Of a DNA stretch of 49,949 nt, positions 1 through 49,949 are shown in pieces (positions within the stretch are counted from its first letter, which is position 1; each line of letters starts with the position of its first letter). This DNA is from a virus. Taxonomy: Duplodnaviria; Caudoviricetes. The stretch is taken from positions 1 to 49,949 of the IMG/VR virus record IMGVR_UViG_3300037470_000128, one strand, 5' to 3'. The notes under the pieces were generated by a model. The model was not told the origin of the DNA and made no database searches. It worked only from the letters and a program-made list of their open reading frames with translations. A program made the translations under genes and the position numbers.

Positions 1-729
1 CTGTCACTGAAGTCGGATCGCTGGGCCGGCGCTGATCACTGGGAAGCCGCGGGCGACCCGAAGCTGACCCTCGCTGAGATCCTGTCCCGGTCTGAAGTTG
101 CCGTTTTTGGCATCGACGGCGGTGGTCTTGATGACCTTCTCGGCCTATCGCTGGTAGGGCGAGAGCGCGACACCCGCCGCTGGCTGCATTGGTCGCATGC
201 CTGGGCCCACAAGATTGTGCTGGAGCGCAGAAAGGACATCGTTTCGCAGTTGCGCGACTTCGAGGAGGACGGCGACCTGACTATCGTCGATCGGCCAGGA
301 GACGACATCGACCAACTGGCGGACATCATCTGCCAGGTTAGAGATGCCGGCTTGCTGCCAGATCAAAAAGCCATCGGCGTGGATTCTGCAGGCATCGGCG
401 ACATCATTGACGAGCTAACCACCGATGACCGCGGCATCACAATGGACCAGATTGTGGCAGTGTCTCAGGGCTGGCGACTGAATGGCGCGATCAAAACCAC
501 TGAGCGCAAGGTCGCCGGCGGTGAGCTCGTCCACGGCGCCACCCGGTTAATGGCCTGGTGCGTCGGCAACGCACGCACCGTCGCAGTCGGCAACGCCATC
601 GCGATCAATAAGCAAGTCAGCGGTTCGGCAAAAATCGACCCGCTGATGGCAACTTTCGATGCCACCACGCTGATGGCGCTGAATCCGGCACCGTCGAGGC
701 CAAACGAATATCAGATGTTTTTCGTGTAG
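1..729 (+). CDS. terL: Terminase large subunit, C-terminal nuclease region (5'-truncated by window edge)
   Basis: Frame is open from base 1 (LSLKSDRWAGADHW...FGIDGGGLDDLLGL) through KIDPLMA; motifs typical of HK97-like TerL; lies directly upstream of the head genes. Confidence 0.92.
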   Translation: MSLKSDRWAGADHWEAAGDPKLTLAEILSRSEVAVFGIDGGGLDDLLGLSLVGRERDTRRWLHWSHAWAHKIVLERRKDIVSQLRDFEEDGDLTIVDRPGDDIDQLADIICQVRDAGLLPDQKAIGVDSAGIGDIIDELTTDDRGITMDQIVAVSQGWRLNGAIKTTERKVAGGELVHGATRLMAWCVGNARTVAVGNAIAINKQVSGSAKIDPLMATFDATTLMALNPAPSRPNEYQMFFV

Positions 730-748
730 CTGAGGCTTCACCCTTATA

Positions 749-771
749 ACCCGCCATCGAGCGGGCTTTCT
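749..771 (+). terminator. Possible intrinsic terminator or hairpin after terL
   Basis: CCCGC-CATCGA-GCGGG stem-loop followed by CTTTT. Confidence 0.45.
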
Positions 772-790
772 CGTTATTGGAGAACCCGGA

Positions 791-2779
791 ATGAATCTCG
801 AAAAGATGGCATCCGATACAAATCGAGTATATAGCGTCATCGACATCAAGGCGGTAGATGACGAAAAGCGTGAGTTCATGGGGATTGCGTCGACCCCTTC
901 CACGGACCGCATGAACGACATCGTTGAGCCTGGCGGTGCACAATATAAGCTACCGATTGCATTGCTTTGGCAGCACGACCGCATGATGCCTGTTGGTATC
1001 ATCATCACCGCCAAGGCGACAAAGGCTGGTATCGAAGTGCACGGCAGCATCCCGAGAGTTGATACGCCGCTTGGATTGGCCGCACGCCTAGAAGAAGCTT
1101 GGCAGTCGCTGAAGCATAATCTGGTTCGCGGGCTGTCAATCGGATTCAGACCCATCGAATACAGTTTTATGGACAATGACGGCATCCACTTCACGAAGTG
1201 GGATTGGTTGGAATTGTCCCTGGTGACAATCCCGGCAAATTCCGAGGCAACCATTACCACCATCAAGTCCCTCGACCAACAGCTGCAAGCCGCGTCAGGC
1301 AAAGCGCAGTCGAAAGTCGTTCGACTGATCAACCCTGCCGGCGCTTCGGCAAAAACAAAGTCAATCCCCATTCCGAAGCCCCAGGAGGGCAAAAACGTGA
1401 ATATTGAAGAGCAAATCAAAGGCTTCGAGGCGACTCGTCAAGCCAAGGCTGCCCGCATGACCCAGATCATGGAGAAGGCCGGCGAAGAAGGCCGCACCCT
1501 GGACGAAGCCGAGACGGATGAATACGACGGCCTCGAACAGGAGGTGAAATCCACCGACTCCCACCTGAAGCGCCTGCGCGACATGCAGAAGCTGAACGCC
1601 GAAAAGGCGCAGGAGATTGAGGACGTTTCCGGCATGCAGCAGCGCGACCGCGTCCCGCAGACTGCCAAGCTGCAGGAAAAGCTTCAGCCCGGTATCGAAT
1701 TCGCCCGTTACGCCATGTGCCTCGGCGCGGCCAAGGGCGACGTGAACACGGCGAAGTCGATCGCGGAGAATCGTTTCCCGAACAGCCAGCGCATCCATGT
1801 CGCACTGAAGGCGGCGGTGGCTGCCGGCTCGACCACCGATGCTACCTGGGCGCTGCCGCTGGTGGAATACAACCAGTTTGCCGGCGACTTCATCGAGTTT
1901 CTGCGACCGCAGACCATTATCGGCAAGTTCGGGCTGAACGGCATCCCATCTCTGCGGATGATTCCGTTCAACGTCCATATCCGCGGCGCAACATCTGGTG
2001 GTACCGGCTACTGGGTTGGTCAGGGCAAGCCGAAGCCGGTCACCAAGTTCGGCTTCAACGATACCTACCATGGCTATGCCAAAGCGGCTGCTATCTCGGT
2101 ATTGACGGAAGAACTTCTGCGTTTCAGCAACCCGTCTGCAGAAGCCCTTGTCAGGGACCTGCTGGCCGGCGCGATCATCGAACGGCTGGATATCGATTTT
2201 GTTGATCCGACCAAGGCGGCCGTATCCAACGAATCTCCCGCATCCGTCTCTTACGGCGTGACCCCGGTGGAATCGACCGGCAACACTGCCGACGACATCC
2301 GTGTCGATGTGGGCGCGGCAATGGCCAAATTCATCGCCGCCAACATTACGCCGGCTGCGGGTGTCTGGATCATGTCGGCTACCACGGCACTGAACTTGTC
2401 GCTAATGCGGAATGCACTGGGCCAGAAAGAGTTTCCGGACATCACAATGATGGGCGGTAGTTTTGAGGGCCTCCCGGTTATCGTGTCCGAGCACGTCCCG
2501 ACCAGCTCCGCCGGTCACGTGGTTCTCCTGGCCAACGCCACGGATATCTACCTGTCCGACGATGGCAATGTGGTGCTTGATGCCAGCCGCGAGGCTTCCA
2601 TCCAGATGCTGGACGACCCGACCAACGACAGTGTCACGCCGACCGCCACCAGCATGGTCTCGATGTTCCAGACCAACAGTGTGGCGCTGCGCGCCGAACG
2701 CTGGATCAACTGGTCTAAGCGCCGTGACGCCGCGGTGCAGCTGATCAATAACGTCAACTGGGGCGAGGCATCGTCCTAA
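791..2779 (+). CDS. Fused prohead protease / HK97-fold major capsid protein
   Basis: N-terminal U35/S78 protease motifs (LLWQHD, GLSIGFRP, ELSLVTIPAN); C-terminal HK97 capsid motifs (WVGQGKPKP, SMFQTNSVALRAER). Confidence 0.93.
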   Translation: MNLEKMASDTNRVYSVIDIKAVDDEKREFMGIASTPSTDRMNDIVEPGGAQYKLPIALLWQHDRMMPVGIIITAKATKAGIEVHGSIPRVDTPLGLAARLEEAWQSLKHNLVRGLSIGFRPIEYSFMDNDGIHFTKWDWLELSLVTIPANSEATITTIKSLDQQLQAASGKAQSKVVRLINPAGASAKTKSIPIPKPQEGKNVNIEEQIKGFEATRQAKAARMTQIMEKAGEEGRTLDEAETDEYDGLEQEVKSTDSHLKRLRDMQKLNAEKAQEIEDVSGMQQRDRVPQTAKLQEKLQPGIEFARYAMCLGAAKGDVNTAKSIAENRFPNSQRIHVALKAAVAAGSTTDATWALPLVEYNQFAGDFIEFLRPQTIIGKFGLNGIPSLRMIPFNVHIRGATSGGTGYWVGQGKPKPVTKFGFNDTYHGYAKAAAISVLTEELLRFSNPSAEALVRDLLAGAIIERLDIDFVDPTKAAVSNESPASVSYGVTPVESTGNTADDIRVDVGAAMAKFIAANITPAAGVWIMSATTALNLSLMRNALGQKEFPDITMMGGSFEGLPVIVSEHVPTSSAGHVVLLANATDIYLSDDGNVVLDASREASIQMLDDPTNDSVTPTATSMVSMFQTNSVALRAERWINWSKRRDAAVQLINNVNWGEASS

Positions 2780-2787
2780 ACCCATTA

Positions 2788-2815
2788 GGCCCGCTCCGGC
2801 GGGCCGCTTCCTTTT
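2788..2815 (+). terminator. Intrinsic terminator-like hairpin after capsid gene
   Basis: GGCCCGC-TCCG-GCGGGCC stem-loop then GCTTCCTTTT. Confidence 0.6.
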
Positions 2816-2890
2816 CCAATTGGTGCTGATTTCCTGATCCGTCAATTGGAAAAGGGTGCTGAAACCCATTTTTGTCAATTGGAGTTAGCG

Positions 2891-3229
2891 ATGACCAAAC
2901 GCACCCTGCGCGCCATTGGGCGATGTGGCCCGCACGCCAAAGGCTCGACCTTTACCGAGCCTGCCCATATCGCAAAAGTCTTTGTCTCGCTGGGCCGTGC
3001 CGCCTACATTGAAACCTCAAGCCAGGATTACATGACCCGCGATATGAGAGCTGACGAATCTGCTACGAAACCGGTTGATGCGGCCGTCGATATCGTGGTG
3101 TCCTATTCGGTGCGTGCGTTTGCCGCAGAGAACGGCGTCCACCTGGGTGTGGTTACCGGCACCGGCGTCAATGGACGAATCCTCAAAGGCGACGTCCAAG
3201 CCGTGATCGACAATCAGGGTGACGCATGA
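2891..3229 (+). CDS. Small head-region protein with C-terminal E3-binding (PSBD)-like domain
   Basis: GGAG RBS before ATG 2891; C-terminus SYSVRAFAAENGVHLGVVTGTGVNGRILKGDVQAVI matches the PSBD consensus. Confidence 0.75.
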   Translation: MTKRTLRAIGRCGPHAKGSTFTEPAHIAKVFVSLGRAAYIETSSQDYMTRDMRADESATKPVDAAVDIVVSYSVRAFAAENGVHLGVVTGTGVNGRILKGDVQAVIDNQGDA

Positions 3230-3438
3230 CGCGGCGTCGTTTTTCTGTTGCGGCGCGGGACGTCGGCAACACGCTGAAGTCCGCGGTGTTCTGGATGGTG
3301 CTGTTTGCTCTGTGCGGCGCCGGCATGCTGGTGGCCGGAATTTGGCTGCTATATGGCATGCCATTGGCGCTGCTCGGTGGATCTGCCTGCTCGTTTCTGT
3401 TCTCGACCATCATTCTGCGCGGGGTAAGCCGTGGCTAA
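3226..3438 (+). CDS. Small two-TM membrane protein
   Basis: Two hydrophobic stretches; overlaps the upstream stop (ATGA) and the portal start. Confidence 0.7.
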   Translation: MTRRRFSVAARDVGNTLKSAVFWMVLFALCGAGMLVAGIWLLYGMPLALLGGSACSFLFSTIILRGVSRG

Positions 3439-4780
3439 CGTCCTGAAAGCACTGACCAGTGCGTTCAAGAAGTCACACGTCGCTCCGGTCGATAGCCGCG
3501 GCGGCTGGTGGCCTTGGATCCGCGAGCCGTACTCAGGCGCCTGGCAGAACAATGAGGACTGGTCGGTATCCAGCGTCCTGGAGCACCCCGTTGTTTACCG
3601 CTGTATCGGCCTGATCTCGTCGGATATAGGCAAGCTGCGAATCGGCCTGATGCAGCGTGATAAGGATGGCATCTGGACGTGGGCCAATAGCGCGTCGGTG
3701 AATGCGCTGCTGCGCAAGCCTAACCGCTACCAGAACCACATCCAGTTCAAAGAATCATGGATGATTTCAAAACTCATTCGGGGCAACACCTACGTACTGA
3801 AACAGCGCGATGCCCGTGGCAATACCGGAGCTCTTTACGTGCTCGATCCCAGCAGGGTGCAGGTTCTGGTGGCCCAGGACGGGTCGGTGTTCTATCAGTT
3901 GTCCCAGGACAGCCTGGTTGGGCAGGAGAGCACATCCGTAACGGTTCCGGCCTCAGAGATCATCCACGACCGTATGAACTGCTTTTTCCATCCGATGGTG
4001 GGTATATCCCCCCTATTTGCCGCTGGCATGTCAGCCACGCAGGGGCTACGCATCATCAACGACAGCGCCAAGTTTTTCGATAATGGTGCGCGTCCGAGTG
4101 GCATTCTGTCTGCCCCCGGGGCGATCAGCGACGAGACGGCGGGGCGCATGAAGGCGCACTGGGACGCAAACTATACCGGCGACAACGCCGGCAAGGTGGC
4201 AGTGCTCGGCGACGGATTGAAATTCGAGCCCATGCGCATGACCAGTGTCGATGCACAGCTGGTGGAGCAGATGCACAGTTCGGACGAGTCGATTTGCACC
4301 GCCTTCGGTGTGCCGGCCTACAAGGTAGGCGTCGGCCAGATGCCGACGCACGACAACATTGACGCGCTGACACAGGACTACTACTCACAGTGCCTGCAGG
4401 TGCACATCGAATCGATGGAGGCAGGGCTCGACGAGGGGCTTGATGTACCGGCCAATCAACGCACCGAGCTGGATCTTAACGGCCTGATCCGCATGGATTC
4501 GGGCAAACAAATCGAAACCCTGGTAGCTGGTGTGCGCGGGTCCGTCTACACCCCGAACGAGGGCCGCAAGCGCATCAATCTGAAACCGCTCACCGGTGGC
4601 GATACCGTTTACATGCAGCACCAAGACTATTCAATCCAGGCGCTGGCCTGGCGCGACGCCCAGCCTAACCCGTTTGACCCGACGCCCACGACGCAGCCTG
4701 CACCAGCAGGAACCGAGCAAGACAGCGAGGACCAGATGCGCATGCTGGCGCTGCTGGTCGAAAAGGAGCTACGCCAGTGA
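3431..4780 (+). CDS. HK97-family portal protein
   Basis: LLRKPNRYQ, LIRGNTYV, EIIHDR, GISPL, FFDNGARPSGIL, TPNEGR motifs. Confidence 0.95.
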   Translation: MANVLKALTSAFKKSHVAPVDSRGGWWPWIREPYSGAWQNNEDWSVSSVLEHPVVYRCIGLISSDIGKLRIGLMQRDKDGIWTWANSASVNALLRKPNRYQNHIQFKESWMISKLIRGNTYVLKQRDARGNTGALYVLDPSRVQVLVAQDGSVFYQLSQDSLVGQESTSVTVPASEIIHDRMNCFFHPMVGISPLFAAGMSATQGLRIINDSAKFFDNGARPSGILSAPGAISDETAGRMKAHWDANYTGDNAGKVAVLGDGLKFEPMRMTSVDAQLVEQMHSSDESICTAFGVPAYKVGVGQMPTHDNIDALTQDYYSQCLQVHIESMEAGLDEGLDVPANQRTELDLNGLIRMDSGKQIETLVAGVRGSVYTPNEGRKRINLKPLTGGDTVYMQHQDYSIQALAWRDAQPNPFDPTPTTQPAPAGTEQDSEDQMRMLALLVEKELRQ

Positions 4781-6006
4781 ATCTTAAAGACCTGACTGCC
4801 CAGGCCAAGGCGCTGGCGCCGGTGATTCGGGATTTCGTATCGAAATCCGTTGCTACATTGCGTGACGAGTTCACAAAAACGCTAAAGCAGCGTGATGAAG
4901 AGTGGATGGCGAAGTTTCGCGAGATAGAGCAGCAGCAGGACGGCGTCACGGCTGACGACATCGCCGCGAAGGCCGCCGAACTCATCCCGACCCCGCGGGA
5001 CGGAAAGGACGCTGACCCCGAAGCCATCAAGCAAATGGTTGAGGAAGCGGTCGCACTGATTCCAGCGCCTCGGGATGGCAGTGACGGTGCCGATGGCAAG
5101 GATGGACAGTCAGGACAGCCAGGTGAGAAAGGTGCGACAGGCCAGGAGGGCAAAGACGGAAAAGACGGAAAAGACGGAAAGGATGCTGAACCGGTCGACG
5201 TCGAGGCGATCATCGATCAGCTGAAAGGATATATTGACGATAAATTCGCTGCGCTACCCGTGCCGGCGGACGGCAAGGACGGCACCAGCATCACCATCGA
5301 TGATGTGCAGCCACTGCTGTCCGAACTGGTCACCAGTGCCGTCACCGAGATACCGGCGCCGACGAATGGCGTTGACGGAAAGGATGGGAAAGACGGTTCC
5401 GATGGCAAGAGCGTCGAGCCTGAATATGCCCGATCAATGCTTAAAGAATTGGTTGACCATCGTCTTGCCGATATCAAGCTACCGCAGGACGGTGCCCCGG
5501 GGCGCGACGCGATCGATATCGACATCCTGCCATCCATCGACCCGGAAAAGTCCTATACGCGGGGGACCTACGCCACCTACGACGGCGGTCTTTGGCGCGC
5601 CCACGCAACCACCGACGGCATGCGTGGCTGGGAATGCGTCGTCGACGGTATCAAAAGCATAGACATCAACCGAAACGATGATCGCAGCTTTGGCGTAATG
5701 GTGAATCGCTCCAGCGGCGAGTCACACCTGTCGACGTTCACGCTGCCAATCGTTATCGACAAAGGCGTCTACAAGCAATCCGACAGCTACCATGCAGGCG
5801 ACGGAGTGACCTGGGCAGGATCCTACTGGATCGCGCAGAAGGACGAGCCCAGCCAGAAGCCTGGCGAGGGTGAAGGATGGCGCTTGGCGGTGAAAAAAGG
5901 CCGCGATGGCAAGCATGGCGAAAAGGGTGACAAAGGCGATCAGGGACAGCCCGGCAACGCCGGCCGCGATCTGACGCAGATGGGCCCTGACGGGAGCAAA
6001 TGGTAA
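4777..6006 (+). CDS. Collagen-like (GxxG/DGKDG repeat) portal-associated head protein
   Basis: N-terminal coiled coil, many DGKDG and Gly-X-Y repeats, C-terminal GDGVTWAGSYWIA and WRLAVKKGRDGK motifs. Confidence 0.8.
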   Translation: MNLKDLTAQAKALAPVIRDFVSKSVATLRDEFTKTLKQRDEEWMAKFREIEQQQDGVTADDIAAKAAELIPTPRDGKDADPEAIKQMVEEAVALIPAPRDGSDGADGKDGQSGQPGEKGATGQEGKDGKDGKDGKDAEPVDVEAIIDQLKGYIDDKFAALPVPADGKDGTSITIDDVQPLLSELVTSAVTEIPAPTNGVDGKDGKDGSDGKSVEPEYARSMLKELVDHRLADIKLPQDGAPGRDAIDIDILPSIDPEKSYTRGTYATYDGGLWRAHATTDGMRGWECVVDGIKSIDINRNDDRSFGVMVNRSSGESHLSTFTLPIVIDKGVYKQSDSYHAGDGVTWAGSYWIAQKDEPSQKPGEGEGWRLAVKKGRDGKHGEKGDKGDQGQPGNAGRDLTQMGPDGSKW

Positions 6007-6383
6007 TGCTGCAGTACGTCACGCTCCAGCAGGCCAAGGACCATCTGCGAGTCGACCATGATACCGAAGACAACGACATCACGCTGAAGATCGTTGCCGC
6101 TTCGGGTGCCATAAAGAATTACCTCAAGTCTTCATCGCCTTATGAGCCGATGCGCGACTCGAACGACACCCCACTGCTGGATAGCAACGACATTCCGATT
6201 CTGGACGAGGATTCAAGCGGCAACCCTATTGTCCGCTGGGAGGTGCGCGCCGCGGTCCTTATGCTGCTGGGTATTTTCTATCGGGACCGTGATGGTCAGG
6301 AAATGAAGGACTGGGCCCAGGGATACTTGCCGGCACCGATCACCGCGCTTCTTTACCCGCTCAGAGACCCGGCCATCGCATGA
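6006..6383 (+). CDS. Head-tail connector (HK97 gp6-like)
   Basis: VTLQQAKDHLRVD ... AAVLMLLGIFYRDR ... LLYPLR. Confidence 0.9.
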   Translation: MLQYVTLQQAKDHLRVDHDTEDNDITLKIVAASGAIKNYLKSSSPYEPMRDSNDTPLLDSNDIPILDEDSSGNPIVRWEVRAAVLMLLGIFYRDRDGQEMKDWAQGYLPAPITALLYPLRDPAIA

Positions 6384-6739
6384 GTCTATCCGCCGGCCGC
6401 CTGCGCCATCGCATCACCATCCAACAGCTCGTCACCACCGGGCAGGATCCTACTACCGGTGAGCTCAATCAGGAATGGCAGGATCTGCATACCAGAGTAC
6501 CCGCAGCGATCGAACCGCTGAGCGCTCGCGAGTTCATGGCGTCTCAGGCGGTGCAGTCTAAATACAGCGCCCGCATCGTGATCCGGTACCGCGCCGGACT
6601 GGACCCTGCCATGCGTATCGTTGGCGTCTGCGGTTGCCATGATGGGAGGATTTTCAACCCGGCTGGCTGGCTGGCCGATCCTGACAGTGGGATCGAGTAT
6701 CTGACTGCGCCGGTGTCAGAGGGTATCGATAATGGTTAG
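6380..6739 (+). CDS. Head closure protein / head-tail adaptor (SPP1 gp16-like)
   Basis: AGRLRHRITIQ, AAIEPLSAREF, RIVIRYR motifs. Confidence 0.9.
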   Translation: MSLSAGRLRHRITIQQLVTTGQDPTTGELNQEWQDLHTRVPAAIEPLSAREFMASQAVQSKYSARIVIRYRAGLDPAMRIVGVCGCHDGRIFNPAGWLADPDSGIEYLTAPVSEGIDNG

Positions 6740-6957
6740 GGGCCACTGATTTCTGTGCCATCGATCTTATATGTGATGGTCACATCGAGTGCATTGAATA
6801 GCTTGGCAATAGTCGAGGCGCGCATGTCGGACTTGCCAGACTCGAAAGTCGCAATCGACACTTGGCTGACGCCTGCTATGTGAGCAAGTTCAGCCTGCGA
6901 TACTCCGCGCAGGTGGCGGATTGCGCGTAATTTAGGACCGGTAATCATAGTGCCCAT
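6736..6957 (-). CDS. XRE-family HTH transcriptional regulator, divergent from the Cas7-like gene
   Basis: LRAIRHLRGVSQAELAHIAGVSQVSIATFESGK is a classic Cro/CI HTH; GAGG RBS upstream. Confidence 0.9.
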   Translation of the reverse strand: MGTMITGPKLRAIRHLRGVSQAELAHIAGVSQVSIATFESGKSDMRASTIAKLFNALDVTITYKIDGTEISGP

Positions 6958-7056
6958 TGTAAGCCTCGCAAGCTGATTTAAAAATACAGAAAACTATTGC
7001 AATAGTATAGCGAGCTGCATTAACCTTCAAGGGTAAGGCAACCCTTGGAGGAAGTT
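6958..7056. promoter_or_regulatory. Divergent promoter region with perfect 14-bp palindrome (candidate XRE operator)
   Basis: ACTATTGCAATAGT at 6993-7006 overlaps TTGCAA (-35-like); hairpin CAAGGGT/ACCCTTG at 7028-7047 next to the GGAGG RBS. Confidence 0.6.
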
Positions 7057-7632
7057 ATGGAAACGATCAAAGTTAAAATCATTGGCACCCGCCCGCTGCT
7101 GATGCATGCAGACATCTTATCGGATCCGCTTAATGCGGCCACAAAGGCTCACAAAGCTGTGACATCAAAGCGCAAAAAAACAGACGACGATTACGAATTC
7201 ATCGCGAAGTCTGAATGGAGTTCCGGTCTTTATTTTGATGACGATATTGGTCCTTACATTCCGGGTGCAAATATCGATGCAGCACTGGTATCTGGTGCGA
7301 AGCTTTGCAGACTCGGAACCCAGATTAAGCGCTCGGCGGAATGCATTGATGAACGATGCAGGCTTGAATATGAAGGTCCAAGAACTGTAATAGGGTTGTG
7401 GGATAAGGGTTTCTATGATGCAAGAACCGTGAAGAACCCCGGAAGCAGCTCCAGGATCGTGCGCTATCGCCCGGTGTTTCACAGATGGTCGCTAGAGTGT
7501 GAAATTGCCTATGATCCCGAGTCGATTGATCGTGCTCAGGTTGTCAAATGCCTGAAAGATGCAGGCATATACAGCGGCATCGGCGACTACCGCCCCAAGT
7601 TCGGCCGATTCGATGTCGAGGTAGTGAAATGA
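7057..7632 (+). CDS. Stand-alone Cas7/RAMP-like protein (Vipr-like candidate RNA-guided effector)
   Basis: N-terminal strand IKVKIIGTRPLLMH, PYIPGANIDAAL (compare Csm3/Cas7 PxIPGSSxKG), C-terminal glycine loop SGIGDYRPKFGRFDV; sits upstream of GGC-NN arrays. Confidence 0.75.
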   Translation: METIKVKIIGTRPLLMHADILSDPLNAATKAHKAVTSKRKKTDDDYEFIAKSEWSSGLYFDDDIGPYIPGANIDAALVSGAKLCRLGTQIKRSAECIDERCRLEYEGPRTVIGLWDKGFYDARTVKNPGSSSRIVRYRPVFHRWSLECEIAYDPESIDRAQVVKCLKDAGIYSGIGDYRPKFGRFDVEVVK

Positions 7633-8108
7633 CAACGGCGAGGCATTTCGCGATGACAGACTGGTCTCTTGAGAATGCGGTTTCCGATTTCTTGAAAGAA
7701 GAGTTCAAGGACGGTGATATGATCAGCCACGACTGGCTGCGAATGGCGCTTGACATCAATGCCCGCGCTATCAAAAAAAACGAGTTCATCCTGTTGGAGC
7801 GGATGGAAGCCTTTAAGACTGCACTTCTGGAAACGCATCAGATTGCGTTGCAGAACGTGCGCGGGAAAGGCTATCGGCTGGTGCCGCCTTCAGAGCAGGC
7901 GCGCTATGCGGCAGAGGAGCTTGCGCACTACATGAAGAAGGGTTTCAAGAAGGCCGATTCACTGCTGACCAATACGCGCTGTGATCAGTTGTCCACGGAT
8001 GAGCGTCGCCGCCATACGGACACCCAGATCAGAGTGGCGGCGCTATCCGGGATGGTTAGTAAGGGTAAACGTGATGTTTTCCTGCTCTTCAAGAATAGTA
8101 AGAAATAG
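7629..8108 (+). CDS. Accessory protein translationally coupled to the Cas7-like gene; possible winged-HTH
   Basis: ATGA overlap; LQNVRGKGYRL resembles a wHTH wing; helical C-terminus. Confidence 0.7.
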   Translation: MTTARHFAMTDWSLENAVSDFLKEEFKDGDMISHDWLRMALDINARAIKKNEFILLERMEAFKTALLETHQIALQNVRGKGYRLVPPSEQARYAAEELAHYMKKGFKKADSLLTNTRCDQLSTDERRRHTDTQIRVAALSGMVSKGKRDVFLLFKNSKK

Positions 8109-8129
8109 GAATATCTATTGTGTCGTTCC

Positions 8130-8190
8130 CTGGCGCGGCACGGCCTGGCGAGGCCTGGCAGGGCGGGGCATGGCCAGGCAGGGCATGGGC
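8130..8190 (+). ncRNA. Pentamer array 1, (GGC-NN)x11; candidate guide RNA
   Basis: GGC every 5 nt from 8132 to 8182; NN = GC AC CT GA CT AG GG AT CA AG AT. Confidence 0.7.
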
Positions 8191-8251
8191 TGAGAGTTCA
8201 GCGGGTGATCGGTTCATAGAGCCGTGATCCCGGTGGGTTTTCCACCATATC

Positions 8252-8316
8252 AAGGCCGGGCCTGGCCTGGCGTGGCAGGGCAAGGCGGGGCGGGGCGAGG
8301 CTGGGCGCGGCAAGGT
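8252..8316 (+). ncRNA. Pentamer array 2, (GGC-NN)x12 plus GGT; candidate guide RNA
   Basis: GGC every 5 nt from 8254 to 8309, GGT at 8314; NN = CG CT CT GT AG AA GG GG GA TG GC AA. Confidence 0.7.
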
Positions 8317-8332
8317 GAAGTAACAGGAGAAC

Positions 8333-8360
8333 AAAACCCCCACATCGGGGGTTTTTTATT
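8333..8360 (+). terminator. Intrinsic terminator closing the Cas7-like/array module
   Basis: AAAACCCCC-ACATC-GGGGGTTTTTT. Confidence 0.85.
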
Positions 8361-8369
8361 GCCAGAAAT

Positions 8370-8954
8370 ATGACAAAACAAAGATGGAAAGATCAGACTG
8401 TCGCCGTAATTGGCAGCGGACCGAGCCTGACAGAGCACGACTGCCAGCTGATAGAAGCGGCAGGCCTGCCTACCGTCGTCACCAACGCCACTTGGAAAAT
8501 CGCCCCGTTCTGCGATGTGATCATGGGTGCCGACCATGCCTGGTGGCGGGACAATCACGACAAGATCACAGTGCCCGCCGAGAGGGTGACGATTTCGCAG
8601 AACGCTGCGCGGCAGTTCGGGCTGAGCCAATACGGCAAAACCCGGACATCGAAATTCAGCGGCCTGCGGGCCATCGAGTACGCCATGGATGAGGGTGCCA
8701 ATAGGATCATCCTGTTGGGGTTCGATTGCAGTACCCGGAAGGGCACGCACTGGCACGGCAATCACGTCGGCTTGGGTAACCCGGACGGCAACCGCTGCAA
8801 GAAATGGCAGTTCTGGCTGCTGGAGTTGTCGATGATCGCGAAGAAGCGCGGCGTCGAGATCATCAACTGCAGCCGCGAAACCGCACTGACCCATTTCCCG
8901 CGCATGCCGCTTGAAAAGGCACTGTCAAAAATAGGGGCAATAACCCGTGACTGA
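8370..8954 (+). CDS. DUF115/Maf/sialyltransferase-like Rossmann-fold protein (putative glycosyltransferase)
   Basis: VAVIGSGPSL, SGLRAI, IILLGFD, HWHG, IINCS motifs. Confidence 0.65.
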   Translation: MTKQRWKDQTVAVIGSGPSLTEHDCQLIEAAGLPTVVTNATWKIAPFCDVIMGADHAWWRDNHDKITVPAERVTISQNAARQFGLSQYGKTRTSKFSGLRAIEYAMDEGANRIILLGFDCSTRKGTHWHGNHVGLGNPDGNRCKKWQFWLLELSMIAKKRGVEIINCSRETALTHFPRMPLEKALSKIGAITRD

Positions 8955-9747
8955 TCCGATTCGCATCTTCGTCGGCTGCGCGCCGAACCATGAAGACGCC
9001 GAGAGCCAGGCTGTGCTTGAGTGGTCGATCCGCAAGCACACCCGCCTTCCGGTGCAGATCACATGGATGCGACTGAGCAGAGATACGGCGTCGCCGTGTT
9101 ATTCGTCCGACGGTGAGGGCTGGGATACCTCGCAGTGGGCAACGCCGTTCAGCGCCCTGCGTTGGTCTATTCCCGAGCAGTGCGGTTTTCAAGGCAAGGC
9201 CATCTACACCGATTCAGATGTGATATTCATGGCCGACCTGGCTGGGCTCTGGAATCAGCAGCACGCCCCGGGCAAGTTCCTGTTAGCCAAAGGCGGCGGC
9301 CAATGGCGCATCTGCGTCTCGATGTTTGACTGTGCCGAGGCGAAACGGAATATACCGCCGGTCGAGCGGATGATGCGTGACCCGCGGGCACACCAGAAGC
9401 TGTGCGGCCTGATCCGACAGAAACGGGATCTGGTGCAAGCGTTCTCCGGCGAGTGGAATTGCCTCGACCGCGAAATAGGACAGCGCCCCGTCGACCACCC
9501 GTCCATCAAAGCCATACACTACACAGACATGAAATCCCAGCCGCAGCTGCGCCACGCGCTGCCTAGGCTCAAGGCGCAAGGTCAAAAGCACTGGTTCGAC
9601 GGTAAGACAACGCCGCAGCGATTCCCGCGCATCAATGCTCTGTTCGATGACCTACTGGCCGAGGCTGCCGCGAACGGATACGGTCCCGATGGCTATATGC
9701 AGGATCCGCTTTTTGGTGACTACCGCAAGAAGGGATTTGCCGCATGA
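8947..9747 (+). CDS. GT-A fold glycosyltransferase (GT8-like)
   Basis: IRIFVG, WATPFS..RW, AIYTDSDVIF (DxD), EWNCLD, AIHYT. Confidence 0.8.
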   Translation: MTDPIRIFVGCAPNHEDAESQAVLEWSIRKHTRLPVQITWMRLSRDTASPCYSSDGEGWDTSQWATPFSALRWSIPEQCGFQGKAIYTDSDVIFMADLAGLWNQQHAPGKFLLAKGGGQWRICVSMFDCAEAKRNIPPVERMMRDPRAHQKLCGLIRQKRDLVQAFSGEWNCLDREIGQRPVDHPSIKAIHYTDMKSQPQLRHALPRLKAQGQKHWFDGKTTPQRFPRINALFDDLLAEAAANGYGPDGYMQDPLFGDYRKKGFAA

Positions 9748-10391
9748 TTACCGTTGCTTGCGTCCGCTCCGGCACCAAGTACGGCATTGAATACGTTGAG
9801 AGGCTCCGGAACATGGTAGCCCGGCACCTGCCGATGGAGCACCGGTTCATCTGCCTGACGGACCAGCCTGAAAAGATCGCCGGCGTCGAGAGGGTGCATA
9901 TCAGGCATTTCGGCTGGACGGGGTGGTGGGCAAAAATGGCGCTTCTGCATCCTCATCTGCGTGGCCCAGGGCGGTGCCTCTATTTCGACCTGGACACCGT
10001 TATCATCGACGACCTGACGCTGCTGGCGAATTGGGATGGAGAGTTCGGTATCTGCCAGAACTTTACAAAGCTGGCCGGAAATCATAACTGGCCCTGCAAA
10101 TATGGGTCCTGTGTTATGTCTCTGGCAGAAGGTTTCGGCGCCATTCTGTTTGACCGGTTCGTGGCTGACGCTAAGGGCTGGATGGCCCGCTGCCCCCGGG
10201 GCGATCAGCAGGCGATCGAGAAACTCTACCCGCACGCCGAGTTTCTGCAGGGCGCCATGCCGCCAGGCTATTTCGTCGGCCGCCGGGACTTCACCGGCGA
10301 TCGTCCGAGAGGCGCCGCGGTGATGGTCTTTGCTGGCCAGCACAAACCCCACAACACGCCGCACCAGTGGCTTAAAGAGGCATGGGTATGA
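9744..10391 (+). CDS. GT-A fold glycosyltransferase
   Basis: GTKYGIEYVERLRNMVARHL, FICLTD, GWWAKM, LYFDLDTVI (DxD), GDQ, KPH. Confidence 0.8.
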   Translation: MITVACVRSGTKYGIEYVERLRNMVARHLPMEHRFICLTDQPEKIAGVERVHIRHFGWTGWWAKMALLHPHLRGPGRCLYFDLDTVIIDDLTLLANWDGEFGICQNFTKLAGNHNWPCKYGSCVMSLAEGFGAILFDRFVADAKGWMARCPRGDQQAIEKLYPHAEFLQGAMPPGYFVGRRDFTGDRPRGAAVMVFAGQHKPHNTPHQWLKEAWV

Positions 10392-10987
10392 CCATTGTAA
10401 ATGGCCGCCAGGCGGCGCCGACCCTCGACGGCATCCGTGACGATCACCTGGCGCGGTATCAGCTAGCTGTAGACCATGCCCTGCGCAATCGCCTGAAAAC
10501 CGCCGTCGACGCAGGCTCCGGCATTGGCTATGGTGCCTGGATGCTGGCTAACGCCGGCCTTACTGTTGAGGCCTACGAGATCGATCAGAGAGCCATTGAC
10601 TACGGTCAGCAGTATTACCACCATGACCAGCTGGCCCGCATTCAGGCCGATATTTCCGAATTGGATATCCCGCAGGTTGACCTGCTCACCGCGTTCGAGA
10701 TCGTCGAACACAGTCACGCCGCCCCGGCATTCCTCGCCCGCGCCGCCGGCCATGCCCGTTGGTTGATTGCCTCTGTACCGAATGAGGCAGTGATCCCGTT
10801 CGCGCAGAACAGGCACCGCGAGCACGTGCGCCACTACACGGCTGATCAGTTCCGGAAGATGCTCCAGGACGCTGGCTGGGAGGTCGTGTCTATCGGCAGC
10901 CAGCGGGGCAAGTGCGGCGACGATGCCGAGGTCTGGCTGGGCGACACCTCCGGCCGCACGCTGATTGCGGTTTGTCGCTCAAAATGA
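10388..10987 (+). CDS. Class I SAM-dependent methyltransferase
   Basis: HLARY, VDAGSGIGYG (motif I), FEIVEH, SVPN. Confidence 0.88.
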   Translation: MTIVNGRQAAPTLDGIRDDHLARYQLAVDHALRNRLKTAVDAGSGIGYGAWMLANAGLTVEAYEIDQRAIDYGQQYYHHDQLARIQADISELDIPQVDLLTAFEIVEHSHAAPAFLARAAGHARWLIASVPNEAVIPFAQNRHREHVRHYTADQFRKMLQDAGWEVVSIGSQRGKCGDDAEVWLGDTSGRTLIAVCRSK

Positions 10988-11571
10988 TCATAAGCCATCG
11001 GTGGAAATTCATTTTCATCAAGACGCGAAAGACAGCGGGCTCGTCGATAGAGGCTGCGCTGGCTTCAATTCTGGGCCCGGATGATATATCGACCGGCTCG
11101 GTTCGTGACGGCACACCTCGTCTGAACTGCCCGGACAAAGTAACCGGGCATTGGGGCTGGCGCCGGATCGTCGGACTAGCCGGCAAGGATGCATTTTGGA
11201 ATTACCGCAGGTTCTGCGTTGAGCGTAACCCCTACGACAAAACGGTGAGCGACTGGCTGTACCACCGCGACCAGTTGCGCGACACTGCGCTGCCGCTGGC
11301 CGACTACATTGAGCACAATGGCCCGAGCGACTGGGAACGCTACACGCAGTCCGGTAAGCCGATTGCCCGTGTGCTGCTGTTCGAAAACATCGTCGCCGAG
11401 TTCGCCAAGCAGTGCGCGGCCATGGACATACCGGTGATAAATCTGGACCCATACCAGCTGAAGAGAAACCAATCCCGCGGCCCGTACAGTGACTATCACG
11501 ACTCAAGCAGCCGAACTTGCGTTGCTCGGATATTCGCCAACGAATTGAAGCACTTCGGATACCAGCCGTGA
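10984..11571 (+). CDS. Sulfotransferase (Sulfotransfer_2-like)
   Basis: MIISHRWKFIFIKTRKTAGSSI (5'-PSB loop) and RNPYDKTVS (3'-PB motif); ATGA overlap with the methyltransferase. Confidence 0.82.
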   Translation: MIISHRWKFIFIKTRKTAGSSIEAALASILGPDDISTGSVRDGTPRLNCPDKVTGHWGWRRIVGLAGKDAFWNYRRFCVERNPYDKTVSDWLYHRDQLRDTALPLADYIEHNGPSDWERYTQSGKPIARVLLFENIVAEFAKQCAAMDIPVINLDPYQLKRNQSRGPYSDYHDSSSRTCVARIFANELKHFGYQP

Positions 11572-12380
11572 AGATCATCGCCTTCGAGCCCGACTACAAC
11601 GAGAAGCACCGCGCCGTGCTCAGGGCCCTGTCCGAGGGTATCCCGGGTGCAGAAGTGCGAACCCTGGGCCAATACGAACCCTGCGACATCGCCGTGATTT
11701 TCGGTGCCGCGAAAGATGCCTACCCGCCGACCTGGCCCAAGCGCGAGATCCTCGCCAAACACCAGGGGCGACGGCTGCTGATGGTTGAGTCCGCCTTCGT
11801 GCGCCGCGGCGAGTACTATCAGGTGGGATGGGGCGGCTACGCCGGTAACGCGGATTTCAACAATGACCTCGTGCCGCGGGATCGCTGGGAGTCGATGGGC
11901 ATCAAGACCAAACCCTGGCAGCGCCGAACGGTCGGCCCGGTCGTTGTCTGTGGTCAGCTACCGCGCGACACCCAGGTTCAGGGTATGGATCACGTGGCCT
12001 GGTGCCGGCGCACCGTTAACGAATTGCGTAGAATGGGCGAGCATGTCATCTTTCGCCCGCATCCGAGGCAGCAGGACGTATCGATTTACGGCGTGCCGTC
12101 ACACCTGATCGGCGACGGCAAGATTGGCAAGACACTGGCCGCGGCAAAGTGCGTCGTCACCTGGAATTCCACGTCCGCGGTGGATGCTCTGATCCGAGGC
12201 GTCCCGGCCATCGCTATGCACCCCAGCTCGGTATCCTACCCAGTCGCCCAGCACCGCCTTGAAGACGTGAAGAAGCTACGCTACCCATCGCGTCGCCAGT
12301 GGCTGGCCGGCCTCGGGTATGCCCAGTGGACGCTGGAAGAAATGCGGGCCGGGCTTCCGTGGGTTCATCTGAACCGCTGA
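11568..12380 (+). CDS. KpsS/Capsule_synth-like GT-B glycosyltransferase
   Basis: GQLPRDTQ, FRPHP, VVTWNSTSAVDALIRGVP motifs; GTGA overlap. Confidence 0.72.
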   Translation: MKIIAFEPDYNEKHRAVLRALSEGIPGAEVRTLGQYEPCDIAVIFGAAKDAYPPTWPKREILAKHQGRRLLMVESAFVRRGEYYQVGWGGYAGNADFNNDLVPRDRWESMGIKTKPWQRRTVGPVVVCGQLPRDTQVQGMDHVAWCRRTVNELRRMGEHVIFRPHPRQQDVSIYGVPSHLIGDGKIGKTLAAAKCVVTWNSTSAVDALIRGVPAIAMHPSSVSYPVAQHRLEDVKKLRYPSRRQWLAGLGYAQWTLEEMRAGLPWVHLNR

Positions 12381-12388
12381 GGCTGCAG

Positions 12389-13039
12389 ATGGCTGAAATT
12401 GAATTCTGCGAGATTACCGACCGCCACGACAACATCGCCATTGTGGCCAGCGGCCCGAGCGCGCGGGGATTCTCGGCACCGCCGGGCGTGACGGTCATCG
12501 CAGTCAACGGTACCATAGAGTGGCTGCCGACAGCCGACTACTGGTTCACGCTGGACCCGGGCCAGCGCAACCGGGCCCGCATGCTTAACCGCCGACCCGG
12601 CACGGTCTACTTCGCGGCAGTGCCAAGCACATTCGGCACCGCCAGCGCCCCGCTCACAGGAATGCGTCAGCCGGCCCCAGCAGGAATCCGGTACCTGCTG
12701 CGCATGACTGGTAACGGGGTATTGAGTGCCAAGACCGGGCTTTCTGATCACCCCGGGCAGATCCACACCGGCAACAGCGCCTATGGCGCCCTTGGTCTGG
12801 CGTACCTCATGGATGCCCGGCGTATCTCCCTGTTCGGCGTCGATGCCAGCCACGACCGGAGGATTGAGGGCGGGCGATCCAGCAACCTGGATCATCTGCC
12901 GGCGCTTTTTGCTACCGCCGCCTCGCAGCTGTATGGTGCTGGTGTCGAGGTGGTCAACGCTAGCCCCGGCAGCGCGATCGAGTGCTTTCCGAAGATGACA
13001 ATGGGAGATGCCCTGCAATGGCTCAGCACGAACTGGTAA
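12389..13039 (+). CDS. Second DUF115/Maf-like putative glycosyltransferase (paralog of 8370-8954)
   Basis: IAIVASGPSA, VIAVN, GNSAYGALGLAY, ISLFGVD, VVNASPGS. Confidence 0.65.
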   Translation: MAEIEFCEITDRHDNIAIVASGPSARGFSAPPGVTVIAVNGTIEWLPTADYWFTLDPGQRNRARMLNRRPGTVYFAAVPSTFGTASAPLTGMRQPAPAGIRYLLRMTGNGVLSAKTGLSDHPGQIHTGNSAYGALGLAYLMDARRISLFGVDASHDRRIEGGRSSNLDHLPALFATAASQLYGAGVEVVNASPGSAIECFPKMTMGDALQWLSTNW

Positions 13040-13341
13040 CCATCAAGTGCCCCGACTCGGCGACCAGCCAAGGCACCCAGATATTAACGCCGGATGGCTA
13101 CGACCTGGCCAAGCATTGTCTCCGCGCAGTGATCACGTTGGGCGCCAAAGAGCTGAACGAAGTCGAACTTCATATGAGTTTTATCCGGCCGGAGGAGATC
13201 CAGGCCATACCGCTGTTATCCCTGGAATCACTGCGTGAAATGGCCAAGCACTACAACTGCACCTTGATTGAGTTCGACGACAGCGTAGATGTTACGACCC
13301 TGGCCGACGAATCCCGCAAGTGGGGTCATGGAAATGGCTGA
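13018..13341 (+). CDS. Hypothetical protein
   Basis: ORF in operon context, GGGAG upstream. Confidence 0.55.
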   Translation: MAQHELVTIKCPDSATSQGTQILTPDGYDLAKHCLRAVITLGAKELNEVELHMSFIRPEEIQAIPLLSLESLREMAKHYNCTLIEFDDSVDVTTLADESRKWGHGNG

Positions 13342-13367
13342 GGTAATAATCGTGTTGGAACAGTGCG

Positions 13368-13901
13368 ATGGAAACTAAGGTCTACGGCCGCTTCCAAAAC
13401 ACCGGAGTCGTGATCAACTATTCGCGCAACATCTCGAACGATGTTGAGAACCCGAACGCCACCATAACTACCACCGGTGGCGGCACACCGGATGTGCTGC
13501 CGATGTTCAACGATGGGGATAACGGCTTCGAATTCCGGACTGTGACAGAGTCGTTCGAGGTGCTCGACTTTGATGAGACATTCAATAGCAACCAGGGAGG
13601 CATCATATCCAACCGGGCTAAGCGCGACACCGAGTACTTCACCAGAATAACGGTGACCAACCAGGGCGGCACAGCGGGAACTGTTTCGTTCCAGAATTTT
13701 CTGGTGTTCGATAAATCAATTCCAGGTACAGGTATCTCGATAGACAGTTCTGAGCAGACGTTAAGCCCAGGTGCCGAGGCAGCACACAACACCAAATTCT
13801 TTGGCGGCGGCATCGAGGCGATCTATCCGCGCATCTCAACGAGCGTAAGCCGTCCTATGCTTATGCGTGGTTTAGACATCACGGCGAGTGAGAACCAATG
13901 A
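13368..13901 (+). CDS. Hypothetical beta-rich protein (possible virion decoration)
   Basis: Thr/Gly/Asn-rich beta-strand pattern in the late operon. Confidence 0.55.
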   Translation: METKVYGRFQNTGVVINYSRNISNDVENPNATITTTGGGTPDVLPMFNDGDNGFEFRTVTESFEVLDFDETFNSNQGGIISNRAKRDTEYFTRITVTNQGGTAGTVSFQNFLVFDKSIPGTGISIDSSEQTLSPGAEAAHNTKFFGGGIEAIYPRISTSVSRPMLMRGLDITASENQ

Positions 13902-14245
13902 GCGCGATCACGCTGTTCGAAGATCAAGGCGTAACCGGATTTAGCAAATCGATAGGAAATGAACACAGAATAATCGACAGCCATGTCGTTCAGGTTACGT
14001 TTACCGGTAGCCCATCGGCTGTTTCATTATATCTGCAAGGTAGTCTAGATAAAGTGTCTTGGTTTAATTTGGCCGAACATATCGCGACTGCTGATCAACT
14101 CTCAGACGGACAGTTGATGTATCACGTGGTCTATAAACCTGTAACATTCATCAGACTATCGCTTGAAACTCTGTCGGGTGGAAGTAACCCAAAAGTCACC
14201 GCAAAATATTCATTCTCTGTAAAATATATTGGTGACCTGGTATGA
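13898..14245 (+). CDS. Hypothetical beta-sandwich-like protein, AT-rich
   Basis: ATGA overlaps; LQGSLDKVSWFNL motif recurrent in phage structural proteins. Confidence 0.6.
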   Translation: MSAITLFEDQGVTGFSKSIGNEHRIIDSHVVQVTFTGSPSAVSLYLQGSLDKVSWFNLAEHIATADQLSDGQLMYHVVYKPVTFIRLSLETLSGGSNPKVTAKYSFSVKYIGDLV

Positions 14246-14499
14246 CCCTATCGGATGTGAATGACGAACTGGCGGCTCGCCTACCAACATTCAAGGGCGG
14301 TGGTTGGAATGACCTATCGATCGAGCGCGGCGGCAATGTGATTCTTCGCCTGGGTCGCGGCACCCCTGAAGCCCCGGGAGTAGTGACCTACGAATCAAAT
14401 ATGAACGAGCACAGCATGACCGTGGAACAGGTGCTTAACATCTTCGCGGCGGGCAACAACGGCATCCGTCTGATCAAGCAGTACACGACGGCGGGGTGA
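14242..14499 (+). CDS. Hypothetical protein
   Basis: ATGA overlap, operon context. Confidence 0.55.
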   Translation: MTLSDVNDELAARLPTFKGGGWNDLSIERGGNVILRLGRGTPEAPGVVTYESNMNEHSMTVEQVLNIFAAGNNGIRLIKQYTTAG

Positions 14500-14502
14500 T
14501 CA

Positions 14503-15000
14503 ATGGCTGATGGCATAGAGTTCAGTATCACGGGCCTCGACCCAGTGCTGGCGAAGATGCGAAGCGTGAAGCAAGACATCCGCAAGAAGGGCGGGCGGTT
14601 CGCGCTGCGCAAGGCCGCCAATTTGGTAGCCGCCGCCGCCAAGCAGAATTCTGCCAGTATCAACGACCCAACGACGGGCCGAAGCATTGCAGACAATATC
14701 GCCTTGCGGTTCTCAACGCGTACATTCAAGCGCACCGGTGATCTGATGTTCCGCATCGGCGTGCTGCATGGCGCGGTGTTACCAAAACCGGGCGAGGAGG
14801 CAGACACTGGCGCCGGCGGCCCGACGCCACACTGGCGCCTGATTGAGTTTGGCACAGAGAACATGCCGGCAACCCCGTTCATGCGCCGGTCACTGTCGGA
14901 CAATATCAACGCCGTGATCAGTGCCTTCGTGACCAACTACGACAAGGCGCTTGACCGCGCCATCAGACGCGCAGCCAAAGTTGCGCAGCAGGGCGGCTGA
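14503..15000 (+). CDS. HK97 gp10-family tail component
   Basis: HWRLIEFGTENMPATPFMRRSL motif. Confidence 0.9.
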   Translation: MADGIEFSITGLDPVLAKMRSVKQDIRKKGGRFALRKAANLVAAAAKQNSASINDPTTGRSIADNIALRFSTRTFKRTGDLMFRIGVLHGAVLPKPGEEADTGAGGPTPHWRLIEFGTENMPATPFMRRSLSDNINAVISAFVTNYDKALDRAIRRAAKVAQQGG

Positions 15001-15368
15001 TGTATCCACCGATTTTTGCCACAGTCTCGGCAGATGCTGGCGTTACGGCGCTGCTGGGCAGTGTGCCCAATTGCCGGTTTTTCCTGTTTGGCCAGGCGCC
15101 ACAGGGCGTGACCAAACCCTATGCGGTATGGAGGCAGATCAGTGGCCGGCCGGAGAACTATCTTGGAAAAGTGCCGGACATCGATCAGTTCGGCATCCAG
15201 GTCGATGTCTATGCAGACTCTGCGAGCGGTGCCCGAGCAGTCGCCGAGGCGTTGCGCGACGCTATCGAGCCCGTCGCGCACATCACTTTCTGGCGTGGCG
15301 ATTCGACCGATCCCGAGACCAAGAACAAAGTTTTCACATTTGAGGTCGATTGGTTCGTGAACCGATGA
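15000..15368 (+). CDS. Tail terminator / tail completion protein (DUF3168-like)
   Basis: FGQAPQGVTKPYAVW, IQVDVYA; position between gp10 and the tail tube gene. Confidence 0.85.
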   Translation: MYPPIFATVSADAGVTALLGSVPNCRFFLFGQAPQGVTKPYAVWRQISGRPENYLGKVPDIDQFGIQVDVYADSASGARAVAEALRDAIEPVAHITFWRGDSTDPETKNKVFTFEVDWFVNR

Positions 15369-15392
15369 CCCCACCCCGAGCAACAAACCCGG

Positions 15393-15414
15393 CCCGCCAC
15401 GTGCGGGTTTTTTA
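15393..15414 (+). terminator. Intrinsic terminator-like hairpin before tail tube gene
   Basis: CCCGC-CACGT-GCGGG followed by TTTTTT. Confidence 0.6.
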
Positions 15415-15454
15415 TACCTGAAACAGTCCGGCCCCGCCGGCGAAGGAGCTATAC

Positions 15455-15922
15455 GTGGCTAAGAAAACCCAGGGCACAGACCTCTATGCCATTGATCCGG
15501 CAGACGACTCGGTCATTACCGTCGGCTGTGTCCTTACTATCGACGGTATCGATACCGCCATCAATCAGATCCAAACAACCTGCCTCGGCGATACGGCACA
15601 CACCTATCTGGCCGGTCTGGCGACGCCTGGAAACGCCAGCTTCGGCATCAACATCGATCCATCGGACGCCAGTCACATTCGGCTGCATCAGCTGAAGGTG
15701 GCAGGTACCACGCTGAAGTGGGCGCTGGGCTGGTCAGAAGACCCCGGTACGCCGCCGACCGTTGACAGCGCCGGTGATTTTGTTCTACCGACATCGCGAA
15801 GCTGGCTGACCTTCGACGGCCACATGTCGTCCTTCCCGTTCTCGTTCGCACTCGACAGCGTTGTGCAGTCGTCCGTCGGCATCCAGGTCTCGGGCGAAAT
15901 CGTCCTGACGCCGGCGACCTAA
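15455..15922 (+). CDS. Major tail tube protein
   Basis: KTQGTDLY, IQTTCL, YLAGLATPG, FPFSFALDSVV; AAGGAG RBS with GTG start. Confidence 0.88.
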   Translation: MAKKTQGTDLYAIDPADDSVITVGCVLTIDGIDTAINQIQTTCLGDTAHTYLAGLATPGNASFGINIDPSDASHIRLHQLKVAGTTLKWALGWSEDPGTPPTVDSAGDFVLPTSRSWLTFDGHMSSFPFSFALDSVVQSSVGIQVSGEIVLTPAT

Positions 15923-15931
15923 GAGGTTTCT

Positions 15932-16351
15932 ATGGATCTGAAACAGCTGAAGGCGCGCGGCGGGTTGGTGATGGACCCGCCGGTCAAGCGCGATATCGAA
16001 TGGACCCATGTGCTCGATGACGGAGACGAGGTCACCGACCTGTTCTCCGTCTGGGTCCGACGGCTGCCCTATGGCGACGTCGAGCGCATGATACGCGCTG
16101 CCCAAAATGACGGCTCGATATCCGTGGAGATGATCTCATTGGGCATCCGGCTGGGAGACAAGGGCCAGGAGGCGATCAGTCAGGACGAAGCCTATCTGCT
16201 CGATCCGAGCCTGGCCAGGCTGTTTGCCGAGGTCGTCGAGGAGGTCAACGTCCGCAAAAAAAAGACCTCGACGCCACAGACGACATCTGGCACCAGCTCG
16301 TCGCCCGAGGCATCGGAGGCCGAACAGTCGCCGAAGCCAAGTACAGAATGA
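15932..16351 (+). CDS. Tail assembly chaperone (lambda gpG-like)
   Basis: Between tail tube and tape measure genes; contains slippery A AAA AAG at 16258-16264. Confidence 0.85.
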   Translation: MDLKQLKARGGLVMDPPVKRDIEWTHVLDDGDEVTDLFSVWVRRLPYGDVERMIRAAQNDGSISVEMISLGIRLGDKGQEAISQDEAYLLDPSLARLFAEVVEEVNVRKKKTSTPQTTSGTSSSPEASEAEQSPKPSTE

Positions 16352-16581
16352 GTTATGCCGAGGCGCTAGAGTGGGGCGGCTACATCGAGCGTACCGGCCC
16401 GATCGACATCGGGCAGCGCCTCGATCGCGGTTTCGCCATGCTCGCGGTGCTTATCTCGCAACTGGGCGGTAAGCGCAACGCCAAGATGGAAGATTTCCTT
16501 CCGCAGCGGCAGGAAGATGACGCCACCCTGGACGATGTACTCGACATGCTCCACGCCTCCAAGAATTCACGCAGGAAATAA
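16258..16581 (+). CDS. -1 frameshift extension of the tail chaperone (gpGT-like)
   Basis: The -1 frame is open from the slippery site: KDLDATDDIWHQLVARGIGGRTVAEAKYRMSYAEALEW... Confidence 0.85.
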   Translation, partial: KKDLDATDDIWHQLVARGIGGRTVAEAKYRMSYAEALEWGGYIERTGPIDIGQRLDRGFAMLAVLISQLGGKRNAKMEDFLPQRQEDDATLDDVLDMLHASKNSRRK

Positions 16582-16584
16582 TCA

Positions 16585-19500
16585 ATGGCTGCTCGATCGC
16601 TTGGCACGCTGACGCTCGATCTCGTCGCAAAGATTGGTGGTTTCACGCAAGGTCTTGATCAGGCTGAGCGTACCGCCAAGAAGCGTAGCCGCAGCATTGC
16701 GAAAGAGTTCGGCGCCATGAAGGTGGCGTTCGTTGCGGCGACGGCAGCTGCAATCGCTGCCACGGGAGGTCTGATTAAATCCGCTTTGGGTGAACAGGAA
16801 AAACTGCAGCGAAACATGCTTCGGACAGAAGCGATCATCTCGGCGACAGGCAAGACCGCCGGCTTTTCGGCAGAGCAGCTACATCAGCAGGCGAGGGAGT
16901 TGGCCCTGGCAACCCTGCAGAGCACAGAGGGCGTAATGCAGGCGCAGCAGATCCTGCTGACATTCCGCTCTGTGGCCGGTGATACATTCACCCGCACCAC
17001 GGAGCTAGCGGCCGATCTCGCAACAGTTACCGGAACATCACTAACCGGTGCGATGACGAAGTTGGGCAAGGCGCTGGAAGACCCCATCCGCGGTATTGGC
17101 GCGCTGCGAAAGTCTGGGGTTTCGTTCACAGCAGATCAGCAGAAGATCATCAAGTCGCTGGTTGATACTGGCCGGCAGGCGGAAGCCCAGAAACTCATAC
17201 TTGATGAACTCGCACGCCAGTATGGCGGTGTTTCGCGGAAAGAGGCTGAAGGCCTGGCAGGCGCACAGGATACCCTTGGGCAGCGTATCCAGGAGGCTAA
17301 GCTGGCCTTCGCTGAGCAACTGCAACTCAGCGATCGGGTGGCTAGCTGGTATAACACTATGGCCGATTTGGTTCTGTCCGTTGGCCAGAACATCGACAAA
17401 CTGGTCGCCGGTCTGGAAATAGCCGCCGTTATGATAGGTACCCGCTATGTCGCCGCCCTGGGTCTCGCCATCGCCAAGAAAGTTATCCTGATCAGCAGCA
17501 CCGTTGCTGCCACAGGGGCGCTCACGGCGATGCGAACCGTTCTGCTAACGCTGGCCGGTCCGGCCGGGTGGATTGCGCTTGCCGCCGGCGCTGCCTATGG
17601 CTTAAGCCAGGCGTTCGATGATTCGGAGGAGAAGGCGCAGAAGATGGCAAAGGCCGTGAAAGGCCTGACAGGTGAACTCGTCGGCCTGACAAGGACACAA
17701 CTCGCACTTAAAAAAATCGAGCTCAGTGAGCAACTGGCTCAGCAGGCTGTCGAGATTCAGAAGATCGGCGACCGGCTGGCGGTAGCCAGGGATAAGATGC
17801 GCCAGTCGATGGCGATGCGTGGCGAGGGGCTTATGCCTGATGTGAAGGATATCCGCATCAACATTAAGGCAACCACCGATACGCAGACGCTGCGGCAGGA
17901 ATTCAATACTGCCAATGAGACGCTGAAGGCAACCGGTGGTGCCATCCAGGAAGTCGAGAAATCGCTTCTGAGGTTAAAGGGGGTGCAGCAGGAAGACACA
18001 ATCATACCGATAGCCGTCGACGACAAAACGCAGAAGAAAATAAATTCTCTCTTCGACAAGTACAAGGGTCTCATCAAAGATCTGAATAGTGCGGAAGCCG
18101 AGTACCAGAAGACGATCGAAGACCTCAACAAGCTGCGACTGGCTGGCAAGATTACGCAGGACGAGTACAACGGCGCCGTTCAGCAGGCTACTGAAATCTT
18201 CGAGGAAGCTGGTGGCGTTTATGGAAAATTCCGTGACCTCGTCCTCAACGTAAACGAGGCTGAGGAGCAGTATCGAGATACCTTGCGTGGCCTGTCTGAG
18301 CTCCTCGAAAAAGGGCGCATCACACAAGATCAGTACAACGATTCGGTCGGCAAGGCAGCCCAACTTTTCGACGATGCTGGTGGAGTCTATGGTGAATACC
18401 GGGATCTGATTGTCAACGTCAACGTCGCTGAGAAGCAGTACCAGGAATCGATCCGTGGTCTCTCTGACCTGCTGAAAAAAGGCACTATCACTCAGGATCA
18501 GTACAACGAAGCGGTCATGCGTGCCGCGCGTGCTTATGAGGATGCTGGCGGCCCGCTTGGGGAGTATGCCCACCTCATCGCAGGTATTGCTGAATCCGAA
18601 AAAGCCTATCGCACCACCATCATCGATCTGAATGATCGCCGTGTCGCCGGCAAAATCACTCAGGATCAGTACAACGAAGCGGTCGTCAATGCTAGCCATA
18701 TCTTCGAAGATGCTGGTGGCATTTATGGCGAATATGCGGCTCTGATAACCGGTGTCGATGCGGCCGAGAAGGAGTACCTGAAAACCAAGCGTGATCTGAA
18801 AGACCGGCTGGACCGGGGGCGCCTCAGTCAGGATCAGTATAACGAGTCAGTCAAGCGGGCAAAGGTCGCCTACGAGGACGCCACCACGGGCATCGAGTCG
18901 TTCGGCGAACTGGCGCGAGAAGGCGCCAAGCGAGCCCAGGGCCACCTTGCCGACTTTCTGTTTGATCCGTTCGACAAGGGCTTGGACGGAATGGTAGCGG
19001 GCTTCGCTGATGCGATGCAGCGGGTAGCGGCAGAAGCAGCCGCGGCCAGCATCATGGAGAGCCTGACCGAGGGCATGGAGGATTTCGACCTCTCCAACTT
19101 GTTCAGTTGGTTAGGTTCCGGTAAATCTTCCAAAGGCTCCGATTCCCCGGCAGAGACAGTTCTCGCCCTCGGTGGCGCCGATGAGGCGGCCGCCTCAATC
19201 AAGGCCGCCATGACCGAATCGGGTTCCACTGTAGCCAACGATATCGCCGGATCGTTCGCCCAGGACGGCGGCAGCTTCCTGTCCAGTATGTCCAGCATTT
19301 TCAGCCAGGAGGGCGGCGGCTTCCTGTCGTCACTCGGTTCGATCTTCAGCGGCCTGTTCTCTGGGTTTGGCGATGCTGCATCAGGTGCCGGCGACTGGAT
19401 CGCGTCCGCCTTTGGTTCATTCTTCGGCGGCGGCCGCGCCTCCGGCGGCCCGGTCATGGCCGGCAGCTTCTATGAGGTCGGTGAGCGCAATCAGCCGGAA

Positions 19501-19686
19501 TTACTGCGGGTGAACAATAAGCAGTACCTGATCCCGGGCAACAGCGGCAGCGTAGAGCCGATGGCTGGCGGCCGGCGCGGCGGCGGCAACACCTACCAGA
19601 CATGGAACATCACAACCCCCAACCCGGATGGATTTCGCATGACTGAACGGCAGCAGCGGCGCCAGGCGAGGCGCTTCGTATCATGA
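16585..19686 (+). CDS. Tape measure protein
   Basis: LGTLTLDLVAKIGGF N-terminus, LGKALEDPIRG, long helical Ala-rich body, C-terminal RASGGPV..YEVGE..PE. Confidence 0.93.
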   Translation: MAARSLGTLTLDLVAKIGGFTQGLDQAERTAKKRSRSIAKEFGAMKVAFVAATAAAIAATGGLIKSALGEQEKLQRNMLRTEAIISATGKTAGFSAEQLHQQARELALATLQSTEGVMQAQQILLTFRSVAGDTFTRTTELAADLATVTGTSLTGAMTKLGKALEDPIRGIGALRKSGVSFTADQQKIIKSLVDTGRQAEAQKLILDELARQYGGVSRKEAEGLAGAQDTLGQRIQEAKLAFAEQLQLSDRVASWYNTMADLVLSVGQNIDKLVAGLEIAAVMIGTRYVAALGLAIAKKVILISSTVAATGALTAMRTVLLTLAGPAGWIALAAGAAYGLSQAFDDSEEKAQKMAKAVKGLTGELVGLTRTQLALKKIELSEQLAQQAVEIQKIGDRLAVARDKMRQSMAMRGEGLMPDVKDIRINIKATTDTQTLRQEFNTANETLKATGGAIQEVEKSLLRLKGVQQEDTIIPIAVDDKTQKKINSLFDKYKGLIKDLNSAEAEYQKTIEDLNKLRLAGKITQDEYNGAVQQATEIFEEAGGVYGKFRDLVLNVNEAEEQYRDTLRGLSELLEKGRITQDQYNDSVGKAAQLFDDAGGVYGEYRDLIVNVNVAEKQYQESIRGLSDLLKKGTITQDQYNEAVMRAARAYEDAGGPLGEYAHLIAGIAESEKAYRTTIIDLNDRRVAGKITQDQYNEAVVNASHIFEDAGGIYGEYAALITGVDAAEKEYLKTKRDLKDRLDRGRLSQDQYNESVKRAKVAYEDATTGIESFGELAREGAKRAQGHLADFLFDPFDKGLDGMVAGFADAMQRVAAEAAAASIMESLTEGMEDFDLSNLFSWLGSGKSSKGSDSPAETVLALGGADEAAASIKAAMTESGSTVANDIAGSFAQDGGSFLSSMSSIFSQEGGGFLSSLGSIFSGLFSGFGDAASGAGDWIASAFGSFFGGGRASGGPVMAGSFYEVGERNQPELLRVNNKQYLIPGNSGSVEPMAGGRRGGGNTYQTWNITTPNPDGFRMTERQQRRQARRFVS
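18070..18880 (+). repeat. About five 168-bp (56-aa) tandem repeats inside the tape measure gene
   Basis: (I/L)(T/S)QD(Q/E)YN motif at 18151, 18319, 18487, 18655, 18823. Confidence 0.85.
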
Positions 19687-20342
19687 CCCGATTTGTCGAT
19701 GAGTATCTGCCGGACTGCGTGCTGAGCTACGACACGGTAGGGTCGCCGCGTTTCAACACCAAAATCCAGATTATGGACTCCGGTGCAGAGCAGGTTGACC
19801 GCCGCTGGCAGCACCCGCTGCACGACTACAGCATCCCTGAGGGTGTGCGCGACATGGTGACGTTCAACGCCCTGCGCGATTTCTGGCTGGTCATGGGCGG
19901 GCCGGCACATCTCTGGCCGTTCAAGGATCCGTTCGACTACGCCAGCGTGCCGATCACATCCATGGAGACTGATTGGGCCCCGACGCTATCGGACACCGAT
20001 CAGGTGCTGGGCAATGCCAACGGCACCACCACCGAGTTTCAGCTGGTGAAGCTGCACCAGCGCGGCAGCCAGCAGTACAGCCGGACAATTCTTCTGCCGG
20101 TTGTGGCCACTGTGGAAGTTGCCGTGGATGGCGTATCGCAGCCGAGCGGCTGGAGCGTGTCCCGCCAGGGCGGCGTCGTCACATTCGATACACCCCCGGC
20201 CAGCGGCGCGGTGACGGCCGGATTCCGATTCGACGTACTCTGCCGGTTCGAAGACGACAGCGCCTTCGATGCCGTCGCTCGCTCGTTCAATGCCAGCGGA
20301 TACTCTGACATCCAGCTCAAGGAGCGGAGGTTCCTCGACTGA
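19683..20342 (+). CDS. Distal tail protein, DUF2460/TIGR02217-like
   Basis: PRFNTKI..SGAEQ, FKDPFDY, FQLVK, GAVTAGFRFDV.CRF. Confidence 0.85.
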   Translation: MTRFVDEYLPDCVLSYDTVGSPRFNTKIQIMDSGAEQVDRRWQHPLHDYSIPEGVRDMVTFNALRDFWLVMGGPAHLWPFKDPFDYASVPITSMETDWAPTLSDTDQVLGNANGTTTEFQLVKLHQRGSQQYSRTILLPVVATVEVAVDGVSQPSGWSVSRQGGVVTFDTPPASGAVTAGFRFDVLCRFEDDSAFDAVARSFNASGYSDIQLKERRFLD

Positions 20343-22327
20343 TGGCCGCACTTATAATCGATGGTTTCGATCACTATGGTACCGTCGCCAACATGCTTAG
20401 GGGTGTCTGGTCAACCGTCGATTCTGGCGCCGGGCAGTACTCGCTATCCACAGCCAACCCGCGCACAGGCAACCACGCCCTGCGCCGCGGCACAGCCGGT
20501 ACCGGTGAGTGCATCCGCTCGCTCGGCGCCGAGAAGGCGGTGGTTGGATGCGCTTTCGGCATCGAGATCGACCAGCTGCCGGCGGATGACGATGCCTATC
20601 ACCTGATCCAGTTCCGCGACGCCGGTGGCGACAACCAGCTGACCCTGGTGCTGCAGTCCGATGGCAGCATCGTCGCCAAGCGTGGCGGGGCCAATGCCGA
20701 GATACCGAGCGACGAGACAGTGCTGGAGTCCGAGGCCGCCACCATCGACGCCGGCGCCAACTTTTATGTCGAGGCCCTGGTGCGCTTCGATGATACCGAC
20801 GGCGCGATTGAGGTGCGGGTAAACGAGGTGACGGTGATACACGCCCACCGCATCGATACCCTCTACACCACCAATAGCGGCTGCAGCCAGATCAACCTGG
20901 CCGGGTGCATAACCGGCGACGCCCATGGCGTGACCGCCGATATCGACGACCTGTACGCCTACGATGACAGCGGCAACACCTGCAACGACTTCCTCGGCTA
21001 CCGCTGGGTCGAGCTGCACTACCCGAAGCAGGACACGGCCTCGGAAGAGCTCAGCGTCACCGGCACGGTCACCGGATTTGATGCCATAGACGACGCCACG
21101 CCGGACGACGACAGCACCTATCTATCGGCCAGCAGCGGTCTGCCGAAGCTTAGCGAGTTCGAACTGCGGGCGGTGAGCCGTGAGGTGGGTGCTATATCGG
21201 CCATACAAACTTACGCCCTTATGCGCGGCGCCAGCACCGGCACCATGCGCCTGTCGCTCGTCTCGCAGACGAACGTGATCGACGGCACCGACCATGTGCT
21301 CACCAGCAGCTACGCCTACTACACCGACGTGTTCCCACGCGACCCGGACACCGGCGCTGCCTGGACGCCCAAGCGCATCAACGCCGGCAAGTTGCGCATC
21401 CGCGCCCAAGCCGGGGCGCCGCGCATCACCCAGGCTGCGACCCTGGTTCTGGTAACCAAGACGCCAAGCCTGACCAAGCGCGGCCAACTGTGGAAGATCC
21501 GCCGGCGCGACAGCATGGTGTTTGCCTTCACCACGCACGATGAGCCGATCACCTGGCGCGGCATCACCTATCAGCCGAACGACTCCCTCAGCTCCAGCGC
21601 CACCGACGCCGGCATTATTTCGTCCGGTGGGGTAGGCGATGGCCAGGTCAACGGCATCCTGCGCGATGGATCTATCACCGAGCACGACCTGGTCAACGGC
21701 ATGTTCGACGGAGCCACAGTCGATGTGTGGCTATACCCATGGGCCCAGGACGACTATGACGTGCCGCGCAAGCTCACCGGCGGAGTGCTGGGTAAGACCA
21801 CCCAGGGCGGCCTGGTGTACACCGCTGAACTGCTGACGCCCGGCGTCAAGCTGACGCATAAGCCGCTGCTTGATCTGGTGAGCCCGGCCTGCAGGTTCAA
21901 CGATATCAGCGACCCGCGCTGCCCAGTGGATGCCGAGGCGCTGCGGGTGACCGTCACCGTCACCAGCATCGAGGCGCGTGACGCTTTCAACCGCGCCACC
22001 TACCGCCGCTTCACCTGCGACGATCTTGTCACCTCCTCGATCGCCCAGGACGATGGCTACTGGTCGCTAGGCGTCGCAACCTGGATAACTGGCAACAATG
22101 CGGGCATCAGTAGCGAGATCAAATCTGACGCAGCAGGCCAGGTCACGCTATGGAACGCCATGCCATTCGAGGTTGATGTCGGCGACACCCTGAGCATGAT
22201 CCCCGGGTGCGACGGCCTGCAAACCACCCACACCGACAAGTTCGGTCTGCCGATGGCCAGCTTCGGCGGCCAGCCGCATGTTCCCGGCACTGATGCCCTG
22301 ATCGAGACACCGAATGCCAAAGGTTAA
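20342..22327 (+). CDS. Baseplate hub protein, DUF2163/BR0599-like, with a large extra N-terminal domain
   Basis: From about 21470: LWKIRRRD..FAFTTHD, CR..D.RC, PGCD, FGGQPHVPG. Confidence 0.82.
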   Translation: MAALIIDGFDHYGTVANMLRGVWSTVDSGAGQYSLSTANPRTGNHALRRGTAGTGECIRSLGAEKAVVGCAFGIEIDQLPADDDAYHLIQFRDAGGDNQLTLVLQSDGSIVAKRGGANAEIPSDETVLESEAATIDAGANFYVEALVRFDDTDGAIEVRVNEVTVIHAHRIDTLYTTNSGCSQINLAGCITGDAHGVTADIDDLYAYDDSGNTCNDFLGYRWVELHYPKQDTASEELSVTGTVTGFDAIDDATPDDDSTYLSASSGLPKLSEFELRAVSREVGAISAIQTYALMRGASTGTMRLSLVSQTNVIDGTDHVLTSSYAYYTDVFPRDPDTGAAWTPKRINAGKLRIRAQAGAPRITQAATLVLVTKTPSLTKRGQLWKIRRRDSMVFAFTTHDEPITWRGITYQPNDSLSSSATDAGIISSGGVGDGQVNGILRDGSITEHDLVNGMFDGATVDVWLYPWAQDDYDVPRKLTGGVLGKTTQGGLVYTAELLTPGVKLTHKPLLDLVSPACRFNDISDPRCPVDAEALRVTVTVTSIEARDAFNRATYRRFTCDDLVTSSIAQDDGYWSLGVATWITGNNAGISSEIKSDAAGQVTLWNAMPFEVDVGDTLSMIPGCDGLQTTHTDKFGLPMASFGGQPHVPGTDALIETPNAKG

Positions 22328-22763
22328 CCACGCTGACATCATGCGCGAAGCCCGCACTTGGCGCGGCACGCCGTTCCATCACCAGGCGCGCATCAAAGGC
22401 CACGGGGTCGACTGCGCACAGCTGGTGGTCGGCGTTGGCCAGGCCCTGGGTCTGATCGGCGAATACCCGCGTGAGTACGTGCGCTATGGCCGCGTGCCGC
22501 GCCCGGACTACATGCGCACACGCCTAGAGGAATTCATGGACGAGATCCCGGCCAACGAGGCGGTGCCGGGCGACGTGCTCTGGATCTACTGGCGCAACAG
22601 CCGGCCGGACCTGCCGATGCACCTGGCGTTCTTCACTGATCTGCACGGGCGAGGAATCCTGCACGCCTACGAAGAGGCGGGGCGTGTGGTCGAGACGGCG
22701 TTGAGCGCAGAGGTCGAACTGCGCGTGGATAGCTGGTGGCGGTACCGGGGAGTGGCTGAGTAA
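22314..22763 (+). CDS. NlpC/P60 tail-associated peptidase
   Basis: ARTWRGTPFHHQ, GVDCAQLV (catalytic Cys), PGDVL, HLAF, LHA. Confidence 0.9.
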   Translation: MPKVNHADIMREARTWRGTPFHHQARIKGHGVDCAQLVVGVGQALGLIGEYPREYVRYGRVPRPDYMRTRLEEFMDEIPANEAVPGDVLWIYWRNSRPDLPMHLAFFTDLHGRGILHAYEEAGRVVETALSAEVELRVDSWWRYRGVAE

Positions 22764-25684
22764 TGGGTGACTATACCAAACCGGCGCTTCAAATAGCCGG
22801 GGCTGTAATAGGTGGCATATACGGCGGCCCGCAGGGCGCCGCTATCGGTGCCTCGATCGGCGGCGCGATCGGAGCAACATTCGAAGACCCCGTCCAGATC
22901 AAGGGCCCGCGCCTAAACGACAAGCGCATCATGAGCTCGGCCTACGGCCAGCCGATCCCGCTCGTCTATGGCCCGGCCAACCGCCTGTCCGGTGAACTCA
23001 TCTGGTCCTCCGGACTTAAGGAAAAGTCGAAGAAGAAAAAATCCGGCGGCAAGGGCGGGGGTGGCGGGAGCGAAACTACCACCTACACCTACTCGGCCGA
23101 CGTCTGCATCCTGCTCAGTGAGGGCGCCAAGCTGCCAGGCAACGACCCGATGCGAAACCTGCGCCGCATCTGGGCCAACGGCAAACTGTTGGTGGACTGC
23201 ACTGCCGTCGGCACCGACTTCGAGACATGGACCCACGAACCGGGCGGCACCCTAGCGAAAGTCGCATTCTACCCGGGCACCTGGGACCAGCCCGTCGACA
23301 CGACCATGGAAGCCGCCGAAGGCGCCGGCAACGTCCCGGCCTACTACGGCCTCTGTAACGTCGTCTTCACCGGCTTGCAGCTCGCCGACTACGGCAACAG
23401 CATCCCTAACCTAGAATTCGAACTCGATGCCGGGGATGGCAAGCTGAGCTACATCCTGGCGGATATTAGCGATAGGGCTGGGTTGGAGGGGACGGAGTAT
23501 TCGATTGGTTCATTAGTTGACGAAGACGTTGTTTCGTGTGCTACAAATATTGATCAGGCTATTTACATAGCTTTTGATACGACCACTTCTATGAACGTAG
23601 TGACTTCAAATGGTAAAACTCGTCTTCAAAATGCCAAGACGGCAATTAATGGATACCTAGATTACATCGTCGATCTTATACCTGAAATTTCATTTGACAT
23701 AATGATAGTAGGATGGGATGGCGGGAAATCGACAATGCAACGAAGATCAATAGACGGCATCGACATAGAAGATCTTAAAATTTTTGTATCTGCCCTAACA
23801 AACAATATCAATGATACTGATTTAGATAATGCGGTAGAAGATGTTTCAAGTTTTTTTAATGGTGCTCCAGACAATTCAAGGCGGGTTGTTATATTTGTAA
23901 CAGATGGTTTTGAAGAGCAATCTGAGGAAACAGCATCTAATGCTGCTGATGTAATGTTCAGCACTGAAGGAATAATTTCCTATGCATTTAGCATAGACAC
24001 ACAAGAAATTGTTAATACGTCCTATTTTGATAACACGCCTGAAGATGGAATCCCTATCATCGACGGTTCAGACCCGAATGCGTTCTTAGCGTCATTGGTT
24101 GTAAGCCTACAATTTGACTGTTCGTTCGGATATGTTGTTGGACGGCAAATGGAGTCGATTGCCGCCATTGACCCACTATCAAAAGCTTACTATTTCGACA
24201 CTGTTGAACAATCTGGGGTGGTAAGGTATGTTAAACGTGGTCGCATGCCTATGGCTTCTGTTGAGATCGAGGATATGATATCAACAGATAGGTATCCACT
24301 AGATACAATTCGCGAAAAAGAACAAGATCTCCCACAAAAAGCGAATCTGACATATAAGGATCCTGCTCGTGATTACCAATCTAACACGCAATCATCGAAG
24401 CGAAGCCTAGGTAATTCGTATAGCAAATTTGATGTAGAACTTTCAATGACGCTTACATCAGGAAAAGCTAGGAACATAGTTGATAGATTATTGTGGGAGC
24501 CATGGGTAGGACGTATGTCGTCGGCATTTCCGCTCACAGACCGCCACCAATTCCTTCTCCCGGCCGATGTCGTCACCGCCCCTGTCGCAGGCGTAATGAC
24601 CCCGTTTCGCATTGACCGCGCCCCGCGCGGCGACGACGGCGCCCACCAGATCACTGCAATCATGGACGACCCGTTTATCTACGACGGCTACAGCATCGGT
24701 TCCGTCGCTACGGTACCCGACAACCTGGTCGCAGAGATCCCTGATACGTTCGCCTATGTGTTCAACGCCCCGATTCTCTACCCAAACGAATCCGCCACAG
24801 CATTCAATTGGGTGGTTGATGCCGACGGCGATGGATGGCGCGGCGGCCAGATATTTAGGTCGCTGGATAACAGCGTTTTCTCGTTCATGGACAGCACCTC
24901 GACGCGCAACACCACCGGCACCGTAGCATCAGCACTGGGCCAGGCGCTGCCGGATATCTGGGACCGCATCAATACCATCACGGTCACGCTGCATCACGTT
25001 GAACATGAGCTCGAATCGCTCACAGAGCTAGAGGTGCTTAACGGCAAAAACGCCTTCTGGCTCGGTGCCGCTGATGGCAGTCATGGCGAGGTAGCCCAGT
25101 TCGCCACTGCCGCCCTGATCAGTGCAGACCCCAAGATATACGAGCTAACGGACTTGTTGCGCGGCCGCCGCGCCACTGAGCACGAGATCGCGCTACATGG
25201 ACCGAACGAGATTTTCGTCTTCTTCGAAGCCGGGCTGATGGCCACGGCCGATTTCGGCACCCCGGACTGGGACCGACAGCGTTACTACAAGGGCGTTAGC
25301 AACTATCAGTTCGAGGCCGACATTACCACCGTCCAGGAATTCACCCACGTCGGCGAAAAGGCAAAGCCACGCGCCCCGGTGCATGGTAGGGGAGAACGCG
25401 ACAGTAGCGATAATCTAACTATCACCTTCGTGCCGAGAATCCGCGGCTACGGGCCGGGCCTTGGTTATGGCGAGATTGCGCTAGATGACCAGTCTGTATT
25501 CGAGTGCGACATAATCGTCGGGTCTTCTGTCGTGCGTACCCTCGACTCGACCACCGCAGAATTTCTCTATACGGCCGCCGAGCAAACGGAAAACGGCATC
25601 ACCCCGGGTGATCCCGTGGATATCGAAATCTATCAGATCAGCGCCACGCGCGGCCGTGGCCATCCTGGAGTCTTTACCGTATGA
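22763..25684 (+). CDS. Large tail tip / host-specificity protein (GTA megatron or J-like) with inserted vWA domain
   Basis: GPRL, SSAYGQPIPLVYG, RIWANGKL, PAYYG, YGNSIPNLEFE, LLRGRRATE; vWA motifs DTTTSM and VIFVTDG. Confidence 0.88.
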   Translation: MGDYTKPALQIAGAVIGGIYGGPQGAAIGASIGGAIGATFEDPVQIKGPRLNDKRIMSSAYGQPIPLVYGPANRLSGELIWSSGLKEKSKKKKSGGKGGGGGSETTTYTYSADVCILLSEGAKLPGNDPMRNLRRIWANGKLLVDCTAVGTDFETWTHEPGGTLAKVAFYPGTWDQPVDTTMEAAEGAGNVPAYYGLCNVVFTGLQLADYGNSIPNLEFELDAGDGKLSYILADISDRAGLEGTEYSIGSLVDEDVVSCATNIDQAIYIAFDTTTSMNVVTSNGKTRLQNAKTAINGYLDYIVDLIPEISFDIMIVGWDGGKSTMQRRSIDGIDIEDLKIFVSALTNNINDTDLDNAVEDVSSFFNGAPDNSRRVVIFVTDGFEEQSEETASNAADVMFSTEGIISYAFSIDTQEIVNTSYFDNTPEDGIPIIDGSDPNAFLASLVVSLQFDCSFGYVVGRQMESIAAIDPLSKAYYFDTVEQSGVVRYVKRGRMPMASVEIEDMISTDRYPLDTIREKEQDLPQKANLTYKDPARDYQSNTQSSKRSLGNSYSKFDVELSMTLTSGKARNIVDRLLWEPWVGRMSSAFPLTDRHQFLLPADVVTAPVAGVMTPFRIDRAPRGDDGAHQITAIMDDPFIYDGYSIGSVATVPDNLVAEIPDTFAYVFNAPILYPNESATAFNWVVDADGDGWRGGQIFRSLDNSVFSFMDSTSTRNTTGTVASALGQALPDIWDRINTITVTLHHVEHELESLTELEVLNGKNAFWLGAADGSHGEVAQFATAALISADPKIYELTDLLRGRRATEHEIALHGPNEIFVFFEAGLMATADFGTPDWDRQRYYKGVSNYQFEADITTVQEFTHVGEKAKPRAPVHGRGERDSSDNLTITFVPRIRGYGPGLGYGEIALDDQSVFECDIIVGSSVVRTLDSTTAEFLYTAAEQTENGITPGDPVDIEIYQISATRGRGHPGVFTV

Positions 25685-26415
25685 CGACCACGACCAACAC
25701 CGGCCTACCACTAATGGCATCGGAGCAGTTTCAGCCTGAAGTCACGCACAACGAGGCGATCATCCGACTGGCTGCGCTGCACAACGGCGTAGACGACTTC
25801 GGCCTCAACACCCCGACAGGCAGCGAGGCTGATGGTTACACCACCGTCGTCGGAACTTCACCGACAGGCGACTTAGCGGGCCGCGCCAACACAATTGCAC
25901 ACAAAACCGCGAGCGGCTGGCTGTTCTTGCCGGACCGCGATAGCAGCGGCACCATCATCACGATGGGCGTTGATCAGTTCGGGATATTCGCATTCGACCG
26001 CGATGCAGAGATCCTCAAATATTGGGATGGCGCTACATGGACAGGCTATGGAGGCGGTGGGATACCGACATCAGGTGGTACTGGGTCTGTAAAATTCCTC
26101 GGATCAGAACCGGCAGAGGTATTCGAGGACACGAGCAATGAACTGGAATTCGACTACACCGCCAATGGTGAGTGGCAATACTGGACGGCGACGCAGGCTG
26201 GTACTGTGCTCAGCGTGGTATCTGCCAACCTGCCAGTTGGTCACATGCTGCGGATTGAGCTTTTCGATTGCGACGTTAACGCACCTGATATCTCTGCGTT
26301 CACGCCGGTATTGAATGGAGACACCATCACATTCGACACTGTGACCGTGATATTTGCGGAGAAACTCAGCGACGGAACGGTCAGATACATAGCTGGCGGG
26401 ACGTATGCATCATGA
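25681..26415 (+). CDS. DUF2793-like tail fibre-associated protein
   Basis: LPLMASEQFQPEVTHNEAI N-terminus, YWDGATW. Confidence 0.78.
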   Translation: MTTTTNTGLPLMASEQFQPEVTHNEAIIRLAALHNGVDDFGLNTPTGSEADGYTTVVGTSPTGDLAGRANTIAHKTASGWLFLPDRDSSGTIITMGVDQFGIFAFDRDAEILKYWDGATWTGYGGGGIPTSGGTGSVKFLGSEPAEVFEDTSNELEFDYTANGEWQYWTATQAGTVLSVVSANLPVGHMLRIELFDCDVNAPDISAFTPVLNGDTITFDTVTVIFAEKLSDGTVRYIAGGTYAS

Positions 26416-27335
26416 GGCCGCAGGCGCAGTGGAGGCGAAGCAGGGTGGTTATTTTAGTGCCAGGTGGTGGTGGTACCCCATGGGGTTCTCGTGCGGTTTT
26501 CGGAGGGGGATTAGCCAGTGTTAACGTCAACACCATCGATTACGTCGAAATATCGACCCCGGGAAATGCTGTTGATTTTGGTGATCTTACATTAGCACGC
26601 CACACTCCAGCTGCAGCATCAGATGGTTCCCGTGCGGTTTTCGGAGGGGGATTCACCAGTGTTAACGTCAACACCATCGACTACGTCGAAATATCGACCC
26701 CGGGAAATGCTGTTGATTTTGGTGATCTTACATTAGCGCGCCGTCCCGCAGCTGCAGCATCAGATGGTTCCCGTGCGGTTTTCGGAGGGGGATTCACCGG
26801 TGTTGACGTCAACACCATCGACTACGTCGAAATATCGACCCCGGGAAATGCTGTTGATTTTGGTGATCTTACATTAGCGCGCCGTGCCGCAGCTGCAGCA
26901 TCAGATGGTTCCCGTGCGGTTTTCGGAGGAGGAATCACCAGTGTTAGTATAAACACCATCGATTATGTAGAAATATCGACCCCGGGAAATGCTGTTGATT
27001 TTGGTGATCTTACATTAGCACGCCACTCTCCAGCTGCAGCATCAGATGGTTCCCGTGCGGTTTTCGGAGGGGGATTCACCAGTGTTAACGTCAACACCAT
27101 CGACTACGTCGAAATATCGACCCCGGGAAATGCTGTTGATTTTGGTGATCTTACATCAGCGCGCCGTTCCGCAGCTGCAGCATCAGATGGTTCCCGTGCG
27201 GTTTTCGGAGGGGGATTCACCAGTGTTAACGTCAACACCATCGATTACGTCGAAATATCGACCCCGGGAAATGCTGTTGATTTTGGTGATCTTACATTAG
27301 CGCGCCGCATTTGTAGTGCTGCATCCGGAGCTTAA
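26412..27335 (+). CDS. Six-bladed Kelch-like beta-propeller (DFGDLT repeat), candidate receptor-binding or adhesion protein
   Basis: Six 47-aa repeats SRAVFGGG..NTIDYVEISTPGNAVDFGDLT.AR. Confidence 0.8.
   Translation: MRPQAQWRRSRVVILVPGGGGTPWGSRAVFGGGLASVNVNTIDYVEISTPGNAVDFGDLTLARHTPAAASDGSRAVFGGGFTSVNVNTIDYVEISTPGNAVDFGDLTLARRPAAAASDGSRAVFGGGFTGVDVNTIDYVEISTPGNAVDFGDLTLARRAAAAASDGSRAVFGGGITSVSINTIDYVEISTPGNAVDFGDLTLARHSPAAASDGSRAVFGGGFTSVNVNTIDYVEISTPGNAVDFGDLTSARRSAAAASDGSRAVFGGGFTSVNVNTIDYVEISTPGNAVDFGDLTLARRICSAASGA
26487..27332 (+). repeat. Six near-identical 141-bp tandem repeats
   Basis: Units start at 26487, 26628, 26769, 26910, 27051, 27192. Confidence 0.95.
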
Positions 27336-27336
27336 A

Positions 27337-28158
27337 ATGCAACTACCTAGCATAAAAAGTATGACTGAACTAACTGATTTTAAATCATTTAGCGACATTG
27401 ATCTGAAGAGAATAGATCACGGCATGGTTGAGCAGGGGCGCGCGATAAAATCGTTCGGGCGTACCAACAGCCAAGTTACAATTAAATTAATGTCGCTGAC
27501 GATGACTAGCGCCGGCCCATACCGCCGCTTGCGTCAATGCGTGGCAGAGATAGATAAACGCAGTGCGGCGCTACATGAATCAGCGTTTACGTTACGAAAG
27601 AAAAAGGCCGAAATACATTGGAAAGAAAATCATCTGGCCGATATGCCAGACTCACTTGAACGCGATCTGCTAGAAATAGAGTTGGACGAACTGCGCCACC
27701 AGATCAAAGAGACACAGCGCCACGCGGAGGGCGCACTAAAGGACATCGCTGGCCTGCAGGAAGCCTATGTGCAGATCCGCGACAATCACGGTATCCCCGA
27801 AAACTGGGACGAGGCTGATTTTAATAACGGGGAACTGCGTGAACATGTTCTAGCGGCATTCCAGCTCGCGTTTCGTGACATGATGGAGCGCGGGAGTCTG
27901 GGACGATCCACTCAGGAATACCTGGAGCAGTTCGGCATCCACCCTTTCACCGCTCAGGTCTGCATATCCGATTACCTGATGGACCTGAACAAGCTGGCCA
28001 CCGAGAAGCAGCAGCTACCCGAAGTCATCCACCTGTACCAGTTCCTGGACGCCTGTGCCGAGCGCTTCGGGGAGAACTACAAACACGCGATGCAGCGCAT
28101 CGGCCTGACCACCCTGGTGACCGAGTGGGCCCAGTACCGCGAGCATCTGAAGACCTAG
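27337..28158 (+). CDS. Hypothetical coiled-coil protein following the propeller gene
   Basis: Long ORF; PYRRLRQC, IPENWDEADF, QEYLEQFGIHP. Confidence 0.75.
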   Translation: MQLPSIKSMTELTDFKSFSDIDLKRIDHGMVEQGRAIKSFGRTNSQVTIKLMSLTMTSAGPYRRLRQCVAEIDKRSAALHESAFTLRKKKAEIHWKENHLADMPDSLERDLLEIELDELRHQIKETQRHAEGALKDIAGLQEAYVQIRDNHGIPENWDEADFNNGELREHVLAAFQLAFRDMMERGSLGRSTQEYLEQFGIHPFTAQVCISDYLMDLNKLATEKQQLPEVIHLYQFLDACAERFGENYKHAMQRIGLTTLVTEWAQYREHLKT

Positions 28159-28170
28159 GGACGGTAATAT

Positions 28171-28797
28171 ATGAACCTAATACATATCGAAACCAACACC
28201 CGCCACTCACTGCCTGCGGCCAACCGACGTCTGAGAAAGCAGCACGGATTCCATCCCCTGACTGAAAGAACAGTCGATGAAGCGGCAAAGTGCTGGGGCT
28301 ACACTTGGGAGCAGCCCACCGAAAGTCCTGCTTATAACTATCTATTAGATCACCCCCGGGCTGATGCTGAAGGCGTCTATCATGAGGCCTGGGTTCAGCG
28401 CCCGGCGCTTACTTCCGATGAAATCGAGGCGTACAAGATCAGCGCTATCCAACAGATAAACACCCACTACGACAACCTGGTCAACGGCCTTGCCGAGCAC
28501 TACCCGCAGTTCGAGCGCGACTCCTGGCCTGATCAGCGCCGCGAGGCGGAAGCCTACACCGCTTGGGTGAGCTCGGGATCCGACCCCGAAACGCTGCCTG
28601 ACACAACCGTCCTCGACGGTATCGTATCCGGCACCGGCGACGACCTACTGACATACTGCGGTTACGTCCTGGCCAAGGTCGAGGCGTACAAACAATTGGG
28701 AGGGAAATACGTCGGCCTGCGCATAGCCGCCCGCAAGCAGATCAGTGACGCCGCCACCAAAGCCGATATCGACGCCATTCTGGAGTCCCTGCAATGA
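28171..28797 (+). CDS. Tail fibre assembly-like protein
   Basis: YPQFERDSWPDQRREAEAY motif typical of phage tail fibre chaperone-like proteins. Confidence 0.65.
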   Translation: MNLIHIETNTRHSLPAANRRLRKQHGFHPLTERTVDEAAKCWGYTWEQPTESPAYNYLLDHPRADAEGVYHEAWVQRPALTSDEIEAYKISAIQQINTHYDNLVNGLAEHYPQFERDSWPDQRREAEAYTAWVSSGSDPETLPDTTVLDGIVSGTGDDLLTYCGYVLAKVEAYKQLGGKYVGLRIAARKQISDAATKADIDAILESLQ

Positions 28798-28907
28798 ATA
28801 TTGATACGCTGTACCAGAAGCAGGTTGAATTCGCCGCAGGCTGCGTCATCGCCGGCATCATCTGGACAGGCTATGCAGCGGTTTGGTGGCGGCCGTGGAT
28901 GCGATAG
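28794..28907 (+). CDS. Possible 37-aa membrane peptide
   Basis: ATGA overlap; MNIDTLYQKQVEFAAGCVIAGIIWTGYAAVWWRPWMR. Confidence 0.4.
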   Translation: MNIDTLYQKQVEFAAGCVIAGIIWTGYAAVWWRPWMR

Positions 28908-28960
28908 TTGACAAAACACCGGATCCGCACCTTTCACCGCAGGCGGACGATCTGATGCAT

Positions 28961-29170
28961 CTAGCCGTCACTGGAGTAATGCGCCTCGACCGCTTTATTA
29001 ACCTCATCGTGCCACTTCCGTATCGCCTCAGCGCTGCCGCTGCAGCACCCATGGCAGGCGGTACGGATGGCATCCGGGCAGTCCTGGCATTTTGTCAAGC
29101 CCTGCTTGTCGTGGCCCACCGATATGCAGTGGTCAATGGCTTGATCAGTCAGCATTGATTGAGTTCCCAT
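28961..29170 (-). CDS. Small Cys-rich hypothetical protein
   Basis: CxxC and CHGCC; last gene of the leftward operon. Confidence 0.5.
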   Translation of the reverse strand: MGTQSMLTDQAIDHCISVGHDKQGLTKCQDCPDAIRTACHGCCSGSAEAIRKWHDEVNKAVEAHYSSDG

Positions 29171-29577
29171 ACTCTGTATATATAGCCATCGCGATTGACT
29201 GCCGATAGCATGTCAACCACCTGCTCGACGGTTACCTGGTCATCAGGCTCAAATGCTTCGGTAAGCTCCTGAATCAGCTGGCACTTGGCTGCATGAACGG
29301 CGTGTTCGGTGATGTGCTCGCGCTCCTCTTTAAGTCGCAGGACCGCCTCCGGTACAGCCTTGTTGATGTCGTCACCGCGCGCACAGCCAAGCAAGATGCC
29401 AACCACCTGCAGTGTGCGTGCCTGGTCGTTAAGGTTATTCTTCTCCCGCTCAGTAACCGACAGCTTCTGCTGAAGGCCATTGGCCTTGGCCTGCAGACCG
29501 CTCAGCGCAATGTTATTTTCCATAACCTGCTGTTCCAGTTCTTTGATGCGGGCGTTCATTTCGTTGATCATGCACAT
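29149..29577 (-). CDS. Hypothetical coiled-coil protein
   Basis: AGGAG RBS, heptad pattern. Confidence 0.65.
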   Translation of the reverse strand: MCMINEMNARIKELEQQVMENNIALSGLQAKANGLQQKLSVTEREKNNLNDQARTLQVVGILLGCARGDDINKAVPEAVLRLKEEREHITEHAVHAAKCQLIQELTEAFEPDDQVTVEQVVDMLSAVNRDGYIYRVWELNQC

Positions 29578-29589
29578 CGGTCGTTCTCC

Positions 29590-29781
29590 TTAACGTGGCG
29601 CGAAGCCGGATTCTGCAAGGCCTTTCTGCAGTTTGTCGATGCCGTCTCTGATCAGATCGGCCTGCTCGTTGCTCTCGGCGTTCATGCGGAATTCCGACCA
29701 GCAGACGCGCTTGGCGAACTGAGCGAGTGCCATGGCCTCGTTTTCAGACACCTCGAATGTCACCACGATTTCGTTACTCAT
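29590..29781 (-). CDS. Small conserved-type phage hypothetical protein
   Basis: AMALAQFAKRV..LQKGLAESGFAPR; ATGA overlap. Confidence 0.7.
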   Translation of the reverse strand: MSNEIVVTFEVSENEAMALAQFAKRVCWSEFRMNAESNEQADLIRDGIDKLQKGLAESGFAPR

Positions 29782-30008
29782 GGCTTCCGGCCTCCCGCAC
29801 TTTCTGCCGGATCTTGTTGGCTTCGTACACTATTGCCTGTCATTGACGGCGCGCCCCTCTTGATTCGATACTCATCCCAGAACCCGAGATAGCCTTTGAT
29901 GCCTGGATGCTGGGATCCGCAGTAGTGCCGCCGGAACCAGTCTGCCTGGCGCCAGACTGCGGCATGGAACATCGACCATCGCTGATGGAATAGATCGAAC
30001 TGCTGCAT
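29778..30008 (-). CDS. Hypothetical protein
   Basis: Overlaps both neighbours in the operon. Confidence 0.6.
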   Translation of the reverse strand: MQQFDLFHQRWSMFHAAVWRQADWFRRHYCGSQHPGIKGYLGFWDEYRIKRGAPSMTGNSVRSQQDPAESAGGRKP

Positions 30009-30970
30009 CAGGCCACCTCAACCCGATCGCCGCCGGCGTAGTCGATCATGCCGTCCTTGGTGTTGCGGTAATTTTCAATCATTGCTTCAGCCCGGGCCTT
30101 GAGCTTTGGCGGTATGGCCGGGGACTTGCGGCAACCCTCGCCAGCCCAGTAGACGCGGCTGCTATCGGTCGGTCCGTGATGGATAATCAGCGCCTCGGTG
30201 CCGTCGTTGTGGGCGTAGATAGCCCAGTCGCCGTGCTCCTCAATCGGCTGGACTTTAGCCTCGTTGTTGAGTTGATCGCAGGCCTCCATCAGGGCCGCGT
30301 CGAGACGGCGGTTGTCGTCATGCAGCTTGATGATGACGCGCCCGCGCTCTTCGTGCTCCTTGCGTATTTTCTGGTTGTCATTGGCCAGCTTGCGCAGCGC
30401 CTGATTGCCCTCGCCCAAGCCTTTGTTCTTTTTCTGCAGCTCCTTCACCTGCTTGGCAAGGCGCTGTGGGTTCAGGGCGCGAAGGTCCTTCACCTCCTGG
30501 GCATAGAGGGCCAGCTGCCGGCCCTGGCGGTCGATTTCGGCCTGGGCCTTCTGCACTTCGATGTTGTTCTTATCCAGCAGCTTATCGCACTGGTCCTTGT
30601 AGTGGATGACTTGCTCGTGCAACTTTTCCCCGGCACCGGTGAGCTCAACCACCTGGGCGTGAAGTTCGTTGTTCTCGCGATCGAACAGGTCGCGCTGGTG
30701 CTCGGCCTGCGTCAGCTTGTCAATGTGCTGCTGGTGGCTCTGCAGGATATCGATGGCGGCCTGGATCGGGTTGCTGGTCTGGTACTTGAGGCGGCTGAAT
30801 TCTTCGACGTAGGAGCGCTCCTTCTCACGCAGCTGCTCACGCAGCGCTTCGGCTTCGGCTTCGGCTTCGGCTTGGGCATGCTTCGCTATCGCAAGCTCGA
30901 AGTGCTCCAGGCGAGCGGCCCGCTCTGCCAGGGCGAGAGTGGTATCGGCATTCATGGATAGGGTGTTCAT
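30008..30970 (-). CDS. Long coiled-coil hypothetical protein
   Basis: AGGAG RBS, extended heptads, LRALNPQRLAKQVK. Confidence 0.75.
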   Translation of the reverse strand: MNTLSMNADTTLALAERAARLEHFELAIAKHAQAEAEAEAEALREQLREKERSYVEEFSRLKYQTSNPIQAAIDILQSHQQHIDKLTQAEHQRDLFDRENNELHAQVVELTGAGEKLHEQVIHYKDQCDKLLDKNNIEVQKAQAEIDRQGRQLALYAQEVKDLRALNPQRLAKQVKELQKKNKGLGEGNQALRKLANDNQKIRKEHEERGRVIIKLHDDNRRLDAALMEACDQLNNEAKVQPIEEHGDWAIYAHNDGTEALIIHHGPTDSSRVYWAGEGCRKSPAIPPKLKARAEAMIENYRNTKDGMIDYAGGDRVEVA

Positions 30971-31114
30971 GCGGTTTCTCCTATATCGATTCGATTACGC
31001 AGATAATGATTGTCTGTCATGGCGTTGCCATGGGTTGTTTGCCCTGGCGATCTCTGCTGCGCCGTAGCTGGTGGCGGCGAGGAGCAGCATGTAGGCGATC
31101 AGGCGTTTCATAGC

Positions 31115-31294
31115 TCACCACTCCGCCATCTGGTCACGCCACGCCTGGCGCCAGTCCTGCCCACGCCACCATGCGATAGCCGTGATGCCGGCGGAGATCA
31201 GCACCCAGCCCACCAAGGCGCTGCCGAGGATTCCGACGATGACCAGGCCGAGGTATGCCAGGGCGCTGGTGGTGTCTGTGATCTGTATGCTCAT
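31115..31294 (-). CDS. Small membrane protein
   Basis: Long hydrophobic segment; GGAG RBS. Confidence 0.55.
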   Translation of the reverse strand: MSIQITDTTSALAYLGLVIVGILGSALVGWVLISAGITAIAWWRGQDWRQAWRDQMAEW

Positions 31295-31296
31295 GC

Positions 31297-31395
31297 TCAA
31301 CTCCATGCCCAGCCGCGCGGGGCGTCGATGACGATGGCGAAACAGACGGCGCCGACAACGAGAACGGCGAGGAGGTGCAGGGCGATTTTCATCAT
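31297..31395 (-). CDS. Small hydrophobic peptide ([32 protein letters not shown])
   Basis: GAGG RBS; ATGA overlap with the upstream gene. Confidence 0.5.
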
Positions 31396-32132
31396 TCCAC
31401 CTCGGATATATAGCCGCTTTTCAGCGAGTACCAGGTGTCGGCCTTTACTCCATCGCGCCCAACAATCCCAGACCAAACGTTGACGATTTCTAAATCGTCG
31501 TTGCGCTCGACGAGGAATAGGGCGTTGCCTTTGGCACCCATGACGCGTCCCTCGTATCCTGATGCCATCGCCGCGCCCTGGTGGCCGGTGGAGCTGGCCG
31601 CGCCCTGGTCGCCGGTGGAGCTGGCCGCGCCCTGGTCGCCGGTGGAGCTGGCCGCGCCCCGGTGGCCGGTGGAGCTGGCCGCGCCCTGGTCGCCGGTGGA
31701 GCTGGCCGCGCCCTGGTCGCCGGTGGAGCTGGCCGCGCCCTGGTCGCCGGTGGAGCTGGCCGCGCCCTGGTCGCCGGTGGAGCTGGCCGGAGATTCGGGA
31801 TTGACCGGTTTGCACCGACTAATGGTGTATTCGATAGCGGATTTGACGAGCCCCGGCAACGTGATCTCGGCAGAAATTGTTATCTTGGAGCTGGCAACTT
31901 TCGAGTCGCCATTGTGGTGATCGATAACGCCGCTCTGTTCGACTACTGCGTATCGAGAACTTGCCGGCGCGTAGTAGCTGAATACATCAAGTGGATACTC
32001 GCAGGCGTGAAATCCTTTATTACAGGCCTTCACACCACCTTGGTGCTCATAGGTGCCGCCAATCTCGTACTGATACCCACGACAGGTCAGGTCCTGGTTT
32101 AATCCCTTGTATGCGGTGATTTTGTCTGTCAC
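31392..32132 (-). CDS. Phage protein with [18 protein letters not shown] domain and ASSTGDQGA repeats (DUF7666-like)
   Basis: Recognisable N-terminal motif, 9-aa repeats, C-terminal [12 protein letters not shown]. Confidence 0.85.
31575..31790 (-). repeat. About eight 27-bp coding tandem repeats
   Basis: Unit GGTGGAGCTGGCCGCGCCCTGGTCGCC on the + strand. Confidence 0.9.
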
Positions 32133-32186
32133 GCCTTCGTCCTCAGGTCTAAATTGCGGATGTGGTGCAGCATGTGCTGCATGCCG

Positions 32187-32312
32187 TTACACGCCCATGC
32201 CTTCGGGTACTGCCTGCAGGCGCTGTGCCTCAGCGACCTCAAGCAATTCCAGCCGCTGGGCGCGCTCGGCCAGGGACAGGGTTTCGCTGGCGTTCAGTGT
32301 CAGTGCGGTCAT
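32187..32312 (-). CDS. 41-aa peptide paralogous to the N-terminus of 30008-30970
   Basis: MTALTLNASETLSLAERAQRLELLE vs MNTLSMNADTTLALAERAARLEHFE; GGAGAAAC RBS before both. Confidence 0.6.
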   Translation of the reverse strand: MTALTLNASETLSLAERAQRLELLEVAEAQRLQAVPEGMGV

Positions 32313-32400
32313 GCGTTTCTCCGTTGTTTAAAAAGGGCGGTCCTGCATGGCTCAGTAGATTTCCATGCAGGCACGGGTATCGACCCTTGGGCGCCTGTGG

Positions 32401-34170
32401 TTAAAACGGCTGGTCGCTTGTTTCGCTCAGTCCCAGTTCTTCGCGGGCCCGTTCGTATCCGTCCCACTGATCAACGCCCTGCGCTATCAGTGCAGCCAGC
32501 ATCCTCGATTCAGCCTGCAGCTCTTCGTACTCGTAAATTGTGATGGTGATGAAGTGCGGCGCAGGCTCTGGCTCAAAACGGCGCTGCGACATCGGGGCGT
32601 GCTCGCGCTGATCGTCCGGGATCAGGTTTTCCTCGTTCGTTCGGCAGGCGATGCCCTGGGTCGGCGGCAATAGGCTAGCCACCTGGTCACGGCGGCCATC
32701 CACCTTCGTCCTGGTCGGCTGGATGAAGTGCGGCGCAGACTCTGTTACCGGTTCTGCCTTGTCCTGGATGGCTACCTGCGCCTCGATGGCTTGGCGCTGC
32801 GCCTCCAGTTCGGCCTGGTGCTTAGCGGCCTGTTCTCGTTCAAGACGTTCGCGCAGTTGTGCTTCTTCGCGTTCTCGGCGTTCGGCCTCGGCTTGCTCGT
32901 GGTCGGCGATGCGGGTTTTCACCAGTGCGGTAAAATCGTCGTTCTGCTTCCAGACGATATTCTGCAGATCGCTGAACAGAAACCGATGATTTGCAGCCAT
33001 CTCATCCAGCGTATCCAGATTGAAATCAGCCTCATTGGCCAGGCGATTGACTTGTATCGATACCCGCGCCAGTTCGTCGTCAGCTGCCGACTGCAGGCTG
33101 CTGATGGTGCGCTTGCCTTTCATTGCGCCTACAAAATCGGCATTCTGGGCTGGCATTGTGACCTGTTTCAGGCTGGCGTTTGTTCTGTCGATGTGCGCTG
33201 ACAGTGCCCTCTTGGCGGCCTGCAGGATCTCAACCTTGCGGGCTTCCTTCTCCGATTTAACCAGTTTCTCGGCGCGCAGGCGGTTATCCCGGGCCAACTT
33301 GTGCAGCAGATCTTTTGTCCGCTTGAGCTGATCTACAGTGGATACCTGACTCAGCAGCTGGGCTTCGGCGGCATCCAGGGCAGACTCAGCCTTCTTGAGG
33401 GTCTTTATCTGACTTTCGAGATCGGCGAAATCCTGGTCTGTCTGCGGCATAGTGATAAGCCTGTTTTCCACGAAGTCGCGCAGGGCGGTCTCAAAGACGC
33501 TGAAATTATCGGCAATGGCCAGTTCTCCGGATACCTGTACCGATACGGCGGGAAGATCCAGCACTGGGGCCGCCGTTGGCGCGACCTTTTTTTCGACAGG
33601 GGCGAATACTGCCAGGTCGGCCTCGAACTGCTTCCAGCCGGCCAGTAGTTGCTCAGCCCGGCCAGGTACCGGCCAGTACCACATACTGGCCGTGTTTTCT
33701 TCGGTTCCATCTGAGCACATAAACAGGCAGCGTTCGGCGCCGGATACCAGAAGCTGCTGCTCAAGCTGCCAGTAATAATGCGGATCCAGTTCGCGGGCAT
33801 TGATCTGATCGGCCAAGCCTTGGTTGTAGAGCTTATTTTCCCAGGGCTCGTCTAGCATAGTGATGCCGTCGAACGATGCCAGTAGCTGCGGGTGTTCGTC
33901 GGATTCCGCTGTTGCTGGGTACAAGTCTTCACCCATGATTCTCTCAGCAATGGGTCGAGCAGCGGCTTCGGCGGCATGTCCCTGGTCGAAGATGCGCTGC
34001 TGCGCTGGCGATACCTCCGGCGCGATGCCGGTGTGCTTGAGATGCAGCAGATCGGTGCGGGTCTGGTACTTAGACACACCCATCATGGCCGGCGCTTCGC
34101 TGGCGGTGAAGTGACTGGCGCGGATGGCGTGCCACTCGTCTGATCCCTGCTGTACGCCGATAATCTTCAT
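32401..34170 (-). CDS. YqaJ-family (lambda-exo-like) exonuclease with long helical C-terminus
   Basis: QQGSDEWHAIR, FTASEA, GHAAE, ASFDGI, WENK, YYWQLEQQL. Confidence 0.9.
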   Translation of the reverse strand: MKIIGVQQGSDEWHAIRASHFTASEAPAMMGVSKYQTRTDLLHLKHTGIAPEVSPAQQRIFDQGHAAEAAARPIAERIMGEDLYPATAESDEHPQLLASFDGITMLDEPWENKLYNQGLADQINARELDPHYYWQLEQQLLVSGAERCLFMCSDGTEENTASMWYWPVPGRAEQLLAGWKQFEADLAVFAPVEKKVAPTAAPVLDLPAVSVQVSGELAIADNFSVFETALRDFVENRLITMPQTDQDFADLESQIKTLKKAESALDAAEAQLLSQVSTVDQLKRTKDLLHKLARDNRLRAEKLVKSEKEARKVEILQAAKRALSAHIDRTNASLKQVTMPAQNADFVGAMKGKRTISSLQSAADDELARVSIQVNRLANEADFNLDTLDEMAANHRFLFSDLQNIVWKQNDDFTALVKTRIADHEQAEAERREREEAQLRERLEREQAAKHQAELEAQRQAIEAQVAIQDKAEPVTESAPHFIQPTRTKVDGRRDQVASLLPPTQGIACRTNEENLIPDDQREHAPMSQRRFEPEPAPHFITITIYEYEELQAESRMLAALIAQGVDQWDGYERAREELGLSETSDQPF

Positions 34171-34901
34171 GCCTCTGCCTCCATGATTTGCTGTTTCTGA
34201 TCTTCGGTCAGCACAGCCTTGCTGCTGACCATCTTGATTATCTGGTCCGGAGTCTTCTTTCCGGATTCGATCAATTTCTGCCATTTAGGCAGATTTGCTT
34301 TGAATGCTTCGGCGGGGTAATGCTCAAGCACCGGGCGATCTGCCGGCTCAGCCGGACGCGGCGTAATGTCGCGCTCGGTCGGCATGTCCTCGGCTTCCTC
34401 ACGGGTGATCAGGCCGGCCAGGGCATCGGCGAACTGGTTGCGCAGAGCGAAGCCTCTGGCGCGCCACATCAGCATTCTTTTGGGGTACTGCTTCCAGGGA
34501 CCGGACTTGTCCCACAAGTTCGCCATTTGCGCATCGGTCCGGCTGAACGTCTGGGTGTGCCTTGTGCCGTGCTTGCGCCATACGGTGCAGTGTGCGGTCA
34601 TACTTGATTCGTCGAATTGTTCTTCCAGGCCGCCGAATGCAGGGTGGTTCTGAACCAGGGCGAGCAGTGCGTCGCCGTAGATGGCTGGCTTGCCGTTTAT
34701 TACGGCTATATTCTGCAGAGCTTGGATGGGATTGAGTCCAAGCTCAGCGCCCATCATCATCGCCACCAGGGTATCCTGCGGTCGATTCTGGTACTGCTTT
34801 GGTACCATCTGGCTGCCGGACAACATTTCAGCCATGTGCATGGCCTCGGTGATGTTGACCGGCTGCAGCGAAAATCCTGTATGTTTTATGATTGCGCTCA
34901 T
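34167..34901 (-). CDS. RecT-like single-strand annealing protein
   Basis: GAELGLNPIQALQNIAVINGKP, GPWKQYPKRML, FADALAGL..EE; paired with YqaJ. Confidence 0.85.
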   Translation of the reverse strand: MSAIIKHTGFSLQPVNITEAMHMAEMLSGSQMVPKQYQNRPQDTLVAMMMGAELGLNPIQALQNIAVINGKPAIYGDALLALVQNHPAFGGLEEQFDESSMTAHCTVWRKHGTRHTQTFSRTDAQMANLWDKSGPWKQYPKRMLMWRARGFALRNQFADALAGLITREEAEDMPTERDITPRPAEPADRPVLEHYPAEAFKANLPKWQKLIESGKKTPDQIIKMVSSKAVLTEDQKQQIMEAEA

Positions 34902-35227
34902 GCCTCGTCGTCCTCTTTATCGGCCCGTTCCGGCTGCCATTCCAGCGCCAGCAGTTCGGCGCGCCGGCCCTTGATATTCCCCATGGCCTCATCGAATTGG
35001 GCGCGAACAGCGGTCTCTCGGCGGGACAACTGTTCGAGTTCGGCCGTTACCGGATTGACTTTTGTAACGGCCACGGTGACATTCTCGGATCCAAGCAGCT
35101 TCCAGCCATGTTCTAGTTGAGTTTCAATGCCTGCCGTTGTGCAGGCATACACACCGCCGTCAGGTAGGAGGTAGATATAGATTGTGCAGTCAGTGGTTTT
35201 AGGTAGCGGTTTCATGTCAGTCCCCAT
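34898..35227 (-). CDS. Hypothetical protein
   Basis: Operon context, overlapping neighbours. Confidence 0.6.
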   Translation of the reverse strand: MGTDMKPLPKTTDCTIYIYLLPDGGVYACTTAGIETQLEHGWKLLGSENVTVAVTKVNPVTAELEQLSRRETAVRAQFDEAMGNIKGRRAELLALEWQPERADKEDDEA

Positions 35228-35552
35228 AACTCATTTCGGTTGTATTCTCGACCGCCTGGGTGGCGATCTCGGCAATGGCATCGTGCAGGCAGCGCTGCAG
35301 GATCATCTGATGATCGAATACCAAACGATCCATAGTGCGCCAGTCCCTCGGGCTGGCATCTTCGGCGGCACTAAATTCCTTCTGCCAAGCGCTGTATGCG
35401 TCGCTATTAAACGCCATGTCATAAGCTGTAACCCAGGTTAGCAGTTCACTACCGGCCCAGAGCCCGCCGCAGCGATAAAAACGCCGCCCGGCTTACTCTA
35501 TAGCCTCTGCGCGCAGTTCATCGCGCTGGTCTTCTGGCGATAGATAATTCAT
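35217..35552 (-). pseudogene. Hypothetical gene interrupted by an in-frame TAA at 35493-35495
   Basis: ATG 35552 (AAGGAG RBS, ATGA overlap) reads MNYLSPEDQRDELRAEAIE*AGRRFYRC... in frame with ORF 35217-35417. Confidence 0.55.
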
Positions 35553-35794
35553 CGTGTAGCTCCTTCGAAAATCGCCAGGGCGATCAGAGACCAGAGCGAG
35601 ATAGCCAGCAGGCCATGGATGAAGTCAGACGAAAAACGCAGCTTGGGATGCCGTTGATCAGGCCTGAATATAGCCAGTCTCGGCGGGTACCCAAACAGGT
35701 TTTCCATGCAGCATTTACGCCGCCAACGCCATTCGTCGATACGCTGCTTGTTGGTACGCACACCGTACCCTGAAATTACTTTTGCCTTGTTCAT
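35549..35794 (-). CDS. First gene of leftward operon, C-terminal TM segment
   Basis: Basic N-terminus, hydrophobic C-terminus. Confidence 0.6.
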   Translation of the reverse strand: MNKAKVISGYGVRTNKQRIDEWRWRRKCCMENLFGYPPRLAIFRPDQRHPKLRFSSDFIHGLLAISLWSLIALAIFEGATR

Positions 35795-35950
35795 TGACTG
35801 CCCTGCCTGCTGCGTTGTTCCGATCTGCGTCGGATATACATACTATGAACCATGGATTCATATATGTCAATGCATTAATCATCAATATAATCGCTGTGCA
35901 GGTTATGAAATATGCGTTATTATGCAGTAAATATTCACCGGGCGAAAGCC
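35795..35950. promoter_or_regulatory. AT-rich divergent early promoter region (pL/pR equivalent)
   Basis: Strand switch; TTGACA on the - strand (TGTCAA at 35866-35871); ATGAA..TTCAT inverted repeat. Confidence 0.6.
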
Positions 35951-36187
35951 ATGAAAGAACGAAATTACGTGAAAGAGGCGGTCTACCGGTTAGACCAAGA
36001 AACCCCAATCAAAGCGGCGGCAGACGCCTGTAAAGTGACGCGGAGAACGATCCACAACTGGATCAAAAAAGGCCGATTGCCGCATACTGACTACAGCGGC
36101 GAAACCCACTACGCTGAGGCGCTGGCCGCAGCCAGCGGCGGCCAGTTTACCGCCACATGGCTGCTGGAGGTAACGAGCAAGCGGTAA
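35951..36187 (+). CDS. Cro-like HTH regulator
   Basis: IKAAADACKVTRRTIHNWIKKGRLPHTDYSGETHYA; first rightward early gene. Confidence 0.8.
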   Translation: MKERNYVKEAVYRLDQETPIKAAADACKVTRRTIHNWIKKGRLPHTDYSGETHYAEALAAASGGQFTATWLLEVTSKR

Positions 36188-36189
36188 GG

Positions 36190-36460
36190 CCCGGTCCTGC
36201 TGCGGGAAATCAGCAGGGCGCATCTGTGACAGTCTGCCCGGGTAATCCACTGCAGGATCCGGCCATGGAGGGTAGCGGGCTGTCACAGATGCGTTGAAAG
36301 CGAAGGCGAGTCCATCCGCCGCCACTGATGTGTACTGGACCTCGAACAGTGGCTAGCCGGAAAGCGCCGGCCACCGCATCCCGTTCCATTAGTCGCCGGT
36401 ATCGAACCGGCGCAGGATAAGCTAGATAAGCGTCGTCGACGACGGCGGACGGCTGGCAAC
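36190..36460 (+). ncRNA. Highly structured intergenic region (candidate regulatory RNA)
   Basis: Perfect 14-bp stem 36219-36232/36280-36293 plus five or more consecutive hairpins; no credible ORF. Confidence 0.4.
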
Positions 36461-36502
36461 CATTATAAATGTATCACGCACAAATAACACAAAGGATAAC
36501 CA

Positions 36503-36892
36503 ATGAACAATATCGATAATCTGACATTTGGCGAACTAAAGAAGATCGCCGCAATGTTTCATGCTACACAATCACCATCGGTTAATTACGGTCTAAACGC
36601 TATGATCGGAAAGAAATGCATCATCCGCACTTATTCTGCCGGTGTTTGGTTTGGCAAGGTCGAGCAGAAGAGCGGTAATGAAGTTATCATCAAAAACGCT
36701 CGCCGCATGTGGCGCTGGCACGCGGCTGAATCAATCAGTCTAAGTGCCGTGGCGAATCATGGTATCCGACACGATAAAAGCAAGATCGCTGAATCGGTTA
36801 ATGTGGTCTGGCTTGAGGCTATAGAGCTAATCCCATGCACCGATAAAGCAATCACCAGCATAGAAGGCACAAATGATGTCGAAGCTGAATAA
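36503..36892 (+). CDS. DUF6948-like phage protein
   Basis: CIIRTYSAGVWFG, ARRMWRW, ISLSAVA, IELIPC. Confidence 0.78.
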   Translation: MNNIDNLTFGELKKIAAMFHATQSPSVNYGLNAMIGKKCIIRTYSAGVWFGKVEQKSGNEVIIKNARRMWRWHAAESISLSAVANHGIRHDKSKIAESVNVVWLEAIELIPCTDKAITSIEGTNDVEAE

Positions 36893-37139
36893 ACCAGACG
36901 GAGACGGCTCCGGCTACGGCTCCGGCGACGGCGACGGCGACGGCTCCGGCTACGGCGACGGCTCCGGCTACGGCTCCGGCTACGGCTCCGGCGACGGCGA
37001 CGGCTACGGCTCCGGCTACGGCGACGGCTCCGGCTCCGGCTCCGGCTACGGCTACGGCGACGGCGACGGCTCCGGCTACGGCTACGGCGACGGCTCCGGC
37101 TCCGGCTACGGCTCCGGCGACGGCTCCGGCTACGGCTAA
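36873..37139 (+). CDS. Gly-rich low-complexity protein, (G[DSY])n
   Basis: GGC-(TCC/TAC/GAC) hexamer repeats; commonly follows DUF6948-like genes. Confidence 0.65.
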   Translation: MMSKLNKPDGDGSGYGSGDGDGDGSGYGDGSGYGSGYGSGDGDGYGSGYGDGSGSGSGYGYGDGDGSGYGYGDGSGSGYGSGDGSGYG

Positions 37140-37255
37140 GCAAAAAGAGTTAATGCTGTCGCCTAGCGCTGCACCAGTTGACTCATAAAACACGGACGAT
37201 CGCGACTGCAGGGAGGAAGGCTCCTGGCGGCACACGTCCCGATCAGGAGAGCATC

Positions 37256-37531
37256 ATGCATTTCATCAACGCCTTTCTTTCCACATTCGACCCGTACCGG
37301 GGTACGTCGATACGCACGCGATCTCGCCCTGTGAATCGTCGCCATTCACGCCCCAGCAACGAAACCCCTGACTGCCAGGCCGCACAGCGCCGGCGCCGGC
37401 AGATTGCCAGGGGTATGCTCAAGCTGCCCCACCTGTACCAGAACAAGCCCCAGAAGCAAGACCCGGGCCGGCAGGTCCGGCCGCACCGCTCCGGTGGTGG
37501 CTATCGCCACGAGACCTGGGGCGACCTGTAA
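37256..37531 (+). CDS. Hypothetical basic protein
   Basis: AGGAG RBS; RRRRQIARGML. Confidence 0.5.
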   Translation: MHFINAFLSTFDPYRGTSIRTRSRPVNRRHSRPSNETPDCQAAQRRRRQIARGMLKLPHLYQNKPQKQDPGRQVRPHRSGGGYRHETWGDL

Positions 37532-37704
37532 CCAATTCGATACACCCGCACCACAAAAACTAGAAACTGTACAGTCTATGAAACAGTTTTGTTTTCGGTT
37601 AGGGTGGATTTTGGCTGGGCTGTAACAACGGCGATACAGGCAAAAAAACGCCCGGCAGGAAGGGGATTCCGAACCGGGCAACTCAACAGACAGACAATCT
37701 GAAC

Positions 37705-37761
37705 GGTATTGATTATGAACCAAACCATGAACCAAACCGGGTATTGATTATGAACCAAACC
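37705..37761 (+). repeat. Direct repeats at the rep gene start
   Basis: GGTATTGATTATGAACCAAACC at 37705 and 37740; ATGAACCAAACC three times. Confidence 0.85.
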
Positions 37762-38532
37762 GCAACAAAGATCAACGTTACCTCACTTGAATACACCCGT
37801 ATCGCTCATGCTGCATCCAGAGCGGCGGCTGAAGAGATACAGAAGATCGTCGATATCCGCGACGCGCTGACGCCGATCAAGTTTGTCAACAGGGAACTCG
37901 GCAAGAAAGGCTCCCTGTCGCACCTCAAGCGCACTGATCGAGCCGTCATTAAAGAGTTGGCGGTAATGGGCACAAAATCCAAAGGCGTCGCCACAGCACG
38001 CCAGGCGACGCTGGCGGCGAATCTTGGTGTTTGTCGCCGCACCATAACCAGAACTCTCGCAAAACTCGAATCAGACGGCATCATCAGCCGCGAGAAAACC
38101 CGTACCGCCAGCGGCCGCCAAGGCGCCGATGTAATCATTTTCACCGCCTACCGTGACCACCTAAATGGCCTGGGCATCCCAGTAAAAACCGCCGCTGGAA
38201 AGCCTGAAAAACGGGCTATCCAGAGTGACAAAAACGACTCCTCCAGAGTGACAAAATGTCACCCCTTCTTTACTGATAGGGTGGAACCCGACACCGAGAG
38301 CGAACTGGTCGGTTACGACGAATACTGCGAGTTAGTCGCTGAAACCTCCGAGCCGTTGGCCAAAGAGCAAAACCAACCCATCCAAGGGGTGGGTTGTCCA
38401 AAGACCCCGGGGCTCAAACAAACCTCCGTGCGAACCGCCTGCAATGATGTCCATGAACACCATCCCGCTGGCCGGGAGCTTTTCAATCGACCTGCACTGA
38501 CTGTATTGCATGGAGGTCTAGCCCATGTCTGA
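37750..38532 (+). CDS. Replication initiator-like protein with N-terminal wHTH
   Basis: RQATLAANLGVCRRTITRTLAKLESDGII; upstream of helicase and primase; internal iteron-like repeats. Confidence 0.75.
   Translation: MNQTATKINVTSLEYTRIAHAASRAAAEEIQKIVDIRDALTPIKFVNRELGKKGSLSHLKRTDRAVIKELAVMGTKSKGVATARQATLAANLGVCRRTITRTLAKLESDGIISREKTRTASGRQGADVIIFTAYRDHLNGLGIPVKTAAGKPEKRAIQSDKNDSSRVTKCHPFFTDRVEPDTESELVGYDEYCELVAETSEPLAKEQNQPIQGVGCPKTPGLKQTSVRTACNDVHEHHPAGRELFNRPALTVLHGGLAHV
38220..38262. other. Putative replication origin repeats within rep
   Basis: CCAGAGTGACAAAA at 38220 and 38243; GTGACA-AAA-TGTCAC inverted repeat. Confidence 0.5.
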
Positions 38533-40015
38533 CCTCAGACCCTACCAGTTCAATGCCATCAGCGAACTGCGCAGCGGTATCCGCCAGGGCTGCCTGGCTC
38601 AGATGCTCCAGGCCCCGACCGGCGCCGGCAAAACTAAGATCAGCTCAGCGATCCAGCGCAGTGCCTACGATAAGGGAAAGCGCGCGCTTTTTATTGTCGA
38701 CTCGCTGGAACTGGTCGATCAGGCAGTGAGGCAGTTTCAGGCGGACGGCATGGAGGTTGGCGTTATCCAGGGTGACCACGAAATGACCAATTACCGCCGC
38801 CTGATTCAGGTTGGAACCATCCAGACCTTGCGCAATCGCTGGCCCGAAATGGCGGAAGCCACCAAACCTGACCTGGTGATCATCGACGAAGCGCATGTGC
38901 TGCACCAGATGCACGAGGAGATCATCGCCGAGTGCCGGGCAAAGGGTAAGCCGGTCATTGGTTTAAGTGCCACCCCGTTCAGGAAGGGCCTAGGCAAGGT
39001 TTTTGACCGCCTGGTGGTGACTGTGACCACTGCCGAGCTTATGGATATGGGGTTCCTCTGCCGGGCCCGAGTATTTGCCCCATACATTCCCGACCTGAAA
39101 GGCGTGCGGACCAACAGCAGTGGAGATTGGGCCGAGGATGCCCTGGCTGAAGTCATGGGCGAGCACAAACTGGTCGGCGATGTAGTTGATCAGTGGCTAA
39201 AGCTCGCCGAGGGCCGGCAGACCATCGTATTCGCCGTCAACGTGGCCCACTCCCGGGCGCTTTGCGACGCGTTCTTGCTGCGCGGCATCAGGGCCGCCCA
39301 TATCGACGGCTACGAACGAGACAAGGAGGCCCGCACCGAGACCATCGACGCCTACCGCCGCGGAGACATCCAGGTTCTGTGCAATGTTGCGGTGCTGACA
39401 AAAGGGTTTGATGCACCGGAGACATCCTGTGTCGTGCTGGCCAGACCCACGAAGTCTCTGATGCTGCACATCCAGTGCATTGGCCGAGGACTTAGAACCG
39501 CCCTCGGGAAAACCGACTGCCTGGTAATCGATCACGCCGGCAATTGCATTCGTAACGGACTTCCAGATGACACGCTGCCGAGTCAGCTGGACGACGGCAA
39601 GATCCAGCACAATCTGGACCGCCGTGATCGCGACGAATGCGAACCCGTATCTAAGCCCTGTACCTCTTGCGGTTACGTCAGTACCAAGCACAAATGCCCC
39701 ATGTGCGGCTTCAAGCCTGAGCGCCGTCAGGATGTCGAGGTGCGCGACGGTGAACTGTACGAGATCAAGCAATCCAAGCAGCTCCGCAAAGAGTGGTCGC
39801 CCGAAAAGCTGTCAGAACTGTATTCGGAAATGCTGGGCTATGCCCGGGCAAAAGGTTTCCGCGACGGCTGGGCCTTCCACCAGTGCCGCGAGTACGCCGG
39901 ACGAGCCCCGCGCGATACCCGGCAGATCGTCGCCCGTCATCCGTCCGACGAAACAATGAAGATCATCAAGCATCTGCAGATCCGCAAGGCCAAGCGCAAG
40001 AAGGCAGCAGCATGA
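38525..40015 (+). CDS. SF2 DEAH helicase with C-terminal Zn ribbon
   Basis: APTGAGKT, IIDEAH, GLSATP, LTKGFD, QCIGRGLR, CxxC..CxxC. Confidence 0.93.
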   Translation: MSDLRPYQFNAISELRSGIRQGCLAQMLQAPTGAGKTKISSAIQRSAYDKGKRALFIVDSLELVDQAVRQFQADGMEVGVIQGDHEMTNYRRLIQVGTIQTLRNRWPEMAEATKPDLVIIDEAHVLHQMHEEIIAECRAKGKPVIGLSATPFRKGLGKVFDRLVVTVTTAELMDMGFLCRARVFAPYIPDLKGVRTNSSGDWAEDALAEVMGEHKLVGDVVDQWLKLAEGRQTIVFAVNVAHSRALCDAFLLRGIRAAHIDGYERDKEARTETIDAYRRGDIQVLCNVAVLTKGFDAPETSCVVLARPTKSLMLHIQCIGRGLRTALGKTDCLVIDHAGNCIRNGLPDDTLPSQLDDGKIQHNLDRRDRDECEPVSKPCTSCGYVSTKHKCPMCGFKPERRQDVEVRDGELYEIKQSKQLRKEWSPEKLSELYSEMLGYARAKGFRDGWAFHQCREYAGRAPRDTRQIVARHPSDETMKIIKHLQIRKAKRKKAAA

Positions 40016-40959
40016 CCGACAAAATCAAGACGCGCGACGCTGCCCGCAACAAGTGGCACGAGATCTTGCCGATGCTCGGCGTCGATGCGAAGTACTTGAC
40101 CAATCGGCACGGCCCATGTCCTTCGTGCGGCGGCAAGGATCGCTTCCGCTGGGACAACCAGAACGGCAACGGCACGTTCTTCTGCCAGGGCTGCGGTGCG
40201 GGTGACGCATTCAAATTGCTGGAACTGGTCACCGGGCAAAACTTCCCTGAATTAGCCGCGCGGGTAGACGAGATCGCCGGCAACGCGAAAGAAGACAAGC
40301 CCGTCGACAAGGCGCAGGACGCGACCAAGGTCCGCCGGCGACTACAGCGTATCGGCTCGGAACTGATAACCATCCAGCGCGGCGACCCGGTAAGCCAGTA
40401 TCTGCACAGTCGGGGCATTCAGGACATACCGGCCGATTTCCTGCGGCTGCATCCGGGGTTGGTGTACTGGGAGCAGACCCAGAAGCTTGGCACTTTCCCG
40501 GCAATGGTGGCCGCCTTCCGCGACCCGTCCGGTCGCTTGGAGACAATGCACGTTACCTACCTGACGCCGGATGGCCAGAAAGCCCCGGTCACCAAGCAGA
40601 AGAAGGTGCTCGGCAAACAGCGGGGACTGTCCGGCGGCGCCATACGCCTGAGCGATATCACGCCACATATTGGCATCTGCGAAGGTATCGAGACAGCCCT
40701 GAGCATCACCGCTCTCTACGGCCAGCCGTGCTGGGCCTGCTACTCGGCGCATGCCCTTAGCGAATTTATAGCGCCTGCTGGGATCGAGCGCGTGACGATA
40801 TATGCGGATGCTGATCGAAGCTACACCGGGCAGGCAGCGGCTACAGCGGTCGCCAAGCGCCTGATTCGCGACGGGATCCACGCCGAGGTTGCGGAGTTTT
40901 TGCCTTACGACGTCGATTACAACGACCTGCTGATAGCGAGGGTGACTCATGTTGCCTGA
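40012..40959 (+). CDS. Primase (Zn-binding plus TOPRIM)
   Basis: HGPCPSCGGKDRFR, CQGCG, ICEGIETA, IYADAD, DYND. Confidence 0.9.
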   Translation: MTDKIKTRDAARNKWHEILPMLGVDAKYLTNRHGPCPSCGGKDRFRWDNQNGNGTFFCQGCGAGDAFKLLELVTGQNFPELAARVDEIAGNAKEDKPVDKAQDATKVRRRLQRIGSELITIQRGDPVSQYLHSRGIQDIPADFLRLHPGLVYWEQTQKLGTFPAMVAAFRDPSGRLETMHVTYLTPDGQKAPVTKQKKVLGKQRGLSGGAIRLSDITPHIGICEGIETALSITALYGQPCWACYSAHALSEFIAPAGIERVTIYADADRSYTGQAAATAVAKRLIRDGIHAEVAEFLPYDVDYNDLLIARVTHVA

Positions 40960-41302
40960 ATTCAAGGACGACGCGATTCTGCGCGAGCTGATCGAAACCT
41001 TCGACGCTCGCGTTGACTGGGCGCAGAACAAGACTCACGCCCTGGGAACCATGACCCTGCGGGTGCGCGTAGGTGAAGCAGAGCATATAGATCTGCCGAC
41101 CGTTCGGCTACTGACGGCGACCAGCAAGGCCGGGCTGGAGCGGGCCAGAGCCGGGCAGTTTGCCGATTATCTGATTGGCCAAGGCCGAGAGACTGCGCGT
41201 TCGTTGTGGCGGCAGTCGGCGCTGTGGGAAAGTGAGGCGTTTATGGGTTGGGTGCGTGATGACGTGGAAAAAATAAAAATATCATTGGCAATATCAAGCT
41301 GA
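40949..41302 (+). CDS. Hypothetical protein
   Basis: GAGG RBS, operon context. Confidence 0.6.
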   Translation: MLPEFKDDAILRELIETFDARVDWAQNKTHALGTMTLRVRVGEAEHIDLPTVRLLTATSKAGLERARAGQFADYLIGQGRETARSLWRQSALWESEAFMGWVRDDVEKIKISLAISS

Positions 41303-41313
41303 AGGAGTTTGAC

Positions 41314-41763
41314 ATGAGCAGAACACGCGGCAGCAAAACATGGACACAGGCGCACCAGGAGCAGCTTATCGCAGGCATTGCCGCCGGCGACGATCCTGAA
41401 ACGATCGCAAAAAAAACGAAAATGTCCGTCTCGACTGTGAGGAATAAGGCAAATGACCTGCATCTGAGTTTTTCGGTTCGGTCAGGTTGCCCGTGGCGCG
41501 ATGATGAGGATCAGACTCTGATCGATATGGCGATGGATGGATTTGATGCGCAAGATGTCTCGGCGCGCATCCTCGGGCGGGCGCCAAGATCCATTTATAG
41601 CAGGGCCAGGACGCTGATCAAGCAGGGGGTGGACATACCCATCCCGGAGCTGCACCGGACGAAGGTTCAGCACCGCAGCATGGCAGACGAAGCCCTGCTG
41701 GGCATGATCAGCTTGCGGGCCGCATCGCTGCCGCTGAATCGGATTGCCGAGGCATTCTGCTAA
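41314..41763 (+). CDS. Tandem Myb/GcrA-like HTH protein
   Basis: WTQAHQEQL...TVRNKA and WRDDEDQTL...SIYSRA repeats; AAGGAG RBS. Confidence 0.65.
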   Translation: MSRTRGSKTWTQAHQEQLIAGIAAGDDPETIAKKTKMSVSTVRNKANDLHLSFSVRSGCPWRDDEDQTLIDMAMDGFDAQDVSARILGRAPRSIYSRARTLIKQGVDIPIPELHRTKVQHRSMADEALLGMISLRAASLPLNRIAEAFC

Positions 41764-41772
41764 AATTTTGAC

Positions 41773-41808
41773 TTGACGTATGTATAATGCGAGCTATAAT
41801 ATACATAC
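41773..41808 (+). promoter_or_regulatory. Sigma70-type promoter with overlapping inverted repeat
   Basis: TTGACG-N16-TATAAT; GTATGTATA/TATACATAC inverted repeat. Confidence 0.7.
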
Positions 41809-41829
41809 AAACAGCAGGGAGGGCGGGCA

Positions 41830-42009
41830 ATGTACGATGCAAGGGATCGCTGGCTGGTGACACACCACAGACGCAGGCTGGAAGCCGCCGCACATTGCCC
41901 GATCGAGCGCCAGCGCCAGGCAGCCGAAAAGCTGCTGCAGGTTGCGCTGCGACAAGGCAGGATTCAGTTAATTTTCGTCGCCCGGCAGTGGGCGGCATCG
42001 CTGGGGTAG
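41830..42009 (+). CDS. Hypothetical 59-aa protein
   Basis: GGGAGG RBS directly after the promoter. Confidence 0.5.
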   Translation: MYDARDRWLVTHHRRRLEAAAHCPIERQRQAAEKLLQVALRQGRIQLIFVARQWAASLG

Positions 42010-42013
42010 CAGT

Positions 42014-42181
42014 ATGATACGAACGGCCTTTTATCTCACAAAAAGCCAGATTGACCGCCTCAAGCGGCTGTCTGGGCAAACAGGGTTGCCGGTGTCTGAG
42101 CATATCCGCCGGGCGATCGATACGTATTTACTCAAGCAGGGACGCGGTGATGAACACGACAAAAACATTTCCAAGACGTAG
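42014..42181 (+). CDS. Ribbon-helix-helix DNA-binding protein (absent from the ORF track)
   Basis: MIRTAFYLTKSQIDRLKRLSGQTGLPVSEHIRRAIDTYL. Confidence 0.8.
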   Translation: MIRTAFYLTKSQIDRLKRLSGQTGLPVSEHIRRAIDTYLLKQGRGDEHDKNISKT

Positions 42182-42419
42182 GGGGCCAAAATATCAGGCA
42201 TTCGTTGACGCTGGTGGATATAACGCCCCGCCGGCCGATTACCTGGTATTTCTGGAAAAGATGCGAGATCTGCATTGCCAGGAGTGCGGAAAACTGACTG
42301 CGGACCCATACCGATTCACCCGCTTTGTGCTGGCGAAAGTCGAGGAAGGCTATCGCTATGCAAACGGTGAATTGATAGCGCCGGAGATTGAGGGCGATGC
42401 ATGCGCGGATTTGGCGTGA
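42150..42419 (+). CDS. Hypothetical protein
   Basis: Operon context. Confidence 0.5.
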   Translation: MNTTKTFPRRRGPKYQAFVDAGGYNAPPADYLVFLEKMRDLHCQECGKLTADPYRFTRFVLAKVEEGYRYANGELIAPEIEGDACADLA

Positions 42420-42421
42420 CG

Positions 42422-42766
42422 ATGGACCTAAAGACAGGGCGGTGCCGGCAGTGGGTTGCAGGACCTGATGGCGTGAAGCGGTGGGCAGACAACGACGCCC
42501 CATGCGAGCCAGGCCCGCAGTCCCGTGTCGAGAAACACGGGCCCGACCTGACGAAATGGGATCTAAGCAGCGCTGATGTGGTGACATTTGAGGGATACCG
42601 GGTTCTGCGGTACCGGTCCCGTGATCATCAGGGCGAGGTGAAACAGCACTTTGAAGCCTGGCCGCCGAAGCCGGCCAAAGGCGTTCACAGCATGCTCGGA
42701 ATTCGAGACACAGCCAAGGCCGCCATGGCGATGTGCGAGCAGCATAATAAACATCAGGGTGAATAA
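42422..42766 (+). CDS. Hypothetical protein
   Basis: Operon context; TAATG overlap with ninB. Confidence 0.55.
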   Translation: MDLKTGRCRQWVAGPDGVKRWADNDAPCEPGPQSRVEKHGPDLTKWDLSSADVVTFEGYRVLRYRSRDHQGEVKQHFEAWPPKPAKGVHSMLGIRDTAKAAMAMCEQHNKHQGE

Positions 42767-43200
42767 TGGCTGATCAAGTACAGATCCGCATCGAAGGCGC
42801 GCAGGACCTGATGCCGAAACTGAACCGGGTTTGGGATCTGGTTAAGCACGGACTGGCCGGTGGCCCCGTGGTTGTGACCCTGGGGCGAGAGAAGCGCAGC
42901 TTGAGTCAGAACGCAAAAATGTGGCCGATGCTCACCGATGTTAGCAAACAAGTCGACTGGTACGGCGAGAAGTTGAGCCCGGAGGACTGGAAGCACGTTT
43001 TCACGGCCGGGCTGACGAAACAGCGCGCGGTGCCCGGGCTTGAAGGCGGATTTGTTGTGCTAGGGCAGTCCACCAGCAAAATGCCTAAGGCGGTATTCAG
43101 TCGGTTGATTGAGATTATTTACGCCTTCGGCGCCGAGCAAAACGTGGAGTGGAGTGAGCCGGCGATGAGAGCCTATGAGCAGTATCGGGAGGCCACATGA
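42766..43200 (+). CDS. ninB: NinB-family recombination protein
   Basis: KRSLSQNAKMW, LSPEDWK, GQSTSKM, IYAFGAE..VEWS. Confidence 0.9.
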   Translation: MADQVQIRIEGAQDLMPKLNRVWDLVKHGLAGGPVVVTLGREKRSLSQNAKMWPMLTDVSKQVDWYGEKLSPEDWKHVFTAGLTKQRAVPGLEGGFVVLGQSTSKMPKAVFSRLIEIIYAFGAEQNVEWSEPAMRAYEQYREAT

Positions 43201-43266
43201 AAGATACAGTCATCGGTCTTTTTGCGCCGGCCGTTTTCCAGGCGAATGGACGCCGAGGAGATAGCT

Positions 43267-43617
43267 GTGCAACGTAAAGCCACAAAAAACACCCGTGGCC
43301 CGAGTACGATTGAACGCCGCTTGCTGGTCTGGGTAAAGCAGCAGCCGTGCTGTATCTGCAACGCGCCGGGGCCGTCGATAGCGGATCATTGTTATGGCGC
43401 GACAATGCGGAATAAGCGCGTGCTGATCGGCATGTGGGCAATCCTGCCCTATTGCCCGACCTGTGACGCGGTAAAGACCCGCGGCAGCCACCGGGCGCAC
43501 CTTTCGGCATTCGGTAAAACGCAGGCGGATCTTTGGCTGAACCAGCTTGAGATGCTTCCGCCGACGCTGGTGCCGTCCAGTGCGGTGATCGAGGCGATAC
43601 GGGATTGGGGGCGATGA
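43267..43617 (+). CDS. Zn-binding HNH-like nin-region protein
   Basis: WVKQQPCCIC...H...LPYCPTC; GAGGAG RBS with GTG start. Confidence 0.65.
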   Translation: MQRKATKNTRGPSTIERRLLVWVKQQPCCICNAPGPSIADHCYGATMRNKRVLIGMWAILPYCPTCDAVKTRGSHRAHLSAFGKTQADLWLNQLEMLPPTLVPSSAVIEAIRDWGR

Positions 43618-43775
43618 TGGACGAGCACCAAATTGGATTTGCAAGCGAAGTCTATTCGTTGCTCAAATTACAGCAGCACGAGCTGAAGTTGCTGGTGGAT
43701 GAAAATCAAAAACTGAGGGATCGCATCAACAGGCTGGAGGAAATGGTGGCGCGCGTTGAAGCGAAATTGAACTGA
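43614..43775 (+). CDS. Short coiled-coil protein
   Basis: ATGA overlap; heptad pattern. Confidence 0.5.
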   Translation: MMDEHQIGFASEVYSLLKLQQHELKLLVDENQKLRDRINRLEEMVARVEAKLN

Positions 43776-43799
43776 CAAGTAAAACATGAGGGTTGGAAT

Positions 43800-44300
43800 G
43801 TGAGCGAATGTCTTTGGAAAATTGTTGCATGGGTAGTTTCTCGCCGACCCGTAGCCTCGTGGCTCATGCGGCGTGCGCAGCGCACTCCATATCTGCACAT
43901 TTACTCGCCAGACGGGTCCGAGGTCTACATGTACCGCTGGTGGCTGTTTAACCCGTATGACAACGACACGCGCCAATGCAGGTATCGATGGTGCCCGATA
44001 TCGATCAGAGTGCATCGGATAATGACGCCGGATAATGACCGGCACCTGCATGACCACCCGTGGAACGCTCAGACGATTATCTTAGATGGGTGGTACACGG
44101 AGCGCCGGCAGTTTTCTAATCACACGCGTATTGAAGGCGATACCGCGCCATTGCGATTTGGTGAGTACCACCAGATTACGGACGTTTCCAGGACCGGCGC
44201 GACTACGCTGTTCATTACGGGAAAATACCGCGGAACATGGGGCTTTTTGGTTGACGGAATAAAAATACGGTACCGAGAATATCTTGGGATAGGTGAGTAA
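43800..44300 (+). CDS. Cupin-like phage protein
   Basis: YMYRWWL, IRVHRI..D.DRHLHDHPW, GWYTE, TLFITG..WGF. Confidence 0.7.
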   Translation: MSECLWKIVAWVVSRRPVASWLMRRAQRTPYLHIYSPDGSEVYMYRWWLFNPYDNDTRQCRYRWCPISIRVHRIMTPDNDRHLHDHPWNAQTIILDGWYTERRQFSNHTRIEGDTAPLRFGEYHQITDVSRTGATTLFITGKYRGTWGFLVDGIKIRYREYLGIGE

Positions 44301-44302
44301 TT

Positions 44303-44518
44303 ATGAGCGAATGGCAAGAAGCAAGGATTAAACGTGATGAACTGGTCCAGCCGCGCCCGATCGGGACCGTTGAGCTGTGGCAGCGGCAAACTTTTCAGGC
44401 GCGCGGTGCCCCGCTGGTGGGCGACGCCATGCCCATGCCTGCACTGGGCTACGACTGGCGGGCACAGGTGTGCGAGCGGACCGGGGATTACGTGCTGAAG
44501 TGGCGGGCCCAGGCATGA
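44303..44518 (+). CDS. Hypothetical protein
   Basis: Operon context. Confidence 0.5.
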   Translation: MSEWQEARIKRDELVQPRPIGTVELWQRQTFQARGAPLVGDAMPMPALGYDWRAQVCERTGDYVLKWRAQA

Positions 44519-44631
44519 GCAGGAGCGGATACGTAGACGGCGGTGATAGAGATGAGTATTGACGACTTTAACAACACGGGTTCGCCCAGGCGGTGTTTAA
44601 ATACAACGGGCGGCACCTGACAAGATCAGCC

Positions 44632-44686
44632 GCCTAACGCATAAGCGCAGCGGCCCGAAGGGTCCGACTGGCGCGCCTGGTTAGGC
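44632..44686 (-). mobile_element. attC-like integron cassette recombination site (55 bp)
   Basis: On the - strand: GCCTAAC-CAGGC-GCGCCAGTCGGACCC-TTC-GGGCCGCTGCGC-TTATGC-GTTAGGC, with RYYYAAC/GTTRRRY ends and extrahelical bases. Confidence 0.72.
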
Positions 44687-44692
44687 GCCGAC

Positions 44693-45565
44693 ATGGGAAA
44701 GACTATGAACGTAATTGCAAAGACAAACCCATACGCGATCGACGGGCCGCTATGCCTGTCATTTAGCGGCGGCCGAACCAGCGCCTATATGCTGTTCAGG
44801 GTGATGGAAGCGCACGGTGGCCAGTTGCCCGATGACGTGGTTGTCTGCTTCGCCAATACAGGGCGAGAAATGCCGCAAACGCTGGATTTTGTGCGTGACT
44901 GCGGGGAGCGGTGGGGGGTTGATATTGTTTGGCTGGAGCTTGGCATTGTCAGACTGGATGACACCAGCAAGCGAAAGCGGTTTGAGTATGAGACGCGGGT
45001 TGTCAACTACGAAACGGCCAGTCGAAACGGTGAGCCGTTTATGGCACTTGTTGAGGCCAGAAAATACCTGCCCAACCCTGTGGCCCGATTCTGCACCGCC
45101 GATCTTAAAGTGCGGCGGATAAACACATACCTGAAGTCGCTGGGGTGGGAAGAGTGGGACACCGCTGTTGGCATCCGCGCCGACGAGCGCCGACGAGCGC
45201 ACAAGATGATAAATGCAGGATCGGACAGCGGCGAGAACAAAATTATACCGCTGTACTGGGATGGCGTGACCAAGGAGACGGTTTCAGATTTCTGGGACAA
45301 CCAGGATTTTGATTTGCGGCTGCCCAACAACAACGGCACCACGGACTGGGGAAACTGCGACCTGTGTTACCTCAAGGGGGCAGCGAAAAAGATCAGCATA
45401 ATCAGGGATAGGCCAGACCTGGCTGAATGGTGGGTTAACGCTGAGCGAGCGATAGGAAGCACGTTCAGAAACGACCACCCGACCTATCAGCAGATGCTGG
45501 ATTATGTGGGCGACCAGCCAAGCTTAGAGCTGGATGATTCTATCAGCTGCTACTGCGGTGATTAG
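44693..45565 (+). CDS. PAPS reductase-family (PP-loop) protein
   Basis: LSFSGGRTSAYM, FANTGRE, RFCTADLK, GIRADE, GNCDLCYLK, C-terminal CYC. Confidence 0.88.
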   Translation: MGKTMNVIAKTNPYAIDGPLCLSFSGGRTSAYMLFRVMEAHGGQLPDDVVVCFANTGREMPQTLDFVRDCGERWGVDIVWLELGIVRLDDTSKRKRFEYETRVVNYETASRNGEPFMALVEARKYLPNPVARFCTADLKVRRINTYLKSLGWEEWDTAVGIRADERRRAHKMINAGSDSGENKIIPLYWDGVTKETVSDFWDNQDFDLRLPNNNGTTDWGNCDLCYLKGAAKKISIIRDRPDLAEWWVNAERAIGSTFRNDHPTYQQMLDYVGDQPSLELDDSISCYCGD

Positions 45566-45596
45566 GCGCCTAACAGCCTGTTTATGAGGTAAATAC

Positions 45597-46073
45597 ATGA
45601 CTGATTCCCAGCTGGATATCCTGACCGGCACTGACGGCCCGGAGCGGCTTCCGGTGGATCCTGCTCGGATGCGGCGGTATCAGATAGTGCCGGTGCCGAA
45701 ACCCAGGATGACTCAGCGCGACAAGTGGCAGATGCGCCCGCCCGTGCTCAGGTACCGCGCATTCTGCGACCAGGTGCGTGCCCTGGGCGTAGAGCTTAGG
45801 CCGACCGGTGACCGGGTTATTTTCATCCTGCCTATGCCGCCAAGCTGGCCTAAGAAGAAGCGGGCGCAGATGCTGGGGGAGCCGCACCAGGGCAAGCCCG
45901 ATGTGGATAACCTCGGAAAATCAGTTCTCGATGCGATCCATCAGGACGATGCCCATATCTACCACATTAACGCGCTGAAATTCTGGGGTGAGGCCGGGGA
46001 GATCATCATCGAGCGCGGCCGCGAGGCTCTGCTGTGGGACGGTGACAGAGTAATCTGGTCAAAAAACTGTTGA
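45597..46073 (+). CDS. rusA: RusA-family Holliday junction resolvase
   Basis: PKPRMTQRDKW, PPSWPKKKR, KPDVDNL.K..LDA..DD. Confidence 0.9.
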   Translation: MTDSQLDILTGTDGPERLPVDPARMRRYQIVPVPKPRMTQRDKWQMRPPVLRYRAFCDQVRALGVELRPTGDRVIFILPMPPSWPKKKRAQMLGEPHQGKPDVDNLGKSVLDAIHQDDAHIYHINALKFWGEAGEIIIERGREALLWDGDRVIWSKNC

Positions 46074-46098
46074 CTCCTGAGCGCAATGCGCCTATTAT
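46070..46098 (+). promoter_or_regulatory. Sigma70-type promoter with palindromic operator, heading a moron
   Basis: TTGACT-N17-TATTAT; GCGCA-A-TGCGC palindrome in the spacer. Confidence 0.7.
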
Positions 46099-46147
46099 AG
46101 ATTCATGGGCTGAGGGGATCAGCCCGAAACAGACAGAGGTGAATGAC

Positions 46148-46429
46148 ATGTACTATGCACTCAGCGACAGCTTCACAGGTAGCGATCCGAAGGAACACAC
46201 CGGAGGGTTCGCAAACACCAAAATGGTTATCGCCTTCGAGAGTCGCGCCAATCGTGACTCATGGGTTGAGGAGACTAAACTTCTCACAGCGTCCCCACTC
46301 ACCAGGTCTGAAGCGGTCAAAGCAAGCCGCGTAAACGACAATGGCGACAGGGTAGCAGAAATCTACGGGTCTGAAGACGAAGACGGTATTCCTCAGTACC
46401 ACGTTATCAAAAAGAGCAATCGGTGGTAA
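46148..46429 (+). CDS. Hypothetical moron protein
   Basis: GAGGTG RBS after the promoter. Confidence 0.6.
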   Translation: MYYALSDSFTGSDPKEHTGGFANTKMVIAFESRANRDSWVEETKLLTASPLTRSEAVKASRVNDNGDRVAEIYGSEDEDGIPQYHVIKKSNRW

Positions 46430-46488
46430 AACGACGGTCCCCGCTACGGCGGGGCCTCTCTAAACTCAACAGACAGCGGAATGCAGAC

Positions 46489-46848
46489 ATGACAAACTTC
46501 GCCCTGATCTTTGATAACGGCGGCGGCATCACGCTTCAGACAGAAAATTTCTGCCACTATTACAGCGGAACTGAGGAACAGACGGCGACTGATGTGGCTG
46601 ATCTGCTTGATGGTTCAGACCCCCAGTATTGGGATGGAAACTATCCTGAATGCCGAACCACATATGACGCGAGCCTGGAACTGAACGGCAGCTATCACTG
46701 GGTAACCGACAACGACGTGATTGAAGCTGTTGGGCAGCTACCAAAAGAAAATCGCGAATCCTTTCTTGATAGTATATCCGGCCGGGCTGAGCGCCAATTT
46801 TTCGAATGTCTTTTCGCAATCCGCGATGATAGAGCCTTGCAGCAGTGA
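46489..46848 (+). CDS. Hypothetical acidic moron protein
   Basis: IFDNGGGITLQ N-terminus; coupled to the HTH gene. Confidence 0.6.
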   Translation: MTNFALIFDNGGGITLQTENFCHYYSGTEEQTATDVADLLDGSDPQYWDGNYPECRTTYDASLELNGSYHWVTDNDVIEAVGQLPKENRESFLDSISGRAERQFFECLFAIRDDRALQQ

Positions 46849-47069
46849 AATACGAATCTGCCGTACCAACCCCCGCCGAGGTCCTGGCGCTCCGGTGTGC
46901 GCTGCAGGAGCGGCTGGATATAGGCATCACCGCGGCGCAAGACCGATGTGCCGAGATGCTGCACACCAGCCGACGCGCCTGGCAGCAGTGGGAGCATGGT
47001 GACAGGAAGATGCACCCAGCTTTCTGGGAGCTTATCAGGATCAAGACAGAAGGGGAGACACGGACATGA
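46845..47069 (+). CDS. XRE-like HTH regulator
   Basis: PTPAEVLALR..AQDRCAEMLHTSRRAWQQWEHGDRKM. Confidence 0.8.
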   Translation: MKYESAVPTPAEVLALRCALQERLDIGITAAQDRCAEMLHTSRRAWQQWEHGDRKMHPAFWELIRIKTEGETRT

Positions 47070-47362
47070 ATCATCGAGAAATCGTTGAATACCTCGAAGA
47101 GAACACCGCCGGCGACGTGAAAACAGTCGTACTGCTGGCATCCGGCAATGCCTGGTGCGACTGGCACTGCGGCAAGACAGAGGCGCCGACTCATGCCGAG
47201 CAGGCCTATAGCTATGTCGCCAGAGCACTGCGGGCAGCTGGGTATGTGAGCCACCTGGCGCATGCCCACGAGGTTATCCGCCGCCGCCACTGTCGGCCGC
47301 TGACACAGCGTGGATCATACCTGAGCGATGAACCGGTATGCCTTTTCGACATCGAGGTGTAG
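47066..47362 (+). CDS. Hypothetical protein
   Basis: ATGA overlap, GGGAG RBS. Confidence 0.55.
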   Translation: MNHREIVEYLEENTAGDVKTVVLLASGNAWCDWHCGKTEAPTHAEQAYSYVARALRAAGYVSHLAHAHEVIRRRHCRPLTQRGSYLSDEPVCLFDIEV

Positions 47363-47779
47363 ATGGACTACAAGGCCAAAGTCGAAAAGTTGGTGGATGT
47401 TTACATCAGTTGGCTGCTCAGCACGGATGCAGACGCCGGCTGGCATCAGCCACGCGACTACCGCGCGGATGTGCATATCTCCGGTGGAGGCTATGACCAG
47501 GCTGATATCAAGATGATCAATGAGATCGTATGGCTGCGTGAGCCGCATGCACTGCTACCGCTGGCAAAATCTCTGATCGGTCGACTCAAGCCCAGGCACC
47601 ATGTGCCGCTCATCGTACATTACCGGTACATCGGCACAGCAAATCCCGAAACATCTAGGATATGGACCAGCAGCGCCATCGCGGCTGAATTGGGAATTAG
47701 CCCTGATCAGCTGAGGCACCGTCGCCGTCATGCGGTCGATAAGATGGTGGCATGGCTTGAAACTGTATCATCTGGTTAA
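47363..47779 (+). CDS. Late antiterminator/regulator, Q-like
   Basis: C-terminal sigma-region-4-like HTH (AIAAELGISPDQLRHRRRHA); lies just upstream of a terminator and the lysis genes. Confidence 0.65.
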   Translation: MDYKAKVEKLVDVYISWLLSTDADAGWHQPRDYRADVHISGGGYDQADIKMINEIVWLREPHALLPLAKSLIGRLKPRHHVPLIVHYRYIGTANPETSRIWTSSAIAAELGISPDQLRHRRRHAVDKMVAWLETVSSG

Positions 47780-47851
47780 CATGTAAAGTTTGCGAAACAC
47801 GCCACATACGCTATCATTTCTGTCAAGTTGCGGATCGTCACCGCACAACAG

Positions 47852-47875
47852 CCCGCCGAGTGCGGGTTTTTTATT
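47852..47875 (+). terminator. tR'-like intrinsic terminator before the late operon
   Basis: CCCGC-CGAGT-GCGGG followed by TTTTTT. Confidence 0.7.
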
Positions 47876-47889
47876 GGCTGGAGTTTGGA

Positions 47890-48432
47890 ATGATCCCGAC
47901 TATCTACGACGCGCAGATCGAAGCCGCCTCGATGGGGTTCATGCCGGGGCGCGATTGGCGGGCACTGAAAGCCCAATACTGGCAGGAGTCTCGGTTTAAG
48001 CCTGGCGCGGTATCGCCTGCTGGAGCCCGAGGTATCGCCCAGTTCATGCCCGCGACATGGCAGGACATGATCCGCGAGCTTGGCATGCCGGATGACGCCG
48101 ACCCGCACGACCCGCTGCTGTCGATTCGGGCCGGCGCGTACTACATGGCGAGGATGCTGGCTGGGTGGACGGCAAAGCGCTCCGACGAGGACCGATACTG
48201 CCTGGCGCTCGCTAGTTACAATGTCGGTTTCGGAAACATGCTCAAAGCGCAGAAAATCGCCGGCCAGCGCGCAGGTCATACGGTCAACGACTATGCCGGC
48301 ATCATCACGGCATTGCCTGATGTTCCGCACGTCAACGCTGATGAGACCACGGATTACGTCATCAAAATTACCGGTTACTACCAGCACCTGGTGACGACTC
48401 AGTTTATAGACGATCTGGATATCAAACCGTGA
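47890..48432 (+). CDS. SLT lytic transglycosylase (endolysin)
   Basis: QESRF, SPAGARGIAQFMPATW, ALASYNVG, ET.DYV. Confidence 0.9.
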   Translation: MIPTIYDAQIEAASMGFMPGRDWRALKAQYWQESRFKPGAVSPAGARGIAQFMPATWQDMIRELGMPDDADPHDPLLSIRAGAYYMARMLAGWTAKRSDEDRYCLALASYNVGFGNMLKAQKIAGQRAGHTVNDYAGIITALPDVPHVNADETTDYVIKITGYYQHLVTTQFIDDLDIKP

Positions 48433-48719
48433 CAGATCGTCCGGAAACGTCCAAGTTTGAGCAGCATACGCAAACTATTATCGCCCTAATCATAGCCGCC
48501 CTGATCGGATGGGCAGGACTGAGTCTGCAGGATATGCAGCAGTCGATGGCCAGCATGAGCACGCAGATCCAGAATCTGCAGCACGAAGTGACAAACCTGC
48601 GTCAACTTAATCAGGACCGATACTCGATGGGCCAGGCCGTGCAGGACTGGGGCCGAAACCGGCAGGAGATGGACCAGGTCAGGGATAGGCTGCGGGACCT
48701 TGAGCGTAAGGTGCCGTGA
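48429..48719 (+). CDS. TM plus coiled-coil protein (holin-like candidate)
   Basis: One N-terminal TM segment followed by a coiled coil; adjacent to the endolysin. Confidence 0.55.
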   Translation: MTDRPETSKFEQHTQTIIALIIAALIGWAGLSLQDMQQSMASMSTQIQNLQHEVTNLRQLNQDRYSMGQAVQDWGRNRQEMDQVRDRLRDLERKVP

Positions 48720-49138
48720 TGCGTAACTGGTCCATGACCGACCTGGTGTTGGTGCCTTACAACGCGACCGAGTGGCAATTGCGTGAGCCGATGCTGTGCG
48801 AGTGCATGGTGTTCCTGATAGATGTTAGCAAAGGGTTTACGACAGATTTGGCCAGTATCCCGCGCATTGCCCGGTTGGTATTTCCGGTGAACGACCTGCA
48901 CCGCCCAGCCGCTGTCGTGCACGACTGGCTCTATGTCCGTCAGCGCATGCTGCATCGTCCTATCAATTCGCACTGCTGGATAAAGCGCGAGGATGCCGAT
49001 CGCATCTTCTACGAACTAATGCTCAGTCTCGGCGTAAGCCGATTGAAGGCGTGGGTCATGTATAGGGCGGTTCGAGTGGGAGGCTGGGTTTTTTTCAATA
49101 AGCGGGCCCGTGAATGCGGCAACCCGTACTACCGGTGA
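48716..49138 (+). CDS. DUF1353-family protein
   Basis: GFTTDLASIPR, AAVVHDWLY, ADRIF, MYRAVRVGG. Confidence 0.85.
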   Translation: MMRNWSMTDLVLVPYNATEWQLREPMLCECMVFLIDVSKGFTTDLASIPRIARLVFPVNDLHRPAAVVHDWLYVRQRMLHRPINSHCWIKREDADRIFYELMLSLGVSRLKAWVMYRAVRVGGWVFFNKRARECGNPYYR

Positions 49139-49198
49139 TGGCATGTGCCGCATGTCTGCGCCGCCGACGGGCAATGATCAAAGCCGCGAGGACCGCAT

Positions 49199-49591
49199 AT
49201 GAGCGCGCAAAAATTGTTATCGACCGAGCACGAGGTGTTGAGCCCGAAGCCGGGCGACATCATGGTGATCAAGCCGCCTCATCACCTGACCCAACTACAG
49301 CGGGAAAAGATTGAGCAGGAGGTGATGCCGATCGCTGAACAGCATCGGTGCAGCCTGCTGGTGCTGGGTGCGGATTTCGACATGGCAATACTGCCTGATA
49401 TGGGTCGGATAACCCAGGTGCTAGAGCGGCAGGCGCAAGCGATGGAGGACCAGGCTAAGGCCACGACGCAGGCGACAGAGACCTGCGCCCAATTTCTTGC
49501 CATTTTGCTACAGATGATTGAGTCCGAACAGGATGAGCCAGACGAGGACGGTCCGCCCGGTTATTACATGGACGGCACGAAGATCAACTGA
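49199..49591 (+). CDS. Hypothetical protein preceding HNH (start uncertain)
   Basis: Acidic C-terminus ending YMDGTKIN; TGATG overlap with the HNH gene. Confidence 0.6.
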   Translation: MSAQKLLSTEHEVLSPKPGDIMVIKPPHHLTQLQREKIEQEVMPIAEQHRCSLLVLGADFDMAILPDMGRITQVLERQAQAMEDQAKATTQATETCAQFLAILLQMIESEQDEPDEDGPPGYYMDGTKIN

Positions 49592-49905
49592 TGCCGAAGC
49601 TAAACAAGATCGAACCGCGACTGCAGACCTTATCGCACAAGATCAAGACGACCAATGTATGCGAGCACCGCATAACTGGGCGACGGCTCCAGAAGCGCCG
49701 CTATCGTATCTGGCTATCCTCTCCGACCTGCGCTGACTGCGGCCGAGTTGTCGAATACCCCAGCGGGTTCGAACTGGATCACATCGTGCCGCTGTATCAA
49801 GGTGGCGCTGACACGGACGATAACTGCCAGATCCTGTGCATCGACCCTGACGATAAAGACGGTGGATGCCACGCCAGCAAGACGCGGCTCGATATGCAGC
49901 CGTAG
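49591..49905 (+). CDS. HNH endonuclease (HK97 gp74-like packaging cofactor)
   Basis: CADC, ELDHIVPLYQGG..NCQILC..CH..KT; at the genome end before the terminase. Confidence 0.9.
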   Translation: MPKLNKIEPRLQTLSHKIKTTNVCEHRITGRRLQKRRYRIWLSSPTCADCGRVVEYPSGFELDHIVPLYQGGADTDDNCQILCIDPDDKDGGCHASKTRLDMQP

Positions 49906-49949
49906 TGGGGGGGTGGGTATCAAGTCAAAAATGTTACGTGACCGGAAGC

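Follow-up and report, generated by a model that had tools for sequence, protein, structure and literature searches.

The VIPR mechanism has been published together with structures and phage experiments (10.64898/2026.04.26.720920). In the systems of Escherichia phage SUSP1 and of P. fulva, Vipr polymerizes on its RNA, flips out each GGY triplet, pairs the intervening dinucleotide (NN) with the target strand, and skips one base; reading proceeds from the end with the 3' tail, requires no PAM, and represses transcription. Further VIPR papers have appeared (10.64898/2026.04.26.720927, 10.64898/2026.10.15.759431, 10.64898/2026.10.21.760802). According to this literature, Vap1 strengthens the defense, VIPR is naturally directed against satellites, prophage regulators, and other VIPR loci, and seven VIPR types are defined by position in the Vipr phylogeny.

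We analyzed a 49,949-nt stretch of tailed-virus DNA (IMG/VR record IMGVR_UViG_3300037470_000128; below, the window), in which a sequence-only reading had noticed an array of GGC triplets and proposed that the NN pairs between them form a guide for a gapped target with a 1-nt gap. This proposal coincides with the published VIPR mechanism, and homologs of Vipr and Vap1 adjoin the array. Judging by its sequence and surroundings, this array (array 1) very probably supplies the programmable guide of a VIPR RNA (vrRNA) in a type II-like VIPR system, which is encoded in an accessory cassette of a tailed phage; the type II assignment, made on the position of vap1 after vipr, is the most likely one. 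The locus would be an additional, newly noted member of the known VIPR family, and it or its close relatives may stand in the supplementary tables of the cited papers. The gapped two-base code itself is already published (10.64898/2026.04.26.720920), and the idea is not new.

Gene content of the phage and its accessory cassette

The 34 ORFs scanned in the window include genes for terminase, capsid, portal, head-tail and tail proteins, RecE/RecT, helicase, primase, and endolysin. The host is likely a gammaproteobacterium of the Marinobacter/Halomonas kind, since the closest named relatives of the helicase come from Marinobacter and Halomonas (69-71%). Neither a CRISPR repeat-spacer array nor other cas genes were detected in the tandem repeats of the window or among 41 window proteins compared with PHROGs, and the locus is a minimal one, in a phage or provirus and free of a CRISPR array.

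Several other features of this genome were recorded. The major capsid protein is apparently fused to the maturation protease (791-2779, 662 aa), and the portal is apparently split in two ORFs (3431-4780 and 4777-6006) relative to phrog_2271. Glycosyltransferase-, sialyltransferase-, and sulfotransferase-like genes occupy positions 8370-13039, between the head-closure and tail genes, which suggests glycan decoration of the virion or of DNA. A 141-nt (47-codon) repeat is present in 5.8 copies with 93% identity in an ORF of the tail region (26484-27307, phrog_19111). The early region holds a 27-nt repeat in 8 copies within a small gene (31570-31789) and a 6-nt repeat in 39 copies (36904-37138) within a Gly-Ser/Asp/Tyr-rich ORF (36873-37139). 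Cysteine dioxygenase-like and PAPS reductase-like genes are found in the replication region (43800-45565).

Flanked by the head-closure gene and by one resembling sialyltransferase genes, the accessory cassette (6706-8408) comprises an HTH gene, vipr, vap1, two vrRNAs, and a probable terminator. Its limits are marked by contig joints and loose ends, and its GC content is 52%, versus 61% and 59% in the flanks. The HTH-vipr-vap1 layout recurs in four related loci (L088, L093, L095, and L096), at differing points of phage structural modules.

The vipr gene (7057-7632, plus strand) encodes a RAMP/Cas7-like guide-binding protein of 191 aa, counted from the ATG at 7057, and is preceded by GGAGG at 7047-7051. 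Over an alignment of 194 columns, the protein shares 40% identity with SUSP1 agp039 (YP_009199429.1, the accession given for Vipr in one of the VIPR papers) and matches PDB entry 36PP, 'SUSP1 Vipr protein', with an E-value of 1.3e-42; a Pfam search matched no family. A structure model of high confidence (pLDDT 93.9) has its best fold matches among Csm3, Cmr, and Cas7-family chains, with TM-scores of about 0.5 to CRISPR RAMPs at Foldseek E-values of 0.003 or worse. Vipr has the features of a stand-alone RAMP homolog with RRM, thumb, and G-loop.

Examination of the alignment to SUSP1 Vipr revealed that H17, K33, R39, K82, G87, R138, D177, and R179 are retained; these residues are reported to contact guide or DNA, or to be required for silencing, in the Viprs studied. 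Position 178 is filled by Tyr, giving D-Y-R in the G-loop, as described for the P. fulva protein. The pocket and clamp residues changed relative to SUSP1 are E71A, M72N, K88T, and C173S. Residue 175 of SUSP1 Vipr itself (L009) is Val in the translation, versus T175 named in the structure paper.

The start of vap1 (7629-8108, plus strand; phrog_5926) overlaps the stop codon of vipr (ATGA). Its product is 28% identical to that of the gene following vipr in SUSP1 (pairwise E-value 2e-14), and we call that SUSP1 gene vap1 after the way the VIPR papers describe the locus. Upstream of vipr and divergent from it lies a small XRE-type HTH gene (6736-6957, minus strand; Pfam HTH_3, E-value 1.1e-10), a possible regulator, counterparts of which are present in the same divergent placement and with 61-70% identity in the four loci named above. 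Between the two genes, sequence inspection revealed a perfect 14-bp palindrome (6993-7006), a candidate operator, which does not recur in this form in any of the four relatives examined. A 7-bp hairpin is also found between these genes, at 7028-7047. A consensus scan of the plus strand yielded no sigma-70 promoter.

Guide tracts and the one-nucleotide skip

Direct reading of the guide tract of vrRNA 1 (8132-8186), which is intergenic and located on the plus strand, gives 11 GGC/NN units with the NN string GC AC CT GA CT AG GG AT CA AG AT, followed by GGGCT at 8187-8191. This agrees letter for letter with the sequence-only reading, both in the 11 exact GGC spaced 5 nt apart and in the dinucleotides listed there. 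One extra YNNGG unit can be read upstream, from 8129. The guide tract of vrRNA 2 (8254-8318, plus strand) has 13 GGY/NN units. The window thus holds tracts of 11-12 and 13 units on the strand of vipr and directly after vap1, which fits a vrRNA of 9-16 YNNGG repeats beside vipr. Across both strands of the whole window, these two arrays are the sole perfect GGY runs of at least four units. When the window was simulated 200 times with an order-4 Markov model, the longest period-5 trinucleotide run was 3 (145 simulations), 4 (54), or 5 (one), compared with observed runs of 12 in array 2 and 11 in array 1.

The information in guide 1 had been estimated at about 22 nt, and 22 NN letters are indeed present. 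However, the relatives show a strong bias in the NN that directly precedes the GGGCT tail, which is AA in 82, AT in 18, and AG in 13 of 130 distinct tails (A-initial in at least 113). This NN may be partly scaffold, and the content of guide 1 is therefore probably nearer 20 nt.

The arrays of the relatives mostly end in GGGCT, followed by a tail resembling that of vrRNA 1 (8187-8246, plus strand), which has a fold z-score of -2.69 and is predicted to form three stems (8189-8202, 8203-8231, and 8232-8246). In an alignment of 32 tails, comprising that of the window and 31 similar ones chosen from the 130 distinct tails found, compensatory changes were observed in seven of the 12 consensus pairs; the last helix is poorly aligned, and we rely on these seven pairs and on helices 1 and 3. 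A structured 3' tail after the repeats is thus present for array 1. Array 2 lacks the usual first tail hairpin with GGGCT and is followed by a terminator-like hairpin only, a predicted 9-bp stem and a run of T (8333-8357, plus strand). This is a probable intrinsic terminator of the cassette by fold prediction; it was absent from the plus-strand list of the consensus scan.

The loci collected because they encode a Vipr relative number 105 and are in part redundant; genomes contributed 25 of them, and viral contigs the best 80 of 108. At least one GGY array was found in 102 of these loci, and a Vap1 relative in 61; all 351 arrays are on the strand of vipr, and none is on the opposite strand. To assess the code, 256 distinct guides from the related loci and the window were compared with the same loci, with arrays masked (1.29 Mb, both strands). 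A best site with at most two mismatches was obtained for 12 guides at gap 1, compared with three at gap 0, none at gap 2, and two at gap 3, and for one shuffled guide at gap 1. Both perfect gap-3 matches were unmasked degenerate arrays and were rejected.

The skipped base falls on codon position 3 of the covering plus-strand ORF in 11 of the 12 gap-1 matches, the twelfth being ambiguous, in agreement with the earlier expectation that a 1-nt gap would skip codon wobble positions. Three gap-1 matches are perfect, two of them inside the vipr genes of other loci and one elsewhere, in a gene that we take to be CsrA-like. The two vipr sites (L068:2654-2679 and L077:2507-2535) are matched by guides from L073 and from L072/L074, and could represent VIPR aimed at VIPR. 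The 1-nt skip rule in this clade is supported by these related guides. The two guides of the window had five mismatches in their best sites in the 1.29-Mb set, at gap 1. In this set, the comparison of gaps 0-3 with shuffled controls, of the kind suggested by the sequence-only reading as a check, produced an excess at gap 1 for the related guides and no near-perfect site for the guides of the window.

The following mechanism can be proposed. From layout and strand, transcription would run from vipr through vap1 into both vrRNAs. Vipr would then polymerize along the RNA, with every subunit flipping out a single GGC and exposing the NN, as suggested by homology and the conserved residues. The NN pairs would read double-stranded DNA from the tail end, two bases being read and one skipped, with no PAM; this step has been shown by others, and the 1-nt skip is supported here through the related guides. 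Once bound, the complex would keep a gene from being transcribed; this gene would belong to a rival VIPR locus or to a competing phage, prophage, or satellite. Vap1 would enhance the effect.

Target search and variation between populations

The sequence-only reading had found no target in the window by eye, and a systematic search of the window at gaps 0-3 performed no better than shuffled guides, the best sites having 15/22 matches for guide 1 and 17/26 for guide 2. Absence of a self-target has likewise been reported for other VIPRs (10.64898/2026.04.26.720920). Sequence collections were scanned at gap 1. The exact 22-base pattern of guide 1 had no match in metagenome contigs and none in genome contigs, and an 18-base pattern had one match in metagenomes, at chance level. 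In viral contigs, four 16-base sub-patterns of guide 1 matched 4, 4, 6, and 1 stretches, and two of guide 2 matched 6 and 4, again at chance level. Comparison of the guide with a reversed-pattern control gave 1 versus 0 matches in five genomes, 2 versus 3 in 301 Halomonadaceae genomes, and 1 versus 3 in 401 order-level genomes.

Among the extended sub-pattern matches, a single site (L145) attained 20/22; about two such matches are expected by chance, and it was not accepted as a target. The site is located in the last codons of a gene of the virion block, with the skip at the wobble position, in a phage that has no detectable protein in common with the window and no site for guide 2. The lack of a target in our searches is most likely explained by its location in an element of an uncultured host, outside the collections searched.

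The stretch is carried by 24 public DNA runs, four of which (X2, X3, X7, and X11) were examined, all as contigs. The runs listed include none of RNA, which has no bearing on expression. One contig of X11 joins position 6705 to 8409, and loose ends occur at 6705 and at 8397/8409 in X2, X3, and X7, the last of which has next to no coverage inside the cassette; phage variants without the 1.7-kb cassette therefore exist. The letters at the loose ends hint at a short alternative linker that connects the head-closure gene with the gene following it, so that both gene ends would differ between the two alleles. A further X11 joint links 8188 with 8274 (depth 2); it may derive from the array of another organism and was not used.

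Variation was also observed within the cassette. A single contig of X3 spans 6661-8437 with 15 differences. Eleven listed substitutions are in array 2, and every one of them falls on an NN position; a 5-nt deletion also makes array 2 one unit shorter. A contig of X2 has a 10-nt insertion at 8252, which adds two units to array 2. Array 1 is unchanged in both runs, and guide 1 and the genes are about 99.8% identical. The naive chance of all 11 substitutions falling on NN is 4e-5 if the changes are assumed to be independent; they are probably a single replacement event and not 11 independent ones.

It is conceivable, though we regard it as improbable, that this population has been caught while exchanging a VIPR guide: the cassette comes and goes at one site, and guide 2, the one next to the terminator, is rewritten with a new NN string and with whole units gained or lost, while the GGC scaffold, guide 1, and the genes are kept. 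If so, and if the new strings were not copies of existing vrRNAs but used target DNA as a template or were assembled one unit at a time, this would represent the acquisition step of VIPR immunity, of which we found no description in the available portions of the VIPR literature searched. A polymorphic cassette with one guide swapped and the other fixed offers a natural case for studying the origin of new vrRNA guides.

The same data bear on the reading that the locus is a VIPR by descent, in which guide 1 is a relic or decoy, having no living target or titrating Vipr, and guide 2 alone is in active turnover. No target of guide 1 was found in the collections searched, guide 1 is static where guide 2 varies, and solo and decoy vrRNAs are reported in the VIPR literature. 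However, the 11 GGC triplets are perfect without exception, the structured tail is intact, and neither gene is interrupted; purifying selection would account just as well for guide 1 being the same in two runs, and the collections searched did not contain the host of this phage and its co-occurring elements. We consider a relic or decoy unlikely, though it deserves some weight.

A target of guide 1 in a host chromosomal gene, and not in a rival mobile element, is in our opinion very unlikely. Host-directed decoy guides exist, according to the literature, and one Halomonadaceae genome (L133) has an in-frame site with 18/22 matches, in which eight NN in a row are matched if the unit preceding the first GGC is included. 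Yet its mismatches are at the tail-proximal end, where binding starts, and the Halomonadaceae matches as a whole are below the reversed-pattern control; the matches of related guides are in VIPR-flanking phage DNA, the sole DNA scanned in that test. Finally, although the arrays are GC-rich and tandem and a 214-codon minus-strand ORF overlaps array 2, a slippage microsatellite or a coding low-complexity repeat without guide function has a negligible probability: the sequence-only reading rightly saw a fixed triplet with varied dinucleotides as unlike slippage, array 1 is intergenic on the plus strand, variants are confined to NN, and this explanation is contradicted by one-strand linkage to vipr (102 of 105 loci), covariation in the conserved tail, and the gap-1 excess of the related guides.

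Comparison with known systems

The reading of array 1 as the guide tract of a VIPR vrRNA can be set against several known systems. TIGR-Tas systems are phage-associated and read DNA, with no need of a PAM, through guides encoded in arrays; they have an 18-nt period and a Nop-domain protein; the period differs from that of the arrays described here, and the protein of the present locus is a RAMP, of another family. The RAMPs of Class 1 CRISPR systems (Csm3, Cmr4, and Cas7) share with Vipr the fold with RRM, thumb, and G-loop, at TM-scores of about 0.5, whereas their pairing is contiguous and that of the present locus would be gapped.

The type II VIPR of SUSP1 resembles the locus in its homologous Vipr (40%) and Vap1 (28%), in its phage-borne two-gene operon, and in having a structured 3' tail behind GGY/NN tracts of 9-16 units. 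However, SUSP1 has four vrRNAs, one upstream and three downstream, with mostly GGT triplets and a pseudoknot tail, whereas the window has two, both downstream, with GGC triplets and a tail predicted as a series of hairpins. The divergent HTH gene is a further difference, and the carrier is an unrelated lambda-like tailed phage.

Prophage VIPRs of Pseudomonas, likened by description to the P. fulva clade of the published paper, and of Vreelandella (Halomonas) have Viprs that are 65-70% identical to that of the window, Vap1 proteins with up to 70% identity (L026), and the same GGGCT...CAGC...GGTG type of tail. In most of them, three to six vrRNAs precede vipr close to the immunity region, in contrast to the present cassette, which resides in the head-tail gene block.

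Follow-up and report, generated by a model that had tools for sequence, protein, structure and literature searches.

The phage and its vipr cassette

The window, that is, the whole stretch of DNA analysed here, is an entire record: a linear virus contig of 49,949 nt, estimated to be 91% complete. It carries capsid, portal, tape-measure, RecE/RecT, helicase, primase and endolysin genes, and no tyrosine integrase (PF00589) was found in the phage. As the best named relatives of its RecT (about 70%) come from Marinobacter, Marinobacterium, Halomonas, Microbulbifer and Alcanivorax, and the closest named relatives of its Vipr protein from Vreelandella and Pseudomonas, the host is probably a marine or saline Gammaproteobacterium. 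The region was found in at least 24 sediment and soil metagenome runs, with no RNA runs among those listed. Repeats were seen elsewhere in the phage: a 141-nt tandem repeat (26484–27307, 5.8 copies, 93% identity) within the ORF 26412–27335, a 27-nt repeat (31570–31789, 8 copies) in the minus-strand ORF 31392–32132, and a 6-nt repeat (36904–37138, 39 copies) that encodes a Gly-rich ORF of 88 aa (36873–37139). A cluster of glycosyltransferase-like, sialyltransferase-like and methyltransferase genes (8370–13039) lies between the head and tail modules.

The features described below belong to an accessory cassette (Table 1). The order of genes is vipr, a vap1-like gene, array 1 and array 2, and there is no array upstream of vipr, where a divergent HTH gene sits. 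Neither cas genes nor a CRISPR array were found in the cassette.

Table 1. Positions in the window of the cassette, its genes and its two putative guide RNAs (vrRNAs)
Feature	Position	Strand	Basis or content
Accessory cassette (HTH gene, vipr, vap, two putative vrRNAs)	6706..8408		Between head-completion gene and glycosyltransferase-like gene
Cro/C1-type HTH gene, divergent, inside cassette	6736..6957	-	Pfam HTH_3, E 1e-10
vipr, 191-aa single-RAMP (Cas7-like) protein	7057..7632	+	PDB 36PP match, phrog_4652, AF2, Foldseek
vap1-like accessory gene, 159 aa	7629..8108	+	ATGA overlap with vipr; phrog_5926
Array 1, guide tract of first vrRNA	8132..8186	+	11 GGC-NN units; C-CT-GG unit from 8129
Structured tail of vrRNA 1	8187..8246	+	Short hairpin, long bulged stem, final hairpin; first two covary, last read from sequence
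Array 2, guide tract of second vrRNA	8254..8316	+	12 GGC-NN units and GGT; further C-AA-GG unit from 8251
3' end of vrRNA 2	8314..8357	+	Without short first hairpin; purine-rich linker; terminator-like hairpin 8333–8355 with T run (RNAfold, alignment)

VIPR, a CRISPR-related DNA silencer, was published in 2026 in three preprints (10.64898/2026.04.26.720920; 10.64898/2026.04.26.720927; 10.64898/2026.10.15.759431). Its guides consist of 9–16 YNNGG repeats, the NN letters of which pair with double-stranded DNA with a 1-nt skip and without a PAM, and its effect is the transcriptional silencing of rival phages (10.64898/2026.04.26.720920). The vipr product of our phage is a stand-alone single-RAMP protein with a G-loop and a thumb, as is characteristic of Vipr. 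It matched the SUSP1 Vipr chain of PDB 36PP over residues 1–190 (E 1.3e-42), and the best Foldseek matches of its AF2 model (pLDDT 92) were CRISPR type III and VII RAMP complexes. Residues H17, K33, R39, K82, G87, R138, D177 and R179 are the same as in SUSP1 Vipr; W178 is replaced by Y, and E71, M72, K88 and C173 also differ. Over 76 Vipr homologues, G170, G174, G176, D177 and R179 were invariant. According to the structural preprint, alanine changes of K33, K82, R138 or D177 abolish silencing in Vipr (10.64898/2026.04.26.720927).

Pfam gave no match for Vipr or Vap, and a search of the ESM Atlas with Vap returned unnamed clusters only. The vap1-like gene shares its phrog family with the gene behind vipr in Citrobacter phage Moogle, which is closely related to SUSP1; the two products are 28% identical (pairwise E 2e-14), and by its position the Moogle gene would be vap1. 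Thus, the locus has the minimal vipr and vap composition of VIPR in a phage without a CRISPR array, with the HTH gene as an additional component of the cassette. This HTH gene is retained beside vipr in two other loci, L046 and L047, at 72% (nucleotides). A perfect 14-bp palindrome is present at 6993–7006 in the space between the HTH gene and vipr (6958–7056); it could be an operator. The palindrome is broken in the sibling contig L043 and absent in L045–L047.

Together with vap and the two arrays, the HTH gene and vipr make up an insert of 1.7 kb that is optional, because contigs of runs X11 and X19 bypass it, joining 6705 to 8409 through 63 other letters, and because contigs of runs X2 and X5 have loose ends at 6705 and 8397–8409, with a depth of the flanks higher than that of the cassette.

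The two arrays and their tails

The GGC trimers of array 2 start at 8254, 8259 and so on to 8309, and are followed by GGT at 8314–8316; the dinucleotides (NN) between them are CG CT CT GT AG AA GG GG GA TG GC AA. The preliminary description had given exactly this content (12 GGC and a terminal GGT at 5-nt spacing, with the same NN series), and it proved correct letter for letter. Its start at 8252 includes the AA that precedes the first GGC. These two letters (8252–8253) are the NN of the further unit beginning at 8251, so that array 2 has 13 YNNGG units when counted in this way. With a GGY frequency of 0.048, about 7e-13 runs of 13 would be expected by chance, and the longest GGY run was 5 in 300 triplet shuffles and 3 in the window outside the arrays. 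Clearly, array 2 is not a chance pattern. Its 12–13 units are inside the published 9–16 YNNGG range, with fixed GGY and hypervariable NN. The NN series was also right to be called unrelated to that of array 1, since the two arrays have at most 2 of 10 dinucleotides in common over the offsets tried.

GGY-NN arrays were present in 26 of the 29 vipr/vap loci examined. Of 60 homologous arrays, 43 had AA, AG or AT as their last NN, so the unit nearest the 3' end may belong to a handle and be less informative about the target.

The arrays are separated by 67 nt, and a terminator-like hairpin follows the second of them only, as if array 1, its tail and array 2 were one long RNA or a two-site complex in which array 2 had no target of its own. 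We consider such an arrangement very unlikely, because the arrays of SUSP1 give separate RNAs of about 100 nt, each silencing its own site (10.64898/2026.04.26.720920), and because array 2 was replaced independently of array 1 in three of the copies compared below (L044, X2 and X5).

The tail of array 1 is a conserved structured 3' tail that belongs to a covarying RNA family. In its first two elements, compared over 16 tails that were picked as this type and with a structure drawn by hand from their alignment, 95% of the cells were paired and 9 of 13 pairs showed two-sided change. None of 500 shuffles reached the observed values for pairing and covariation score, and 40–52% was obtained with slid controls. 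The tails begin with GGG in 40 of 60 cases. In the terminal arrays of close relatives the short hairpin is kept and is followed by a terminator-like stem. The tail of array 2, the sequence of which is conserved among siblings, lacks this first hairpin (its best early hairpin is of 2 bp), and the terminator-like stem at 8333–8355 is left. An early hairpin of at least 4 bp was found in 11 of 12 tails in vap-close loci, the exception being the identical tail of L043, and in 54 of 67 tails overall by a simple test. A consensus terminator scan did not call the 8333–8355 hairpin on the plus strand, and Rfam gave one match, at chance level and under its cut-off. Judging from these comparisons, array 2 appears to have lost part of the usual folded tail.

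Array variation among sibling phages

The sibling copies L043 and L044 were compared with the window, as were contigs from 4 of the 24 runs listed for the region; the sample is small, and some of the short contigs derive from other loci. In L044, array 1 was the same as in the window, and array 2 had 10 NN versus 0 scaffold differences over the 8 units present; the genes next to it differed at 2 of 576 nt (vipr) and 1 of 476 nt (vap). Both arrays of L043 had other NN letters (21 differences at NN and 2 in the scaffold), and its array 2 had 10 units, two of them GGA instead of GGC. Its two tails were the same as in the window (no difference over 67 positions for tail 1 and over 56 for tail 2), and its vap differed at 4 of 476 nt.

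The vipr allele of L043 (L043:459–1028 compared with 7057–7632) differed at 121 of 570 nt, mostly within 7100–7500, and its product was about 80% identical (amino acids). Apart from this divergent vipr, which is possibly the result of a recombinational swap, and from the new guides of its two arrays, the cassette of L043 is about 99% identical to that of the window. When sibling guides were compared with the other vipr allele or cassette, the best match was 15/22, and no cross-targeting was seen.

The metagenome runs added further alleles. Array 1 was unchanged in X2, and its array 2 had at least 11 substitutions and a 5-nt deletion; in X19, at least 10 substitutions were found in array 1. Among those listed, all 21 array substitutions of X2 and X19 were at NN positions (0.4^21, about 4e-9). 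In X5, a contig of depth 47 crosses array 1 and ends where array 2 begins, and at least two low-depth alleles span array 2, one with a 10-nt insertion and one with the letters of X2; the tail of array 2 was unchanged from the window in an X5 contig. Taken together, array 1 was identical in L044, X2 and X5 and had different NN in L043 and X19, which makes three alleles (window-type, L043 and X19), and array 2 had at least five alleles among the same copies (window, L043, L044, X2-type and X5 long). The allele type of array 2 common to X2 and X5 was found in a 2020 and a 2025 run, and the indels of array 2 comprised whole units (5 and 10 nt). Hence, in L044, X2 and X5, array 2 varied behind an unchanged array 1.

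Array 2 had been proposed to be a second guide with a different target. The first part of this proposal is supported, because NN changes while the GGC scaffold and the flanks stay, with a Vipr gene upstream; moreover, the published 1-nt-skip code is the pattern that had been proposed, and all this argues for a second guide of distinct specificity. The target itself was not found (see below). The NN-only turnover, in which the scaffold is preserved, confirms the guide code without relying on any model. Array 2 is probably the second guide (vrRNA) of a VIPR system that is an ordinary member of the published family. Short minus-strand ORFs overlap array 2, as if it were a low-complexity coding sequence, and one could also think of a DNA element such as an operator or a recombination tract. 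Both are extremely improbable in view of the Vipr gene upstream of array 2, the 5-nt period of its variation, the 5- and 10-nt indels, which would break a reading frame, and the adjoining tail, which covaries as RNA.

In our opinion array 2 probably serves as guide tract for the distal vrRNA in a VIPR system that resembles SUSP1 (type II-like) and is carried in the optional cassette of a roughly 50-kb tailed phage. The system would be type II-like by the similarity to SUSP1 Vipr and the common vap family. As to the biological role of array 2, which we infer from published work on homologues, a transcript would run through vipr and vap into both arrays and up to the terminator-like hairpin. Each GGC-NN unit would be bound by one Vipr protomer, with GGC buried, and the 12–13 NN pairs would cover some 36 bp of double-stranded DNA, leaving every third base unread. 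Such binding would silence transcription, most likely in a competing phage, prophage or satellite.

A further alternative is that array 2 descends from VIPR guides but is weak or inactive here through the loss of its tail hairpin, and that its variety reflects relaxed selection and whole-unit exchange with other arrays, by which GGC would be preserved unselected. The missing hairpin, the two GGA units of the L043 allele, the excess of array 2 alleles over those of array 1 and the empty target searches all fit this explanation. However, the altered tail is not drifting, because L043 and an X5 contig have exactly the same one; all 12 scaffold trimers of the window are perfect, and one allele type was met in runs of both 2020 and 2025 (X2 and X5). 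Moreover, 13 of 67 tails overall also lack a 4-bp hairpin, and no tail-deletion test was found in the accessible parts of the VIPR preprints (10.64898/2026.04.26.720920; 10.64898/2026.04.26.720927; 10.64898/2026.10.15.759431). We therefore regard a decayed array 2 as unlikely, and an active distal guide remains our preferred explanation.

According to one preprint, VIPR silences satellites, and some guides aim at the vipr genes of other phages (10.64898/2026.10.15.759431). We can suggest, although only tentatively, that guides turn over rapidly in the distal array: in a single wild phage population, many array 2 alleles, differing by whole-unit gain, loss and replacement, would go with an array 1, a tail and a vap that stay the same. 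Guides at this place would work without the usual tail hairpin, and the vipr allele swapped in one of the siblings would record a conflict between VIPR systems. If this is true, one could study directly in this population how vrRNAs are newly written, a point left unexplained in the accessible parts of the three VIPR preprints; a narrow literature search, including the available text of 10.64898/2026.10.15.759431, found no account of their origin.

Array length, targets and relation to known systems

The similar lengths of the two arrays had been taken to indicate a fixed number of subunits per complex. This was not borne out. Array 2 has 10 units in L043, 11 in X2, 12 in the window and 14 in X5, and such a change among near-identical phages rules out a fixed stoichiometry. 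In 60 homologous arrays (from 26 of 29 loci) the number of units was 5–23, with 35 of 60 at 10–13; the extremes of 5 and 23 are soft, as the counting pattern breaks up degenerate arrays and may join staggered ones into one. The preliminary description had named random variation of array length in homologues as an outcome that would refute it, and half of this was seen: the lengths do vary, but within a preferred range. As shown by cryo-EM, one Vipr protomer binds per repeat, with 12 subunits on the 12-repeat SUSP1 guide and 10–11 for P. fulva (10.64898/2026.04.26.720927). The subunit number therefore follows the array length: there is a preferred length range, and each guide sets its own number of subunits. 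The length of the filament would follow the unit number as well. Tracts of 17–23 GGY-NN units, beyond the published range, were noticed at L011:3548–4138 and in L002.

The gapped-pattern search suggested in the preliminary description was carried out with the NN letters and a 1-nt skip, every third base being ignored, and it revealed no target of array 2 in IMG/VR, JGI metagenomes, about 900 bacterial genome searches or the phage itself. The exact 24-base pattern had no match in IMG/VR, and the exact 22-base pattern none in JGI metagenomes. Three 16-base block patterns, which jointly catch any IMG/VR site with mismatches confined to one four-unit block, gave 11, 9 and 7 loci, none above 20/24. 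The best of them, one site in three contigs (L037, L039 and L042; 20/24), was dismissed as chance, since it gained 4 of the 8 remaining bases (probability 0.11 per site); by coordinates, its skipped base is at codon position 1. In bacterial genomes, no site was found with up to 3 mismatches (0/5, 0/301 and 0/401) or with up to 2 mismatches of 22 (0/201), in sets that are samples and overlap. As a positive control, the mismatch search recovered a known 2-mismatch site in L037. For array 1, the 18-base pattern gave no match and the 16-base pattern 4 loci, the best at 18/22. No self-target with a 1-nt skip was present in the phage's own genome (best 17/26 for array 2 and 16/24 for array 1), and with skips of 0, 2 and 3 only the arrays themselves matched. 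The lack of a self-target is in agreement with published VIPR. Finding no target is little surprise where the guide varies by allele and its phage is uncultured, and these collections may lack the rival element.

The locus adds one member to VIPR, of which 99 VIPR-like clusters have been recovered according to another preprint (10.64898/2026.10.21.760802), and the supplementary data of the VIPR preprints (Data S1–S4) may list this clade already. Its value lies in the population evidence from phages with about 99% identity elsewhere, and its non-routine part is the population-level turnover of the distal guide together with the reduced tail. The siblings thus constitute a tractable natural system for vrRNA acquisition and for the need of the tail hairpin.

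The RAMP fold of Vipr, with type III and VII complexes at the top of the Foldseek matches, is shared with the Cas7/Csm3 backbone of Class 1 CRISPR; in contrast to the continuous spacer of the latter, the guide here is read in dinucleotides. The uncharacterised VIPR loci of Vreelandella, Pseudomonas and Nitrococcus (L007–L011), with Vipr 64–69% identical to ours, and that of Pseudomonas phage LESphi2 (L063), with Vipr 49% identical, have tails of the same family as array 1. Unlike our locus, they have 3–6 arrays, often upstream of vipr, and their terminal arrays mostly have the short hairpin. In LESphi2 (OQ594955.1), a cultured prophage, the vipr–vap pair is annotated as hypothetical proteins, and three arrays lie upstream. 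A contig labelled as a Methanobacteriota MAG (L012, JAEWMO010000025.1) encodes a Vipr 64% identical to that of the window and has three GGY arrays; it is possibly a mis-binned phage contig.

With the type II systems of Escherichia phage SUSP1 and a Pseudomonas fulva prophage, our locus shares vipr and a vap1-like gene, tandem GGY/NN tracts downstream of them, a structured tail after array 1, a phage-borne location and the functional residues of Vipr. It differs from them in that both of its two vrRNAs are downstream of vipr and none is upstream, and in that the tail of array 2 is without the first hairpin. Moreover, whereas the tail in SUSP1 is a pseudoknot, that of array 1 is of the three-hairpin type of Halomonadaceae and Pseudomonas loci.
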